From IMG/VR virus record IMGVR_UViG_3300005973_000002: 64,000 nucleotides of DNA, one strand, 5' to 3'. The stretch comes from a virus (taxonomy: Duplodnaviria; Caudoviricetes). Shown in pieces: positions 1-64,000 of this stretch. Under the pieces are notes generated by a model. That model saw only the letters and a program-made list of their open reading frames with translations. It ran no database searches and was not told where the DNA came from. A program made the translations under genes and the position numbers. The first letter of the stretch is position 1. Every line of letters starts with the position of its first letter.

Positions 1-1
1 G

Positions 2-130
2 AAGCATATTGACGACAATGAACCTGGCGTTAATATGACTGTTGAATTCGTTTGTCAAAATTGTGACCATGTGGCAGACATCACGCTGCCCATGGGTCCA
101 TCGTTTTTTTGGCCTAATGCCCGAACATAG
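2..130 (+). CDS. C-terminal end (5'-truncated by the window) of a T4 gp26-like baseplate hub / tail assembly chaperone
   Basis: Manual translation KHIDDNEPGVNMTVEFVCQNCDHVADITLPMGPSFFWPNART*. The PG...CxxC...FF ending is typical of gp26-like proteins. Not in the ORF track. Confidence 0.65.
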   Translation, partial: KHIDDNEPGVNMTVEFVCQNCDHVADITLPMGPSFFWPNART

Positions 131-395
131 AGAAGCGGTTCTACTTGAACCATTTTTCTTGCTCGGGTACTACTTCGGCATGGATTGGGACACTTATTAT
201 TATAAGTTTCCAATCAGTTACAAACGATGGCTCATTGAGCGAATACAAAGAGAGATACAAGAAGCCGCAAAAGCAAATGAACAAGGTGGCTCGCAAGTAC
301 CGTCACGAGGCGCACATCATAATACTCCAGACATGAGAGCGCTGTCTGGCAAACATAGAGCCCAAACTCCCGCAAAGTTGAGACGGTTTACGTAG
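117..395 (+). CDS. gp51-like / tail assembly chaperone second subunit
   Basis: MPEHREAVLLEPFFLLGYYFGMDWDTYYYKFPISYKRWLIERIQREI. Overlaps the gp26-like gene by 14 nt. ATG at 117 is preferred over the track start at 42. Confidence 0.55.
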   Translation: MPEHREAVLLEPFFLLGYYFGMDWDTYYYKFPISYKRWLIERIQREIQEAAKANEQGGSQVPSRGAHHNTPDMRALSGKHRAQTPAKLRRFT

Positions 396-420
396 CTCAA
401 GGATATCCATCCTATTCAAG

Positions 421-452
421 AAAGCCTATAGTATGTAACTATAGGCTTTTTT
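421..452 (+). terminator. Rho-independent terminator-like hairpin (possibly bidirectional)
   Basis: Perfect 11-bp stem AAAGCCTATAG / CTATAGGCTTT with a 7-nt loop, ending in a T6 run 447-452. Confidence 0.7.
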
Positions 453-653
453 ATGAGCAAAACACTTTCAAATTTAGTAAAGAAATACCGACGGGCGAAG
501 ATTGGAAACAAGTTTCAGTTCCCGCATGTTAGAAAGGTTAGCCCAACACTGATATCACAGCAGGTTGTATCAGTCCAACCAATGAGTCTTCCTTCTGGTT
601 TGCTGTTCTACTTAGACTACTCCTATACAAGTGGAAGTAATAAACAGGAATGA
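453..653 (+). CDS. Stand-alone 66-aa fragment of a T4 gp23-type major capsid protein
   Basis: FPHVRKVSPTLISQQVVSVQPMSLPSGLLFYLDYSY matches the conserved gp23 segment VRRxxPxLIAxDxxGVQPMxxPTGxxFxL. Confidence 0.7.
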   Translation: MSKTLSNLVKKYRRAKIGNKFQFPHVRKVSPTLISQQVVSVQPMSLPSGLLFYLDYSYTSGSNKQE

Positions 654-689
654 GCGCCAGCATTCTATTTACTTTAAACGGAGAATGTA

Positions 690-1045
690 ATGCCAGATAA
701 TCAAAACAAAAGCCCGGATGTTGTCGGTAAAGTTGGAGATTTTATAAAAACTTGGCTTCCAATAGTAATCACCATTGGTGGTCTTGTCACAGGGTATTTT
801 GTTTTAAGGCTGAGACAAAGCACCAATTTGAACTTCAAAGAGTAGAAGTTACATCTCTAAGAAATGAGCTATCTTCCCTTAGAAATCAAATTGAAACCGA
901 TAGAAGAGAATGGCAACGTGGTGTTGAGGCCGAATTGAGGACGCTTCGTGAACAATCCATTCGTAGAGATTTTAGAATTCAATCACTTGAAAACCAACGA
1001 AGTGGAGGAAACTCTAATCCGAATGGTTTCACTCCAATAAATTAA
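690..1045 (+). pseudogene. Frameshifted transmembrane + coiled-coil protein (holin/spanin-like architecture)
   Basis: ATG 690 with GGAG SD gives MPDNQ...WLPIVITIGGLVTGYFV (TM helix). It continues as KAETKHQFELQRVEVTSLRNEL (coiled coil) in the -1 frame at about 806. Confidence 0.55.
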
Positions 1046-1289
1046 AAATATGCCAATGTAGATGGTCTGGTATATTTCTTTGCTGGGTTCTTAATTCAAT
1101 ATTTTTACCAAAAACTCTTTGACTGACATCAACCAGATGATAAATAATTTTTGGCGTTATTCTAACTGTATGTTTGCGAAGAACTATCATGGGAACTCTA
1201 CATGAAAGACAGTCACAAATGACAATCAGATCGTCTTCATAGTACCAACGTGTTTTTTGATCTAAGATACAGAGATCGCATTCTTTCAT
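1029..1289 (-). CDS. HIT-like small protein
   Basis: N-terminal CDLC and C-terminal PDHLHWHI (HxHxH triad). Confidence 0.6.
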   Translation of the reverse strand: MKECDLCILDQKTRWYYEDDLIVICDCLSCRVPMIVLRKHTVRITPKIIYHLVDVSQRVFGKNIELRTQQRNIPDHLHWHIFNLLE

Positions 1290-1840
1290 AACAAATCCAA
1301 GTAATCAAGGCCGGCATATGCACAGTCAAACCCTCTTATACTTCCATTCTTAATGTTATTTCTGAATTTACCAAGTGGCCACTTAACTACTTGCAAAAAT
1401 TCATTTTCATCAAGTTCTAATCCATCAACTTTGCGACAGTTGTGTGCAACGAACATGTGTCGCATTCCAGTAGAATATGGATTGTAATTTTGCTTACCAA
1501 GGTAATGAATCTCACCTTCATATCCGGTTTCTTCTTTCAGCTCTCGGATGGCAGATTCCATAGGATCTTCACCCTTTTCCATCCCACCACCTGGTAATTC
1601 TATACAATAGTTTTCAACACCAGGTCTAAATTGCCTTACCGTGAGAACTTTATTGTCATCTGTTACTGCAAAAATTTGGACGGAATCTTTATTGTCATCG
1701 ATAAAAAAGTTCTCGATGATGCCATTTGGTAAACGAAATGTCTTAACAATAAAGTCTTTATCGTACCCAGAAAGGTTATCCTTGATTTTATACTTTTTTT
1801 CGTTTATTTTTTTATAGTCGCCCATGATATCACTTCTCAC
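1286..1840 (-). CDS. Nudix hydrolase (ADP-ribose pyrophosphatase-like)
   Basis: Nudix box GGGMEKGEDPMESAIRELKEETGY, preceded by RQFRP...ELPG. Confidence 0.92.
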   Translation of the reverse strand: MRSDIMGDYKKINEKKYKIKDNLSGYDKDFIVKTFRLPNGIIENFFIDDNKDSVQIFAVTDDNKVLTVRQFRPGVENYCIELPGGGMEKGEDPMESAIRELKEETGYEGEIHYLGKQNYNPYSTGMRHMFVAHNCRKVDGLELDENEFLQVVKWPLGKFRNNIKNGSIRGFDCAYAGLDYLDLL

Positions 1841-1886
1841 TGTAAATAGAGTTTTATTGTCGGTTTCAACAAATTGAAACGTGTTC

Positions 1887-1892
1887 TATACT
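1887..1892 (+). promoter_or_regulatory. Sigma70-like -10 element, candidate leaderless promoter
   Basis: TATACT ends 7 nt before ATG 1900, with no SD between them. Confidence 0.35.
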
Positions 1893-1899
1893 TTCTATC

Positions 1900-2313
1900 A
1901 TGAGTAAGTTTAAAGAACTTGGAAACAGAGTCGGAGAACTCGTTGATGAAAAAAATGCTGCTTATGGAAATTCTTTTGGCGAAGCTGGAGAGTTTTTGAA
2001 GATTCTATATCCTGATGGCATCAATCCAGATCAATACACAGATATGCTTTGCGTAGTTCGAATATTTGATAAGATGAAAAGGATCGCCACTAAAAAAGAT
2101 GCATTTGGTGAAAGTCCATATCAAGACATTGTTGGATATGCCCTTTTGGGACTGAACCTCTCAGAGGGTAAAATTACAGATGCAATGATGTGTACAGTTT
2201 GCAACAAACCTATAGGTGGGAATGATGCCTTTGTAGGCACGGGTGATGACACAGGTCGCAAATTTGCGCATCAACAATGTTGCAAAACTTACAAAACTGA
2301 ACCAGAAGACTGA
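1900..2313 (+). CDS. Nucleotide-modification-associated domain 1 (DUF1599-like) protein
   Basis: KNAAYGNSF...RIFDKMKRI...ESPYQDIVGYALL pattern. Confidence 0.55.
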   Translation: MSKFKELGNRVGELVDEKNAAYGNSFGEAGEFLKILYPDGINPDQYTDMLCVVRIFDKMKRIATKKDAFGESPYQDIVGYALLGLNLSEGKITDAMMCTVCNKPIGGNDAFVGTGDDTGRKFAHQQCCKTYKTEPED

Positions 2314-2382
2314 AACTCGAAAATAAGTTAAAACTCGTATAAGCTTGTGATATGGTAACTTGACCTATATTGGAGGTTCATC

Positions 2383-4383
2383 ATGGCTAAGAAATGGAAT
2401 TTTGATCCTTTTAAAGGCTACAAAGGAAATCTTGATTGGTTGGAGAAGCGAACCATTTTCGTAACTGTGCATGGATCACAAGCTTATGGCACCTCCATGC
2501 CTGAATCTGACATTGATGTCAAAGGCTTGGCTATTCCCCCCAAGGAATATTTCCATGGTTTTGTAAAGAATTTTGAGCAAGCAGAAGGCAAGGAACCATA
2601 TGATATGGTTATTTATGGTCTTCGTAAGTTCATGAAGCTTGCTTCGAATTGCAACCCAAACATCATTGAAGTTTTATTTACCGACCCAGATGATTGGGTT
2701 GTTGACACCGTTATTTTTCGAAAACTTTGGGAGCATCGTGATCTTTTTTTAAGCAAAAAGGCTAGATTCACGTTTAGTGGATATGCAAATCAGCAGCTAA
2801 AACGAATCAAGGGTCACAAGCGTTGGCTTTTGGAGCCGCCTACACATAAGCCGACCCGAGAAGAATTTGGTCTTCCTGTTGAACGTAAGATGAGTCAGTC
2901 AGAAATCGGGGCTACGCAAAAATTGGTTGACGATGGTGCCCCATTGGCTGAAGACATTATGAGACTCTTTCACAAAGAACAGAAGTATTATAGTGCAAGG
3001 CGTGAATGGGAACAATACCAAAAGTGGAAGCGCACTCGTAACGAAAAGCGAGCAAAGCTTGAAGCTGATTTTGGTTATGATTGTTATTTGGATGACACAG
3101 AATTTTTGACGGAACGTGGTTGGCTGCCTTACGAGCAAATCACCAAAGCAGATAAGCTGGCAACGGTTCGTCAAAAAACAGGGGAACTGGAGTTCCAGAA
3201 GTTTAGCGAACGAGTCCGAAAGCCTTATAGTGGAGAAATTCTTCACTTCGAAACCCAAGATAGTCTGTGCTCTGTAACTCCCAATCACAGAATGCTGGTG
3301 TCTCCCATGTGCCGCAGCAGAAAAAACGGGTTTTCAACAAGGTATCGGCAGCAGACTGCCAAGTGGCAAATCAAAAGAGCAGATGAGCTTCTCAATGAGT
3401 ATAAAAGCCATTATCATATTCGGTTGACGGCACATCAAACCAAAGACAACACAGAAATTTCTGAAAACCTTCTTTGGATCGTGGGTACCTATGTTAGTGA
3501 AGGTTGTGTTGGGAAACGACTCAAGAACGGCGCACCATCTGTCTTGAGGTTCTCGCAAAAGGAATCCAATAGGCAGCAGGTGTTTTTGGACTCCTTGTGT
3601 GAGAGCACCGAAATGCGGAAAATCACCCATTTTCGTGAAGACAAGGGGTATAATGAACTGATTTATACCTTGGCTGACCGCAGTTTAGCCAAACAGGTTG
3701 TTGAATGGTGCGGCGAATATTCCAGGAACAAACGACTGCCACCGTGGATCACCACCCTGTCAAGTCAACAAGCAAATAGCTTGTTGAATGTCATGATTGC
3801 TGGGGACGGCACAGAGCGTAAATATAGCTCCATTTACTACACAATTTCGCAAGCTCTGGCTAATGATGTCCAGACACTTGGGGTCATTGCGGGAAGGCCC
3901 ACTAAAATTTGGGGGCCTTACGAGGACGGCATGTATCAGGTATATCTTGGCGATCCAGAGGCAACAGATTCTCTTGTGGCTACCAAATACGGTCATGTTA
4001 CTAGTGAAGAAGTTGTTGATCGCCACATTGTTTGCTTTACTGTACCTAATGAGATTTTGATCACACGTCGGAAGGGTAAGCTGGCAATTCAGGGCAACAC
4101 CAAACATGCTGGTCATCTAGTTCGTCTTATGCGAATGTGTCGAGAAATTCTTAGTGAAGGCAAGGTTTACGTTCGACGACCGGATGCTGATGAACTCATG
4201 GCTATTCGTAAGGGAGCATGGACTTATGATGAGCTAATTGAATGGGCCGACAAACAAGATAAAGAAATGCAAAAACTATACGAGACTTCTCCACTTCCTG
4301 AAAAGCCTCAAGTAGAAAAAATTGACAAGGTTTGCCAAATGCTTGTAGAAGAGGCTTTACGGCACGAGTCACTTCGGTTCTAA
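2383..4383 (+). CDS. DNA polymerase beta-superfamily nucleotidyltransferase (RlaP/Nuc-transf-like) containing an intein
   Basis: HGSQAYGTSMPESDIDVKG motif, NCNPNIIEVLF and GYD|TKHAGHLVRL. GGAGG SD upstream. The spliced product would be 327 aa. Confidence 0.88.
   Translation: MAKKWNFDPFKGYKGNLDWLEKRTIFVTVHGSQAYGTSMPESDIDVKGLAIPPKEYFHGFVKNFEQAEGKEPYDMVIYGLRKFMKLASNCNPNIIEVLFTDPDDWVVDTVIFRKLWEHRDLFLSKKARFTFSGYANQQLKRIKGHKRWLLEPPTHKPTREEFGLPVERKMSQSEIGATQKLVDDGAPLAEDIMRLFHKEQKYYSARREWEQYQKWKRTRNEKRAKLEADFGYDCYLDDTEFLTERGWLPYEQITKADKLATVRQKTGELEFQKFSERVRKPYSGEILHFETQDSLCSVTPNHRMLVSPMCRSRKNGFSTRYRQQTAKWQIKRADELLNEYKSHYHIRLTAHQTKDNTEISENLLWIVGTYVSEGCVGKRLKNGAPSVLRFSQKESNRQQVFLDSLCESTEMRKITHFREDKGYNELIYTLADRSLAKQVVEWCGEYSRNKRLPPWITTLSSQQANSLLNVMIAGDGTERKYSSIYYTISQALANDVQTLGVIAGRPTKIWGPYEDGMYQVYLGDPEATDSLVATKYGHVTSEEVVDRHIVCFTVPNEILITRRKGKLAIQGNTKHAGHLVRLMRMCREILSEGKVYVRRPDADELMAIRKGAWTYDELIEWADKQDKEMQKLYETSPLPEKPQVEKIDKVCQMLVEEALRHESLRF
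3082..4098 (+). mobile_element. Intein (339 aa) with LAGLIDADG homing endonuclease domain
   Basis: Starts CYLDDTEFLT; has block B VTPNHRML and LAGLIDADG-like VGTYVSEG and MIAGDGT; ends CFTVPNE...LAIQGN, followed by Thr. Confidence 0.92.
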
Positions 4384-4449
4384 CGTCAATAAACATAGCA
4401 CACAGCCTTCCAGGTTTTGCTGTCTACTTATTGTGGAAAAGGAGAAAAC

Positions 4450-5118
4450 ATGGAAGGCTCAATCATATTAATTGCTACCATAGCAGCATTCGTAGCTATC
4501 GGTATTTACATGCTTGTGAGGATTTTGAAGGGACCAAAATTACCAGAAGGCCATCAATTTGTAGCAGAACACAAAGGTAATAAAGCAATTGTTATAATTG
4601 ATAAAAACCTTGAAGGTGCTATCAAAAACAAAGATGGTAGTGTTATTTCTTGGGTTTTAAATGGTAAGTTTTACTATGGCAATGATCTTGCAATAAAATG
4701 TGCTAAGGCAATCAAAGCAACAGAGCTAGCTTTTAAAGAAAAAGGAGTTGAAAAGGCTGATGTGAGTGAGGTAGTATTCTTATTCAGCACAGATGCTACC
4801 TTTGAAGCGGGATCAAAATGGTGGCAAGCCTGGGCAGCAGGAGCAGCAGCGTATTCTACAGAATTGGTGGGAGATTTTAGAATTAAAGTTCTACCAATGG
4901 CTGTGATACGTACAAAATATATTAAAACTGTATCTGAAAGAGGACAGCCGGCAATACATGAGCTTGTTCATTTGCTTAATAAACAAGCTAATGGAGATTA
5001 TAGTCACAGTCACACCGATCCCAAGTTATGGCTTGGACCTGGTGGAACAGGATCAGTCGAAGGAATTGGTGTACAAAAATGGAAAGAAATCGTAGGTACA
5101 CCTGATGACCAAAACTAA
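4450..5118 (+). CDS. Membrane-anchored zincin-like metallopeptidase
   Basis: N-terminal TM helix IILIATIAAFVAIGIYMLV and HELVH (HExxH) followed by HSH. GGAG SD before ATG 4450. Confidence 0.5.
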   Translation: MEGSIILIATIAAFVAIGIYMLVRILKGPKLPEGHQFVAEHKGNKAIVIIDKNLEGAIKNKDGSVISWVLNGKFYYGNDLAIKCAKAIKATELAFKEKGVEKADVSEVVFLFSTDATFEAGSKWWQAWAAGAAAYSTELVGDFRIKVLPMAVIRTKYIKTVSERGQPAIHELVHLLNKQANGDYSHSHTDPKLWLGPGGTGSVEGIGVQKWKEIVGTPDDQN

Positions 5119-5127
5119 ATACCAGCA

Positions 5128-6009
5128 CTATTGAAGCTTCCAAACATAACCTTTGTATGATTTATTGTATTTTATTGCTAAACTAATTCCATTATATTGA
5201 CAATTGTTTTGTCGTGCGGCTTCGCTCATACTTGGCCAAACTTTGATCAGTTTGCCTGTTGGTTCAAACTGTTTAACAGGTTTAGCATTATTGTAACACA
5301 ATTTTCTATTTTCATTTAATTGTGCATGAGATGATAGCCTATCGTCGACAATATCTTTTGAATCAGGCCAGCGCCAATAAAATCCACCGACGGTTCGATG
5401 CGGATTTTGGTTGATGGAATAGGAAATATTGCGCCAACTTTTATATCCAATTCCAAGACCAGCTTGTCTGGTCGATGGCCAGTTTTTAATAACTTTACCT
5501 GTTTGAGGGCAAATTTGTAAAACTTCTTTCGAAGTTGCTTTTCCGCCTGGGTTGTACTTTCTAAGTTTTTCTTTATGTTCTTTTGTATGTTTGGTTGGAA
5601 TGATTTCCCCCGTTTCTAACTTTAGTTTACGAGTTTTTGATATTTTTTTCCTTGTTTCTTCGGGAGTTTGTGACCATGGACCTTCTTTTTGAATGACTTT
5701 TCTCTTGTGGTTCAAAAAATTTGAATCATCCCAAAATTTGTCAACATATTGTTGTTCGACAGTTCTTCTTTTCAGAGTTGTTCCTTCAATTGTTTCAATA
5801 ACTTCAAACAAAAATTCCTCTGGCTTATATTTGGACCATAAATGCAACAAATGCTTGTTATGATGTTTTCCTACATTTAATCTGCTTTGATGCTGTGAGG
5901 CTCTAACTTTGAAGCGCTTCGCACTTCCAATATAAAATTTGCTAGTTGTTAAATGTGTTATTTTATATATTCCACCTTTGTTAGCATCTCCTTTAAACTC
6001 TTTCTTCGT
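5128..6009 (-). mobile_element. GIY-YIG homing endonuclease with NUMOD3/NUMOD1 repeats; ACG at the expected start
   Basis: The frame extends 53 codons upstream of the track start as TKKEFKG...GGIYKITHLTTSKFYIGSAKRF. Two NUMOD1-like C-terminal repeats. Confidence 0.85.
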
Positions 6010-6133
6010 AATTCATCCTTGTTTTAGAGAAAATATTTTTATCTTCTCGATTGCAAGAATAATATTGTAAAGGTTACCAGTTTTCTCTTCAAACATCGAT
6101 AACTATGTGATAACGTTAGAAACATAGGTAAAA

Positions 6134-6766
6134 ATGACCAAAACTAAATACCAGCTCTTTGTGGACATGGATGGAGTCCTTGTAGATTACATGGGTGGCG
6201 TTTTGCCGACCATGAATGAATTTGTTGCAGAGGTCGCAGCAGCTCCGAATCGCTTTAAGACAGAAAAACCAGACCTTTATAAGGCTGCAAAGAAAGCAAT
6301 TGCCGAAATGGGTGGTAATGTTGATGAAGGCTACGTTGGTACTGAAATAAAATACCACGATGTCGGCAAGGGAACGGAAAAGAAAAAGGTTCGTTCTTTG
6401 ATGTACACCCTTGTTTCTAACAACTACCAGTGGTGGGTTAATCTTGATTGGATGCCAGATGGCCGTGAACTATGGAATCACATCAAAAGACATAATCCAA
6501 TTATTCTTACAGGACCCCAAGGTCCCAATTCCAAAAAGGGTAAGAAAGATTGGGTAAATCGTGAGCTTGGTCTGGGGAAAGATCGAATTATTATCACGCA
6601 TACAAAGCATGAAGAAGTTCGCCCAATGCTTAAAAAAGGAATTATGCCAGTTTTGATCGACGATCTACCCAAATACGTCGTTCCCTTTAGAAATGCGGGT
6701 GGTATTTGCATTCATCACATCAACACCGAGCAAACAATTCGAGAACTGGAAGCGTTTGGATTTTAG
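6134..6766 (+). CDS. HAD-family 5'(3')-deoxyribonucleotidase-like phosphatase
   Basis: LFVDMDGVL, ILTG and LIDD motifs. Confidence 0.8.
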   Translation: MTKTKYQLFVDMDGVLVDYMGGVLPTMNEFVAEVAAAPNRFKTEKPDLYKAAKKAIAEMGGNVDEGYVGTEIKYHDVGKGTEKKKVRSLMYTLVSNNYQWWVNLDWMPDGRELWNHIKRHNPIILTGPQGPNSKKGKKDWVNRELGLGKDRIIITHTKHEEVRPMLKKGIMPVLIDDLPKYVVPFRNAGGICIHHINTEQTIRELEAFGF

Positions 6767-7507
6767 TTACTTCTTTTTCTTTCCGGTAAAGAGGTTACTA
6801 ACCCACTTATCGAGCCAGCCTTTCTTTTGAGGGGCTGGTTTTTTCTTATTAACCTTAGGCTTGTTAAGTTTTGGTTTCGGTTCCGGCTCCTGTTGTACTT
6901 CAGGAGTGGTAACTTTGAGCCTGTTTCTGCGTTCTTCGACCCATTCTTCAACATATGGCCCAGGACATGTAGCCTTGTTTTTTCTTGCACCCCATTGCTT
7001 AGCTTCGGCATGAAAACTTAGACCATCAGGCAAATTAAGTTCGTGACGATCAACAAGCCAGTCAGTCAAGGCTTCCGCCATCTTAAACTGTTCATCAGAT
7101 GGCTGCCCAGTTTTTCCAGGGTGTAAATTTCCCTGCCACACAACGCCGACACCTTCATCATTGCAACGCTGACCGGTGTGCCACGCTCTTTCATCATCCT
7201 GAGCTAGTCTGTAGATAATCATGTTGCCATCATCATCATACTCGGGCTTATAGGACAACCAATAATGATATGGTCTGGCACCAAAGTTTCTTTTTTGAAT
7301 AACGTAACGTATTGAATTTCTAGCTCCCTCGAAGCCATCAGCACCATAAGCTCCAGAGTTGTGAAAGAAAACTCTTACGATTTTAATTCCAATTGGTCTG
7401 CGGTTTGAACGTGGGTTTGTTGGCTTTGGTAAGATGTCACTGACATCATAAATTGCAATTTTTCCTGGCAAAACAACTTCAAGTCTTGCTTCTTTTGGTA
7501 AAGTCAT
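6767..7507 (-). CDS. N-acetylmuramoyl-L-alanine amidase (Amidase_2, endolysin)
   Basis: FFHNS, PYHY, AWHTG...N, H and TCPG Zn-ligand pattern. Lys/Pro-rich C-terminal tail. AGGAGG SD. Confidence 0.85.
   Translation of the reverse strand: MTLPKEARLEVVLPGKIAIYDVSDILPKPTNPRSNRRPIGIKIVRVFFHNSGAYGADGFEGARNSIRYVIQKRNFGARPYHYWLSYKPEYDDDGNMIIYRLAQDDERAWHTGQRCNDEGVGVVWQGNLHPGKTGQPSDEQFKMAEALTDWLVDRHELNLPDGLSFHAEAKQWGARKNKATCPGPYVEEWVEERRNRLKVTTPEVQQEPEPKPKLNKPKVNKKKPAPQKKGWLDKWVSNLFTGKKKK
6813..6847 (+). terminator. Putative terminator for the HAD gene, embedded antisense in the amidase CDS
   Basis: AGCCAGCCTTTC-TTTT-GAGGGGCTGGTT stem (12 bp with G-U pairs) followed by TTTTCTT. Confidence 0.45.
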
Positions 7508-7530
7508 GTTTCCTCCTGATGTAAGTAGAA

Positions 7531-8409
7531 CTATATACCAAGCTGCTTCTTTATGTCCGCTTCAATGGCTTGAGCCGTCTTCCGACAAAGAACTTCATTC
7601 TCGCCATTCACTATTGCAATCCTATAAGTGTTCAAGTCATTATCTGCAAATGAAGAAAGTGGTTTGTTTTCTGCAATTGTATAGTGAACCTTGACTTCAT
7701 CAGTTGAATCAAAATTCAAATGCAAAGTTTTATCAGGCGAACATTGATCTTTGGCAACCCGTACTACAAAACTATATCCGGGGATGTTTTCGCTGGATTT
7801 ATTCCATGCCTTTTCGTCATACAATTTAATCATTGATGGTATGAAGTCATCACCATAAAAATCAACAAACTGTGTGGAGCATCTTAGATGAACTTCAATG
7901 ATTTTTGCTCCTATCGATTCTACATTGACAATACCGGTAAAATCATTCAAATGCTCTTGAATCCATTTGATTTCATTCTGGTGCAACCCTTTAGAAAAAT
8001 ACCAATGAGTAAAGCTACCATTTTTGTCTTTTTGGCCTGACATGGAATACGACCAAACCACCTCACCATCCAGTAACGCATAGTCAGTAGACGTGTGTCG
8101 CCCGTAAAATACTGGCATCCATAGATGCCCTGCTGTATATTCCCACTCATGACTAAACCAAACAACTTTCGCTCCAATGCTCATACCAAAGAGATTATAG
8201 ATCGGCTTGCTAAAAATAGGAAAATTGTTTGGCGTTATTCCATGAGGAAACGCTTCGTACCCCAGTTTTTGGTAAAGTTCAAGTTTATTGTATACCCAGC
8301 GATATTTTAAAAAAGTTTGATAAGCAGCAACATCGCCAGTTGGTATCAACGACTTAGGCGAATAATTTTCAAAAGATTTAGTAAAGTAGATGTCATCGTG
8401 AAGAAACAT
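7531..8409 (-). CDS. ATP-grasp-like protein
   Basis: WVYNKL, PIFSKPIYNLFGMSIG and IIEVHLR resemble ATP-grasp lysine-loop and ExxxR motifs. Confidence 0.45.
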   Translation of the reverse strand: MFLHDDIYFTKSFENYSPKSLIPTGDVAAYQTFLKYRWVYNKLELYQKLGYEAFPHGITPNNFPIFSKPIYNLFGMSIGAKVVWFSHEWEYTAGHLWMPVFYGRHTSTDYALLDGEVVWSYSMSGQKDKNGSFTHWYFSKGLHQNEIKWIQEHLNDFTGIVNVESIGAKIIEVHLRCSTQFVDFYGDDFIPSMIKLYDEKAWNKSSENIPGYSFVVRVAKDQCSPDKTLHLNFDSTDEVKVHYTIAENKPLSSFADNDLNTYRIAIVNGENEVLCRKTAQAIEADIKKQLGI

Positions 8410-8428
8410 AATGTGGCAGCATTAAGTA

Positions 8429-9319
8429 TCAAATACTTGTCCAACCCTTATATTCTTCTTGCTTTCCTCTGGCTACTCTGCTCATTACTTGAGGAATAAG
8501 TTTAATTGAAGACTTCGCACAAAACTCTTGCATATTTGTGATAATAACTACTTCACCCTCTGGATTGCGAAGCTTATATGTCTTCTGTTTTAATTTTCGT
8601 AATCTATCTGAAGCTCGTTTTTTTCGTGCTTCATCTTTTGCCCAAGAACGCTTTCGACCTTCAATTACCTTTTCTCGGTACTCAGGATCTTGCCAAAGCT
8701 TCTTATTGAGCTTAGATACAGATTTAGAAATCTTCTTACGTGTTTCCTTTGAAACCTCTTTGCCTTGAGCAGCTTTAGACAGCTTTTTACGGTACTCAGG
8801 CTTCTGTGTAAAATTTCGGATGGCCTCAACATGTTTCTCTCGGTACTCAGCGTCTTGCCAAAGCTCTTTCGTCTTCTTCGATTGAAACTCACTTTGAAAC
8901 TTACGATATTCGGGGTCTTTCCACCTTTTTTTCATTGAAATTGACATCTTCTTTCGAGTTTCTTTTGGAGTTTTTGAACGACACGAACGTCCGTTTCGGT
9001 TTGTTTTTTTGTCTATGTTATAGCACTTTTGCTGACTGTCATAGTGTTTATTGATTAGTTGTTGTTCAACTAGAAGTCTTGCTTTTTGTTCGCCCAATAC
9101 AACTTTAACAACATGAAATTCAAATGAAGACTCACCACATTTATTAAAATCATGTTGTAGAAACCGATTGGAATGTCGATTTTCCTGCAAAGCTTTTAGA
9201 TGTTCGGTAGAACGTTGCTTGAATACTTTACAGGAACCAATGTAAATGCGACCATTGGATATGTTGATTATTTTGTAGACGCCTGATTTGTTTGAATGTC
9301 CGTTGTATACTCTTTTCAT
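8429..9319 (-). mobile_element. Intact GIY-YIG homing endonuclease with NUMOD3 and WxDPEYR repeats
   Basis: GVYKIINISNGRIYIGSCK, SKETRKKIS and repeated W-x-D-P/A-E-Y-R. Confidence 0.9.
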
Positions 9320-9355
9320 ACTTTATATTTAGTATGAGAGGTAATATTTGTATAT

Positions 9356-9712
9356 TCACAACGGCCACGGTTTATTAGTCAATTGTTGAAACTGATTCTT
9401 GCTTATATTTCTTAGGCGTAGTTTATCAATTACGCTATCAACTGTTGCGCCTGGTCTATTTAACTCTTGCTGAAACTTTTTGGAACTAACAACAGCATCA
9501 ACTACTGCTTTCATTTGTTGTGGAGTTCCACGGACCTTTATGGGCAGTTTTTGTTTTCTACCAGCCTTACCTGAAATGAACGCCGCAGCACCAGCGAAAA
9601 AAATCTTACCAGCCCAGCTAAGTTTAAATTCTTTAATTGGCTGTTCATTTTCTTCGCCTTTTACTTTAATTGGCGCTTCAACAAGCATTTCTTTTTTGTT
9701 GGCGTCAGACAT
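9356..9712 (-). CDS. Hypothetical protein divergent from the tape measure gene
   Basis: 118-aa ORF with AAGGA SD. Confidence 0.7.
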   Translation of the reverse strand: MSDANKKEMLVEAPIKVKGEENEQPIKEFKLSWAGKIFFAGAAAFISGKAGRKQKLPIKVRGTPQQMKAVVDAVVSSKKFQQELNRPGATVDSVIDKLRLRNISKNQFQQLTNKPWPL

Positions 9713-9743
9713 ATTTGGTCCTTCTAAAAAATCTATTCTTGTG

Positions 9744-9749
9744 TAATTA
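9744..9749. promoter_or_regulatory. Palindromic TAATTA candidate late promoter serving divergent genes
   Basis: Lies between the starts at 9712(-) and 9777(+). The TAnTTA motif recurs before many genes. Confidence 0.5.
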
Positions 9750-9776
9750 TCACCAGTCCGAACGAAACGCTAAATT

Positions 9777-12700
9777 ATGGGTATTGAAGAGACAAAACAG
9801 TTGAATGAGTTGTTGGAAACTCAAAAAAAGCTGTACAATGAGCAGAATGCTGCTATCAAAAGTCAATTAAGCATGATGCAGCAAATGGTTAGCGTTTTGC
9901 GCTCTTTAGATTTGGAAAGAGTTGGAAGAAATATCGAAGGTCTTAATTCTGCTGTCAACAGTGCTGCTGAGTCAGTTGAAAAACTCGGACAAGGTCAGCA
10001 AACAATGCAACAAATTAATAGAGTTGCAGAAGAAATGGATGATAGTCTTGAAAGGTTGGCAGCAGGAGCTGAAAATTTCGGACAAAAATTATTAAAACTT
10101 GCCCCGGTAGTAGCTACCCTTGAGGGATTAGGTGCTGGACTTACCTTTTCCATGAATGTCATGGGAGGGTTAATAACTGTTGGCCAAAGTTTGGTCGGCA
10201 CTATGTTTAATTTAGCGGCATCGATTATATCTGTGCCGTTTAAGATGCTCAATGGCCTGATGGAAATGGCTGCTCAAGGAGGAGGGTCGGAACTTCGTCA
10301 AGCTATCGAAGATGTACGTCAAGAATTCGGTGATTTATATCAAAACGAAGCTAAGGGCGTCATGCAGTCATGGAGGCAGCTTGATCATTTTGGCGGACAA
10401 TTAGCTGAAACTGGTCTTTCTATTTGGCGTACCATGGGCAACATGGCTGAATCGCTTAAGCGTGTTCATGAGATGGCTACGCAGCTTGGACCTATATTTT
10501 CTAGTGTAACGAACGAATTTATGGGTCCAAAAGCTGTTGAGCGACTGCATGCTTATCAGAAAGGTTTGGGACTAACAGAAGAAGGCTTCCGGGCGATGGG
10601 CGAAGAAGCCGTAAGGCGTGGTGTATCTGTTCAAGAAATGGGCAGGGAAATAACCTCTATTGCATTTGCCATGGGTGAATCCTTTGGTATTAACGGCAAA
10701 CTGATTGGCCGTGAGATTGGAAACATGATTGACGACTTTGAACACTTTGGCAATATTGGTGTTCAAGAGTTGGCTCAAGTTGCTGTATACGCTCGTAAGT
10801 TGGGTGTAGAAGTTGAAAAACTTACTGGTGTGCTTGATCAGTTTGCAGATTTTGATAAGGCAGCTGAGTCTGTAGCACAACTTTCTCAGGCATTTGGCAT
10901 TCAACTTGATACTCTAAAAATGGTTCAAGAACAGGATCCAGCAGCGAACATTGAACGTTTGAGAAAAGCATTCTTTGCAGCTGGTCGTTCTGTTGAACAA
11001 ATGACAAGACAGGAGCGTGCTTTGTTGGCGACGCACACTGGCCTTGATCAAAAGACTCTTTCTCTGGTTTTCTCAGCCGAAAAACAAGGAATGACCTATG
11101 AAGACATTCAAAAGGGTGGAGAGGATGCTCAAAAACAACAGCTTTCTCAAGCTGAAGCTATGGAAAAGCTGTCCAATTCTATCGAACGGCTAGTGAAGTC
11201 GGGACAAGCGATGAAGGGAGGCTTTTTTGATATCTTCCTCCAGGGATTTATGAGGGGAATCAAGTGGACCAGAGAATTCTGGGGACTCATGTGGAATCTT
11301 CGTAGGGCTATGAGAGAAACCAGATGGGCTGGCGTGCGTGTTGGTCAGATGTTCGTTGAATACTTCCCAGGGGTAAGAGATATCCTAAAGGGTATTGCTG
11401 AGTTGTTTGATCCAAGAAGATTTAGAAAAATGCTTGATGGAGTTACCAGTGCATTTAGAACTTTCTTCAAGGCAATGTCTAGTGACCCAAGAACCGCATT
11501 ACCTGAATTGCTTAACAAACTAAAAGAAAGTTTCTTTAACTGGTTTAATACCAGTGAACCAGCCGGGCGTCAGATTTTAGAAGGGTTTAAATCATTTTTT
11601 AAAGCTGTGGGCCAAATTTTTGCTGGGTTGCTTAGGGAGGCAATGAAGGGTGCCACAAAAGCATTTAGATTCATGATTGACTTCATTAAAAACCCTAGTC
11701 AAGTTATTGGAGGAGTTACTCAAGCAACCGATGGGTTTTTAGGCTTTTTGATGGAAGTGCTTGAGCCTGCCTGGGAAGCATTGAGAGACGAATGGCCAGC
11801 ACTTAAAGAAGCATTCCTTGAATTAATGAAAACAGCATGGCAAAAGATCAAGCCGCCTTTAATAGATTTTCTAAAAGAAAATATGATTTACATATTAGGC
11901 GTTGCATTCGGGCCTGCAATTATTACTGGAGGGTTGCGTGGACTATCTACTGTACTACTTGCTGGATTGGTAAAAGCGACTGGTAAAGCAACAGCATCAT
12001 TTGTGCAAAGAGGTCCAAGTCTCGTTAGGTCTGCATTTCAAAAATTAGCAAGAAGAGCACCTGCTGGAGATGTAGCAGCTGGTGGTCGATCCGCAGCAGC
12101 TCTTACCGGTGCAACAAAAGCAGCAGGAGATGCTGCGAATGCAGCACGCCAAACAAGGGTTAGTATGGGCGATGTAGGCAAGATGGCCTTAATAGCTCTT
12201 GTAATTACTGCTGGCTTAATTGCGATTGGCGTAGCCATGGTCGAACTGGCCGATACGATACAAGAAAGAGGCATTACAACTGAGAACATAAGAAACGCTG
12301 CTGTGGTTATGATTGCAACTGGTGCAATCATGCTTGAATTGGCCGGCACCATAGCAATACTGGCTGCTGTCGGTCAAGCAATTCAATCGCAAGTTCAAGG
12401 TGTATTAATTGGTGTTGCGGCAGTTGGGGTAGTGGGTGCTGCCATGGCTTTTGGGGCAATGGGTATGATTGAGTTGTTCAAAGGCTATAGTGAAGGCGAG
12501 GTTAATAATGCAGTTAAAATTATGGGAGCTACGGCAGCATTCTTTTTGGCAGCCATTGCAGTTACCTTTGGTGCTGGAGTAATAGGAGCAATAATTTCTG
12601 CAACCTCGGGAATAGCTGCGGCCGTTGTTTTGGCTGGACTTGCAGCTCTTGGCGCCATGATGATTGGCATGACCGAAACAATAAAGCAGGTTATTGACGT

Positions 12701-14381
12701 TGTCAAGTCTGTTAGGGTCACAACTTCAGACATGAGAAGCTTAAAGGCATTCACAATTGTTTTAAGTTCGATGGGTGAATTTGCCGGCAACATTGCTCAC
12801 ATCACCGAAGCCACATCACCTGGTTTTGTTGATTTAATAAGAGGCGGTGAACCGATGACCGAACGTTTGAAAGAAACTACCAATCTTGTTCAAAGTATGG
12901 GTAGCGAGTTGCGTTCAATGGTTAGAACGGTAGTTGAACAAGCAAACATACTTGGAGGGGGTGAAGAAGATCTACGCAAAGTAGAAGTTATTGCCGGGGT
13001 GCTGACAACAATAGGAAGTGTGGCAAGAAATCTTAGACCGCCTGAGGAAATCATGGATGTTGGCTGGATAGAGCAGTTTGGAGGTGAGGACGTTTCAAGT
13101 CGCATTAGAGAAATGACAAATTATGTCACCAGCGTAGTTCAATCACTGCACAATTCTGTTATTGACATTACAAGAGAATTTAGTCAAATTGCCCAGGCAG
13201 GTGGGTTTACAGCAGAATCACTGGATGCGGCAAAAGCAATTGGAGCTATTCTTCAGTCGGTTGGTCTTATTGGCCGAGCCATGACTGTTTATATTTCACG
13301 TGAATATGCAACAACTGATCCAGATACACTGAGACGACTAGCACCTCAATTAGGTGCAGTGGTTGAAAGCATGATGTCGGCTATTGTGGGCCAAGGTGGT
13401 CACAACATTTTTTCAAGAATGGCAGGGGTGATCAGATTCATTCTTGATGGAATGAGAGACGTTTCTCCAGCTGAAGCTCGACGTGTTGAGCAATTTACAC
13501 CAATGATTCAGTCAGCATTTACAGCTATCGCAGGTATATCAACATTGCTAGGCAATGTTGGTTTAGGCGCTGCTGTGCAAGGTGACCCTGAGAGAACCAA
13601 ACAAAATATTGATCAAATGATCAGAATGGCCAATACTGTAACATATGGGGTGGGTAATAACATTAAGGGAATTATAACATCCATAGTTGAAAACTTTAGT
13701 GGTCTTGACCGTGGACAAATTTCTAATGTGAAAAGTGGAATGGAAGCTGTTAAGTCGGTCCTTGAATCAATTAGTCAATTCACTGGCATTGCCGATTCTT
13801 TGAAAGGCTTAGGAGGAGGCGCTGCCGCAGGTCAAGAGATTTTAACTGGACGAGACGCATTATCTACTGCTTTTGGAGCAATAGTCACCTTGATATCAGG
13901 AGTAGGTGATAAGATGGGATTGGAAGGTTTTATCGATGGCATCCTTCCAGGGCTCAACAACATAGGAACAAAAATAGAGCCTTTGTCTGATGCGTTACCT
14001 GATTTTATAGAAGCAATGCGTCTAACAAAGGGAGCAATCACGGCTGTCGACAGAGTCTACAGTGGAGAAGTGTTCCAAAATGTAAGCCAAATTGATGAAG
14101 CCGTGTTGACCAAAACCAAAGATGCAGTCACTTCAATGGTTACCAACATTAATGAAATTGGTCAAGCTCTAAGGGGTGTTAGAGGATTCAATATTAATTC
14201 AGAGCTGCAAGCTGTAAACAATAGATTGAATCTAGGCTCCTCGGGTAGGCTTCAAATTGCCCATCAGCCAGTTCAATTCAATGTTAGCTGGAGAATTACT
14301 CTTGATTCTGAAGAACTTGAAAAGGCACTTGTGGAAAGACAAGGGAGTACGATTCAAACAAAACGTGATACTGTAACTTGA
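9777..14381 (+). CDS. Tail tape measure protein
   Basis: 1534 aa, Ala/Gly/Met-rich and helical, with N-terminal coiled coil and hydrophobic central segments. Lies upstream of baseplate hub genes. Confidence 0.85.
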   Translation: MGIEETKQLNELLETQKKLYNEQNAAIKSQLSMMQQMVSVLRSLDLERVGRNIEGLNSAVNSAAESVEKLGQGQQTMQQINRVAEEMDDSLERLAAGAENFGQKLLKLAPVVATLEGLGAGLTFSMNVMGGLITVGQSLVGTMFNLAASIISVPFKMLNGLMEMAAQGGGSELRQAIEDVRQEFGDLYQNEAKGVMQSWRQLDHFGGQLAETGLSIWRTMGNMAESLKRVHEMATQLGPIFSSVTNEFMGPKAVERLHAYQKGLGLTEEGFRAMGEEAVRRGVSVQEMGREITSIAFAMGESFGINGKLIGREIGNMIDDFEHFGNIGVQELAQVAVYARKLGVEVEKLTGVLDQFADFDKAAESVAQLSQAFGIQLDTLKMVQEQDPAANIERLRKAFFAAGRSVEQMTRQERALLATHTGLDQKTLSLVFSAEKQGMTYEDIQKGGEDAQKQQLSQAEAMEKLSNSIERLVKSGQAMKGGFFDIFLQGFMRGIKWTREFWGLMWNLRRAMRETRWAGVRVGQMFVEYFPGVRDILKGIAELFDPRRFRKMLDGVTSAFRTFFKAMSSDPRTALPELLNKLKESFFNWFNTSEPAGRQILEGFKSFFKAVGQIFAGLLREAMKGATKAFRFMIDFIKNPSQVIGGVTQATDGFLGFLMEVLEPAWEALRDEWPALKEAFLELMKTAWQKIKPPLIDFLKENMIYILGVAFGPAIITGGLRGLSTVLLAGLVKATGKATASFVQRGPSLVRSAFQKLARRAPAGDVAAGGRSAAALTGATKAAGDAANAARQTRVSMGDVGKMALIALVITAGLIAIGVAMVELADTIQERGITTENIRNAAVVMIATGAIMLELAGTIAILAAVGQAIQSQVQGVLIGVAAVGVVGAAMAFGAMGMIELFKGYSEGEVNNAVKIMGATAAFFLAAIAVTFGAGVIGAIISATSGIAAAVVLAGLAALGAMMIGMTETIKQVIDVVKSVRVTTSDMRSLKAFTIVLSSMGEFAGNIAHITEATSPGFVDLIRGGEPMTERLKETTNLVQSMGSELRSMVRTVVEQANILGGGEEDLRKVEVIAGVLTTIGSVARNLRPPEEIMDVGWIEQFGGEDVSSRIREMTNYVTSVVQSLHNSVIDITREFSQIAQAGGFTAESLDAAKAIGAILQSVGLIGRAMTVYISREYATTDPDTLRRLAPQLGAVVESMMSAIVGQGGHNIFSRMAGVIRFILDGMRDVSPAEARRVEQFTPMIQSAFTAIAGISTLLGNVGLGAAVQGDPERTKQNIDQMIRMANTVTYGVGNNIKGIITSIVENFSGLDRGQISNVKSGMEAVKSVLESISQFTGIADSLKGLGGGAAAGQEILTGRDALSTAFGAIVTLISGVGDKMGLEGFIDGILPGLNNIGTKIEPLSDALPDFIEAMRLTKGAITAVDRVYSGEVFQNVSQIDEAVLTKTKDAVTSMVTNINEIGQALRGVRGFNINSELQAVNNRLNLGSSGRLQIAHQPVQFNVSWRITLDSEELEKALVERQGSTIQTKRDTVT

Positions 14382-14392
14382 TAGGAATATAA

Positions 14393-14560
14393 ATGACTGA
14401 AAAATTATTTGATAGACTTTTGAAAGACAAAGAATATAAGAAGCTTCTTGAGCAATTACCGGAGGATGAAAGAGTTGTAGTGATCAAATCTCTTAAAGAA
14501 ATTACAGAAAGATTTGAAAACGAAGTCTATGCTCCGCTTAAGAATTACTTGAGCAAGTAA
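14393..14560 (+). CDS. Small hypothetical protein (55 aa)
   Basis: Manual translation MTEKLFDRLLKDKEYKKLLEQLPEDERVVVIKSLKEITERFENEVYAPLKNYLSK with AGGA SD. Below the track cutoff. Confidence 0.65.
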   Translation: MTEKLFDRLLKDKEYKKLLEQLPEDERVVVIKSLKEITERFENEVYAPLKNYLSK

Positions 14561-14573
14561 TTAACACCTAACC

Positions 14574-17500
14574 ATGATTGATCGTGATGACATTCCGCAG
14601 AAAATTCTGCTAGAAAACTCTGAAGAAGAACGAAGCTCAACCTCTGAAGGTGCTTTGGTCGTATTCGAGCAAGATGATTATGCCGAAGAGACCAAGCAAA
14701 CGATCGGTGATTTCTTTAGAACAAAGTTGCAAGAAGAAAACAAACGGAGTGTTGCTCAAATCAGCGACGGGCCTGAGTTGGAAATTTTCAACGAAACAAA
14801 TCCGGAAGACTCAAACAATTCATATATCGCCAAACGACCTGATGAACAAAGAGTAGCCTTTGAAAGGCAATCACAAAGTGGATTTTTTAATAGAGATGTG
14901 GTGCCTGGTAAGGCAGTAGTTGGAATTGGCCAAAATGAAATACAGGCTTCTGCCTTATTGGACATTGTAAACGAAACTCCAGGATTCATTGCTAGTGAGG
15001 TTGAAAACACCATTGGTGAAAATGCTTCATTTGGACCAAATCAAAAGTACATTTCAAATTCAGAAAACTCCGAAGATACGTTTGTTACTGAAGAAGTCGC
15101 AGGCACAAGGCGTCACCTAATTCAAACAGAATTTGGCACTCATGGACCTCAAAAACTATTTGATAATGTCCAAGTCGAAGAAGGGATTACACCTACCCTA
15201 ACAATACAACAACTTAAAAATTTGGGCGGTCAAATTTTATTAGAAGCTTCTGGAGAAGTATTTATTCCATCGGACCCATCAAACATAGAACAAGCTTTGG
15301 CGGCCAGAGGAACTACGGCTGCGGTTCCTGGTGCTGCACGTTTAGGTTTCAAAGTTGATCGAAACAGGTTTGGAGCGTTGCAAACACTCCAAGCAAATAC
15401 AAATCCCGATCTAATCAAGCCTGGAGTGGATATAGATTTGTCCTCACCCTCACGGGGATCTTATGGTTCGTTCAACAATCCATTCGTACCATTCGATGGA
15501 ATACTCACCGGGCTTTCCAGTGCTGTTGCAGGAACACTACTGGCTATAACGTTCTCAGAAATTTTTATACTTTTATCAGAAATCCTTTCCTTTGAGAGGG
15601 GAACTGGTGAAGCATTGTCAGAAATAAACAGTATTGAAAATGGAAAGCCACCCGAAGATTCGGATACAATCGCCACCAGAAGACGACGCCTAGGTTCATA
15701 CGTTCCAAAGAGACCAGAAGAAGATCCAAATCTGGAACGTGATCCAGGAGATTTGGGATTTGCTTTATTGGGTATTGATAATGCTAATTTTTTGACAGAC
15801 ACACAATTTTCATATAGAGATGCATTGCAGCAAGGTGTAAAAATATTTTTTGGATTGAGTAATGAAAATTTTATTCCAGGCGTTGCATCAGCAGCCACCA
15901 AAATTGTAGAAACTCCGGGATATTACAATGGAATATTAAGAAGTTTGACACGTGCAGTGACGGATCCCCTGTTTGATATTGCTGGAAGTGTTGCTTCCCT
16001 TTCCGGTGAAGATCTCAGTCTTCAGGCATCTGATCCGGGAAACGTCAACCCCATTACGGGGCCATCGAGTGATCCAACAAGCTTGGTTGGTATCATAGAT
16101 GTTTTGAGAGATTCGAAGTTCTTAAAGTTTATGAATGTTCTTGCTGCGATCGGGGATATAGCTTTAAGACAAGGAACGCTCATTTCTGATATTGATTCTA
16201 TAAGAGATACTATCGAAAACCCGAATCAGCAAGAAGGCGAGCCAGAATTAATAGTTAATATTTCTTCTCTGCATAAGAAAAATCGTCTTTCCAATAGAGT
16301 GGAGCCGCAATTTAGAGGTGCGCTTGCTTGGGGTTCTAACACGGTTCGCTCTATGTTTTTATTGAATGACAAAATTACACAAGCTGAAGACATTTATAGT
16401 CCAGAGACAAGCAACTATACTAGGCTTGCAGGCAATAGAAATGTCAAATTAACAAAAGAGCGTAGATTGTCTCAAACAGAAGTCAGACTAATGGAGCGAG
16501 AACTTGATTCTTATTATGTTCCATTTTATTTTCATGATTTAAGAACAAACGAAATAATATCTTTTCATGCATTTTTAGAAAACATAACTGATTCGTATGA
16601 TGTCATTTATAATGAATCAGAAGGGTATGGAAGAATTGGTAAAGTATACAGTTACCAAAACACCGATAGAACAATAACTCTTTCATTCAAGGCCGTATCG
16701 ACAAATCCAGGTGATTTTAGCGAAATGTGGTATAAAATCAATAAGCTGGTTATGTTGCTGTATCCACAGTACACAGCGGGTCGTTCGGTGTCATTTGATA
16801 GCCAAAAATTCATTCAACCATTTTCGCAAATACCTTCATCAACTCCCTTGATTCGACTTAGGGTTGGAGATCTCATCAAGAGTAACTACAGCGATTTTGA
16901 TCTGGCAAGACTTTTTGGCATTGGAACAGAAAGTTTCCAACTTTCTGAGCAGGCAAGAGAGCAAAATGCAGAAGCGCAAGAACGATTAAGGTTAGGTCAA
17001 ACAGAAGCTCGAATACAATTTGAATTATACAATTTTCAAGTCGGAGATATTTTTACTTTTGCTCGACCAATTGATCAAGTTGGCTCCACCGTACCCCGAA
17101 GTTCGCCAGAGTCTATTATTAAAGTTATTGAAAACGAACAACAATTCAGGGAAAGGACGAGACAAAGAGGAAGACAGCGACATAACAGAACAAGGCTTCC
17201 AAGCATACCTGTTGGTGCTAGAGCCAGAGTCGTTGGTGCAGAAGCTGCTGCGCAGAAAAAATATCGTATTATATTCGTTCCTGCACTTACAGGCACTGAT
17301 GGCGGCACACAATATGAAATTGATTTCAGTGGGGAGTCGGCCGGGATGATAATTCCCGACCCTATATCTTTACTTGAAAACGCACAAAGGAACGCACAGG
17401 TCTTACAAGAAGAAGATGGCACGGCAACTGATCAGCAAATTACAGATTTTAACAACAACGAAAGTGTTAGAAACTTTTTTGCAACAACAGACAGGGATGC

Positions 17501-17882
17501 AGAAGCTGTAGATGCCAATCCAATATTCAAAGCTTTTGATTCCACGAGAGGTCAAGGTTTAGCAGGTGTAATAAAAAGTCTTGCTTTCAACTGGGACGGT
17601 GCAATTTGGGAGACTGAAGGTTTAAACAATCGGGCTCCAAAGTGGTGCACAATTGATATTACATTTGCACCGGTTTACGACATCAACCCAGGACTTGATG
17701 CCAATGGCAATATGATTGGTGCTCCTTATAACATCGGCACTATACTTGATCAAATTAAAATTACAAGAAATCGGGATGCTGAAAAGTTGGCAGCGGCCGT
17801 AAATAACAATAGGCAGGCTTCTGTTTCCCTGGACGATGAAGAGGATATAGATCCTGACGCTTTGGCTAATTTCTTAGGATAA
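14574..17882 (+). CDS. Tail tube initiator / baseplate protein (gp48/gp54, P2 gpU-like domain) with long N-terminal extension
   Basis: VPFYFHDLRTNEIISFHAFLENITDSY...YGR...Y...RTITLSF and AGVIKSLAFNW...APKWCTIDITF. Position follows the tape measure gene. Confidence 0.6.
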   Translation: MIDRDDIPQKILLENSEEERSSTSEGALVVFEQDDYAEETKQTIGDFFRTKLQEENKRSVAQISDGPELEIFNETNPEDSNNSYIAKRPDEQRVAFERQSQSGFFNRDVVPGKAVVGIGQNEIQASALLDIVNETPGFIASEVENTIGENASFGPNQKYISNSENSEDTFVTEEVAGTRRHLIQTEFGTHGPQKLFDNVQVEEGITPTLTIQQLKNLGGQILLEASGEVFIPSDPSNIEQALAARGTTAAVPGAARLGFKVDRNRFGALQTLQANTNPDLIKPGVDIDLSSPSRGSYGSFNNPFVPFDGILTGLSSAVAGTLLAITFSEIFILLSEILSFERGTGEALSEINSIENGKPPEDSDTIATRRRRLGSYVPKRPEEDPNLERDPGDLGFALLGIDNANFLTDTQFSYRDALQQGVKIFFGLSNENFIPGVASAATKIVETPGYYNGILRSLTRAVTDPLFDIAGSVASLSGEDLSLQASDPGNVNPITGPSSDPTSLVGIIDVLRDSKFLKFMNVLAAIGDIALRQGTLISDIDSIRDTIENPNQQEGEPELIVNISSLHKKNRLSNRVEPQFRGALAWGSNTVRSMFLLNDKITQAEDIYSPETSNYTRLAGNRNVKLTKERRLSQTEVRLMERELDSYYVPFYFHDLRTNEIISFHAFLENITDSYDVIYNESEGYGRIGKVYSYQNTDRTITLSFKAVSTNPGDFSEMWYKINKLVMLLYPQYTAGRSVSFDSQKFIQPFSQIPSSTPLIRLRVGDLIKSNYSDFDLARLFGIGTESFQLSEQAREQNAEAQERLRLGQTEARIQFELYNFQVGDIFTFARPIDQVGSTVPRSSPESIIKVIENEQQFRERTRQRGRQRHNRTRLPSIPVGARARVVGAEAAAQKKYRIIFVPALTGTDGGTQYEIDFSGESAGMIIPDPISLLENAQRNAQVLQEEDGTATDQQITDFNNNESVRNFFATTDRDAEAVDANPIFKAFDSTRGQGLAGVIKSLAFNWDGAIWETEGLNNRAPKWCTIDITFAPVYDINPGLDANGNMIGAPYNIGTILDQIKITRNRDAEKLAAAVNNNRQASVSLDDEEDIDPDALANFLG

Positions 17883-17886
17883 TAAA

Positions 17887-18180
17887 ATGGCCCTAAATCG
17901 CTATGCAAGAACAAGAATAATTGGACTTAATTTCCGGTATGCTACTTCTTTTGCCATACCAGCAATAAGAGAAAATATAGCAAATGGCAATATACGATTT
18001 TCTGAAATAATTTTGGATGAAAGAGTTCGTTTGGATATATTAGCTGGTGAAGCATATGGGGATGGACGACTAAGTTGGGTTATTGCAGCCGCTTCAGGTA
18101 TTGGTTGGCAACTACAAGCACCACCTGGAACGTTGATTCGCATACCAGAACTTGAAGATGTTGCACGTTACGTGGCTTAA
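17887..18180 (+). CDS. LysM-like baseplate protein (T4 gp53 / P2 gpX-like)
   Basis: RLDILAGEAYGDGRLSWVIAAASG...PGTLIRIP. Confidence 0.8.
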   Translation: MALNRYARTRIIGLNFRYATSFAIPAIRENIANGNIRFSEIILDERVRLDILAGEAYGDGRLSWVIAAASGIGWQLQAPPGTLIRIPELEDVARYVA

Positions 18181-18284
18181 ATGATACAACATATCCTAAT
18201 TTGTTAGCAGCCAGTTTAAACGTATGTAATATTTTAAATGGCAAAAGAGCGTCTACCAAAGGATATACACTTATTAGAATATAA
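18180..18284 (+). pseudogene. Relic C-terminal NUMOD1-like DNA-binding motif of a lost homing endonuclease
   Basis: Start-less frame NDTTYPNLLAASLNVCNILNGKRASTKGYTLIRI*, similar to TYPSALAAS...GKRKTAGGFHW at 51741-51923. Confidence 0.55.
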
Positions 18285-18328
18285 GCGAACAAATTTGCAA
18301 TATTGTATCTACACTATTTACCTAAGAA

Positions 18329-21300
18329 ATGATCAACCGTCAACAAAGACTCGCACAGGCAGTAAACGTGCTATCCAAATATTTTGGGATTCACACAGTA
18401 AGCGATCTTGCTGCAAGAATTGCTCTTGATCAATTTGATGGTTCGGTTAGCGATGGTCAGGGTCGAGGCGCACAAAGTCAAGGTTCTGGTGATGACCAAC
18501 GAACAACAGCAATTGCTCCTACAAATATAGAAAAAAGGCTTATAGAACTAATGTTCGACACTTCTGAAGGAGGGCGAACAATCTATCAACTTATTAATGA
18601 TCTCAATGAACAAATAAATGCCGCAGAGGATAGCGAACAATTGAGACAAGCTTTTGGAAGGCTTGTTCAAATACACTATGCAAATGGTCCAAATGGACCC
18701 ATTAGTTTGGTTGACCCCGAAGAGGTGAACGTTCCAGAACAACAAGAATCTGGTGATGGCGATTCTCCAACAATAACTGAGGTAGAACGAGTTTCGATTC
18801 GTCAAATGTTAGGTTACGGCGACAACGAAACCAGAATCAACAGCAGACCAACAGAACCTTCAAAAGAACATCCTGGGTTGTCAATTGTCTTATCTAACTC
18901 ACCCAGGGTTTCTCTTGAGAGTCAAAATGTCGGTGCTTCTACCATTTTCTTCAATGGGGTGCCAAACATTGAGTTATCAAGAGCTGTTCCGTATATTAAT
19001 ATTGACTTCTTCTTCCCAGCGCCTCCAACAGGACCAAATGATAGGATGCAAACACTTTCATTGACTAAATTTTTAGAAGGCGCTAAAGAAGTTAGGCAAG
19101 GTAGTCCATTAGAACTTATGACACAGGCAAACACCACAGAAGGTACGCTTGTGTCAACCCAGCAAGCAGAACCGGATCAGCCAGTTCCAGAAATATATTC
19201 GGTAGCTGGCATGGAATTGTTTACTTCACCACAAACCCTTGTGAATGCAGACGTATCTGCTGCACCAAGTGCAGAAAGGTCAAATCCGGTTCTTGATAAA
19301 TTCAGACCGTTAATGTCGTTACAAGATTTGACCATTTCCGTAGCACCGTCAGCAGGAATGATGGCTTTCAAACGAGGTGAAATGACAATAATTCTGCATG
19401 ATCGTTCACGTCTCCCAGAGGTTGCAAGGTTTGTTAAGCCAGATCTTTATGGACAAAATGAAATCCAAATTGAATATGGATGGTCCCATCCAGATGGCGG
19501 CCTTGTTACCACAGTAAATGGAATATCCACCTCAAGAAATGGTTCTTTAAATCCTTATGGAGATCTTATCGATGGAATGAGAGTTAAAGAAAAATATATG
19601 GTGGTAAATTCTTCGTTTAACTTTGATAGTTCAGGTCAGGTTATTATTAAATTAAATATCGCAATGCGAGGCGCAGCAGCATTTAATACTGAACTTATGT
19701 CAAGCGATAATCAAACGTTCGGAAACTTAATTCAGGAAATTGAAGAATTGCAAAACACAATTGCAGAACTCCGTGAAAGAGTTTTCCCACCAAGTACAGC
19801 TTCTACTCAAAGGGAAATTAGAGGTCGACAAATATTAGATGCAGCACAGGATGCAATGTCTCATCCCAATCTTACAAATGATCTACGTGAAGCATTAAGA
19901 GATTTTAGAAGAGCTTATCAAAATTCATCCAATCCAAGCGCAAGAGAACTTGTTCAAAGAATAGAAAGTATTTTCGGCGATGATGTACGTCGCCGTCGGC
20001 GAGGTGAAACCTTAGAACCAAGACTTTCCAGTGGCGAACCAACTGTAGTTCAAAGATTGAGAAACACAATTGCTGACAGTGTTAGAAGAAAGATGTCAGT
20101 CATTCAAAGTAGTCCTGATCCGTTTCTTGTTAATGATGCTGAAATGGGACAAAGGAGACTTTTAGCTGCCAATGAAAGCGAAGGGCTTTCTGCTGCCGAA
20201 AGTAGGCGCTTGCGTCAATTTGAGAGCAGTGCATTACAAGTTACCTTAACAAGTCAACAGCCTGTTTCTTTGGCAAAGCTACTGCTTGCATTTGTCGGCG
20301 AGCCTTTAGCGAATTCTGGCCAGTACGACGACATTCAGCTTATTTTTTATCCTTTCAATGAAAAGGCTGGTAAAGCAAATCGATTAAATATAGGAAATTT
20401 TATTGTTGATGCAGATTATTTCGCTGACGAATTGGCAAGATATAGACTTAGTCATGTTGGCAGGTCATCAGTTATGTCTCTTAGAGAATTTGTGCAATTC
20501 GTGGGAGATACCATAGTAGATGATCCAGCTGCACCTTCGTATGGCTTGAAAGACGAAAGGGGTCCGCTGTTTGAAGCTTTTGTTGACGATGATGGCAGAG
20601 TAAGAGGAACTAGAGCTGTAGACGAAGCTCCCAATCACCAAACACGCTTACAGGCCGTTTTACAAGGCGTAACGCCTGACGGCACATTTGCCGCACCTCA
20701 AATTGAACTGTATGTTGAAGCCTTGCCTCAGTTGGGTGGCACAGCTGACGGCGAAGATACATCAGCAAATAATGGAAAAACGATTCTACGGCTTCATTTT
20801 TTTGATCGGCAAAGCACATCATATGAAAGTTTAGGACGCCTCTTGAGGTCTACCAGAACCGAAACACTGCAATCTGTTGGCCGGTTCCCTCCCATCCAAG
20901 GTGGTAATACAGGTGCTATAAATATCAGACGTGATATTGCAAACACGACTTTAGCAGCTGCTGAAGCCACGGGACTTGTTCAAAAAATCCCAGCAAATTC
21001 TCCGCCTGGACAAGAACATCCTTCGCCAGTTGACGTTCAATATAGATTAATAGGCGGCCCACAAAAACTGAAAGAATTCATCATGCAAAATTCACCATAT
21101 ATCATCTATGGTGCTGCTGGTACAACAGTAAAAAATGCGCAATTAGCTTCGTTACAAGAACCTGCTTTGAATACAGTTAACCTTATCAGAAGCTTTAGAA
21201 GAGAAGAAAGCATTACACCAAACGGTGAAGATGCTGGCGGCTTACCAATGCAAATTATACCAACTCAATTGTCTGTTGAATGTTTCGGAAATCCTTTATT

Positions 21301-21571
21301 GCAATATGCTCAACAATACTTTATTGATTTTCAATCAGGTACTACAGCAGATAACTTTTATTCAGTAATTGGCATAGATCATAGTTTCAAACAAGGAGAT
21401 TTTACAACGCAAATTAGCTTTGGACCAGCGGACGCCTGGGGAGAGTATCGTTCGTTTATTGGAAGCATTCAACAAGCGCTTGATGTTCTTCGAGAAGTTG
21501 AAAACGAACAACAACAAGCTGGTGTTGATAATGATACAGGTCAATCACGACCTGGTACCGGACAGACATAA
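18329..21571 (+). CDS. Baseplate hub protein (gp27 / P2 gpD / Mu gp44-like)
   Basis: IQIEYGWSH, YMVVNSSFNF and QYFIDFQSGTTADNFYSVIGIDHSF...FTTQISF. Follows the LysM gene. Confidence 0.7.
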   Translation: MINRQQRLAQAVNVLSKYFGIHTVSDLAARIALDQFDGSVSDGQGRGAQSQGSGDDQRTTAIAPTNIEKRLIELMFDTSEGGRTIYQLINDLNEQINAAEDSEQLRQAFGRLVQIHYANGPNGPISLVDPEEVNVPEQQESGDGDSPTITEVERVSIRQMLGYGDNETRINSRPTEPSKEHPGLSIVLSNSPRVSLESQNVGASTIFFNGVPNIELSRAVPYINIDFFFPAPPTGPNDRMQTLSLTKFLEGAKEVRQGSPLELMTQANTTEGTLVSTQQAEPDQPVPEIYSVAGMELFTSPQTLVNADVSAAPSAERSNPVLDKFRPLMSLQDLTISVAPSAGMMAFKRGEMTIILHDRSRLPEVARFVKPDLYGQNEIQIEYGWSHPDGGLVTTVNGISTSRNGSLNPYGDLIDGMRVKEKYMVVNSSFNFDSSGQVIIKLNIAMRGAAAFNTELMSSDNQTFGNLIQEIEELQNTIAELRERVFPPSTASTQREIRGRQILDAAQDAMSHPNLTNDLREALRDFRRAYQNSSNPSARELVQRIESIFGDDVRRRRRGETLEPRLSSGEPTVVQRLRNTIADSVRRKMSVIQSSPDPFLVNDAEMGQRRLLAANESEGLSAAESRRLRQFESSALQVTLTSQQPVSLAKLLLAFVGEPLANSGQYDDIQLIFYPFNEKAGKANRLNIGNFIVDADYFADELARYRLSHVGRSSVMSLREFVQFVGDTIVDDPAAPSYGLKDERGPLFEAFVDDDGRVRGTRAVDEAPNHQTRLQAVLQGVTPDGTFAAPQIELYVEALPQLGGTADGEDTSANNGKTILRLHFFDRQSTSYESLGRLLRSTRTETLQSVGRFPPIQGGNTGAINIRRDIANTTLAAAEATGLVQKIPANSPPGQEHPSPVDVQYRLIGGPQKLKEFIMQNSPYIIYGAAGTTVKNAQLASLQEPALNTVNLIRSFRREESITPNGEDAGGLPMQIIPTQLSVECFGNPLLQYAQQYFIDFQSGTTADNFYSVIGIDHSFKQGDFTTQISFGPADAWGEYRSFIGSIQQALDVLREVENEQQQAGVDNDTGQSRPGTGQT

Positions 21572-21621
21572 AACCCGAGACTGATATAAACTGGTAATAT
21601 GTTGGCTTAGACTGTGGTGTC

Positions 21622-22521
21622 ATGTCCAAACCATATGATTATGAAAAAAGTGTAGCATTAATCTACGAAAATGATTCGCATCGTGGACCAGGCAAAGTGG
21701 TTCAAAATCTAAAACTTGGCCTTGAGAAGATTGGTGTTTCGGTTATTCCTGAATATAGTGGCCACCCTTGGAAGTACACAGGTTGCTTACAGTTTTGTAA
21801 GCCGCAATTAATTTCAAGTTATGCATCTACTGGACGCCCTATGCTCATGGGCCCGAACTTGTTTGTTTTACCTACCGATAATCCATCTCTGTGCAAGCTA
21901 TTCCAGCACTTTGTTGTGCCATCTGAGTGGGTGAAAAAAACGTATCAAGAATTTGATTTGATGAATGGAAAAAACATTCATGTTTGGTCTGTTGGTATTG
22001 ACACTGATGTTTGGAAACCGTCCGAGCAAGGTAAAACAGGTGATATAGATTGCATCGTTTACTTTAAAAATCGTTCCGACCAAGACCTAGCTGTTGTTGA
22101 AGCGATTTGTCGAAAATTTGATTTAAAGTATGAGCTTTTCAAATATGGCAGTTATCTAGAACAGGATCTGCATAAGTCAGCCACAACAAAAGCCAAGTTT
22201 GCTATTCTTTGCACGGGAACAGAGAGTCAAGGTATTGCTTACATGCAGTTACTTTCGGCTGGGTTACCTTGTTATGTTTTTAACAATCCACTTTGGAAAT
22301 CTGAAGACGGGAAACATACAGCAGTAGCTTCTTCTGTGCCATATTTTGACGAACGTTGCGGATACGTAATCAACAACGTTGATCTTGATCACTTCAAAGA
22401 GTTCTTAAAAAATATTGATAATTTTCATCCAAGAGACTATATCCTAGATAAACACACTCTTGAAGAAGCAGCACAAAAATACTTTGACCTGTTGAGAACA
22501 AGCAATGGCGAACAACTCTGA
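21622..22521 (+). CDS. Glycosyltransferase, GT-B-like
   Basis: GPGKV, MGPN, VPSEWV, GIDTDVWKP and ESQGIAYMQLLSAGLP. Confidence 0.7.
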   Translation: MSKPYDYEKSVALIYENDSHRGPGKVVQNLKLGLEKIGVSVIPEYSGHPWKYTGCLQFCKPQLISSYASTGRPMLMGPNLFVLPTDNPSLCKLFQHFVVPSEWVKKTYQEFDLMNGKNIHVWSVGIDTDVWKPSEQGKTGDIDCIVYFKNRSDQDLAVVEAICRKFDLKYELFKYGSYLEQDLHKSATTKAKFAILCTGTESQGIAYMQLLSAGLPCYVFNNPLWKSEDGKHTAVASSVPYFDERCGYVINNVDLDHFKEFLKNIDNFHPRDYILDKHTLEEAAQKYFDLLRTSNGEQL

Positions 22522-23371
22522 AAAACCACTAGTATCTTGCATAACCCCATCTTTCCGCATGGAGAGATACCTTAAAACCTTTCTGGATCGATTGCCGGAG
22601 CAAACTATTTTTGATCGAATACAAGTGGTGCTTGATCATAATGAACCAACTGAACAAGAACTTTCCTGGGTTAAAGAATTTGAAGAAAAGTATCCTGGAG
22701 TTATCAAACACGTTGTGGTTGATCCGGTAGAGCCAATTGGTATTTCAATGAACCGTTGCATTAATTTGGCTGATGGAGATTTTGTTGCCATTTGGAACGT
22801 TGATGACTTACGCACTCCTGATAGTCTTGAAAAACAAGCTAATGTCTTGTTAGAAAATGAAGATGTTGATGTTGTGCATGGTAACTTTGTTATTGTTAAT
22901 TCATTTCCCCATTTCAAGGGAAAGATGATTGATCATAGTCAATACAAGTTCAATCAAAAAGAATATACACGCAGTATGGTTCTTGGGCCATTTTTTATGT
23001 GGCGCAAATCTCTTTGCGACAAGGCAGGAAAATTTGACGAGCAATTGAAGTCTGGAGCTGATTTTGATCTTGCAATCCGGTTGGCAATACACGGTAAAGT
23101 TGATATAGCGCACGGAGTGCTTGGCTACTACCTTGACGAAGGCCGGGGGGCTTCAACACGTGGTGACAGCATTCAACCAATTGAACGTACCTTGATTGAA
23201 ATGAGATACGGAATATTGGATAAACTTGTTCACAGTTGGATGCCCGAAGTGAACAAAAGAAAATACATTGTAGAAAAACTAGTCTTTGATAATAAAGCAC
23301 ACCGAATTGAAGATTATGTTCCGGACTATTCAAACTTTCGGCACAGAAACACCAAGCTGGCCAAATCCTGA
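22505..23371 (+). CDS. Glycosyltransferase family 2
   Basis: PLVSCITPSF, NRCINLADGDFVAIWNVDD and DFDLAIR. Confidence 0.85.
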   Translation: MANNSEKPLVSCITPSFRMERYLKTFLDRLPEQTIFDRIQVVLDHNEPTEQELSWVKEFEEKYPGVIKHVVVDPVEPIGISMNRCINLADGDFVAIWNVDDLRTPDSLEKQANVLLENEDVDVVHGNFVIVNSFPHFKGKMIDHSQYKFNQKEYTRSMVLGPFFMWRKSLCDKAGKFDEQLKSGADFDLAIRLAIHGKVDIAHGVLGYYLDEGRGASTRGDSIQPIERTLIEMRYGILDKLVHSWMPEVNKRKYIVEKLVFDNKAHRIEDYVPDYSNFRHRNTKLAKS

Positions 23372-23380
23372 GAGGAAAGC

Positions 23381-24274
23381 ATGACAGAAAAAATGAGAAT
23401 TATGGCTTTATTGCCATTTCGAAATGAAGCCCATGTGCTTCCATCTTATTTTTCAACCGTTGCTCCACTGGTTGAAAAGATTATTGCAATTGATGATGGT
23501 TCCACAGACAATTCAGTAGAAATTATGAAAAAGGCTGGTGCTGACGTTTATTCTTGGGACAAAGAAAGAATGAAGTTCGGTTGGGCTGAATTGGGTATCC
23601 GGCAAAGACTTTTGGAGTTGGGCCGTGAGGCTGGAGGTACTCATTTTATTGTTTTAGATGCTGATGAAACGTTTACTCGCCCCTTTGTGGGAGTTTCGAC
23701 CAAAGTTTTCCGACAACTGGAGCCTGGTCAAAAAGTTTTAATGCAATGGTTAGCAATGTGGAAATCCGTTGACCATTACCGAGATGACAATAGTGTATGG
23801 AGTAACAACTATAAAGATTTCATTTTTAGGGATGATGGCGAAAGCAACTATCCAGAAGTTTGGATGCATACTCCACGAACTCCGGGTCGATTTGCGAATC
23901 ATGACCAAGATTTGACATTAAATCCAAAGTATGGTGCAGTAATGCACTTTCAATTTAGCAACTGGGATACATTTCAAATCAAACAGTGCTGGTGTCGAAT
24001 GTCTGAATTTATCAAAGATCCAGAATCGGCACAAAATGTCAATAACAAATATAGGATAACACTAGATGAAGATGCTGTAGTAATGCCACTGCCCGACAAT
24101 TGGAAAGAGGGCGTAAAACTACCAAAAATATCTTACCAAGATGACGTTTATTCTTTTTGGCGCTTAAAGGAAATAGAAAACTGGTTTGAAATTCATGGTG
24201 TAGATTTTTTCCGCAACCTAGAAATCTGGCATGTGCCACAAATTTGTGAGGTATCAAAGCGTTATGAAAAGTAA
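23381..24274 (+). CDS. Glycosyltransferase family 2-like
   Basis: PFRNE, IDDGSTD and VLDADE (DxD). Confidence 0.85.
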   Translation: MTEKMRIMALLPFRNEAHVLPSYFSTVAPLVEKIIAIDDGSTDNSVEIMKKAGADVYSWDKERMKFGWAELGIRQRLLELGREAGGTHFIVLDADETFTRPFVGVSTKVFRQLEPGQKVLMQWLAMWKSVDHYRDDNSVWSNNYKDFIFRDDGESNYPEVWMHTPRTPGRFANHDQDLTLNPKYGAVMHFQFSNWDTFQIKQCWCRMSEFIKDPESAQNVNNKYRITLDEDAVVMPLPDNWKEGVKLPKISYQDDVYSFWRLKEIENWFEIHGVDFFRNLEIWHVPQICEVSKRYEK

Positions 24275-25256
24275 AGCACTTGTTACAGGCGCCGCAGGGT
24301 TATTTGGTGCTAACTACTGCAAATATCTTTGTGATAAGGGTTATGAAGTCATTGGAATGGACAACCTGTCTGGTGGTTATCGAGACTTTGTAGATTCACG
24401 TGTAGAATTCTACCCCTGGGATATAAAACACACTTTTAGCGTCAACGAAGTATTTGAAGCACACAAACCGGACTACGTTGTTCATTTTGCGGCATACGCA
24501 GCGTGTGGATTGTCGCCGTTTATTCGTATTTTTAACTACGAAAACAACATCATTACGTCTGCCAATCTAATCAACGAAGCCATTCGCTTTGATGTCAAGA
24601 AATTCATTTTTGCGTCGTCAATGACCGTTTATGGTGATAATCCACCGCCTTTTACCGAGGACATGCCTTACAATCCCTCAGACCCATATGCTATAGCTAA
24701 AATGGCTGTTGAACTTGATTTAAAAGATGCCCACCAGCGCCATGGGTTAGATTATGCAATTGTGCGCCCACATAACGTACATGGTATATATCAAAATATA
24801 TGGGATCGCTATCGTAACGTAATTGGGATCTTCATACGAAAAGCTCTCAACGAAGAGGACTTGCTTGTTTATGGTGATGGTTCACAAATTAGAGCATTTT
24901 CGGATGTAAAATACTATATGGAACCAATTGAGAAGTTAATGTTCGAACATTCAGCAGAAACATTTAATATTGGTGCAGATAAACCAGTAACCATCCTAGA
25001 GCTTGCACAGTTGGTACAAAAAGTGGCTTTCGAATACGGTTACAAAACAAACATCAAACATGCTGAGCCAAGAAAAGAAGTTCATACGGCCTACTGTGAT
25101 CATAGCAAGGCAAAGAAACTTTTAGATTTTGAGGATAAAACCGACCTAGAAGAACTTATTCGTAAAATGTTTGTTTGGGCAGAAGGTCAACCAAACAGAA
25201 AAGTTAAAAAGATGGACATTGAACTAGATAAAAGACTTTATTCATACTGGAAATAG
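24264..25256 (+). CDS. NAD-dependent nucleotide-sugar epimerase/dehydratase
   Basis: TGAAGLFG, SSMTVYG, YAIAK and RPHNVHG. ATG at 24264 preferred. Confidence 0.9.
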   Translation: MKSKALVTGAAGLFGANYCKYLCDKGYEVIGMDNLSGGYRDFVDSRVEFYPWDIKHTFSVNEVFEAHKPDYVVHFAAYAACGLSPFIRIFNYENNIITSANLINEAIRFDVKKFIFASSMTVYGDNPPPFTEDMPYNPSDPYAIAKMAVELDLKDAHQRHGLDYAIVRPHNVHGIYQNIWDRYRNVIGIFIRKALNEEDLLVYGDGSQIRAFSDVKYYMEPIEKLMFEHSAETFNIGADKPVTILELAQLVQKVAFEYGYKTNIKHAEPRKEVHTAYCDHSKAKKLLDFEDKTDLEELIRKMFVWAEGQPNRKVKKMDIELDKRLYSYWK

Positions 25257-25257
25257 T

Positions 25258-26127
25258 ATGAAGTTTATTCACGTTCAATACGACATCATACAATCTGATT
25301 GGAAGGTGTTGCAAGTAGGCGGATCACGTCAACCGTTCCGACGTGCTAATGTTGTTATTGATCCACGTCCATGGGCAGAACGCAGCAAAACAAATTCCTG
25401 GGTTCAAACCATTCCGGAATATTTTTCCGAAAGGACTTGGTTTACGCAGCCGCTCGAAGAAACTCCTTGGCCTTTTGCTGATGAAGAGTTTGATTATGTT
25501 ATAGTTGACGATGCTATCGTTTCAACACGTGATCCGATTGCAGTTTGTCGTGAGATGGAACGGGTTGCCAAGCGTGGATATATTGAATTTCCTAATGTAG
25601 TTGCACAGCATCTACGTGGTGTTGAAGACCCAAATTATACCGGATACATCAATCATCGTTGGTTCGCTGACGTGGTGGACAATGCCATTCGCTTTAGTTA
25701 TAAACACCCTTCGGTGCATGTTAAAAAAGACTTTTGGATAGACAATCCAAAGTTACCAGTGCAGCCCTGGATTAATCCAAAGAAGGCGGTGGAAGGTCTG
25801 TTTTGGGATGCAAGTCTTCAATCTTATGAAGATTATGAAAATATGGAATTTCCAGACTGGTTCTTCGAAGAAAACACTTGGAAATATAAAGAGCAAACTG
25901 CAAATGAACAGCAGTTTAAAAACTTTTGGAAGGTTGATGAACCAATCCCAGTCATGTTGGAATGTAGACCATTTCAGGCTGGCACTTTAGTTCGAGTAAA
26001 TGATTTGCCATTTAAATTTGCCGTTTCAATGTTCACAAATAAAAATGAGCGACACATGGAAATGTTGAAATTCGAGCATTACATCGCAGAGAACATAAAC
26101 AATAAATACCATAAGTACCAACTTTAA
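25258..26127 (+). CDS. SAM-dependent methyltransferase-like protein
   Basis: WPFADEEFDYVI...DP...EMERVAKRGYIEFP. Confidence 0.6.
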   Translation: MKFIHVQYDIIQSDWKVLQVGGSRQPFRRANVVIDPRPWAERSKTNSWVQTIPEYFSERTWFTQPLEETPWPFADEEFDYVIVDDAIVSTRDPIAVCREMERVAKRGYIEFPNVVAQHLRGVEDPNYTGYINHRWFADVVDNAIRFSYKHPSVHVKKDFWIDNPKLPVQPWINPKKAVEGLFWDASLQSYEDYENMEFPDWFFEENTWKYKEQTANEQQFKNFWKVDEPIPVMLECRPFQAGTLVRVNDLPFKFAVSMFTNKNERHMEMLKFEHYIAENINNKYHKYQL

Positions 26128-26130
26128 TAC

Positions 26131-26730
26131 ATGAATTCGAAATATAAAAAAGAAAACTATGTTCACCTTGAAGATCATTGGAAAAAATATATGCCCAATG
26201 TTCTTTTTCAGCACTACAGAAAACTTTTTCAAGGCAAAATAGGAGATTTTGGCTGTAATACTGGGTTGTTTGATATCCATCTCGCAGAAATGGAAAGAGT
26301 AAACGAAGTTATTGGCTTTGATATAAATGAAGAAGCTATTAAAAAGGCAAAAGAATTTGCAGCAGTTTCACCAGTAAAATCAAAACTAAAATTTCACTGT
26401 CAAAACCTAACAGAAAAAATTGAATACGACAGTTACTTTGATTTTGTTATTTGTTTCCACACTATAGAACACATCTACCCTGAAGATGTTGATGATTGTG
26501 TACGTAATATTTTTACCTCGCTTAAAGTAGGGGGCTATGCACTGATAAATTTGCCTGATAAGCATTCATATCCTTGGGAGGAAACTCACGTATTCCATCC
26601 CAACAAAGAAGAATTATCAAAGCTCTTCGAAGTGCACGGTTTCTCTACGGTTGAAGCTTATGAAGATGAGCGAGGTGGCCAAGTTGGACACTCAAGAAAC
26701 ATCACTGCACTTTACCTAAAGGAGTTGTAA
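26131..26730 (+). CDS. Class I SAM-dependent methyltransferase
   Basis: IGDFGCNTG, GFDIN, FDFVICFHTIEH and LKVGG. Confidence 0.9.
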   Translation: MNSKYKKENYVHLEDHWKKYMPNVLFQHYRKLFQGKIGDFGCNTGLFDIHLAEMERVNEVIGFDINEEAIKKAKEFAAVSPVKSKLKFHCQNLTEKIEYDSYFDFVICFHTIEHIYPEDVDDCVRNIFTSLKVGGYALINLPDKHSYPWEETHVFHPNKEELSKLFEVHGFSTVEAYEDERGGQVGHSRNITALYLKEL

Positions 26731-27468
26731 ATGAATTTGGTGGCAAAAAATACATGGATTTTGCACCCGACTTCGGGTCATCCAAACAAAAATACGTTTG
26801 AAACACCTTGGTATAAATCTCCCATTAGAACAAAGGATGTTCCCATCTTTACGGGGTTTTTCAGGGTCGGAAATCATTATCTAATTGAATTGATTCAACG
26901 TTATTTTGAAGCTAATGTTTGGATTGATGGTAGGTTAAAGCCAGAAAACATTATATGCTTCTGGACCCATGATCATGATCATTGCTTGGAGGCTATAACA
27001 CCATGTATGTTTTTATACAGGAAAAATGTATGCCACATGATGTATTCTTTATATAAAAGTCAATATGTCGAGGCTAAAGCGTGTGATGTTAATGTAGAAA
27101 ATTTTATAAAATATAGAGTTAATGATTATAAATACAATACAAATAAATGGCTTAGGAATGCTGATTTAATAATTGAATATGAAAAGCTTGTTTATAAACC
27201 TCAAGAAGAATTTAAAAAAATTGCACAGTTTTTTGGAAAGTTATTTGTTCAAGAAAAATTTGAAAGGGTAAAGAAGGTTATCACACATGATTACGTAATC
27301 GGCAAGTGGAAGAATACGTTGCCAAACTATTTTTTTCATCGGGATGCAAACTACGTCCCTGACAGAAATAAATGGATTGAAAAATTTAAGCCCACTATTT
27401 TTAAACACTTTTTTGATGAAACGCACACTCCTGTTGGTAACTTGGCTGAATTTCTCACTTTAGAATGA
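26731..27468 (+). CDS. Sulfotransferase-like protein
   Basis: GFFRVGNHYL (5'-PSB-like), YRKN...YSLY (3'-PB-like) and IEYEKLVYKPQEEFKKIAQFFG. Confidence 0.6.
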   Translation: MNLVAKNTWILHPTSGHPNKNTFETPWYKSPIRTKDVPIFTGFFRVGNHYLIELIQRYFEANVWIDGRLKPENIICFWTHDHDHCLEAITPCMFLYRKNVCHMMYSLYKSQYVEAKACDVNVENFIKYRVNDYKYNTNKWLRNADLIIEYEKLVYKPQEEFKKIAQFFGKLFVQEKFERVKKVITHDYVIGKWKNTLPNYFFHRDANYVPDRNKWIEKFKPTIFKHFFDETHTPVGNLAEFLTLE

Positions 27469-28403
27469 TGTATGTAGCAAAATGTCCTTTGAGAATTTCT
27501 CTTGTTGGAGGAGGGACAGACCTTGATAATTTTATTAAAAAATACGGCAAAGGTTCAGTTATTAGCTTCCCTTCAACGCTTTATGTTTATGTTAGTATTC
27601 ATGATAACAACCGAAGTCAATATGTCCTAAACTATTCTAAGAACGAAGAAGTAGATGAATTATATGAAGTACAAAACACGCCTGCAAGAATAGTTCTTGG
27701 TCACTACAACACTGGACCAATTACTGTCTCGTTTCTTTCAGACATTATTTCCACAGGCTCAGGACTGGGCTCCTCTTCAGCTTACATGAATGCGCTAACG
27801 AAAGCTGTAACAATGTATAAGAGTGAACAGTTGACTGAATTTGAAGTTTGTAGACAAGCACTGGAACTTGAAAGAAAGTTCAATCCCGAGACTGGCTATC
27901 AAGATTCATATGGCTGTGGCGTTGGAGGATTCAAGCGCATCAACTTTATCAAAGATAGACGTCCCAATTTTTCGTTTTTAGATGGTGATTTTCTTAGAGA
28001 CAATTTTGACATGGCTCTCTATTACACAAAAATAACAAGAGACTCAAATGATATTTTAAAAACGATAAACACAGACCGTTGCTTGCCGCTTCTTACAATG
28101 GTTGATGATCTCGAACAAGCCATAGAAGAACAAAATACTGAAGGTTTCCTTGAAATATTCAACAGAGGTTGGGACATTAAAAAGACAACGTCACCATTAA
28201 TCGCAGATGATGAAAGGTTTCAGAAGTGGAATGAAGAGTTTCAGAAGCACAAAGATGTTCTCGGAATCAAACTTTGCGGAGCTGGTGGTGGTGGTTATTT
28301 TCTAGCTCTATGTAAGAAAGGCTGTGCGCCTAAACAAATAAATGGTTCACAAGCAATACCAATTGGAGTCAACGAAACTGGAGTAGTTGGCCAGAGGTTT
28401 TAA
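27465..28403 (+). CDS. hddA: D-glycero-alpha-D-manno-heptose-7-phosphate kinase (GHMP family)
   Basis: PLRISLVGGGTD, GSGLGSSSA, GYQD, GG and KLCGAGGGGY. Confidence 0.8.
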   Translation: MMYVAKCPLRISLVGGGTDLDNFIKKYGKGSVISFPSTLYVYVSIHDNNRSQYVLNYSKNEEVDELYEVQNTPARIVLGHYNTGPITVSFLSDIISTGSGLGSSSAYMNALTKAVTMYKSEQLTEFEVCRQALELERKFNPETGYQDSYGCGVGGFKRINFIKDRRPNFSFLDGDFLRDNFDMALYYTKITRDSNDILKTINTDRCLPLLTMVDDLEQAIEEQNTEGFLEIFNRGWDIKKTTSPLIADDERFQKWNEEFQKHKDVLGIKLCGAGGGGYFLALCKKGCAPKQINGSQAIPIGVNETGVVGQRF

Positions 28404-28912
28404 TGAACAAAGATGAATTGATAAGAGAAATAGAAAAGGTGTATTCTAAATCTGGTGCGCTTAAAAGCTTGATAGAAGACCATGAGGAAATCATTCTAAT
28501 TGGCAATGGAGCAAGTTGTGCCATAGCTAGCCACATGGCTGTCGATTACACCAAGCAATTAAAAAAGAAAGCATTTGCATTCACTGATGCTTCTAGACTT
28601 ACTTGTTATGTAAATGACTACGGTAGCAATAGAGCTTATGCACAATTTGTAAAAGAATTCGCAACTCCTGGAAAGACTTTAGTGATCCTGATCTCATCAT
28701 CAGGAAACTCCAAGAATATAACGAACGCAGCTAATCGTTGTGAGATTGATGGAGTGGCTTGGGTAGCTTTGTCTGGCAAAGATCACGACAACAAACTTCA
28801 TAGAACCAACTACATGTATAGGAAGTTAAATGTTTGGGTAGAAAGCCAAGACTACGGTGTGGTAGAATGTGTTCATCAAATTCTTTTGCACTCAATTATG
28901 GAAGTAAAGTAA
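28403..28912 (+). CDS. gmhA: Phosphoheptose (sedoheptulose-7-phosphate) isomerase, SIS domain
   Basis: IGNGAS..IASH, SSSGNSKN and VVECVHQILLH. Confidence 0.8.
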   Translation: MNKDELIREIEKVYSKSGALKSLIEDHEEIILIGNGASCAIASHMAVDYTKQLKKKAFAFTDASRLTCYVNDYGSNRAYAQFVKEFATPGKTLVILISSSGNSKNITNAANRCEIDGVAWVALSGKDHDNKLHRTNYMYRKLNVWVESQDYGVVECVHQILLHSIMEVK

Positions 28913-29619
28913 TGGCAACTTTCTGTTTTGACATTGATGGAACAATCTGCACCAATACACTTGGCAAGTATTTGAACGCAAAGCCTTATCCTGATATGTT
29001 ACGACGCATTAATAATCTGTATGACTGTGGACACACCATCATTTTTATGACCGCAAGAGGATGTGTATCTCATGTTGATTATACAGAATTGACAGAAAAA
29101 CAGCTGAATGAATGGGGATTTAAATACCACAAATTAATCACAAATCAGAAGCCGCATGCAGATTTGTTTATTGACGACCGAGCCGTAAATGTGTGCGAAT
29201 GGCGGACTTTGGGTAAAAGAATTGGTTTTGTTGCTAGTTCTTTTGATCTGATTCATCCAGGATACATTATAATGCTCAAAGAAGCCAAGACGGTTTGTGA
29301 GCATCTTGTCTGTGCTCTTCATGTAGATCCATCCACAGAAAGAGACTCAAAAAACCAACCCATACAAACACTTGAAGAGCGGCTGATGGTTTTAGAATCA
29401 ATTCGTTATGTTGACGAAGTTATTATATATAAATCAGAAGATGATTTGTACCAACTTCTTAAAGAAATTTCTCCAGATGTTCGTATTCTTGGCAGTGATT
29501 ACAAAGAAAAAGATTTTACAGGTTCAGATCTCAGTATAGAAATACATTGGCATAACAGAGACCATAGCTGGTCAACGTCAAATCTCAGGCGGAGGATCGC
29601 TAACGCCGAAAACAAATAA
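28912..29619 (+). CDS. Bifunctional HAD phosphatase + cytidylyltransferase-family nucleotidyltransferase
   Basis: FCFDIDGTIC...FMTAR...KP..DLFIDD fused to SFDLIHPGY...ER..VLESIRYVDEV...STSNLRRR. Confidence 0.85.
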   Translation: MATFCFDIDGTICTNTLGKYLNAKPYPDMLRRINNLYDCGHTIIFMTARGCVSHVDYTELTEKQLNEWGFKYHKLITNQKPHADLFIDDRAVNVCEWRTLGKRIGFVASSFDLIHPGYIIMLKEAKTVCEHLVCALHVDPSTERDSKNQPIQTLEERLMVLESIRYVDEVIIYKSEDDLYQLLKEISPDVRILGSDYKEKDFTGSDLSIEIHWHNRDHSWSTSNLRRRIANAENK

Positions 29620-29658
29620 ACTCCTGAAGTATAACCTTAGAACAACGACAGGTGTTTC

Positions 29659-30567
29659 ATGAAAAAGGTACTCGTAACAGGTGGCGCAGGGTTCATTGGT
29701 TCAAACGTTGTTGATCTTCTAGTAGAGAAAGGCCATGATGTTATCGTGGTAGATAATCTTTCTACTGGTTATACTGAAAACTTAAATCCTAAAGCTAAAT
29801 TTTGCAATTTAGATTTGCTTGACAGTAAATTGCTTTTTAAAAAAATGTTGACCGAGTTTGGTCAAATTGATGTTGTGTTTCATCTAGCTGCATTGCCAAG
29901 AGTTGAGCCGAGTATTCATGACCCCGTTGGCTCAAACGAACAGAATGTCACAGCAACACTAAACCTATTTGAAGCTTGTAGGAAAGCGGGAGTTAAAAAT
30001 ATAATCTATTCGTCTTCATCGTCAGTATATGGCGACGCCAAAAATGTTCCAACTGATGAAAACGAACCTGTTGATCCGATGAGTCCTTATGCCTTACAAA
30101 AGCTCATCGGCGATCAATATGCAGAACTGTTCTGTAGGCTATACGATATGAACATCACCTGCCTTCGTTACTTTAACGTCTATGGAAATCGAGAGCCTAC
30201 TGTTGGCGCTTATGTGCCTGTAATCGGTATTTGGTTTAGACAGCTTGCCGAAGGTAAACCTTTGACCATAACAGGAGATGGTAGACAAAGCCGAGATTTT
30301 GTTAACGTGCTTGACGTAGCGAAAGCAAATGTTATGTCTGCCGAAGCTGGATTGAGAGGATATAATGTTTTTAACATTGGTTCAGGAACTACACACGAAC
30401 TAAATTATTTAGCATTACTTATTTCTAAGAACATAACATACATTGCACCAAGGATGGAACCTAGACACACGTGTGCTGATATTTCTCTCATGAAAAACAT
30501 GATTGGATGGAAATCAACTATTAATATTAAAGCCTACATTAGAGAAAAGGTAAGAAATTTAAAATGA
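29659..30567 (+). CDS. NAD-dependent epimerase (UDP-sugar 4-epimerase-like)
   Basis: TGGAGFIG, SSSSVYG, YALQK and LRYFNVYG. Confidence 0.92.
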   Translation: MKKVLVTGGAGFIGSNVVDLLVEKGHDVIVVDNLSTGYTENLNPKAKFCNLDLLDSKLLFKKMLTEFGQIDVVFHLAALPRVEPSIHDPVGSNEQNVTATLNLFEACRKAGVKNIIYSSSSSVYGDAKNVPTDENEPVDPMSPYALQKLIGDQYAELFCRLYDMNITCLRYFNVYGNREPTVGAYVPVIGIWFRQLAEGKPLTITGDGRQSRDFVNVLDVAKANVMSAEAGLRGYNVFNIGSGTTHELNYLALLISKNITYIAPRMEPRHTCADISLMKNMIGWKSTINIKAYIREKVRNLK

Positions 30568-31299
30568 AGACTAAAACTTTACAGGATATATAAAAGAATA
30601 CGAAGATACGGAACTGTGCAATAGTTCAATTATTCTAGACTTTAATCTAGGAACCGATTCTGTTTCTTGGTTAAAAAATCACAGAGATTTTATTGAAACA
30701 TCTTATAAAAAGGGAGTCATCTATGGACATGGAGCAAGATGTTTGCAATACATGTGGAAACTGATCGTGGACCAAATGCCATCTGATTTTTCATTTTTAG
30801 AAATAGGAGTTTACAAAGGTCAAATTTTATCTTTAATTGAGTTATGTGCAAATAAAACAGAAAAAAATTCCAAAATGGTAGGGGTAACTCCACTTTTCGA
30901 TCCTGATTTTGCCAAGTATAACCGCATGCCTTATATTGAAGGAATATTTAAAAACTTTTCACTTACGATGGAAAACACGACCATCATTGATGGAAAGTCA
31001 CAAGATGAAAAGATTGTTGAAAAAGTAAATAATTTAGGTCCGTTTAATATTGTTTATATCGATGGAGATCACTCATATCAGGCAACTGTTGATGACATCA
31101 AAATTATGATAAATGTTTAAAATCGGGCGGTTTTATGATTGTGGATGATGCTAGTAATTTTAAAAAAATCCCAACTTACGCAAGTTCCTTCAAAGGAATC
31201 ATTGAAGTTTCAGAGGCAGTTAGAGATACCCTTGAGAAGGATTCATCTTATGAAGACTTGCTTACCTGTATGCATGTTCGCATTTTTAGAAAGAAATAA
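30564..31299 (+). pseudogene. Class I SAM methyltransferase (Methyltransf_24-like) broken by two single-base frameshifts
   Basis: FLEIGVYKG and YIDGDHSY, with LKSGGFMIVDD in the next frame. Breaks at about 30591 and 31100-31103. The reconstructed ORF overlaps both neighbours (ATGA and TAATG). Confidence 0.8.
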
Positions 31300-32459
31300 T
31301 GATGGAAAAGATAAAAATTGCATTCATTAAATTTTGTGGTTTGGCAGCAGGCGGAACTGAAAAGGCATTGCAAACCATTGCGGCAAATCTTCCGAAGGAT
31401 CGATTTGAAGTAGATTACTATTATTGTGACGCTGCACCATACCTTGGTTCGGATTACAAACATGCCGACACTGATCCATATAGAAAAGCTTATATGGAAA
31501 GTAAAAATGTGAATCTTGTAAAATTTAGTGTCGCCTATAAAGACGTGAGAGATTCAACACACAAATGGATCGATACTAATTTTTGGGAAATGTTTGATGA
31601 AAACAGGTATGACATCATTCAAACCGCCCGAGCAGGTCATCCAGAATATCCTTTTACTCAAATAAATTCAACTCCTCAAGTGGACTTGGTCACATTGCCT
31701 GGAATGGCTGAAAACAAAGTTAATGTAGTTAAAACTGTTCATATTTCAAAGCACCAAGCAGAAACTTGGGTCAAAGCTGGAGGAAATCCTAGTAAAATTG
31801 AAGTTATCCCACTATTTGATGAGCTTCCGACACCACCTAAATTGAACTTTAGAAAGGAATTTAAATTAGAAAATAAATTTGTGTTTGGCTTACATCAGAG
31901 AGTCGATGATGGAATTTTTTCTCCAATTCCATTAACAGCATTCAAAAAGCTTGAAGTCGAATTTGATAATGTTGCTTTCTTATTACTTGGTGGAAGCGAC
32001 AGATATAGAGAACAGGCCGCAACACTTAAATTGCAAAATTTTCATACGCTTCCTCATACCGGAGACAAGCAAAGTATTTCAAAGTTTTTAAACACATTAA
32101 ATGCCTATGCTCACGGACGTTCAGATGGAGAAACTTTCTCATTGGCTATCAGCGAGGCAATGAGTTATGGATTGCCGATAATAAGCCACGCCGCTCCAGC
32201 AATGGGCCACGTGGAGACAATAGGAGAAGCTGGAGTTGTGGTAGACAGTTTGGAAGCATATGTCAACACAATGAAAAAGCTTGTGCAGGATAAAGACTAT
32301 TACAAAATTGTTTCAAACAAAGCTGCCGAACGTTTTCAAAACCATCTTTCTTTGAATGTTAATATTGCAAAGTTCATAACACTATATGAACATGTGTATC
32401 AATCAAATCGCCTTATAAAGGCCGATGATGGCTGGTTGTCTGAATGGATAGAAAATTAA
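31299..32459 (+). CDS. Glycosyltransferase family 4
   Basis: GGTEK and ETFSLAISEAMSYGLPII. Confidence 0.9.
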   Translation: MMEKIKIAFIKFCGLAAGGTEKALQTIAANLPKDRFEVDYYYCDAAPYLGSDYKHADTDPYRKAYMESKNVNLVKFSVAYKDVRDSTHKWIDTNFWEMFDENRYDIIQTARAGHPEYPFTQINSTPQVDLVTLPGMAENKVNVVKTVHISKHQAETWVKAGGNPSKIEVIPLFDELPTPPKLNFRKEFKLENKFVFGLHQRVDDGIFSPIPLTAFKKLEVEFDNVAFLLLGGSDRYREQAATLKLQNFHTLPHTGDKQSISKFLNTLNAYAHGRSDGETFSLAISEAMSYGLPIISHAAPAMGHVETIGEAGVVVDSLEAYVNTMKKLVQDKDYYKIVSNKAAERFQNHLSLNVNIAKFITLYEHVYQSNRLIKADDGWLSEWIEN

Positions 32460-32460
32460 A

Positions 32461-33333
32461 ATGATAAAACATCAAAACGTCACACCCTGTCGTAAAAGCA
32501 TAATGGTGTTGGGGGGTTCTGGACAAATCGGTCGGCCTCTTTGTGACTTTTTGTATAGGCGAGGGTGTAAAGTATACAATGTTGATCTTGTTCTTGGCAA
32601 AGACCATGATTTAAGAAACTCACAAAATATTGCATCGTATTGGATGTCTCAAGTAGATTTTGTTTATTTTTTAGCTTTCGACATTGGTGGTTCTAAATTT
32701 CTCAAATTAAAACAAGATGACTGCACATTTTTAATGAATAATATGAAGATAATGACCAGTGTATTTGATATGCTTGAAACTCACAAAAAACCATTTGTTT
32801 TTGCCTCTTCATCAATGGCTGAAATGCCTTGGTCTCCATACGGAAATCTCAAGAAAGTTGGGGAGCATTTTACAGAATCTCTGGGTGGTGTCTCAACACG
32901 CTTTTGGAATATCTATGGACCAGAGCATGATGACATGAGAGCGCACGTCATTACTGATTTTATTAAAAAGGCAAAAAATACCGGCGTAATCAACATGTTG
33001 ACTAACGGTTCGGAAGTTAGGCAGTTTTTGCATGCTAAAGACTGCTCTGAAATTCTTTTGACACTTGCTGAACGATTTGATGAAGTTAAAAAATATAAAA
33101 AATTGGATGTTAGTAACGGAGTTTGGTCTTCTATTGGTCAAGTGGCAGAATTGGTTGCTGCTCACTACAAAGTAGATATTATAAAAGCTCCTCATGAGGA
33201 TACGGTACAAAACGACAGCAGGATTGAACCAAATTTGGACACATTGTGTAAATTTTGGAATCCAAAAAATTCAATTACATTAAAAGATGGCATTGTTGAC
33301 ATGATCAAATATTACGAGAAAAATGATGGCTGA
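32461..33333 (+). CDS. NAD-dependent epimerase/dehydratase (divergent)
   Basis: GGSGQIG, ASSS, YGNLK and RFWNIYG. Confidence 0.85.
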   Translation: MIKHQNVTPCRKSIMVLGGSGQIGRPLCDFLYRRGCKVYNVDLVLGKDHDLRNSQNIASYWMSQVDFVYFLAFDIGGSKFLKLKQDDCTFLMNNMKIMTSVFDMLETHKKPFVFASSSMAEMPWSPYGNLKKVGEHFTESLGGVSTRFWNIYGPEHDDMRAHVITDFIKKAKNTGVINMLTNGSEVRQFLHAKDCSEILLTLAERFDEVKKYKKLDVSNGVWSSIGQVAELVAAHYKVDIIKAPHEDTVQNDSRIEPNLDTLCKFWNPKNSITLKDGIVDMIKYYEKNDG

Positions 33334-34264
33334 TTTGCTTGTTACGGGCGGCACCGGAATGGTCGGGCAAGCCATTCGCAAACTTCTCCCTAAAGACTTT
33401 GACGTTGCTCTTGTTGGTTCGAAAGATTACGATCTAACCAACCCAACAAAAGCTCGAAAAATGGTTAGAGAGCTAAAACCAAAAAAAATCATTCACCTAG
33501 CAGCAAAAGTTGGTGGTGTAAAAGCCAACACTGAGAAGGTCGCAGAATTCTTTAATGAGAACATTTTAATAAACACAAATGTGCTGATGGCTGCTGACAA
33601 ATATGATGTTCAACACGTTGTCTCAATGTTGAGCACTTGTGTGTATCCAGATGTCAAGTGGGTAACCTATCCGTTGACCGAAACACAGCTTCATAAAGGA
33701 CCACCGCACGATTCAAACTTTGGATACGCTTATGCAAAAAGAATGCTAGAAGTTCAATCAAGAGCTTATAGAAAGCAAAAGGGTAGAAACTACACAACAG
33801 CTATTCCAAACAACATCTACGGACCTCATGATAACTTCGATTTAGAAGATGGACATGTGGTTCCAGCGGTTATCCGTAAGATATATGAGGCCAAACTAAA
33901 AGGAACCAATGTAACTTTCTGGGGCGATGGCTCAGCTCTCCGTGAGTTTACCTTTTCAGAAGATATTGCTGCATGTCTCCTAAAAATGGTAGGTTGTCCT
34001 ACTGGTGAAATGTACGATAGTTCAATTCCATGCAATATTGGTATATCTGTTGAAACTTCAATCAAAGAATTGGTAGAAACCGTAACTGAAATTTTTGAAT
34101 TCAAAGGCAGAATAAACTGGGACACAACCAAACCCGCTGGGCAATATCGCAAACCAAGTAGTGCCGGCAGAATTAACCATGACTACAAGCCTCTAAGAGA
34201 AGGGCTGGAAATTACTTGTGAGTGGTTTGAAAAAACATATCCTGATGTACGTGGTGTTAAGTAA
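33323..34264 (+). CDS. fcl: GDP-L-fucose synthase (GDP-4-keto-6-deoxymannose epimerase/reductase)
   Basis: GGTGMVG, AAKVGGVKAN, STCVYP, YAYAKR, PNNIYGPHDNF, HVVPA and WGDGSALREF. Confidence 0.9.
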   Translation: MMADLLVTGGTGMVGQAIRKLLPKDFDVALVGSKDYDLTNPTKARKMVRELKPKKIIHLAAKVGGVKANTEKVAEFFNENILINTNVLMAADKYDVQHVVSMLSTCVYPDVKWVTYPLTETQLHKGPPHDSNFGYAYAKRMLEVQSRAYRKQKGRNYTTAIPNNIYGPHDNFDLEDGHVVPAVIRKIYEAKLKGTNVTFWGDGSALREFTFSEDIAACLLKMVGCPTGEMYDSSIPCNIGISVETSIKELVETVTEIFEFKGRINWDTTKPAGQYRKPSSAGRINHDYKPLREGLEITCEWFEKTYPDVRGVK

Positions 34265-34291
34265 AACATTTAATTCAACTAGATAGAGACT

Positions 34292-35287
34292 GTGAACATG
34301 TACAAACCTTATGACAAACGCACTGCGCTTATTAGCGGAATAACGGGACAGGATGGTTCATATTTGGCTGAACTTCTATTAGACAAAGGCTACAAGAAGG
34401 TTGTTGGTCTAAGACGTAGAACTTCCACTTTCAACACTGAACGAGTAGAGCACTTCTATCATAATCCAAGATTTTGGATGGAGTGGGGCAACATGACCGA
34501 CAGCCATTCTTTATGGCGAGTGTTAACCAAGTGGAAACCAGATGAAGTTTACAATCTTGCAGCTCAGTCTCATGTGAGAGTTTCATTTGACGTTCCTGAA
34601 GAGACGCTTGACGTAGTTGCAATGGGAACAATGAAGCTCTTAAATGTTTGTAAAGAGATTGTTCCCGAGGCCAGAATTTATCAGGCTTCATCGTCTGAAA
34701 TGTATGGAGATAATCCTGAAACTCCTCAGAATGAGGAGACAAGAATGACTCCTGCGTCGCCATACGCTTGTGCAAAACTTTTTGCGCATAATCTTTGTCG
34801 CAACTATCGTGAAGGATATGGCATGCACATTTCTTGCGGAATTCTGTTCAATCACGAATCAGAACGCAGGGGGGAAACCTTTGTAACTAGAAAGATCACT
34901 CAAGCTGCCGCCAAAATCAAACTTGGCAAACAAGAAATTCTTGAGCTTGGTAATCTTGGTGCTAAAAGAGACTGGGGCCATGCTTCTGATTATGTATACG
35001 GAATGTGGCTAATGCTTCAACAGGACAAACCTGATGATTATGTCCTTGCTACAGGTGAAACACATACTGTTAAAGAATTTCTCGACGAAGTATTTGCTCA
35101 TGCCGGTCTTGACGTTGACAAACACGTTAGAATTAACCCGAAATATTTCCGCCCACACGAGGTTCCTCTTCTTTTGGGTGATCCAACTAAAGCAAAGACA
35201 AAGCTGGGTTGGGAGCCTAAAATCAAATTCAAAGAACTTGCTAAATTGATGTACGAGGCCGATCTTGAAAAAGAAATAGGTTTATAA
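34292..35287 (+). CDS. gmd: GDP-mannose 4,6-dehydratase
   Basis: GITGQDGSYL, NLAAQSHV, QASSSEMYG, SPYACAK, LFNHES and RDWGHA. Confidence 0.95.
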   Translation: MNMYKPYDKRTALISGITGQDGSYLAELLLDKGYKKVVGLRRRTSTFNTERVEHFYHNPRFWMEWGNMTDSHSLWRVLTKWKPDEVYNLAAQSHVRVSFDVPEETLDVVAMGTMKLLNVCKEIVPEARIYQASSSEMYGDNPETPQNEETRMTPASPYACAKLFAHNLCRNYREGYGMHISCGILFNHESERRGETFVTRKITQAAAKIKLGKQEILELGNLGAKRDWGHASDYVYGMWLMLQQDKPDDYVLATGETHTVKEFLDEVFAHAGLDVDKHVRINPKYFRPHEVPLLLGDPTKAKTKLGWEPKIKFKELAKLMYEADLEKEIGL

Positions 35288-35355
35288 CAAGTACGGATTG
35301 AACAAAAATAGCAATAACCAAGAGAATAGTAACCAGAAGGAAAGTCAAAGTATCC

Positions 35356-36933
35356 ATGACCGAATCACTACTAACTGTAGATAATGAACTTCTTGGCGAT
35401 GATCTTTTCATCAAGCCAAAGAAAAAGAAAAAGATCCTAATGTTGTCTGATCATCCGCTTGCGCCATCAGGCGTGGGTGTTCAGGCAAGATTCCTCATTG
35501 AGGGCTTAATCAACACGGGCAAATATAGTTTTCGTTGCCTTGGTGGTGCGATCAAGCACCAGGATTATAGAACAATAAAAGTAAACGATGATTTTATCAT
35601 AAAACCAGTAGATGGTTTTGGCACTCATGAGATGATTCGTAGTTTGCTTGTGACTGAAAAGCCAGATGCGCTTATTATTTTTACAGATCCAAGACAATTC
35701 ATTTGGTTATGGGAAATTGAAGATGAAATTCATCAAGTTTGTCCGATTACTTACTGGCACGTATGGGACAATGATCCATATCCTGCTTTCAACAGACCTT
35801 GGTATGAGTCAACAGATTTAATCAACTGCCTCTCTTACAAGACTTATGAATTGATCAAACCACATTTTCCTGAAAAGACTCATTACATCCCACATGCTTT
35901 TCCAAAGCATGTTTATTATGAGCTTCCAAAAGAACAGGTTGACAACCTTGCTTCTCAAAATTTTGGACCAAGAGCAAATTGGTTTAAAGCTCTTTGGGTA
36001 AACCGAAATGCAACTCGTAAATTACCAGCCGATGTTCTTAGTGCTTGGAAAGTTTTCTTAGACAAACTTGAGGCAAAACATGGTCATCGAAACGCTGTTT
36101 TGATCATGCATACAGACCCAGGTGACGCCGAGGGCCCAAATCTACTTGCCGTGGCAGAAATGCTAGGTCTTCAAAACAATGTTTGGTTTTCAACAGATAA
36201 GCTTGGTTTTGATAGAATGAATATTCTGCACAATCTTGTTGATACTGTAGTAAACGTTTCAAAAAATGAAGGATTCGGACTTTCTACTCTTATTTCTTTG
36301 CAAGTCGGCAAACCGATTATCGCCTTAAAAACCGGAGGAGAAACACGTAAAGTTGTTGATTATAGGGATGGAACTGAAATTGGAGTTGGGCTCGATCCGA
36401 TTAAACGTTGTCTCGTAGGTTCACAACTTGTCCCATATATCTATGAAGATTTTGCAGGAACAGAAGAGCTTGCAAATGCCTTCCTTACGGTTCATGATTA
36501 CACCCCTGAAGAGAAGGCCAAACTTAGAGAAAAGGCTTTGGACTACGTTGATTTTGAATACAATCATGAAGACATCGTAAGACGATGGGATGAGACATTA
36601 ACAAAATGTATCGAAAATTTTGAGTCTGGGAACACCAATAGGTGGAGCATCCAAAAAATTGAACCAGTTGTTCCTGGTCAGGGTGAAGAAGCTGTTGTTG
36701 ATAGAAATCCTAGCAGGCTCGAACAAGCAAAGCAAGCACAGATTGCAGCTGATGCAGTTAAAACTCAACAATTCATGCAAACATCATTAGGCAGTGCCGA
36801 AGCAGGTTCAACAAAGACTGTTTCGAAGGGCAGGAAGAAAGTTTCTACTACAAAATCAACCGCTAAGCCTAAAAACGACTCAGTAAAAACAACAACAAAA
36901 AAATCCAACAAAAAGAGGAAGAAAAGGAAGTAA
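35356..36933 (+). CDS. Glycosyltransferase family 4 with Lys/Thr-rich C-terminal tail
   Basis: SGVGVQ, NRNATRK and NEGFGLSTL. Confidence 0.88.
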   Translation: MTESLLTVDNELLGDDLFIKPKKKKKILMLSDHPLAPSGVGVQARFLIEGLINTGKYSFRCLGGAIKHQDYRTIKVNDDFIIKPVDGFGTHEMIRSLLVTEKPDALIIFTDPRQFIWLWEIEDEIHQVCPITYWHVWDNDPYPAFNRPWYESTDLINCLSYKTYELIKPHFPEKTHYIPHAFPKHVYYELPKEQVDNLASQNFGPRANWFKALWVNRNATRKLPADVLSAWKVFLDKLEAKHGHRNAVLIMHTDPGDAEGPNLLAVAEMLGLQNNVWFSTDKLGFDRMNILHNLVDTVVNVSKNEGFGLSTLISLQVGKPIIALKTGGETRKVVDYRDGTEIGVGLDPIKRCLVGSQLVPYIYEDFAGTEELANAFLTVHDYTPEEKAKLREKALDYVDFEYNHEDIVRRWDETLTKCIENFESGNTNRWSIQKIEPVVPGQGEEAVVDRNPSRLEQAKQAQIAADAVKTQQFMQTSLGSAEAGSTKTVSKGRKKVSTTKSTAKPKNDSVKTTTKKSNKKRKKRK

Positions 36934-36934
36934 T

Positions 36935-38233
36935 ATGACTGACGACAAAAGAAAAATTGAAAGCGCACAACTTCCTCCAATGGAAGGGTTGTTGTCGGGT
37001 CCAAGTGCACCCAAATTTAATCCAGGCACACAAACCAAAAAAGTTATTCTTAGGGCTCCTGTGCTTACACAATCGGGCTATGGTGTGCATTCTAGGCAGG
37101 TTGCTCGATGGTTGTTTGATCAAATGGACCAAAGGGATGACCTTGAAGTATTTGTTGAGCCGCTACAATGGGGTGTTACTCCTTGGGTTGTAAATACTGA
37201 TTCTTATGATGGACTTATTGGTAGATTGGTTCAGCACTCAACCCAATCAGATCATTATGATGTGTCACTACAACTTCAACTTCCCAACGAGTGGAATCCA
37301 TTTTTAGCTGATTACAACATCGGAATTACTGCTGCTGTTGAAACAGATAAGTGCAATCAGGAATGGGTAAAGCATGTAAACCAAATGGACATGGTTATTG
37401 TTCCATCAGAATTTGTAAAATCTGTAATCCACAATGCTGGTGTTGAGGTTACGACAAAAATAGTCGTGGTGCCAGAAGCATTTACAGACGCATGTTTGGA
37501 TGACGCACTTAATGTTTCTGAAAACGGAAGCTATGATACAGTGATAAATCTTTCGAACATAGAAACCGAATTTAATTTTCTGGTTTTTGGTCAATTTTGT
37601 GGCAACAATCCTGACAATGATCGAAAAAATTTAGCATACACGATTAAGTGGATGTCGGAAGTATTCGCCGAAAATCCCGATGTCGGAGTAATAGTAAAAA
37701 CAAATTTTGGTCGCAACACCAAGCTTGACAAACTAAACACAACAAATATTCTTGCAAAAGTCCTCCTTGAAACCAAAAAAGGCCCAGGGCCAAAGTTTTA
37801 CCTTCTTCACGGAAACATGTCAGATGAAGAAGTGGCAGGACTTTATCGTCATGATAAAGTAAAAGCTCTCGTTAGCCTCACAAGGGGTGAGGGCTTTGGC
37901 TTACCAATTCTTGAAGCAGCTGCTTGTGGACTTCCAGTTATTGTAACGAATTGGAGTGCACACACTGAATTTCTCGGACAAGGTAAGTATGTTAAGGTAG
38001 ATTACCGACTTAGACCAATCCACGAATCAAGGGTTGACAATAAGATTTTCTTCTCTGGTATGCAGTGGGCAAACCCTGACGAGTCGGATGCAAAAAGAAA
38101 ACTTCAGAAGTTTTACCGCAGTCCCGGCCTGCCCCAAAAATGGGCAAAGGAGCTTGCGACGAAGCTACAAAAAACGCATAGCTTTAAGGCCATCAGCGAT
38201 AGATACTCGGAAGTTCTAAAAGATATAATATAA
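36935..38233 (+). CDS. Glycosyltransferase family 4
   Basis: SGYGVHSR, RKN and GEGFGLPILEAAACGLPVI. Confidence 0.9.
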   Translation: MTDDKRKIESAQLPPMEGLLSGPSAPKFNPGTQTKKVILRAPVLTQSGYGVHSRQVARWLFDQMDQRDDLEVFVEPLQWGVTPWVVNTDSYDGLIGRLVQHSTQSDHYDVSLQLQLPNEWNPFLADYNIGITAAVETDKCNQEWVKHVNQMDMVIVPSEFVKSVIHNAGVEVTTKIVVVPEAFTDACLDDALNVSENGSYDTVINLSNIETEFNFLVFGQFCGNNPDNDRKNLAYTIKWMSEVFAENPDVGVIVKTNFGRNTKLDKLNTTNILAKVLLETKKGPGPKFYLLHGNMSDEEVAGLYRHDKVKALVSLTRGEGFGLPILEAAACGLPVIVTNWSAHTEFLGQGKYVKVDYRLRPIHESRVDNKIFFSGMQWANPDESDAKRKLQKFYRSPGLPQKWAKELATKLQKTHSFKAISDRYSEVLKDII

Positions 38234-38682
38234 TGTTGACTTGGGTTCTTACTGGCATCGTTGCATTGCTTGCAGTAACACTGGGCTTCAGTGTTTATTA
38301 CTTAATAAAATTTTCAAGAATTATCATGGTTTTTGAAGACGATATAAGTGATACTGTTTCTGCATTAAATGAAGTCGATGACACTATCAATGGAGTATTG
38401 CAAATGCAAATATTTTATGATAGTCCCGAGGTAAGAAAAGAGGTTGACAAAATTTTGGAAGAAGTTCGAATTTGCAGAGTTAAAATTTTTGGAATGATTG
38501 AACGGTTTACAGCTCGAAGTAAACAGCAATATTATTTTATCAATGATAACACTGAAATTCCCACTAGAGATGAACGAATAATTCCGAGACTTCCTGGACA
38601 GCCGCCGGATACACCAAATCCGCTACAAATGTTACAAAATGAAGGTATAGTTCTGGATGTCCAACACCAAAGAAAAGAATGA
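38233..38682 (+). CDS. Hypothetical membrane-anchored protein
   Basis: N-terminal TM helix followed by a helical region. Confidence 0.7.
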   Translation: MLTWVLTGIVALLAVTLGFSVYYLIKFSRIIMVFEDDISDTVSALNEVDDTINGVLQMQIFYDSPEVRKEVDKILEEVRICRVKIFGMIERFTARSKQQYYFINDNTEIPTRDERIIPRLPGQPPDTPNPLQMLQNEGIVLDVQHQRKE

Positions 38683-39460
38683 TGCGTCCAAAGCAAGTGC
38701 AGCTATTGGTCGCAAGACTTTAAAAAACAAACCAAAAAAAAGAAGGAAAATTTCCCGTAGAAAACCAGGCTCGAAGCCAACCAAGAAGTATTTTACGTCA
38801 GACACGCAAGATGCTATCGTAAGATATCAAAATTCAGCAGTTCAAGCTGAAAAAGATGTAATTTATGTTAAGGAAATTTTACCTGCTTTTGATGCACTGG
38901 TAGAAAATCTAATAAACGTCTACGGATTCAAGGTAATGCATGAATCCAAGCAGGACTTGAAGATAGAATGTCTTGAATTTCTTTATACAGCAGTTCACAA
39001 ATTTGATCCCACTAAGGGTTCAAAGGCTTTCTCATATTTCAATGTTGTTGCCAAAAATTGGCTAACGATCAAATCCAAGCAGAATGCCAAAAAACTAAAG
39101 CAATACATTTCTTTAGATTACAAAGAAGGCATCTCACAAACAGACTTGGATGCTATCGAACGTCAAAACATTATTCCTGGTTTTGACGAGGTGATGACAC
39201 AAGAGGAAATGAATAAATTCCTGCGTGATATAGTAGGAGAACTTGAAAAGCGAACGAGAACAGACAACGAAAAAGCAACGATTGAAGCAATTAAAATCAT
39301 CATTGATCGGCTTGATGATATTGATCTCCTTTCAAAAAGAGCGGTTCTCCTCTACATTAGAGAAATCACGGGATTGTCAAGTAAGCAACTGTCAATCGTA
39401 CTTTCGTCTCTTAAAAAACACTACAGGGAATTGCGAAAAACAGAGGAATTTTCATACTGA
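38657..39460 (+). CDS. Sigma factor-like protein (T4 gp55-like late sigma)
   Basis: Region-2-like ECLEFLY..VHKFDPTKGSKAFSYFNVVAKN and C-terminal HTH-like IREITGLSSKQLSIVL. Confidence 0.7.
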   Translation: MSNTKEKNDASKASAAIGRKTLKNKPKKRRKISRRKPGSKPTKKYFTSDTQDAIVRYQNSAVQAEKDVIYVKEILPAFDALVENLINVYGFKVMHESKQDLKIECLEFLYTAVHKFDPTKGSKAFSYFNVVAKNWLTIKSKQNAKKLKQYISLDYKEGISQTDLDAIERQNIIPGFDEVMTQEEMNKFLRDIVGELEKRTRTDNEKATIEAIKIIIDRLDDIDLLSKRAVLLYIREITGLSSKQLSIVLSSLKKHYRELRKTEEFSY

Positions 39461-39504
39461 AATTTCTAAAACGTATCAGTTGTTTGGCAATGTCATAAGC
39501 CTTA

Positions 39505-40491
39505 TTAAGGAAGTAGAGGATTATCATACTTGAACATGAAGTAGGCATCATCATCGCCGTCTTCATCTTCTATCTCTTCTTTGTCGAATGATTGCTCAAT
39601 ATCAATACTATCCCATTCATCAACCGGAATCCAATTAGTTCCGTCCCAAACATCGATATAATCAGCGTCAATTCCATCAGGAATAATGTATGCACCTGCG
39701 ACTGCGTCTTTAGAACCCAACTCGTCGTCAAATAAATCGTCTTCCAGGAATGCAGCTGGGTCGATTTTTAAGACCACAGGCACCAATCCATCTTCAAGAG
39801 GATTGTCACTATTATGCTCTGCAAATTGTTCTGCTCTGTTGAACCAAAAACTAACACCATCATCTTCTGTCAGAAAGACACCTTTCTTAGAATGAGCATC
39901 ATAACCACCAGCACCGATAGACCTAGCCATCCCCGGCCTCAATCCAGCCTCTGAGATGCCGCCTAAGCGGTTGAAGTAAGTTACATGATACAGAGGGTCG
40001 TTAATTTCCGAACCGTCTATAACCTCTTTTACAATATTATTAAAGCGTCGCTTTTTGATGGGTTGATTTCTGAAATACTCTATAATATCTTTTTCTGATG
40101 GTAGATCACGCCTACCCAACGCCACGCCTAACCAACCAATCATAGGAACGTCTCTATTTGGGAGACCTAAACCTGAACCTCGTGCATCGTTACATGGATA
40201 ACAAGACCAGGCGAGGTTCCACCTATCAAATTTGGGGCCTCCAAGAGAGCGTAGAATGATGTGTTCGACACCAACTAAAGTTTTTTCTCCACAAAAGGCA
40301 CAGCTTTTACCAACTCTTTCTTTTTTAAGTCGGCCAACTCTCCAACCTGTAGGTCTGTTCTGTTTTGATTTCAGATTTTTTAACCACTCTATGTAATCAG
40401 CAGCGTGTTTAACATCGGCCCCATCCAAACTTTCTGCAAGTTGTTGGAACTCTTCATCAACAAGCAATTCAATCAATGTTTTGATGGACAT
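39505..40491 (-). CDS. HNH nuclease domain fused to an ADP-ribosyltransferase-like domain
   Basis: CAFC...EHIILRSLGG...NLAWSCYPCN, then LYHVT...GISEAGLRP...GVFLT. Confidence 0.6.
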   Translation of the reverse strand: MSIKTLIELLVDEEFQQLAESLDGADVKHAADYIEWLKNLKSKQNRPTGWRVGRLKKERVGKSCAFCGEKTLVGVEHIILRSLGGPKFDRWNLAWSCYPCNDARGSGLGLPNRDVPMIGWLGVALGRRDLPSEKDIIEYFRNQPIKKRRFNNIVKEVIDGSEINDPLYHVTYFNRLGGISEAGLRPGMARSIGAGGYDAHSKKGVFLTEDDGVSFWFNRAEQFAEHNSDNPLEDGLVPVVLKIDPAAFLEDDLFDDELGSKDAVAGAYIIPDGIDADYIDVWDGTNWIPVDEWDSIDIEQSFDKEEIEDEDGDDDAYFMFKYDNPLLP

Positions 40492-40550
40492 AATTGATTA
40501 TAAATAGATCATTCATACTTTCATTGAAACCCACCAGCGGTTTTTCGTAC

Positions 40551-41501
40551 TCAAGAAAACACAAGTGTAAATAACTGTACGAATGTATCGACTCCCATAT
40601 CATCATTGTAAATCTTCCCAACAAAGAATACATGTTTTGACACACCTTCACTGGTTGTAAACAAACCAAAGTCAATTACATCAAGTTTCTGTAATTCATT
40701 TTGAGCACTTTCAAAGAATTGACCAACAATGTTGCTTTGGCGAGAAGTTTCAGTAAATAAGAATTCTTGGGCATAGCCCATATCTTCAAATTGCCGAATT
40801 TCACGTTCTACATCTTCAAATGTAAGAATTGGTTCTTGATTCAGGTTTATAAATTCCCCCAAAGGTTCGGCTTCTGTGGTGCCAAGCCTTGGCTTATTAA
40901 CTGGTGGAAGAAATTGGTAATTTGGAATGTGACTTAACCGTTTGTCCTGAAAAAAACCTTCAACATTATTAAGATTGGCAGTAGAAATAGAAGCTGTAGA
41001 AAATGGTCTAGTTTCTGTTATGGAAAATGTAGCTTCTTTTGGTCCAACTATAAATTGACGCTCCCTAAAATCGATTGGGTCTGGGCTTCTTAAAATGTAG
41101 AGTTTTTTAAAATTGTCAATTGAACTGTCGAGAAGTCGTTCAGAAAGACTGGCATACTTGGAACCAGTAACTACAACTGTTTCATTTTCGGATGAGGAAG
41201 ACAAAATTTGTCCGCCACGAATGATGTATCGATCCGATCCAGAGATTGGAAATCCGGTCAGCCTTCCAGAATCATCTGCTTCGAGCGTAATTGTATCCTG
41301 AGGAAGATTAGTTGCCTCAAGTTGAATTCTGTAGGTGTCATCAAGACCTCCACTAACAATCGTATCCTGATTATAGAACATGCCCGAGTCGGTAAAAGAA
41401 TAAAATTCTGCAATCAGACGACCTTGTGCAATTTGTTTACGGCCTTCCGTTGTTAGAAACGTGTCGAAGATTCTATTTTTTGAATTTAATATACCGGCGA
41501 T
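40551..41501 (-). CDS. Putative virion structural protein; probable ATC start
   Basis: The frame extends 40 codons upstream of the track ATG as (I)AGILNSKNRIFDTFLTTEGRKQIAQG. AAAGGAGG SD lies 8 nt before ATC. Confidence 0.7.
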   Translation of the reverse strand: MAGILNSKNRIFDTFLTTEGRKQIAQGRLIAEFYSFTDSGMFYNQDTIVSGGLDDTYRIQLEATNLPQDTITLEADDSGRLTGFPISGSDRYIIRGGQILSSSSENETVVVTGSKYASLSERLLDSSIDNFKKLYILRSPDPIDFRERQFIVGPKEATFSITETRPFSTASISTANLNNVEGFFQDKRLSHIPNYQFLPPVNKPRLGTTEAEPLGEFINLNQEPILTFEDVEREIRQFEDMGYAQEFLFTETSRQSNIVGQFFESAQNELQKLDVIDFGLFTTSEGVSKHVFFVGKIYNDDMGVDTFVQLFTLVFS

Positions 41502-41545
41502 GACCCTACCCTCCTTTGGGGAACTTATTAACTTTTATCTCAATT

Positions 41546-42805
41546 TTATCTCAAATCTGAAAACGGTTTCCCGCTTCTGTAATGAATGTCGTATATTCCT
41601 GAATCATCTGGGTTGTAAGATGGATTACTTGCAGTTAAGTAATCAATGTACCGATTATAAGAAGTTGTTCCGCTTACAAATTGTATTTCTATGGGATAGA
41701 ACACGCTTACATTACTATTGTTTTGATTTAAAATTGCGGAAATTGGCCTTTGTTCGAGAATGTCACGAAGTTGTCCAAATCTATCACTTCTAAATACAAC
41801 ATTAAATCTTTGCGGTAACGAATTGATGAGACCATATTTGAAACCTCTAACTATTGGTCCATAAAGTACAGCAGGAGGATTTAAAAAAAGATCAGTTTCG
41901 TCATAAAGTCCACTAGTGCTAATGTCACGATATGAAGGCAGGTTTCCCCCTAGGTGAACAAACGGACCAGTTCTGTTGTCCTCACTAGGCGCAGCAGATG
42001 CAAGGTTGCCTACTATTCTTAAACCGTCTCCCGTTCCAAACCATGCTTTTTGCAACAACTCCGAAGAAAGTCCAACACTTTCCCATTTTTTTATATCGGA
42101 ATCGCCTCTGGGCAAGGCAGCGGTCGGATGAACTGGTAAGCTGGCTACAAAATGTTTTCGATGAGAATCATTGCTGCCATACATGATAAAAGAAATAGTA
42201 TTAGAGCTAGATGGAACGGTCAACGTCCCCCCGCCAGAATCGCTAACAATTGTTAACGAGTTTATTAAAACATTGCCAGGATTGAAGATACGTGGTTTAA
42301 ATCTCAAACCTCTTTTTGATTGGAATGGAAATTCCACATGCCACCGTGATGTTGTTGTGTGACCTGGGATATTCTCCATTTTAATAAGATGCGTAGCTGC
42401 ACCAGGAACAACCCTTGGGTCTGATACTGATGGAATATTAAACTCGGCCGAACCACTTACACCATTCTCAAAAAGAGTAAATTCTCCACCGTTGTATTCT
42501 TTGTATATGTCCAAAACACCAGGAGCACATGAATCAAGATACGTTTCGTCAGATGTGCCTATGGTAACAATACGAACACTTTTTTTATTATAATTGCCTG
42601 AAACAAATCCCAACCATGTGTCGTAGAGCCACTTTTTTTCAAAAAATTGACTGGTCAAACCTGTTGAAGCTTCAGCTACAACTGCTCGACTACGTTTAAA
42701 TGTGGCAGCATCTTCAGACAAGATATTACCATTGACAGTTTGGCTTGAATAAGAACCACTGTAAGTCGGTCTAGTTTCGGTACGGTATTGATCAAAGATT
42801 GTCAT
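41546..42805 (-). CDS. Putative virion structural protein
   Basis: 419 aa, S/T/G-rich, within the baseplate operon. Confidence 0.6.
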   Translation of the reverse strand: MTIFDQYRTETRPTYSGSYSSQTVNGNILSEDAATFKRSRAVVAEASTGLTSQFFEKKWLYDTWLGFVSGNYNKKSVRIVTIGTSDETYLDSCAPGVLDIYKEYNGGEFTLFENGVSGSAEFNIPSVSDPRVVPGAATHLIKMENIPGHTTTSRWHVEFPFQSKRGLRFKPRIFNPGNVLINSLTIVSDSGGGTLTVPSSSNTISFIMYGSNDSHRKHFVASLPVHPTAALPRGDSDIKKWESVGLSSELLQKAWFGTGDGLRIVGNLASAAPSEDNRTGPFVHLGGNLPSYRDISTSGLYDETDLFLNPPAVLYGPIVRGFKYGLINSLPQRFNVVFRSDRFGQLRDILEQRPISAILNQNNSNVSVFYPIEIQFVSGTTSYNRYIDYLTASNPSYNPDDSGIYDIHYRSGKPFSDLR

Positions 42806-44721
42806 TACTCAATCACCTCGTGTACAGACTCAGACGTCAATAGTTGATTAAGCGTATCATGCTCTTCTCTGTCTTGCCTAAGAGGTGAACCATAAATAGT
42901 GATTTTAGCATCGCCTGGTAAAAAGTTAATTTCACTCAAGACCGCACCTGGCAATGCTGTTTCCCCATTTACAAAATCTGTAATTGGTTGCTGCCAGCCA
43001 ATCACTAATTGATCCGAAGGCAATAGAAGGTATGGATTGATGTGTAGAAAATTATCAGGCGTTGGTTCAACGATAGTAGTGGATGTAGATAAATCCTCGT
43101 TTATTGCTGTTGCTTGAAGTGACGCTATCTCAGATGAACGAGAGCGACCCGTAGGAAATAAAAGGCCAAGCCCATTTCGATTGCCATTCTTATAATTCAC
43201 ATATGGACCTCCGTAGTTTATAATTGCAATACCCTCTCTGTATGTTCCTGGTCCAGCTTGAAATCGCATGAGAAACCTAGATAAGTCTACCCCACTTATA
43301 GGGTCAATAACTGGAGAGTCAAATATTGAATCTTTATTCGGTGATCCGGCCAGCAATTCTAATTTAACTCTACCAGCCCAAGAAAGTGAGCTTAGATCAT
43401 TCTCAGCATTCTCATTTGACTCAAAAACAAAATCTCTTGTCATAAGTGACTTGGGGTTGTCCTCACGGAATGTTGATACATTACCAAAGTAATATGTGCC
43501 AGGGTATCGTTGAGAACTGGTGGATATATTAGCAGCGAAGCTACTAATGCCGCCCCAGGTGATAATATCTCTGTTTGTAGAAACTGTTTGCGCTGTTCCA
43601 TTGGCAGATAAAGTTACGACCGTTGGCACTTCTGTCACCAGTGTCCCGTCATCTCTCCCGAGTATTTGGTATGAATCAACATACCTATATTTCGCAAATG
43701 ATCTTTGGTTTAAAATAAAGAAATTGTTAATTGCAGCTGGTATCACAGATTGTGTTATGTGCGTAACTCCAAGAGAAGCTGTTGTCATCGTATTTGAAAA
43801 TACTGTATACGCAGCACTCAGCTCAACAACTATTTTTTCAACCAGAAAAGGTTCGGAAATATAACTTGACAAGCTCAATGTTTGTGAAGATGTTGCATGG
43901 TACTTCCCGTGGAATGGAAACCCAAATGTATTTGTTGGTCGCCCTGCGTTGTTCATAAAAGCAAAGGCTCCACTAACTGATGCACTTGTAATAAGATTGT
44001 TTGAAGCAACTATTCCCGGAGTAAAACCATACATGATATGATTTCCGAACGGAACCGGTGGAGCAATATTTGCTGCTCCTTGACTTACAAATCCGGTAGG
44101 TGTACCTGTTCCAATTCCCTGCCAGGTTTTATTAACGAAATTGTAATAAAGCATTTCATAACTCAACCCATCTGTTGCTGTGGAAGGACGAGTTGCATTG
44201 CCCCAATCTGCACCACTTACAAATAATGCTGCACCACAAGTAGAATCTACGCTTATGTCTATTTCTAATTTTGTTTTTGACCACAAAGGTTGTTTTAATT
44301 CATCACCAAAAACAAGCGGGTTAGAACCAGTTGCGTAAAAAGAATTATTGTCTGATTTCCCGTCAACAGCAGGATTGTCATAGTCTCTAAAAGGAGTCAG
44401 ACCTTGGCCAGGTGTAAAATGTGCAATCTGATCTCCCACACCCTTTCTAAGAGAGCCGGTTGTGGTGATATCTGTTAATTGTTCAGAGGGATATTTGATA
44501 AATTGACTACCCGAATTTATACCAATTCCAAGTTCTAAGTTGGAGTAACGAAGAAAGTTTATTGCATTGGTGTCATTCCATAGGACATCATAATTTCCAG
44601 TTCTGTTGTCAGAAGAGATCCTTACTTGTGATGGAAAGCTGCCCGTGGTTGCATCTTCTTGTTGAAGTTGCAACTTTGGTGGCAAACCTTTTATTCTAGT
44701 TTTTTTATTTATTCTTGCCAT
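42805..44721 (-). CDS. Putative virion structural protein
   Basis: 638 aa, beta-rich S/T/G composition, translationally coupled to its neighbours. Confidence 0.6.
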   Translation of the reverse strand: MARINKKTRIKGLPPKLQLQQEDATTGSFPSQVRISSDNRTGNYDVLWNDTNAINFLRYSNLELGIGINSGSQFIKYPSEQLTDITTTGSLRKGVGDQIAHFTPGQGLTPFRDYDNPAVDGKSDNNSFYATGSNPLVFGDELKQPLWSKTKLEIDISVDSTCGAALFVSGADWGNATRPSTATDGLSYEMLYYNFVNKTWQGIGTGTPTGFVSQGAANIAPPVPFGNHIMYGFTPGIVASNNLITSASVSGAFAFMNNAGRPTNTFGFPFHGKYHATSSQTLSLSSYISEPFLVEKIVVELSAAYTVFSNTMTTASLGVTHITQSVIPAAINNFFILNQRSFAKYRYVDSYQILGRDDGTLVTEVPTVVTLSANGTAQTVSTNRDIITWGGISSFAANISTSSQRYPGTYYFGNVSTFREDNPKSLMTRDFVFESNENAENDLSSLSWAGRVKLELLAGSPNKDSIFDSPVIDPISGVDLSRFLMRFQAGPGTYREGIAIINYGGPYVNYKNGNRNGLGLLFPTGRSRSSEIASLQATAINEDLSTSTTIVEPTPDNFLHINPYLLLPSDQLVIGWQQPITDFVNGETALPGAVLSEINFLPGDAKITIYGSPLRQDREEHDTLNQLLTSESVHEVIE

Positions 44722-45581
44722 TAGGCTCCTCTGAACAATCCTCTATAGGCGATGGAATCTGTGCCATAAATTGCCGCTTCGGGACCATAAACATCCCCAC
44801 CAGCGGTGGCTGATTTCTTACTAAACGTTTCTCTTATATCTTCACTTAAATCAAAATCCAATCTTTTTACTGCGTCAAGCATATCTTGATTATCGATTTG
44901 CAGTCTTTCTATTATCCTCTCATCTCTAGTATCATCAAATGGATCAATGTTTCTAATAATAACCGGGGTAAAACCTTCAATAATAACTGAGCCAAAATAC
45001 TCTTGACCTTCATCCAAAAAGAATCGTGGATCTGACGGTGCATTATAGTCAATAAATTGTTCTACAACATTGTTTCCGCCAAGTAAATCATCAAAACCAT
45101 TACCATCTTCCAAAGAACCCTTAACGCTACGTGGGTAGAAAGGCCCTTCGTTTGTGTTTTTACGCATTGGTATGGTGAAGGGTTCGATTATTGCTTCTTC
45201 TTCTTGTTGGGGACCATTGTTAAAAACTATTGGTAGTGGATAATTCGGATCTTCAATATACCAAACTGGATTAAATTCTGGCTGTTCTTCAAAAATACCT
45301 GAGTTTTCAAATTGTGTAAAACTTCTTGCTTGTCCAATGGTTATAACACGTATTTGATGGTCAAGACGTCCGCCCCAAATTTTTGGTTGGATTGACTGAT
45401 ATAAGTGCCTTGGCATTCGCAAGGAAACACCTTGACGAAACCTGTCAATGACAGTGGTGTCATATCCCTGCGTAGCGCCAAACTCCTGTACGGCCTGTTG
45501 GATACGTGGTCCATCAGTATCATTAAATGGTGTAAACTCACCAATTGGTAGGTTGTCATTCTCTGTAATAGTAGCAATCAT
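44721..45581 (-). CDS. Putative virion structural protein
   Basis: 286 aa with GAGGT SD, within the operon. Confidence 0.6.
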   Translation of the reverse strand: MIATITENDNLPIGEFTPFNDTDGPRIQQAVQEFGATQGYDTTVIDRFRQGVSLRMPRHLYQSIQPKIWGGRLDHQIRVITIGQARSFTQFENSGIFEEQPEFNPVWYIEDPNYPLPIVFNNGPQQEEEAIIEPFTIPMRKNTNEGPFYPRSVKGSLEDGNGFDDLLGGNNVVEQFIDYNAPSDPRFFLDEGQEYFGSVIIEGFTPVIIRNIDPFDDTRDERIIERLQIDNQDMLDAVKRLDFDLSEDIRETFSKKSATAGGDVYGPEAAIYGTDSIAYRGLFRGA

Positions 45582-45593
45582 TTACACCTCAAT

Positions 45594-46651
45594 TTATTCT
45601 ACTAACACCCAACTTTTATGATGTCGTCTTTTGCCTTGAAATACCTTGATAAGTAGGCTTCTTTCTAAATTGTGTTTTCTGCAAAATTTAGAAAGGTTTG
45701 TTATCGGTCCATAAACATTCCCATTTGGATCTTTGATTTTTATATCATAGGTTTTTTGTCTAGACTCTATAAGAGAGTTTGCAACGTGTTTTGGCATTCG
45801 CCTTCCTGTGTTTGCTTTGATAAGTGCTTTTTTTGTTTTTGACAACATTCGTTTGCCGAAATTGGGATTTTTAGTTCCGATCTTTTGGTTTCTTAACTTT
45901 TTCAGTGTCTCCTTTGAGTGCTTTTTCCCCATGTTCGCTTTAGAAATTTTTTCTTTTGTTTCATTACTCATGGGTATTTTTTCAACACCGCAATATTCTT
46001 TATTTTCTTCTAACACCCATCCCTTGTGATGTATTCGTTTACCCTGAATTACCTCAGACAAGTGTTTGTTGCATAAATTATGTTTAGCTGCAAACTTGGC
46101 TAGATTTTCTATCTTAGTAAATTTTTTTCCTTTTGGAGAAAGTAATGATGTGTAATATACTTTAGCAGCAGAATTAATTGGTTTCACATCTAACAATCTC
46201 TTAACCAGAGCTTCTTTTCTTGTAGGATTGTTTTTGTAGAATTTTTTAGGCGCTTGAGAAATTTTTTGTTTATGTACCTTGGAAAAACCATCCCGGTCCT
46301 TTGACCAACATGTTCTTTTACTAGATTTCGGCTTTTCTGAAAATTAAAGCAATTATCCCAATTTCCTAAACCAACCTGCTCTTTGAGCAATTCCTCTTCT
46401 CGGATTGTTCTCGCTAGGCGATCACCTTCAATTACTTCAACAACTTCAAACAAAAAAGCATCTTCGCCATGTTTATTGAAACTAGCTTGAAGATGTTTGT
46501 TCTGATGTTTTTGCTTCCTCAAGGAAGAGGCATGCTGCGAAGCACGCACTTGAAAACATTTAGCAGAACCAATATAAATTTTGTTGTTTTTGATGTTGGT
46601 AATCCGATAAATTCCACCTTTTTTAGAATTTCCTTTATAATCTTTTTTCAT
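45594..46651 (-). pseudogene. GIY-YIG homing endonuclease split by a -1 frameshift
   Basis: GGIYRITNIKNNKIYIGSAK in 46190-46651. The linker KPKSSKRTCWSK and NUMOD3/NUMOD1 part continue in the -1 frame from the A4 run at 46333-46336. Confidence 0.85.
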
Positions 46652-46702
46652 ACATAACTCTCAATCAAAGTTAGTACAAATCAAAGGATACGTTTTGGGC
46701 AT

Positions 46703-49700
46703 TCAGTATTTGGCAAATTCGCCGGTGATCAGTCTAAGCAGAATTGTGTCTTTCAGGGCATGTCTTGTGTTGTCTCCAAGATAGATATCCGAAAATTGAT
46801 ATTCTACTTTGCCTCGTTCCAACATATGCGATTCGACAACGAAGTTTGTCCCAAGAAAACGAGTTTTTCTTGGAACAAGTTGTTCAACAAATGTACCAAT
46901 GTTGGTATCAAACCATTTATAGAATTCAAAGAACAATTTCAAGTTCATCTTGTTGACCAACTTATTAAAGTACACCTCTCTAAGAGATTCAAGATCGGGA
47001 TAATCAGGAGAGAATAACAATTCTGGAGAGCCAATGGCATCGTTTAATTCGTCAAGTGACGCAAAAATTGTAACAATATCCTGGTCCAAGGCATCAACAA
47101 CTGAGTAGTCAATAGTAAATCTATTGTTGTCAGTCGGTGTTTCAGAGGGCGGTGTTTCATAAACAGGAGCTACTTCGGCCCATGGAGTTTCTTGTACAAG
47201 ATCAAAGTTTTGAAAACTTCGAACACGTACTTTTTCAGTAGTAGCTGCTTGATCAAATTTTGGTGAAAGATAACTAAAAAAGAACCTTTCTGGAACGATA
47301 ACGGATGAGTTAGCTGGAAAACCAGAACCAGTCAAAGTAAAGTCATTTTGCGTAAAATCAGTAAAGTAAATACGTCCCGCAGAATCGGACTGGGTAACAA
47401 TTTGGTCTGTTGAAACATCCAAACGCAAACGCTCCCAAGAGCCGGTGTTCGTTGTGTTGAAATTAAAGTTTGTTTTGGGATCGTCAACACCAACCGAGCG
47501 ATAGTTTCTAACATGTTCCTTCCACTCGTTGTCTCGCAATCCTCTCGACCAGAACCGTACTTGTGATACCTTACCGACAAAATTGGTAACTTTTGCCGTG
47601 CTGCCCACTCCAGTTGAATCTAAATCTGTCGAATTCAAAAAAGTGTCTGAAAAATTTCCCAGACTTTGAGAACCCCAAACAAGAAAAGAGCCAGAGATGT
47701 TTACGGAGCCAGTAGTGTTCTGCCATAAGCTGGTACTTGTGTCGCCATTATAGTCGTTATAGTATGCTGAAGTTACATATGATTCAAGGATTTCTCCGAA
47801 ACCTTGTCTGGCCACTCGTAAGAAATAAGACGAAGAAACCACAGAACCCACTTGATCATTTCTGTTTCTGCCAAATGAAACATACCACTGTCTACCATCG
47901 AAAATATCTGCTCCGGTGATAGACAGTGCAAGCGGATCAACACTCGCAGAAGTATTTTGTCGAACATACAGCGTAGTGTGGCCTCCTCTTACGGTCACAA
48001 GATTTGTTATAACGCTCTCCGCTGGCGATAAAGTTCCAGAAGTATGAATACGTATTAAACTTTGTGAAGTAAATCCAAAATCTCTTACGGGCATTCTATA
48101 AGTGCCCTCGTAAGTCCATGAACCTGAAGTTAAAAGCCTGTCGTCAAACGTCGGAGTGGAGCTACCAGGTTCAGGGAACCCTGGCTCTGTCCTACTGCTC
48201 GCAGTAAGGAAAGGGCTGGTTACAAAGCCACCTGAAACAAAGTCCAACATCGTGGAAAATTCATTTCTCTTGTCTCTTGCAAACGTAAGAGGGAGACGTG
48301 AAGGTCCACCGTATTCTCTGATTCTAAAATTGTTGTCAGGATCAATTCCCACAGAACGAATGAAAGATTTTATTGAATGAAGGGTTCCTTTGGAACGAAT
48401 AACATCTTGAAGATTGATCAAGATTCTTCGCCAAATCTGATTTCGAATTTCAAGCAAAGAAAGGTCGTTGGTACTAATGTCACTCTGTATGTTCTCAGCC
48501 TCAATAAACTGTTCAAGCGAACTTCCATCAAACAGTGGAGGAAGTTCGATACCTTGATTTCTTGCTAGGGATAGTAGAAATTGGTCAGGAACAGTATCAG
48601 TATTGTCATAATCTACATGATTCAAAGTGCTTAATGTTTGTATGTAGAGCTTCATCTCATCGAAGAATTTTGCCCAAGTGTACAGTAGTAACAATAGTGT
48701 TTGAGTAGCTCCAAGACGAACCGAACGTGGGTCATCTCCACTTTGTAGAGCATCTACAATAGCTCCAGTTTCCGTTTCGAGTCCTTCCTCCGATTGACCT
48801 TCGAGGAAATAATGCACTGGAATAAGTTTAGTAATGAGATTGGGATTGTCATTGTCATACAATGAAGCCGAAAGTAAGAGTCTATCTCTAAATGCAGCAA
48901 GATTTTCTTGTGAAGGAAACAAGATAGGTGAGTCAGCTATTTTTTCATATATGACAGGACTTGGTCCAGCAATAGAAGATGTCGGTACTTCACGAACTCC
49001 AAGAACCAATGAGTTGGTATTAAGTCGACCATGCAAAGAATTGGAAGAGTGATCTAAAACGATAGGCGAATTGCTGCCAGATGGTTCATTAAATTTAAAG
49101 TAAAGTACCAGGTCATCCGAAGCAAAAACAGCCTTCTCCTTAAAAAGATTTCTTTCGTTTTCAGTTCTTACAGAATGCCAAATTCTCAACTCATCTATTG
49201 CGCCAGAAAATGTAGTTTCAGGTGTAAACAGAACTGACGGACCGAAAGAAGATGTAATAGCACTTCCAGAACCAATTAACATATCTGCTGTCTGCGAAGC
49301 TATCGGACCAAATTCAATAGCTTGTGAAGAACTTGCAAAAAATCTTTGATTAACAAACCCGAATATTTTATTAACGCTTTGATTGCGGTTCCACACCCAA
49401 GCAACATGATTCCATTTTCCCTTTTCAACCTCTAGTGTTACTTGGTCGGCGTTTGTTCCAGAGAGTACGTGAAAACTCAAAGAACCAGTTGTTGTTGAAG
49501 CAGAACCAGAAAGAGAAACATAGAATCCTTGTTGACTCAACGAAGCATTTGGGTTTACATGTTTGTCTATAATGGCTGAAGCTGAATTTTCTTGGCCTGG
49601 TAGATAAATCCACATTTCTAATGTCATTGGGTCAATGTCTGGATTGATTAAAGTTTGACCCGTTCGATTTGTCGATACAGTTGGGAAGGCTGCACCGGCA

Positions 49701-50170
49701 ATATCTTTGACAGTTATAAATGTACCAGGATCATCAGGTTCCCCATTTGAGCCCGAAAAGAACAAATAACCAACATTTTTAGGAAAGTTGTCGTATGCCC
49801 ATTTCTCAAATCCAGTTAGGCTGGCAAAGAAGTTTTCAAATTCTTCTTTAGTTCCATCAAAAGGAAACTCGTTGAAAACTTTCTCAAATGCTACATTAGT
49901 TTTAACCTGAGCAGAATTAAAAAAAGTATGATTAACAAAGTTAGACCAATCAACATTTAGCTGTTGTGTATTGCGTAAACCAGTACCTTCAATTGTGTAT
50001 TTGAAACTTGATGTGTTATTGACACTGCTATCACTTAACTCATTACTACTTCTGCTGAAATTTACCGAATTGTTAGAAGGCCCATTCCTAAGTCCACGTA
50101 CAACTGTAGGCGTAAACAGACCTGGCCTGTTCAAATTTAAGTTTCGGGTATTGTTTCTCTGGTCTATCAT
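46703..50170 (-). CDS. Baseplate wedge protein (gp7 / P2 gpI-like) with LamG (ConA-like) domain
   Basis: LamG motifs MTLEMWI, KWNHVAWVW, FSGAIDELRIW. gpI-like LLSLARNQG...RSKGTLHSIKSFIRSVG. Confidence 0.7.
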   Translation of the reverse strand: MIDQRNNTRNLNLNRPGLFTPTVVRGLRNGPSNNSVNFSRSSNELSDSSVNNTSSFKYTIEGTGLRNTQQLNVDWSNFVNHTFFNSAQVKTNVAFEKVFNEFPFDGTKEEFENFFASLTGFEKWAYDNFPKNVGYLFFSGSNGEPDDPGTFITVKDIAGAAFPTVSTNRTGQTLINPDIDPMTLEMWIYLPGQENSASAIIDKHVNPNASLSQQGFYVSLSGSASTTTGSLSFHVLSGTNADQVTLEVEKGKWNHVAWVWNRNQSVNKIFGFVNQRFFASSSQAIEFGPIASQTADMLIGSGSAITSSFGPSVLFTPETTFSGAIDELRIWHSVRTENERNLFKEKAVFASDDLVLYFKFNEPSGSNSPIVLDHSSNSLHGRLNTNSLVLGVREVPTSSIAGPSPVIYEKIADSPILFPSQENLAAFRDRLLLSASLYDNDNPNLITKLIPVHYFLEGQSEEGLETETGAIVDALQSGDDPRSVRLGATQTLLLLLYTWAKFFDEMKLYIQTLSTLNHVDYDNTDTVPDQFLLSLARNQGIELPPLFDGSSLEQFIEAENIQSDISTNDLSLLEIRNQIWRRILINLQDVIRSKGTLHSIKSFIRSVGIDPDNNFRIREYGGPSRLPLTFARDKRNEFSTMLDFVSGGFVTSPFLTASSRTEPGFPEPGSSTPTFDDRLLTSGSWTYEGTYRMPVRDFGFTSQSLIRIHTSGTLSPAESVITNLVTVRGGHTTLYVRQNTSASVDPLALSITGADIFDGRQWYVSFGRNRNDQVGSVVSSSYFLRVARQGFGEILESYVTSAYYNDYNGDTSTSLWQNTTGSVNISGSFLVWGSQSLGNFSDTFLNSTDLDSTGVGSTAKVTNFVGKVSQVRFWSRGLRDNEWKEHVRNYRSVGVDDPKTNFNFNTTNTGSWERLRLDVSTDQIVTQSDSAGRIYFTDFTQNDFTLTGSGFPANSSVIVPERFFFSYLSPKFDQAATTEKVRVRSFQNFDLVQETPWAEVAPVYETPPSETPTDNNRFTIDYSVVDALDQDIVTIFASLDELNDAIGSPELLFSPDYPDLESLREVYFNKLVNKMNLKLFFEFYKWFDTNIGTFVEQLVPRKTRFLGTNFVVESHMLERGKVEYQFSDIYLGDNTRHALKDTILLRLITGEFAKY

Positions 50171-51741
50171 TATGGAATAACTTTAAATTTAAATCCCCTG
50201 TCGGTAATGGAAAGGTCACGTCCGATATCCGTCACGCACAATAACTCAAATTCATAAACTTCATTAACCGGCAGGTCTTTAAAGTAAAAGTCAAAATACA
50301 TACCATCCTTGTCAGTTGACATTCTAGTTGACGGACTCCAGGGAATAACAACTTCTTTTGTAAAGGCTTTGACTACTCGCCACCTCATATCAGGAACAAC
50401 AACAGAATCTAATTCAAGAGGAACTTTGAACCCTGGCAATTCTTGGTTGTAATCAGCAGCAAATACTCTGATTCTATCAATTTCTTGAGAATTATATTGG
50501 TCTTTCAGGTTTGTCATATTAACAACCAAATTTATATCCATAGCATTTTGTTGTTGGCCCTGAATTCTATTAAACGTTACACCATTTTTGGCGTATTGAA
50601 CAGTTTGGTCCAAACTTCTCCAAAGAACATCAAAATAAACTTGATTTGAGTTAGAAACAAAAGAACGAAGACCTTGGTCTTCAACAAGAGAAAGATGAAA
50701 TGGAGCAAAGTATATGCCGGTTTGCGGCAAACTACCAAAACTGAACTGGCTGCCTGAAAATGAACGTGACACATAAACCAGGCTTCTTGTAAGATAGTTG
50801 ATGCTCGCACTATGCGATGGACTCCAACTTGAAGTTGTAAACTTTACACTCTTGGAAGCAATTAGAGTCATTAATAAACTGTCTGATCCAGTTATAGCAA
50901 CGCTGCCAGAAAAAAAGTTTCGGTTTTGCCCACGAACAGGGTTATAAACATACAAACTTGATGAAACATCAAAAAATGGCCGTCCTCCTGGGTCGTTGAT
51001 ATAATCACTATATTCCACAACCAGTTCTGGTTTGAGGTTCTTATTAAATGCATGACGACTGCCAAAACGTTTAACAAACCTTGTTTTGGTGTCCTCTTCC
51101 TCTGGTGCCGTAAACGAAAGTCTAAATCCATTATTTGGTATAATGCCAGCAAGGCTTGCAGAAACAAGATGTGTCACATCAACTCTTAGGTTCTCGTCAC
51201 CTCGATTAAATTTCTGCGAAGAACCAAGGTATTGTAAGCCTGAGCCGATGTTCCCAGAGACAATAACATCAACATCTTCTCCAAGAGAACCGGTAGCTCC
51301 TGCACCAGGCTGACTCCAAGTTACAACTGGAGAAAGAGAAGCAGTGATCCAATTGGCAGCATCCAAATCTCTAAATGCTACAACGTCAATGCCCCGACCT
51401 TCATCAAAAGATTTTGATAATGGCAGTAACTCAACAGTGAAATTTGATGGTGTAGTTTGCCCACCATATACATCTTTTAAGACAACAGTTGCTCCGAAAC
51501 TTGCACTCGCAAAATCCAGAATACTACCTGTTAGTGCTCGAAGCTCAGAGTAGTCAAATTCAACCAGCAACCTTGTTAGTTCGGTAATCGAACCAGTAAC
51601 GTTAGCAATAGTGGTTTCATTATAAAGCTTAAAAAGATCAAGCGTGCCTGCTTGCCCAACATTTGAACCAGTTGTTCGACTGCCCGCAATGAATTTGTTT
51701 GTGATATAGGTATCTTTTGATGCTGAAAGTATTCTATACAT
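50170..51741 (-). CDS. Putative baseplate / virion structural protein
   Basis: 523 aa between the gp6-like and wedge genes. N-terminal ASKDTYI; C-terminal DGMYFDFY. Confidence 0.6.
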   Translation of the reverse strand: MYRILSASKDTYITNKFIAGSRTTGSNVGQAGTLDLFKLYNETTIANVTGSITELTRLLVEFDYSELRALTGSILDFASASFGATVVLKDVYGGQTTPSNFTVELLPLSKSFDEGRGIDVVAFRDLDAANWITASLSPVVTWSQPGAGATGSLGEDVDVIVSGNIGSGLQYLGSSQKFNRGDENLRVDVTHLVSASLAGIIPNNGFRLSFTAPEEEDTKTRFVKRFGSRHAFNKNLKPELVVEYSDYINDPGGRPFFDVSSSLYVYNPVRGQNRNFFSGSVAITGSDSLLMTLIASKSVKFTTSSWSPSHSASINYLTRSLVYVSRSFSGSQFSFGSLPQTGIYFAPFHLSLVEDQGLRSFVSNSNQVYFDVLWRSLDQTVQYAKNGVTFNRIQGQQQNAMDINLVVNMTNLKDQYNSQEIDRIRVFAADYNQELPGFKVPLELDSVVVPDMRWRVVKAFTKEVVIPWSPSTRMSTDKDGMYFDFYFKDLPVNEVYEFELLCVTDIGRDLSITDRGFKFKVIP

Positions 51742-52449
51742 TAGTTCATATCCTTGAGATAGACCCAGTGAAAACCACCTGCTGTTTTTCTCTTACCTTG
51801 ACAAGTATAAGTAATGTTTGAAGCAAATATTTGTGTTTCTTTTGAAGCTGCCAAAGCTGACGGATATGTCTTTATTATTTTTTTGTTTTCCCCAAGTTGA
51901 ACAACTGGAATTCCATTTGTCATTTTTTGTTTTTTCTAGCTAATTTTATTCTTTTGATTGTGTCTGTTTTATGTCCTCCATAACTTGGATTATTAGTACC
52001 AGACATAAGTTTTGACAATTTTTTCTTCCGGTTTGGATTTTTATCCCAATATTGCTGCAGCGACTTTTTTACCTTGGCTTTTGTTTTTTGAGGATTTTTT
52101 GACCAACAACTTCGTTCCTTTTGCGAAGTTTTTTCTTGAAATTGAAAGTATTTTACCATTTATCTTCTTTGATAAGATTGACAATATATTTTTGTTCAGT
52201 CTTAAGCCGTTCCCCTTTATCACCATCAACAACTTCCAATATTTCAAACAGAAAATTATCTGATCCCCACTTTTTCCAACTAGCTAACAAATGTTTGTTA
52301 GCATGTTTTTCTACATTTAATCTGCTTTGATGTTGCGTTGCTCATTTTTTAAAGCATTTAGCACTTCCAATATAAATTTTCCCATTTTTCAAATTTCGAT
52401 TTTGGTAAACTCCACCTTTGTTTGATTTCCCTCTAAATTCTTTCTTCAT
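51741..52449 (-). pseudogene. Degraded GIY-YIG homing endonuclease
   Basis: MKKEFRGKSNKGGVYQ...IYIGSAKCFKK*ATQH...W*NTFNF. Two nonsense codons plus frameshifts near 52130 and 51921. NUMOD1 at 51741-51923. Confidence 0.88.
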
Positions 52450-52504
52450 GATTTATCTCCGTTGTTGCAGAGATAAGCATGTCTGAGGTCTCCAGTGTCC
52501 CTGT

Positions 52505-54355
52505 CTATACCACCGTTCCAACAATATCAAAATTTTTGTAACGAAGTTCAAAAATTGAACCAGGTGGTCCAATGATGATTCCTCTGTCTGTGTTGGCACT
52601 TACATCAAATTGCACATCAGAATATTCTCTTGGGTTTGAATCTCCGACAGTGCCTGTAATATTTTTAATGTCAATGGAATTGACTGTCAAAACTCCTAAA
52701 TTGTTGAAAATAATGTTTTGAACTTCGGCAGTTACTATTGGTTGATCAATTTCAAAGTTCTTGATGTTGAAAAATTCTTTCAATTTGTTAATAACATTTT
52801 GAAGAACCTGGCTTGAATTGAACGACGGATTTACAACAATAGAAAACTCAATTTGAAAATTAATTACCTGTGCATCAAGAATGTCAATAGCGTCTGATAC
52901 AAGACGATATTCATTTAAGAATCTTTGTAGATTTAGCTTCAAGCTATCGGGAGAAGCAATCAATCGACTATTGGCATCTCTTGAGATAATAAACAACCGT
53001 GTCGCAAGTGGGTTATTTGGATCAGGTTGAATTGAAGCTCTGAATACACGACCAAAATTACTTGGCATGGTGTAAACACGTGCTAACAAATCTTCTTTTG
53101 TTACGATGCGACCCTGTGACGCCTTCACTGCGGGCACTCTTAATTTCAGTTCATCGATTGTAGGAGCATCCTCCCCGCCAGATGCGGGCGAAGAATTTTG
53201 AGCATCAATACTCTGTCTGACAAATTGTGAAACGCTTGGTGGTGGATTTTCTGGGAAACTTATTACGATTGAATTAAAGCCTCTAATTTGCCTTTCCCCA
53301 ATGTTGTGCGACAAACCTCCACCATAGCGATACTCGATTGTTAATGTTGTATTTGGAGCAATTACGCCAAGCGTGGTGGTTTTTAGCAAATTGCCTGGGT
53401 TGATTGTGAATCTTGAAAACGTTTTCTTTCCATAAAGTGGAACTGCAAATTCTGACGGATCTGGAATGATGTCATCATCGGTTGTTTGAGCGTTACCACC
53501 TCCAAATGTAAGTGTTGTTAATCTTGATTCCAAAGCAGTAGTCGTAGTAAAGCGATATGGAGCGGGAATCGGAACAAGATTTTCCGCAACTATGTCAGAA
53601 TCATCTGAACCGTTCTCAATCGCTCGAAAAACAGTATCTTGTGTAAGATGTTCTACTTCGTAATATTGGTTACCCAATGAATCACGAACCGAAATAATCT
53701 CGGTAACGTTTTCTTGCGTAAGAACAAAACGACGAAACGGAGTAAATGCCCCCACAGAGAAAGAATCCACTTGTCGAAATCCTGAAATGCAAACACCAGC
53801 AAGAGAAAGAATAAAGGTGGTAGGATTATTGTTTGAATCTCTGTTGCCGACTCTGACGGTTGCAACAAGATTGTTTGAGTTGTCTCTCTCTCTGAAATCC
53901 AAATCTTCAGTTAGTTCAAACTGTGTGCCATTTTGAGCACGAACAACAGTTCCCTGATGAATGATTGGCAAAGACTCAGGATCAGGAACAGCCGGTATTC
54001 CTGATGCGGGTACTTCTACTAAAAAATTTACAGTCACTACAGCTGGAGAAGCTCCTACAATAGGAACACCAGCATTTCTGATTATCTTTTCTATGTTAAC
54101 GTTTTCTACTGCCGTATCAATTGAAAGCTCATGAAACTGGTGATCCAAATAGAACGATTGAACATCACCTGTATATGCAGCAAAGTCAAGGAGCAAACCT
54201 CCCAGGCTTGCTTCTGAGAAATCTCTAATGACATCAGGGAAGTGTGTACGTGCGTAATTAAGCAAATCAGCTTTTAGAGAATTAAAATCTTTGTTAAGAT
54301 AGCGACGCTCCCTTACCTGCTTTAATATTTTATCTTTACTATTAACTGGTGTCAC
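52505..54355 (-). CDS. Baseplate wedge protein (T4 gp6 / P2 gpJ-like)
   Basis: YLNKDFNSLK...DFSEASLGGLLLDFAAYTGD...FYLD, YRYGGG, GGED and RIVTKEDL. Confidence 0.88.
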   Translation of the reverse strand: MTPVNSKDKILKQVRERRYLNKDFNSLKADLLNYARTHFPDVIRDFSEASLGGLLLDFAAYTGDVQSFYLDHQFHELSIDTAVENVNIEKIIRNAGVPIVGASPAVVTVNFLVEVPASGIPAVPDPESLPIIHQGTVVRAQNGTQFELTEDLDFRERDNSNNLVATVRVGNRDSNNNPTTFILSLAGVCISGFRQVDSFSVGAFTPFRRFVLTQENVTEIISVRDSLGNQYYEVEHLTQDTVFRAIENGSDDSDIVAENLVPIPAPYRFTTTTALESRLTTLTFGGGNAQTTDDDIIPDPSEFAVPLYGKKTFSRFTINPGNLLKTTTLGVIAPNTTLTIEYRYGGGLSHNIGERQIRGFNSIVISFPENPPPSVSQFVRQSIDAQNSSPASGGEDAPTIDELKLRVPAVKASQGRIVTKEDLLARVYTMPSNFGRVFRASIQPDPNNPLATRLFIISRDANSRLIASPDSLKLNLQRFLNEYRLVSDAIDILDAQVINFQIEFSIVVNPSFNSSQVLQNVINKLKEFFNIKNFEIDQPIVTAEVQNIIFNNLGVLTVNSIDIKNITGTVGDSNPREYSDVQFDVSANTDRGIIIGPPGSIFELRYKNFDIVGTVV

Positions 54356-54365
54356 TTGTTTCTCC

Positions 54366-54839
54366 TTAGATGATGAACAGTTCTAGCTCCAGCGCTTCTT
54401 CTATGATGTTTAGTTGCGTCACTGAGTAAATAAGGAAAATTCTAATTTTTCCTGTAAATTGATTATCGTCAAAATCTGCCCTTGAATCAAAAGCAACTGG
54501 TTGGACAAATGGCATCCATCTTGTAATTGCCGTGTTAATTCGAACCATCGCCTCTGTGTCGAAATCATCTTTGTTTGAATATTCTGTTAATAATGGTCGA
54601 AGGTTTGCTCCAAATTGTGTTAAGGCAATTCTCTCACCCCAATTTGTTAAAAGAAGATTTCTAAGGTTGTCTTTAATCTGATCCCTTAGTTCGGTATTCA
54701 TTTCGAATAAGGTTTTGCCACCGACCAACTGAAGCGGGGTCTTAATTCCAATTGGTATAGTGGAACGATTTCTTGTGAGAACGTTCGTTCTTTGTTGCTG
54801 GGCAATAACACCCACTCCTTTGAAACTTCGTCTTGCCAT
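54366..54839 (-). CDS. Baseplate wedge gp25-like (GPW/gp25) protein
   Basis: QIKDNLRNLLLTNWGERI...FGANL...I..AITRWMPFV. Confidence 0.88.
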   Translation of the reverse strand: MARRSFKGVGVIAQQQRTNVLTRNRSTIPIGIKTPLQLVGGKTLFEMNTELRDQIKDNLRNLLLTNWGERIALTQFGANLRPLLTEYSNKDDFDTEAMVRINTAITRWMPFVQPVAFDSRADFDDNQFTGKIRIFLIYSVTQLNIIEEALELELFII

Positions 54840-54864
54840 TTTGAATAAGTATTGCTAAGTAAAA

Positions 54865-55176
54865 TTACGACGTTGATGTTCCTGTCGGTCCTGCGGAACC
54901 AAATGCCTGCAATCTTGATTCCAAGTTTTCAACCCGGCCTTGTAAATCTTCTATTTGCTGCAACAGCGCTCTAATAACAGTGTTTACAATAGCACGTGAT
55001 CTTAATTCGGCTTCGATGCCGACGGCTGCTTCGGTCAACACCTCAGGGTTAATTCTTTGAATTCCACCCCGTCGAGCAATTTCTTCTTGAATTCTTTGTG
55101 TAATTTGCTCTGTTGAATTTTCCCACTGCTGATCAAGCTCTTGAATGAGTCCATTTAATTTGTCTCTACTAACCAT
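54865..55176 (-). CDS. Hypothetical coiled-coil protein
   Basis: 103 aa with heptad pattern LLQQIEDLQGRVENLESRL and AGGA SD. Confidence 0.65.
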   Translation of the reverse strand: MVSRDKLNGLIQELDQQWENSTEQITQRIQEEIARRGGIQRINPEVLTEAAVGIEAELRSRAIVNTVIRALLQQIEDLQGRVENLESRLQAFGSAGPTGTSTS

Positions 55177-55335
55177 ATTGTTTTCCTATGTAATGTTATC
55201 ATCAGTATTGAAATAAAACATGCCTTATCTACAAATTGTCTTTTTACATTGACTCTATGAATTTCTAGTGTCCAAATCTTTGTTTAGGCATGTTGTCATT
55301 CTCTGCAAATACAAACGAGGGTCATGTTTTATCAA

Positions 55336-57123
55336 CTATTCCCCAAATATTTTTTCTGACTTGGCTGCCTCTACAAAATCATTAGTGTCTGATGTGCCTT
55401 GCTCAACTGCTTGTGTGGCCTGTTGTTCCAATCTGGTAATCTGAGCCCTGAGAGGGCTAATTGATGTATTGGATATAGTAGTTGCAGAACCAATTGCCTG
55501 TAATGACGCAATCGGAGAGTACGGTATAGCAGTTGCTGAAGCAAATGCTATTTCTACACTTTGAACAACATTTGAAAGTGTTGACAGAAATTCATTATGT
55601 TGCAGCTGAAGCTTGTCTCTGAGTTCTTCAATTTCATCTTGTAATCGATCTACTGTATCTCTAAATTTAGACCAACGAATGTACGGTTCTCCACCTGGCG
55701 TAGGGTCTGAACCAGCACCGGCTAAATCGGCCAATCCACGACCCAATATAATTTTGGGACCATCAACATGAACACCATCTTTTGAAATGAAGAGATGGCA
55801 CAAATCTGTTTCTGATTCGCCTTCACGAACAATTAAGACAGTGCCCTCAATTCCATTATCTTCATCTTTTCTGGCTATCAATCTAATATGATCAGCCTTG
55901 TTTATAATGTAACTTTTATTTGCAGTTTGCTGAGCATCTTCGCTTGGTTGGATAATCTCATTCTTGCTATCCCCTGCTGGAAGGGAATTTTCCGTATATT
56001 CGATTTGGGTGAGGCCAAAATTGACATCGGCATTAGATTGCATTGTCACATATATTCTTGCTGCATCACGCATGTAATCTGGATCACCTTCAATCGGGTT
56101 ATCGCTTAATCGAGATACCCCACCCTGATTAAGGTACGGCGTTTTATAGGTTTCTCTCGTGCCTCTTTCGTTTTGATTTACGAATGGTGCAGTGTTCCCA
56201 TCAAAAACTTCATTAGGGTCCTGAGTGTCTTCAGGCAAGTAACGCCCTCGACCAGTGACAATGTCAATTGTTCCAGCTTGACCCTTGGCATCAGGCTCAT
56301 TGTCCAACAAAGCTCCAAGCGGCCCTCCTCTTCTATCTTCTCCAAGACAAATAAGTGTGTTATTTGAGCCTTGCAGCACAAACTCTTGAGGCCGCTTTCG
56401 CCAACGTGGAACTGGTTCTGGCGTTACAACCCTGCCGTTATCAGGGAACGAGAAATCTCTGATGCCGTCGATAGCATTTGAATATGCAGTGGCTTGCTGA
56501 ATTATTATTTCAAATGGACGTTCTTGAGCTGAGCCAGATGGTGGGATGGTAAATGTATCTTGCGTATTTCCTCCATTGGGAAATCCAGGTAAAGGCTGAT
56601 CTGAACGACGTCGGTCTCTTTGGTCTGTAGTAAAATTTCTAGGATTGTTGAACGGCTGATACCGACGATCATGGTGAGTGTAATTTACATCCTCAACTGT
56701 TCTCTCCATGCTTGCCCTTGTCAACCAATAACCAACCTGTTGACCGCCACCAGCAAAATCATTATAGACTACCTGCACTGTTTCCCCTGGTTGAACAGGC
56801 AGCATGAAATGAGAAGAGAAAAAGGGAAATAAAATTGTGTTTGTTCGTGGGATTGTACCTTGTGAATCGCTCGACAATTTTGCAATTATTGCATTTACCG
56901 GCATAACGTCGGCAAATCTTGGATTGTTAACCGTTCTTCTTATTCTGGTTAATTGATCATCCGAGAGCAAATTTGGGTCCATGATTACGTCAATCACAAC
57001 TGCTCTTTGCATTGTCGGGGTTTGCCCGAACTTTCTTGAACGAGCAATGTCCTCGCCTATCTGGTTGCTGGTTCCAGCACCAGTTAGCCGTCTCGATATT
57101 AAGCCGCCACCTGTTCTAGTCAT
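55336..57123 (-). CDS. Baseplate central spike-like protein (gp5 / gpV N-terminal OB-fold type)
   Basis: AVVIDV, PFF...LPVQPGETVQVV...YWL, PQEFVLQGSNNTLICLG and ADHIRLIAR. Lies upstream of gp25. Confidence 0.6.
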   Translation of the reverse strand: MTRTGGGLISRRLTGAGTSNQIGEDIARSRKFGQTPTMQRAVVIDVIMDPNLLSDDQLTRIRRTVNNPRFADVMPVNAIIAKLSSDSQGTIPRTNTILFPFFSSHFMLPVQPGETVQVVYNDFAGGGQQVGYWLTRASMERTVEDVNYTHHDRRYQPFNNPRNFTTDQRDRRRSDQPLPGFPNGGNTQDTFTIPPSGSAQERPFEIIIQQATAYSNAIDGIRDFSFPDNGRVVTPEPVPRWRKRPQEFVLQGSNNTLICLGEDRRGGPLGALLDNEPDAKGQAGTIDIVTGRGRYLPEDTQDPNEVFDGNTAPFVNQNERGTRETYKTPYLNQGGVSRLSDNPIEGDPDYMRDAARIYVTMQSNADVNFGLTQIEYTENSLPAGDSKNEIIQPSEDAQQTANKSYIINKADHIRLIARKDEDNGIEGTVLIVREGESETDLCHLFISKDGVHVDGPKIILGRGLADLAGAGSDPTPGGEPYIRWSKFRDTVDRLQDEIEELRDKLQLQHNEFLSTLSNVVQSVEIAFASATAIPYSPIASLQAIGSATTISNTSISPLRAQITRLEQQATQAVEQGTSDTNDFVEAAKSEKIFGE

Positions 57124-57162
57124 AACAGTATGTATATTTTACATAAGAATTCGAGATTTGGA

Positions 57163-57756
57163 CTATGAGAGAACTTCAAAAACTACGCTTTTAATCAAGT
57201 TCTTAATCTCATTAAGTTTTGCAGACAAGTTGTTGACGATTTCATCCTCATTCCAAAGTTCCCTAAGCCCATCTACATCTTTGGTTTCTAACCAAAGCTC
57301 ATGTGCAGCCAAGTATTTTTTATTGTCTTGTCCAGGAACCCAAGGTTTGAAGTCTTCGGGCATTCTTGTCCAATCGCCCCAATCGTTAAATGCGGGATGC
57401 AATGGGATTTCAAGCTTGCCGACCTCTTCATTGAATGGTATGGAATCGTTGAGCATTTTTTTAGCTACACTGGGTGTGATTACCTCCAATACTTTGACAG
57501 GTAATGAATTGACATGCCACATAACTTCCTCAGGAAAAGCATTGTCTGGTAATAACTTAGTTTCAAATACAACAACAGCACTTCTGGATTTGGCTCGGCC
57601 CAAATTTGACATTTGGACATTGGGTACAAAAGCACCACCTTCAATAACTGCAAACACGGCTCCTTTTGGCCCATAACTGCTTTGCCACAATTGACCAGAA
57701 CCAGAAATAGCCTTTGCCCCCTCTAAGTCTGTAAAATGTAGATACTTTCGCCCCAT
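57163..57756 (-). CDS. Hypothetical protein with possible ART-like N-terminus
   Basis: YLHFTDLEGAKAISGSGQL..S...AVFA resembles the ART H-x-T...I...G.L pattern. Confidence 0.4.
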   Translation of the reverse strand: MGRKYLHFTDLEGAKAISGSGQLWQSSYGPKGAVFAVIEGGAFVPNVQMSNLGRAKSRSAVVVFETKLLPDNAFPEEVMWHVNSLPVKVLEVITPSVAKKMLNDSIPFNEEVGKLEIPLHPAFNDWGDWTRMPEDFKPWVPGQDNKKYLAAHELWLETKDVDGLRELWNEDEIVNNLSAKLNEIKNLIKSVVFEVLS

Positions 57757-57781
57757 AACTGCCTTTATGTATTCTTTAGGA

Positions 57782-57787
57782 TAATTA
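57782..57787. promoter_or_regulatory. Palindromic TAATTA candidate late promoter serving divergent genes
   Basis: Lies between the starts at 57756(-) and 57793(+). Confidence 0.5.
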
Positions 57788-57792
57788 CTCTC

Positions 57793-58302
57793 ATGTCAAC
57801 AAATAAAAAAACAGATGAAGATTTGCTAGACGATTTTGAGTCTATGCTGTCAGATAAAATGGCAGAAGAAGACAAACCATATCAATATACGGAACAATCT
57901 TTTGACCCACAAGTGCCAGAAACAAGTTTTAAGCCAACACCAACTAAAGAACTTGATAAAAAAATCAACAAACAACTAAAAGACTTTAGTTCATTGCTTG
58001 ATTCTTTATCTTCACTTGAAGATAAAAAGAAGGCACTATGGAAACAGATTTATGAAAATTCTGTTACGGATCGCAAAAACGCATATATTTTGTTTGGTGA
58101 TCTCTATAAAGATGTTCACAACAATCCAAATGAGCATGCCATTCATGGCCCAACCTTAGCCAAGTATCTTGAACGAATGGAAAAATCAAATCAACAGCTT
58201 ATTAAACTTGCTGAAATGATTGATGATGTAGTTGAAGAAGAAGAAGATTTGCTTACTGATGAAGATTCTATTTACGACAGGATTCAAAAGGGACAAAGGT
58301 GA
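57793..58302 (+). CDS. Hypothetical helical protein
   Basis: 169 aa with acidic termini and a helical core. Confidence 0.75.
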   Translation: MSTNKKTDEDLLDDFESMLSDKMAEEDKPYQYTEQSFDPQVPETSFKPTPTKELDKKINKQLKDFSSLLDSLSSLEDKKKALWKQIYENSVTDRKNAYILFGDLYKDVHNNPNEHAIHGPTLAKYLERMEKSNQQLIKLAEMIDDVVEEEEDLLTDEDSIYDRIQKGQR

Positions 58303-60386
58303 TGGCGTTTTTTCTGAAAAAATTGATTAAAGAAGAAGTAAGAAAAACTTTGCGATTGCTCACTGAGGGTATCGTCCACATTGACAAACTCAAGCCAGAA
58401 GAGCTTTTAGAGTTTCTTAGAGGGTGGAATTTAGATAAGGCCAGGTTCCATGTGTCAGAAAAAATGGATGGCAATTACATGGCTTTGGGGGTGGACAATG
58501 GTCAGTTTTACTTGAGAAGCAAAAGTAAAACATTTGAGTCTGCCGATGATGTCCCAAATATATTCTTCATGAACGACTTTAGGAAATACTTCAATCTGCT
58601 TCAGTCCATTCCTTGGAATGAAATTTTTGTTAAGATGGCTACAAAGTGGAATTTTGATTTTGACGGAACGTTTGAAATCGAGGGTGAGGCCATTCCATCG
58701 TTCGACCACAACATTGTTATTTATGATGAGGCAAAAATTGGGGATGGTATCTTTCTTATTTTTAATACAAAATCTACTATGGGCAAAGAAAAAAGTGGAA
58801 GAGTTCACAATCCAGAAATGTGGCTTGACCTTGCGCAAGAGGTTAACAAATACAGCTCAGTTAAATTCTTTTCTGTACCACAGGTAAGTTTAGACGACCT
58901 GGAATTTGATAACGATCTTATCGTAAATTTAGAAGCTCTTATTCAAGAACACGGTAACTTTTTAAAAAAGCCAGCCAGAACACAAGCTGCCAAGGAACTC
59001 AAAGCCAAACTGTTGGCGACAATAGCAGAGCTTGGAAAACAAGCCAAGAGGCAAGCTCTACAAGTACCAGTATCAAGCAAATTTGGCCCGGAAGTAGAGG
59101 GCGTTGTTATTTCTGGACCAGGGGGGAAATTAGTAAAAATTGTTGACACAGAAAAGTTCACTGCCAGAAAAGAAAGAAACTGGCATTTCATTAATCAACT
59201 AATTTCGGCCGAGCGTGATTTCAAAAAAAGGATAAAAGAAAACCCACAAGATTTGGAACTACATCTGCTTGAATGGCAAGAAGAAGTAGAGGACATCCAA
59301 AAAGACTTTGATAAAAATGGGCACAAATACATAACGATCCGAAAGAAATTTGAAGATACGCAAAATGGAATTGACTTTGCATTGGGCATGATAAAAGCGA
59401 TGAAAGATCGCCTTGATGCTGGGCAAACTTCTGAGGAGGTTATTGCTGCCTTCAACAATCGTCAAGTTGTTCCCGAAAATGCGAAATCGCTTTCTGAATC
59501 AGTTTTTATTACCGAAGCTGAACTCAATGAAGGTGGAAATGTTTTTGATGAGATGAATTCTGTAGTGCCAAAATCACTTCTTGAACCAAGTATTGAAAGA
59601 GCGATGGTATTAGCCAATTTGGATGGAATTAAATTTGAAATAGTTGGCAACAAAACTAAACCATTCTTCAATGACATTGACGTTGCTATTGATGCAACGG
59701 ATTTGCTGAATTACCTTGGTCTTCCTGAAGGTACTCAAGAATTTTGGGATGAGCTGAATACTCATCTGGCAAGATCTAACGTTGAAAAATATTCAATCAT
59801 CAAGGGCCTAAAGCAGTTTCATATTTTGGTTCCACTTATTGACAGTTCCGGTGAACAGGTTAGAGCTTTCTTACCAGATGGTGAAAGCAGAAGTGACGAA
59901 CCTGCGTTAATTCAAATTGATGTGTTTGTTGGAAACTTGCAGTGGATGAAAGATATCAATTCTGGTGCGCCAGAATCAAGCAAATACAAGGCATCGTATA
60001 GGAATATGTTACTTGCGTCAATAGCTTCAGTAGTTCAATGGAGCATAGAAGGCGATTCAGACAATGAGTATTTTCGTTATGTGATGAATTTCAGGGACGG
60101 ACTAAAGCGACAGAAGATCAAAGTAATTTCACCAAGTGGCAGAAGAAAAAAACCTAAAAAGGAAAAGCTATCGGACCAAGTAGTAACTTCAAACCCTGAT
60201 GATCTTGCCAAAATTCTTTTCGGCAAAGGTGTCAAATGGTCTGACATGAATTCATTTGAAGAATTATACAATCTTCTTACAAGTAAAAAATTTCGCTTTG
60301 AAAAATTTTTACCTGAAATCATCAAGGAATTTAGAACCTCGCTAGAAAAACAAGGCATGGAAGTTCCTAAACAAGTTTCTGAATGA
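58299..60386 (+). CDS. Fusion of an ATP-dependent (RNA) ligase-like domain and a pol-beta nucleotidyltransferase-like domain
   Basis: Ligase motifs I SEKMDG, III EIEGE, IV EGVVI and V LVKIV. Then EGGNVF...GNKTKPFFNDIDVAID...IQIDVF. Confidence 0.7.
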   Translation: MMAFFLKKLIKEEVRKTLRLLTEGIVHIDKLKPEELLEFLRGWNLDKARFHVSEKMDGNYMALGVDNGQFYLRSKSKTFESADDVPNIFFMNDFRKYFNLLQSIPWNEIFVKMATKWNFDFDGTFEIEGEAIPSFDHNIVIYDEAKIGDGIFLIFNTKSTMGKEKSGRVHNPEMWLDLAQEVNKYSSVKFFSVPQVSLDDLEFDNDLIVNLEALIQEHGNFLKKPARTQAAKELKAKLLATIAELGKQAKRQALQVPVSSKFGPEVEGVVISGPGGKLVKIVDTEKFTARKERNWHFINQLISAERDFKKRIKENPQDLELHLLEWQEEVEDIQKDFDKNGHKYITIRKKFEDTQNGIDFALGMIKAMKDRLDAGQTSEEVIAAFNNRQVVPENAKSLSESVFITEAELNEGGNVFDEMNSVVPKSLLEPSIERAMVLANLDGIKFEIVGNKTKPFFNDIDVAIDATDLLNYLGLPEGTQEFWDELNTHLARSNVEKYSIIKGLKQFHILVPLIDSSGEQVRAFLPDGESRSDEPALIQIDVFVGNLQWMKDINSGAPESSKYKASYRNMLLASIASVVQWSIEGDSDNEYFRYVMNFRDGLKRQKIKVISPSGRRKKPKKEKLSDQVVTSNPDDLAKILFGKGVKWSDMNSFEELYNLLTSKKFRFEKFLPEIIKEFRTSLEKQGMEVPKQVSE

Positions 60387-61199
60387 TTAACGACGATAAA
60401 ACTGGTTGAAAACATCCTGCGTTAAGCCGTAATCAACCAAAACAGGAACTTCTCTGCCATTTCTATTGACCGCACCCCAAGAACTTATACGCATAATATC
60501 ACCAGAAGGCATTCCAAAATCTGCCATCATGGTGACAACATCGCTGAACAATTCTGATTCTTCAATTTCTTCATAGTTGTCAGGAACAGGCATTTTCCAT
60601 CCACGTTGACCTGTTCGATCAATCATGTAATTGTTAAGAGTGGCCATCCAACCATCAAACTTGTGACCAGTGAGCCGCTCCCAATCAGACTTTTTTAATT
60701 TTTTAGCTCGTTCCATTTCAATGTAAAGATAGTTGTCAGCATCATAGTCCTTGACTTCTGCAATTACATTGTAGCCAATGTGCGACACATCTACTTCGAT
60801 TTCGTTTTGCGCCTGTCCCTTTTTGTTGTTTGCAATCTTGACCACCGTGTTTGGATCTACGGCGAAAACAACACGTGCCGAGCCCCCACCAAGTTTGCCA
60901 AGATGCTCACGGGCATAAGCTACTCTTTTACGAAAGCTTGGCAGCGACTTAAATTCTTCAGTGTCAAATCCTTGAGGATAGTCTGCCTCATCAAGCCAAC
61001 CTTCATACAAAGGCTGTTCATGAAGTTCTTCAAGAGCTTCAGCAACCAAATGGCCTATCATTTCCCGTAAATCGTTTTCTGAAATGCTTTTTTCGCCTTC
61101 CTGTTCTTCATTGTCAAACAATAACAATTTTTCTTTGCCGCCAACTTTTACAGTTTTTTTATTGGCTGACTTTTGTTCTTTGGTGTGCCCATCAATCAT
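60387..61199 (-). CDS. Protein-kinase-like fold protein
   Basis: KLGGGSARVVF (Gly loop), VVKIA (Lys), QNEIE (helix C Glu), GDIMRISSWG (catalytic loop) and LVDYGL (DFG-like). Confidence 0.72.
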   Translation of the reverse strand: MIDGHTKEQKSANKKTVKVGGKEKLLLFDNEEQEGEKSISENDLREMIGHLVAEALEELHEQPLYEGWLDEADYPQGFDTEEFKSLPSFRKRVAYAREHLGKLGGGSARVVFAVDPNTVVKIANNKKGQAQNEIEVDVSHIGYNVIAEVKDYDADNYLYIEMERAKKLKKSDWERLTGHKFDGWMATLNNYMIDRTGQRGWKMPVPDNYEEIEESELFSDVVTMMADFGMPSGDIMRISSWGAVNRNGREVPVLVDYGLTQDVFNQFYRR

Positions 61200-61438
61200 A
61201 GCTCATCCTTTTCGTACGCTCTAAGAGCGTACGCTTTATGTTCCATTTCTTCAACAGTTTTTTTTAAATTTTCAATGAATCTCATTGCCATGGTAAAGTC
61301 TTTGTCTTGAAGCTTTTCTCTTATATAACCAAACAATTCTTCAACATCCTCTATTTCAGACGTGACTCCAGGTGCGCCAAGTTGTTCTTCGATAGTTTCT
61401 CGTATTATGTTCCGAAGTTCTGATTTTTTGATTTTCAT
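61196..61438 (-). CDS. Small helical protein with MKIKKSELRNIIRETIEE leader
   Basis: ATG 61438 overlaps the upstream stop (ATGA). Confidence 0.7.
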   Translation of the reverse strand: MKIKKSELRNIIRETIEEQLGAPGVTSEIEDVEELFGYIREKLQDKDFTMAMRFIENLKKTVEEMEHKAYALRAYEKDEL

Positions 61439-61845
61439 CTGAACGCCCTTTTGTTTTTCCATTCTCTTGCAGAATCATTGTCAAATATTCTCAAGACAAG
61501 ATTTACATATGCTCTTGGATCTTTACCACAACTATTCGCTTGTTCTTCTATGGCCGTTAGCAGTTTATGTGTTGCTGGATATGCACTGTAGGGTTCGAGA
61601 AGTGGCCTCATTGTATATACGACTTCATCAGCGTAATATCCATATGGATGTATATGCTGTTCGCCGAACATAGATTCGATTTCGTCAATCGTAACTTTGG
61701 CTATATGTTCCCACATTCCCGGAGCTGAATCTTCAACTTCTGGCTCAACAATAGCCTCATCCATTTCAATTTCACTCATGGTCTCAGCAGCGAGTGCTTT
61801 GACCAATTGCTCCATCGTATAGCCCATTGGGTCCGAACCGTACAT
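61435..61845 (-). CDS. Hypothetical protein
   Basis: 136 aa; TAATTA lies just upstream. Confidence 0.65.
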   Translation of the reverse strand: MYGSDPMGYTMEQLVKALAAETMSEIEMDEAIVEPEVEDSAPGMWEHIAKVTIDEIESMFGEQHIHPYGYYADEVVYTMRPLLEPYSAYPATHKLLTAIEEQANSCGKDPRAYVNLVLRIFDNDSAREWKNKRAFR

Positions 61846-61857
61846 GAAGTTAATTAT

Positions 61858-62391
61858 TCAAACGTTTTCATTATGATACTGAATCTCAAATCTATATGGT
61901 GGGCGCAAAACAAGTTCTTGGTACACTTCTTCCAATTTTTTGTTAGGCCATTGGTTCTGAATCATGTTTACTTGCTTAGCGATTCGCCTATAAAGATCGT
62001 TTATTTCGAATGGTTCGGGTTGCTTTATCAATTCTTTGACTTCAATAGCTTCATGCAAACCAATTAATCTACCGAATAAAATCTTGCATAGTTTATTAGC
62101 TTTTCTAATAGAAAAGAAGGAGCCATAATGATAGCGATAAGCATCGGCAATTTCGTTTGTTTGTCTGGTGAACAGAATATTTTGAAGTTGTACCGGACCG
62201 CCCTCTTGCATGCGTTTGATGACTGCATTCACTTCATAATCAGACGGTTCTCTCAAGAATAATCTAAGCCAAACGTGATTAATGTCTTCTATTTTGTTGT
62301 CCTTCATATATTCGTAAGCTTCTTCAACTTCAAGCTCAACGAGGAATGGATCGGGATTTGCAAACAATGACATTTCGAGTATAAATAGCAT
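61858..62391 (-). CDS. Hypothetical protein (true 5' end uncertain)
   Basis: 177-aa ORF. An in-frame SD-led ATG at 62523 is separated from it by three stops. Confidence 0.6.
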   Translation of the reverse strand: MLFILEMSLFANPDPFLVELEVEEAYEYMKDNKIEDINHVWLRLFLREPSDYEVNAVIKRMQEGGPVQLQNILFTRQTNEIADAYRYHYGSFFSIRKANKLCKILFGRLIGLHEAIEVKELIKQPEPFEINDLYRRIAKQVNMIQNQWPNKKLEEVYQELVLRPPYRFEIQYHNENV

Positions 62392-62594
62392 TGACTAATC
62401 AAACTTGGTTCCAATAAACTTGAACGATAGCACACGTTGCATTAACTTGTTTGAGTTATAATATGGAAATGTAAACTCCGCAGAGACAAATTTGGTATTC
62501 TAAAAAGTTTATATTTTTGTCATTTATTTACCTTTGTTGGAATAAGCACATTAGAATTAATTTTTCGGATTTAGTTTATTCTAGACTTGCGTTA

Positions 62595-62603
62595 TGGTAT
62601 AAT
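62595..62603 (+). promoter_or_regulatory. Extended -10 promoter TGgTATAAT, candidate leaderless transcript
   Basis: Perfect TGnTATAAT ending 5 nt before ATG 62609. Confidence 0.55.
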
Positions 62604-62608
62604 GATTT

Positions 62609-62896
62609 ATGGCTTGGAATCACGAAGAGACTACCCTTGATGGTACCAAGATTTTCAAACCTGGCGAACTCGTTCAGGTTGATCTTACAAAACACATGCT
62701 CATTGATGCAGAAAAGCCGGTAATAAATCCAGACAAGTGGATTAAAACCGACTTTTATGTTTCTGAATATGGGCCTACGCCCATTGTAATGATACTGGAT
62801 CTCAACAACCTAGAGAATTATTACCAGATTGCCATCGGAGAAAAAAAGTTCTGGTATCCTCTCAAGTATATCACTGAAGTGCCTACTGAAAGATGA
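62609..62896 (+). CDS. Hypothetical protein, possibly SH3/KOW-like
   Basis: FKPGELVQV and short beta-strand pattern. Confidence 0.55.
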   Translation: MAWNHEETTLDGTKIFKPGELVQVDLTKHMLIDAEKPVINPDKWIKTDFYVSEYGPTPIVMILDLNNLENYYQIAIGEKKFWYPLKYITEVPTER

Positions 62897-63598
62897 TTAG
62901 CGAGGACGGCCCCTACCAATGCCCATGCCTCGGGCACCAAGGCCACCAATATCCTTGCCCATCTGCACAAGACGTTGTCCTGGGCCCATCATAAACGATT
63001 TTTGCGCCTTTTCAATGTCAGCTGCCTCACGGCCTGCGGAATAAACTCCAGAGCCACGTGGTACCGCCTGAAAGAGCTTGTCAGCAGCATCATTCAATGA
63101 TTGCGAAAGGCTTTGGAGGGTGTAAGCGGCAGCCGCAAATGGTTTGCTTAGCTCTTCTTTTGTTGCCGAATCAACTTCGGCAACTTTCTGAAGCTCATAA
63201 AGATCATAAAGTTGATCAATGTAGCTATTGAGTGCTTGTTCCACTGCTCTTACATCGGTAAGTTTTGTTGCAGCAAGATTTTTTCTTGCTTTTTCAACAC
63301 CTTTTGCCATCTGCATTACGGCCCTGGTGTCTCTTTGTTGCGCTTTAGCCTGCGCTTTTTCGCCTTTTTCCTTACCCATTCTTTCCAAGTCTTGAACGCC
63401 TAGTTTTTTAAACGGACCGAAAAATTCAAGCAGTTGTTTCTTGCTGTTGATTTTCTTGTGCTCTTTAAGAAATGGTGTATTGTATAAGCAAACTAAAGCA
63501 TAGTGCGCAGCCTGTTTCTGTTCTAGTGCAATGGAGGTCGATTCTCTTTTGACAGACTCGCTGACAAGCTTACGAAGTTGTGATTTTTTGATCTTCAT
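62897..63598 (-). CDS. Helical protein with MKIKKSQLRKLVSESVKRE leader
   Basis: GGAG SD and upstream TAATTA at 63620-63625. Confidence 0.75.
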   Translation of the reverse strand: MKIKKSQLRKLVSESVKRESTSIALEQKQAAHYALVCLYNTPFLKEHKKINSKKQLLEFFGPFKKLGVQDLERMGKEKGEKAQAKAQQRDTRAVMQMAKGVEKARKNLAATKLTDVRAVEQALNSYIDQLYDLYELQKVAEVDSATKEELSKPFAAAAYTLQSLSQSLNDAADKLFQAVPRGSGVYSAGREAADIEKAQKSFMMGPGQRLVQMGKDIGGLGARGMGIGRGRPR

Positions 63599-63660
63599 TT
63601 TGTTCTCCGGAGTTAGCTGTAATTAGCTTTATTCCAACATTATTCTTATTAAGATTTGAT

Positions 63661-63993
63661 TTATCGCCCTCTTTGGCGTTCATATTCCTTAAAAGTTTCA
63701 ACAAAAACTCTATTGAGTTCAATAAGCTTTTGCGAAATTTGATTCAAGATCTTACCAAGAGCCTTTAGTTCATTTAGGAAGACAGAAACTGAAGTAACGT
63801 TTCTAGCATTTTTAAGCATTTGCTCTCCTTCGATTGCAATGCTTTTTACTTCACTGGCAGTAATCAAAATATTTCGAGCGAGATTTCTTCTTCCTACTGG
63901 CGTATCAGGATTCAAGTTCATTTCTGCCATTGGTATCTTTTTGAGTCCTGTCAATATAAGAACTTCCGTATAGCTTTTTTGCACTTTTGGCAA
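63661..63993 (-). CDS. Hypothetical coiled-coil protein (start may lie beyond the window)
   Basis: 110-aa ORF with a helical C-terminal half. Confidence 0.55.
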   Translation of the reverse strand: MPKVQKSYTEVLILTGLKKIPMAEMNLNPDTPVGRRNLARNILITASEVKSIAIEGEQMLKNARNVTSVSVFLNELKALGKILNQISQKLIELNRVFVETFKEYERQRGR

Positions 63994-64000
63994 TTCTTTT

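Follow-up and report, generated by a model that had tools for sequence, protein, structure and literature searches.

The locus lies in a window of 64,000 nucleotides, the whole stretch of viral DNA that was analyzed (IMG/VR record IMGVR_UViG_3300005973_000002; Duplodnaviria; Caudoviricetes). An open reading frame (ORF) of this large T4-like phage encodes an uncharacterized two-enzyme protein, composed of an RNA-ligase-type sealing enzyme and a minimal polymerase-beta/X-type nucleotide adder (Table 1). The ORF is located among late virion genes. Its ATG overlaps the TGA of the preceding gene as TGATG, and relatives keep that preceding gene, which encodes an acidic protein, immediately ahead of the fusion gene. 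The ORF had been called from the sequence of the window in a preliminary description, and it proved to be real and conserved, with 25 full-length homologues at 37–81% identity and 975 cluster representatives among homologues at E ≤ 1e-3. All of the motifs named in that description were found in the ORF, from the leader to D541; in order, these are L6-KKLIKEEV14, K55-M-D-G, EIEGE130AI, E267-G-VVI, LVK280IVD, L409-N-E411-G-G-N-V-F, and G450-N451...N458-D459-I-D461-V...D541.

Table 1. Features of the fusion gene and its upstream neighbor, in positions of the window.
Feature	Residues	Positions	Strand	Basis or remark
Upstream gene, 169-aa acidic protein		57793..58302	+	translationally coupled (TGATG) to the fusion gene
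Whole ORF		58299..60386	+	stop codon included; 695 aa from GTG, 694 aa from ATG 58302
N-terminal amphipathic leader MAFFLKKLIKEEVRKTLRLLTE	2–23	58302..58367	+	candidate capsid-targeting propeptide
Ligase adenylyltransferase domain	24–285	58368..59153	+	Foldseek, VIA, PF09414, conservation
Motif I, K55-M-D-G		58461-58472	+	candidate adenylylated lysine K55
Conserved helical module of ligase half	286–404	59154..59510	+	invariant residues; "mid" HMM
Junction TEAELNE/GGNVF (slash marks candidate cut)	405–416	59511..59546	+	L409-N-E411 = (L/I)-x-E prohead-protease pattern
Family-X-like nucleotidyltransferase	412–695	59532..60383	+	model, Foldseek, VIA, conservation
D459		59673-59675	+	predicted catalytic residue
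D461		59679-59681	+	predicted catalytic residue
D541		59919-59921	+	predicted catalytic residue

The N-terminal half of the protein (the N module) is, as modeled, an ATP-dependent ligase fold that is nearest to nick-sealing RNA ligases (Z 10–11). Foldseek matched it to REL1 of T. brucei (E 1.8e-5), and VIA returned Z scores of 11.1 for Naegleria NgrRnl (Rnl5), 10.7 for REL1, and 10.3 for T4 Rnl2, with which it has the adenylyltransferase fold in common over about 190 aligned residues; the best DNA ligase scored 8.7. Without exception, the top structural matches were RNA ligases. The Pfam RNA-ligase family PF09414 reached 23.8 bits against the ORF, under the gathering threshold of 27, and matched 23 of the 25 homologues at E ≤ 0.1 (best 2.5e-7). 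The key residues of the domain fall in motif I (K55-M-D-G), motif III (E130 of EIEGE130AI), motif IV (E267-G268 of E267-G-VVI), and motif V (K280 of LVK280IVD), so that the KxDG, the motif III E, the motif IV EG, and the motif V K are shared with nick-sealing RNA ligases. Conservation is near-invariant among the family clusters (K55, D57, and G58 in 59/59; E267-G268 and K280 each in 58/59; E130 in 53/59). The fold supports the RNA-ligase-like domain proposed previously. The N module is nonetheless only about 13–16% identical to these enzymes, with PF09414 below threshold, and differs from them in having a basic helical insert of ~80 residues between motifs IIIa and IV (GNFLxKPARTxxxKELK; residues ~172–254), a single conserved motif V lysine rather than two, no match to T4_Rnl2_C, and a fused polymerase-like module.

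The region from about residue 286 to 404 had been described as a coiled-coil linker. It is helical, with a helix at residues 284–299, just after motif V, in the model covering residues 1–300. However, it is not a mere linker but a conserved module that travels with the ligase half: N294, I347, K350, and T354 are invariant, and the "mid" HMM of this module also matches stand-alone N-module proteins. Rnl2 likewise has a helical module after its catalytic domain. The Rnl2-type C-terminal domain (PF18043, T4_Rnl2_C) gave no Pfam match in the ORF; the helical module appears, from its placement in the sequence, to occupy the position of that domain.

A further structural neighbor of the N module is DUF6267 (PF19782) of T4-like cyanophages (TM 0.56), which has KWDG and EG..K motifs. 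Its gene has a cytidyltransferase gene as neighbor, and in the relative P0073 it is joined to the C-terminal module seen here. Sequence likeness between DUF6267, which is also uncharacterized, and the N module is at the level of motifs only (hhalign probability under 10), and hhalign of S-CAM3 gp081 against the C-terminal module was negative. Their kinship is treated here as a structural one, drawn from the Atlas rather than from sequence.

The C-terminal half (the C module; model pLDDT 91.4) consists of a palm and thumb (about residues 416–653) followed by a C-terminal helical tail. It begins directly at the palm, the 8-kDa and fingers domains being absent, as they are in African swine fever virus (ASFV) Pol X. 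Every top Foldseek match was Pol beta, mu, or lambda, and VIA gave Z scores of 9.1 for TdT, 8.8 for the Pol beta palm–thumb, and 8.2 for ASFV Pol X, 157 of whose 176 residues superposed. Residues 12–249 of the model align with Pol beta 142–334. The best 10 of 48,161 chains were all family-X polymerases, with palm and thumb covered, whereas non-X transferases, CD-NTases and TUTases included, gave a weaker, palm-only match (Z ≤ 6). The G-[SN]...DxD...D triad is common to these family-X enzymes and the C module, in which G450-N451 are predicted to be catalytic together with the three aspartates, and R568/N569 are positioned on the thumb helix. Of 101 clusters, 98 retain G450, and the same number retain each of D459, D461, and D541; at position 451, N occurs in 60 clusters and S in 36. 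In comparison to family-X polymerases, the C module is only about 10–13% identical, is without a match in the ORF to the Pol X palm and thumb models (PF14792, PF14791, and PF10391, at E ≤ 1), has G-N for G-S, and carries a conserved N-terminal arm (EGGNVF..NSxVP) and the helical tail. The earlier assignment to the pol-beta nucleotidyltransferases thus stands as to superfamily and motifs and is narrowed to a family-X-like palm and thumb. Because the transferase is of this type, DNA is still a possible substrate. An identity of the C module with RlaP was rejected, as PF10127 had no match in the ORF and the thumb is Pol X-like; the window has a genuine RlaP gene at a separate locus (2383–4383; PF10127 E 1.5e-18).

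The two modules are coupled in three ways in the family: as N–C fusions (29 clusters), as fusions in the reverse C–N order (2 clusters), and as adjacent genes. Adjacent genes encode the split protein of L006 (hhalign probability 100) and the N and C modules of the cultured phages Atu_ph07 and Phosso. The analysis thereby shows that two modules of assigned fold, with intact catalytic residues, are coupled in evolution. The commonest extra fused domain is an NMNAT-like HIGH transferase, whose motif was absent from all frames of the window, and a NUDIX domain was seen once. In a single case, P0014, the protein has an extra 2H phosphodiesterase domain resembling that of Trl1 (Trl1-CPD-like), and its gene is downstream of a CCA-adding gene. 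CCA-adding genes also occur near the L011 and L017 loci, a HAD_PNKP phosphatase (E 1.4e-33) near the split gene pair, and Ro60 and SpoU genes near P0025. No 5'-kinase was fused or consistently adjacent to family members. Baseplate or head genes adjoin the gene in many lineages, and primase/helicase genes adjoin related genes in Atu_ph07, Phosso, and S-CAM3. Both Atu_ph07 and Phosso also carry a canonical PF09414 RNA ligase and a LigA-type DNA ligase. We rejected the N module as the phage's replicative DNA ligase, as these two phages have the LigA-type enzyme as well.

Pfam gave the family no match over the cut-off, PHROGs includes no family for either half, NCBIfam gave no match, no relative of solved structure was identified by sequence, and searches of the PDB by single sequence and by profile gave no meaningful match. 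No match was obtained by tblastn of the whole protein or of the P0073 C module against 50,697 phage records; cultured phages were matched only when P0129 and P0039, two divergent members that stand alone, served as queries. A literature search found neither DUF6267 nor a ligase–Pol X fusion. The architecture had not been recognized from characterized proteins in the preliminary description, and our searches likewise returned none.

We propose that the fusion protein mends broken polynucleotide ends, its mini Pol X adding nucleotides and its RNA-type ligase sealing, with RNA as the favored substrate (rough probability 0.55). The minimal palm and thumb polymerase would extend a 3'-OH by one or a few nucleotides, so as to fill a gap or to replace missing bases. 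The ligase would self-adenylylate on K55 using ATP, pass the AMP to a 5'-phosphate, and seal the 3'-OH/5'-PO4 break. We infer this order of reactions, and the substrate. RNA, or a ribonucleotide-ended strand, is favored because the ligase half is nearest to nick-sealing RNA ligases and RNA end-healing enzymes occur in or beside relatives. A single-chain tailing-and-sealing enzyme had been suggested previously, and this suggestion agrees with the repeated occurrence of the modules as fusions or adjacent genes and with the RNA-repair neighbors.

Several known systems join comparable activities. RlaP pol-beta transferases add 1–2 NMPs to damaged RNA ahead of ligation (PMC12776372, PMC7824862). 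As in the fusion protein, RlaP (PF10127) is a pol-beta-superfamily transferase that is functionally linked to an RNA ligase, and addition followed by sealing has been proposed for it; the C module, however, belongs to another family and is fused covalently, while RlaP is operonic. In kinetoplastids, REL and RET2, an Rnl2-like ligase and a pol-beta-fold transferase, together repair nicked duplex RNA by filling and sealing, but the editosome is a large complex of separate proteins, and RET2 is a TUTase rather than Pol X-like. LigD (polymerase–ligase–phosphoesterase) and fungal Trl1 (ligase–kinase–CPD) have healing or extending and sealing activities on one chain, and P0014 with its 2H domain resembles these sets. 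LigD differs in having a primase-type polymerase and an OB-domain ligase, and Trl1 in having a kinase and no polymerase.

Some observations run counter to the proposed extension and sealing of RNA. Among solved structures, the C module is closest to thumb-bearing DNA polymerases, and this points to synthesis on a template. The true RlaP in the window and the PF09414 ligase in Atu_ph07 and Phosso would make an ordinary tRNA-repair role partly redundant. Other counterpoints are the single motif V lysine, the lack of a consistent 5'-kinase, and the primase/helicase neighbors in Atu_ph07, Phosso, and S-CAM3. The NMNAT-like transferase, as the commonest extra domain, is not accounted for by an extend-then-seal model.

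In an alternative that we consider rather unlikely, DNA is repaired instead of RNA: the mini Pol X would fill gaps in, or extend ends of, the phage genome, possibly using ribonucleotides, and the ligase would seal nicks, gaps, or restriction breaks, following the logic of ASFV Pol X with ASFV ligase or of bacterial LigD. LigD is a PE-Lig-Pol set, which the 2H, ligase, and polymerase set of P0014 resembles. The superposition of the C module on the palm and thumb of Pol beta, lambda, mu, and TdT, and on nearly all of ASFV Pol X, is consistent with this alternative, as are the replication-gene neighborhoods of the Atu_ph07 and Phosso gene pairs and of the S-CAM3 DUF6267 gene, the S-CAM3 record having no match to either DNA-ligase family. 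However, the ligase half is closer to RNA than to DNA ligases. Pfam matched the ORF to neither a DNA-ligase nor an OB-domain family, and the top structural matches all lie elsewhere. The C module lacks the 8-kDa lyase and fingers domains, 2H cyclic phosphodiesterases and CCA-adding enzymes have RNA as their substrate, and Atu_ph07 and Phosso already encode a LigA-type DNA ligase.

Far less probable is that the modules nucleotidylate proteins or small molecules, by NMPylation or by NAD-related chemistry with an NMNAT-like partner. Some pol-beta-fold enzymes do act on proteins and small molecules, and the NMNAT-like and NUDIX partners would suit such chemistry. Against this, each of the two modules finds its best structural matches among polynucleotide enzymes, with similarity reaching past the catalytic core, the ligase has its basic helical insert, and the CD-NTase and TUTase matches are weaker and restricted to the palm. 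Protein NMPylation, which the preliminary description had raised, found no support in any result.

In addition to the two enzymes, the protein has features that may bear on where it acts. The leader ends with L21-T-E23 immediately before G24 and is a detached helix (residues 2–21) in the model, with low confidence at residues 17–22; leaderless relatives begin MG-I-x-H. An (L/I)-x-E pattern stands directly before both G24 and G412, and I-K-E (residues 10–12) is a possible second cleavage site in the leader. At the junction, residues 405–410 are unstructured in the model. Among family members, the C module starts with E just before GG in 75 of 97 cases, and L, I, V, or M stands two residues before that E in 75/75. 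The internal proteins and Alt of T4, cleaved by gp21, have an N-terminal leader that ends (L/I)-x-E, as in the fusion protein, and some stand-alone relatives and their neighboring genes have leaders that copy the pattern of the T4 capsid-targeting sequence (CTS) (PMC8442874, PMC9026906), the relatives' M-K-x-F-x-x-[FY]-[LI]-x-E resembling its MKTYQEFIAE. The alt gene is reported to lie by baseplate genes (PMC5512222), a placement similar to that of the fusion gene. In contrast to the T4 proteins, the leader here is 23 residues long, not 10, and a second candidate site separates the two enzymes in the manner of a polyprotein. An S77 protease is encoded in the relatives L012 and G001.

The protein may be carried inside the virus particle. 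We tentatively suggest, at somewhat under even odds, a capsid-loaded polyprotein: the leader would take the fusion protein into the prohead, a T4-type prohead protease would cut after E23 (perhaps E12) and E411 to separate the ligase from the mini Pol X, and both enzymes would be ejected with the DNA as a repair kit active ahead of any phage gene expression. Cleavage after Glu and delivery from the virion, both part of the preliminary description, gain comparative backing from the [LIVM]-x-E/GG joint, the CTS-like leaders, and the structural-gene neighbors. It is about an even chance that the protein is instead an ordinary cytoplasmic enzyme, neither cleaved nor packaged, in which [LIV]-x-E-G-G is the structural start of a domain and the leaders are plain helices or linkers. 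Several fusions (P0037, P0038, and P0042) lack the E-G-G motif, leaderless forms would clearly function without a leader, and the T4 late promoter TATAAATA matched 4 times (about 3 expected) but never close to the gene. The constancy of the P3 position in all 75 argues the other way, as it holds despite the three residues before G-G being unstructured in the model, and although seven stand-alone proteins start at or next to G-G; so do the copies of the CTS pattern (PMC8442874), the adjacent baseplate and head genes, and the S77 proteases. With capsid loading, the [LIV]-x-E/G joints would represent plug-in loading of many enzymes (ligase, Pol X, NMNAT-like, and 2H modules) into T4-like and jumbo phage heads.

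Our analysis defines a large unannotated family of phage enzymes (about 975 clusters when grouped at 50% identity), which contributes a new RNA-ligase-like branch along with a minimal Pol X-like module from tailed phages, for which a review of phage polymerases lists no family-X example (PMC8775771). The DUF6267 link suggests a candidate for the ligase apparently missing in T4-like cyanophages. The fused "add then seal" design offers a test of the idea raised for RlaP, in which missing nucleotides are replaced prior to ligation, and the fusion could be a source of small enzymes for use on nucleic acids. Should the leaders and [LIV]-x-E/G joints prove to be signals for capsid targeting and processing, repair enzymes would be delivered with the phage DNA. 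Such enzymes would form a new class of ejected cargo, and further cargo proteins could then be sought by the sequence rule.

The fusion gene is an uninterrupted frame of 695 codons, from whose GTG (58299) residues are numbered here. An ATG (58302) follows directly, and the protein's database entry (P0002, 694 aa) begins there. The motifs that a preliminary description had listed for this frame were all found in their places, and we identified 25 co-linear homologues (37–81% identity), all metagenomic, several of them on contigs of 180–343 kb. Searching 1.84 billion cluster representatives with a profile retrieved 975 relatives at E ≤ 1e-3. Searches of the PDB, phage records, PHROGs and the literature found no characterized protein of the same architecture, which had likewise gone unrecognized in the preliminary description. 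The interpretation offered there, that an RNA-ligase-like domain joined to a pol-beta transferase makes a single-chain end-tailing and sealing enzyme, holds in part and can be sharpened: in the fusion protein, a ligase of the RNA-ligase type that has a helical module of its own (N module, residues 24–404) is followed by a minimal Pol X-like transferase (C module, residues 412–695).

Coordinates of the fusion gene, its immediate neighbors and genes discussed from other phages
Feature	Location	Strand	Remarks
Fusion gene	window:58299-60386	+	695 codons
169-aa acidic protein	window:57793-58302	+	TGA overlaps fusion-gene ATG (TGATG)
270-aa protein	window:60387-61199	-	phrog_4301; convergent with fusion gene, stop codons abutting without a gap
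Overlapping ligase-like and Pol X-like genes	L008 (Agrobacterium phage Atu_ph07) 5064-6861; L009 (Sinorhizobium phage Phosso) 4806-6858		annotated hypothetical; downstream of primase/helicase genes
DUF6267 gene	L007 (Synechococcus phage S-CAM3) 5040-6197		motifs KWDG, EG..K; beside "cytidyltransferase" gene

The match of the fusion protein to RNA_ligase (PF09414) is below threshold (23.8 bits against a Pfam cut-off of 27), and 23 of the 25 homologues match the family. An AlphaFold model of residues 1–300 (pLDDT 87.5) retrieved only ligases, the best Foldseek matches being T. brucei REL1 (E = 1.8e-5), Rnl3, T4 Rnl2, Naegleria Rnl, T4 Rnl1 and Trl1. With an exhaustive aligner, Z scores were 11.1 for NgrRnl, 10.7 for REL1, 10.3 for T4 Rnl2 and 9.6 for Trl1, compared to 8.7 for the top DNA ligase and 6–7 for capping enzymes. 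K55, D57 and G58 are invariant in all 59 clusters, E267-G268 and K280 are conserved in 58 and E130 in 53; motif V has one conserved lysine only, and a basic helical insert (GNFLxKPARTxxxKELK) occupies residues ~172–254. Residues 286–404 had been regarded as a coiled-coil linker, a reading that we do not retain. This is because the segment has invariant residues (N294, I347, K350 and T354) and is found with the ligase domain in stand-alone 340–390-aa proteins; judged from its sequence, it is the ligase's own C-terminal module, positioned like the Rnl2 C domain.

For the C half (model of residues 405–695, pLDDT 91.4), the top structural matches were family-X polymerases only. Foldseek returned Pol beta, mu and lambda (E ~1e-4), and the exhaustive aligner ranked ten family-X enzymes first; Z scores were 9.1 for TdT, 8.8 for the Pol beta palm-thumb and 8.2 for ASFV Pol X (157/176 residues aligned). 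These family-X matches span model residues 12–249, while TUTases, CD-NTases and poly(A) polymerases reached Z ≤ 6 over the palm only. AlphaFold DB, BFVD and ESM Atlas agree, with uncharacterized phage proteins (one from Atu_ph07) closest, followed by giant-virus and cellular Pol X enzymes. G450, D459, D461 and D541 are each conserved in 98 of 101 clusters and R568 in 97; at position 451, N (60 clusters) outnumbers the canonical S (36). Because of these structural matches and conserved catalytic residues, the C half as modeled is a minimal Pol X-like enzyme of palm and thumb, without an 8-kDa or fingers domain. Beyond this core it has a helical tail at the C terminus and, at the N terminus, a conserved arm (EGGNVF..NSxVP).

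Assignment of the C half to RlaP was rejected, as it has no PF10127 match; a true RlaP gene stands separately in the window (2383-4383, +). Its 666-aa product has an N-terminal RlaP transferase domain (PF10127, E = 1.5e-18; phrog_388, E = 1e-65) and ~400 more residues with weak thymidylate-synthase-phrog and PhoH-like matches. Nearby are genes for a NUDIX hydrolase (1286-1840, -; E = 3e-16), a weakly matching NT5C-like HAD nucleotidase (6134-6766, +) and an Amidase_2 lysin (6767-7507, -).

The N and C modules belong as a pair. Of 150 cluster representatives, 29 are N–C and 2 are C–N fusions, with C alone in 85 and N alone in 34. At one related locus (L006), separate adjacent genes encode the two halves of the fusion (hhalign probability 100), and in two cultured megaphages, Atu_ph07 and Phosso, the N-module gene overlaps the start of the C-module gene. 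An NMNAT-like HIGH (cytidylyltransferase-like) domain accounts for 25 of the 82 extra segments of relatives; a Trl1-CPD-like 2H domain (P0014), a NUDIX domain and a fused DUF6267 (P0073) were each observed once. DUF6267 is itself ligase-like, a structural neighbor of the N module (TM 0.56) that adjoins a "cytidyltransferase" gene in T4-like cyanophages. Because it has ligase motifs and the S-CAM3 record has no match to either DNA-ligase Pfam family, DUF6267 is a candidate for the ligase seemingly missing from these cyanophages.

RNA-repair neighbors recur around relatives of the fusion gene. P0014 is immediately preceded by a class-II CCA-adding gene, and at two other loci (L011, L017) such a gene lies two genes upstream of the relative; a HAD_PNKP 3'-phosphatase (E = 1.4e-33) is encoded near the split pair, and Ro60 and SpoU genes are near P0025, another relative. 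Pol-beta transferases of the RlaP family, which are associated with RNA ligases, add 1–2 NMP to damaged RNA 3' ends, after which ligation restores function (PMC7824862; PMC12776372). From these neighbors and this precedent, we read the fusion protein as a putative two-step enzyme, for which RNA or ribo-terminated ends are the favored substrate (probability roughly 55%): the Pol X-like module would extend or fill an end first, and the ligase module would then seal it. Action on DNA instead, by the logic of ASFV Pol X and ligase or of LigD, is a less likely alternative. It would fit the templated DNA polymerases closest in structure to the C half, the primase/helicase genes adjoining the leaderless Atu_ph07 and Phosso pairs, the RlaP gene already in the window, and the canonical RNA ligase and LigA-type DNA ligase that both megaphages already own.

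The fusion gene and its upstream partner adjoin baseplate hub, gp25 and gp6 genes at nine loci, down to 46% identity; elsewhere the fusion gene adjoins portal, S77 protease and Gp23 head genes, and S77 proteases are present in two related contigs (L012, G001). Alt-family genes of T4-like phages are likewise found beside baseplate genes (PMC5512222). The 169-aa partner, which has no Pfam or PHROG family match, is directly upstream at nine loci, down to 57% identity, and the 270-aa protein is kept downstream in closer relatives (44–70% identity) and absent there in distant ones. Two small neighboring genes (window:61196-61462 and 62897-63598, both -) begin with leaders KIKKSELRNIIRETIEE and KIKKSQLRKLVSESVKRE, which resemble KSQLKGILKECLIEILREE, the leader of a 158-aa protein encoded after the S77 prohead protease in L012 (8357-8833). 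L012 also encodes a scaffold-like protein of 763 aa, whose C-terminal sequence is RRWQELAGIK. Over 38 residues, a 66-aa ORF (window:453-653, +) shares 71% identity with the N-terminal part of the L012 Gp23-like capsid protein; this ORF could be a capsid-gene fragment, paralogue remnant or split gene.

Glu directly precedes G-G in 75 of 97 C-module starts, and in all 75 the residue two before that Glu is one of L (42), I (23), V (9) and M (1), compared to a background of 30%. Seven proteins begin at G-G itself, and the three preceding residues are unstructured in the C-half model. The T4 prohead protease cuts gp23, internal proteins and Alt at (L/I)-x-E (PMC9026906), a pattern that the junction shares. 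N-module leaders end L-x-E|G-I-x-H, and ten leaderless forms begin at or beside G-I-x-H (e.g., MG-I-x-H). The T4 capsid-targeting sequence is MKTYQEFIAE (PMC8442874), in which residues 4 and 7 (aromatic) act in targeting and residues 8 (I/L) and 10 (E) in processing (PMC9026906). Leaders of four stand-alone C proteins follow its pattern (P0154, MKTFKEYLIE|GG; P0155, MKRFKTFISE|GG; P0148, MKKFQSYITE|GG; P0129, MVSFKQFLLE|GG), and genes adjoining two of them start with the same leader type. Leaderless C proteins of Atu_ph07 and Phosso (MGGRAF.., MGGAAF..) lie in replication neighborhoods. The earlier proposal of cleavage after Glu and delivery from the virion thus gains suggestive support from the junction, the leaders, the position of the gene and the S77 proteases, but some fusions are without the E-G-G motif; capsid loading and processing of the fusion protein is a tentative reading, somewhat short of probable. 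Two other loci (L032:1255-2022, L033:1032-3081) have consecutive genes each with a T4-like targeting leader (MKTFRQFLLE|G, MNRFKEY.., MKSFRDYKVLTE), and from these leaders the runs resemble arrays of genes for internal proteins of the capsid.

Repair enzymes that combine a ligase with a polymerase are a known kind, to which the fusion protein would belong; that it may also be ejected cargo is an added, testable possibility.
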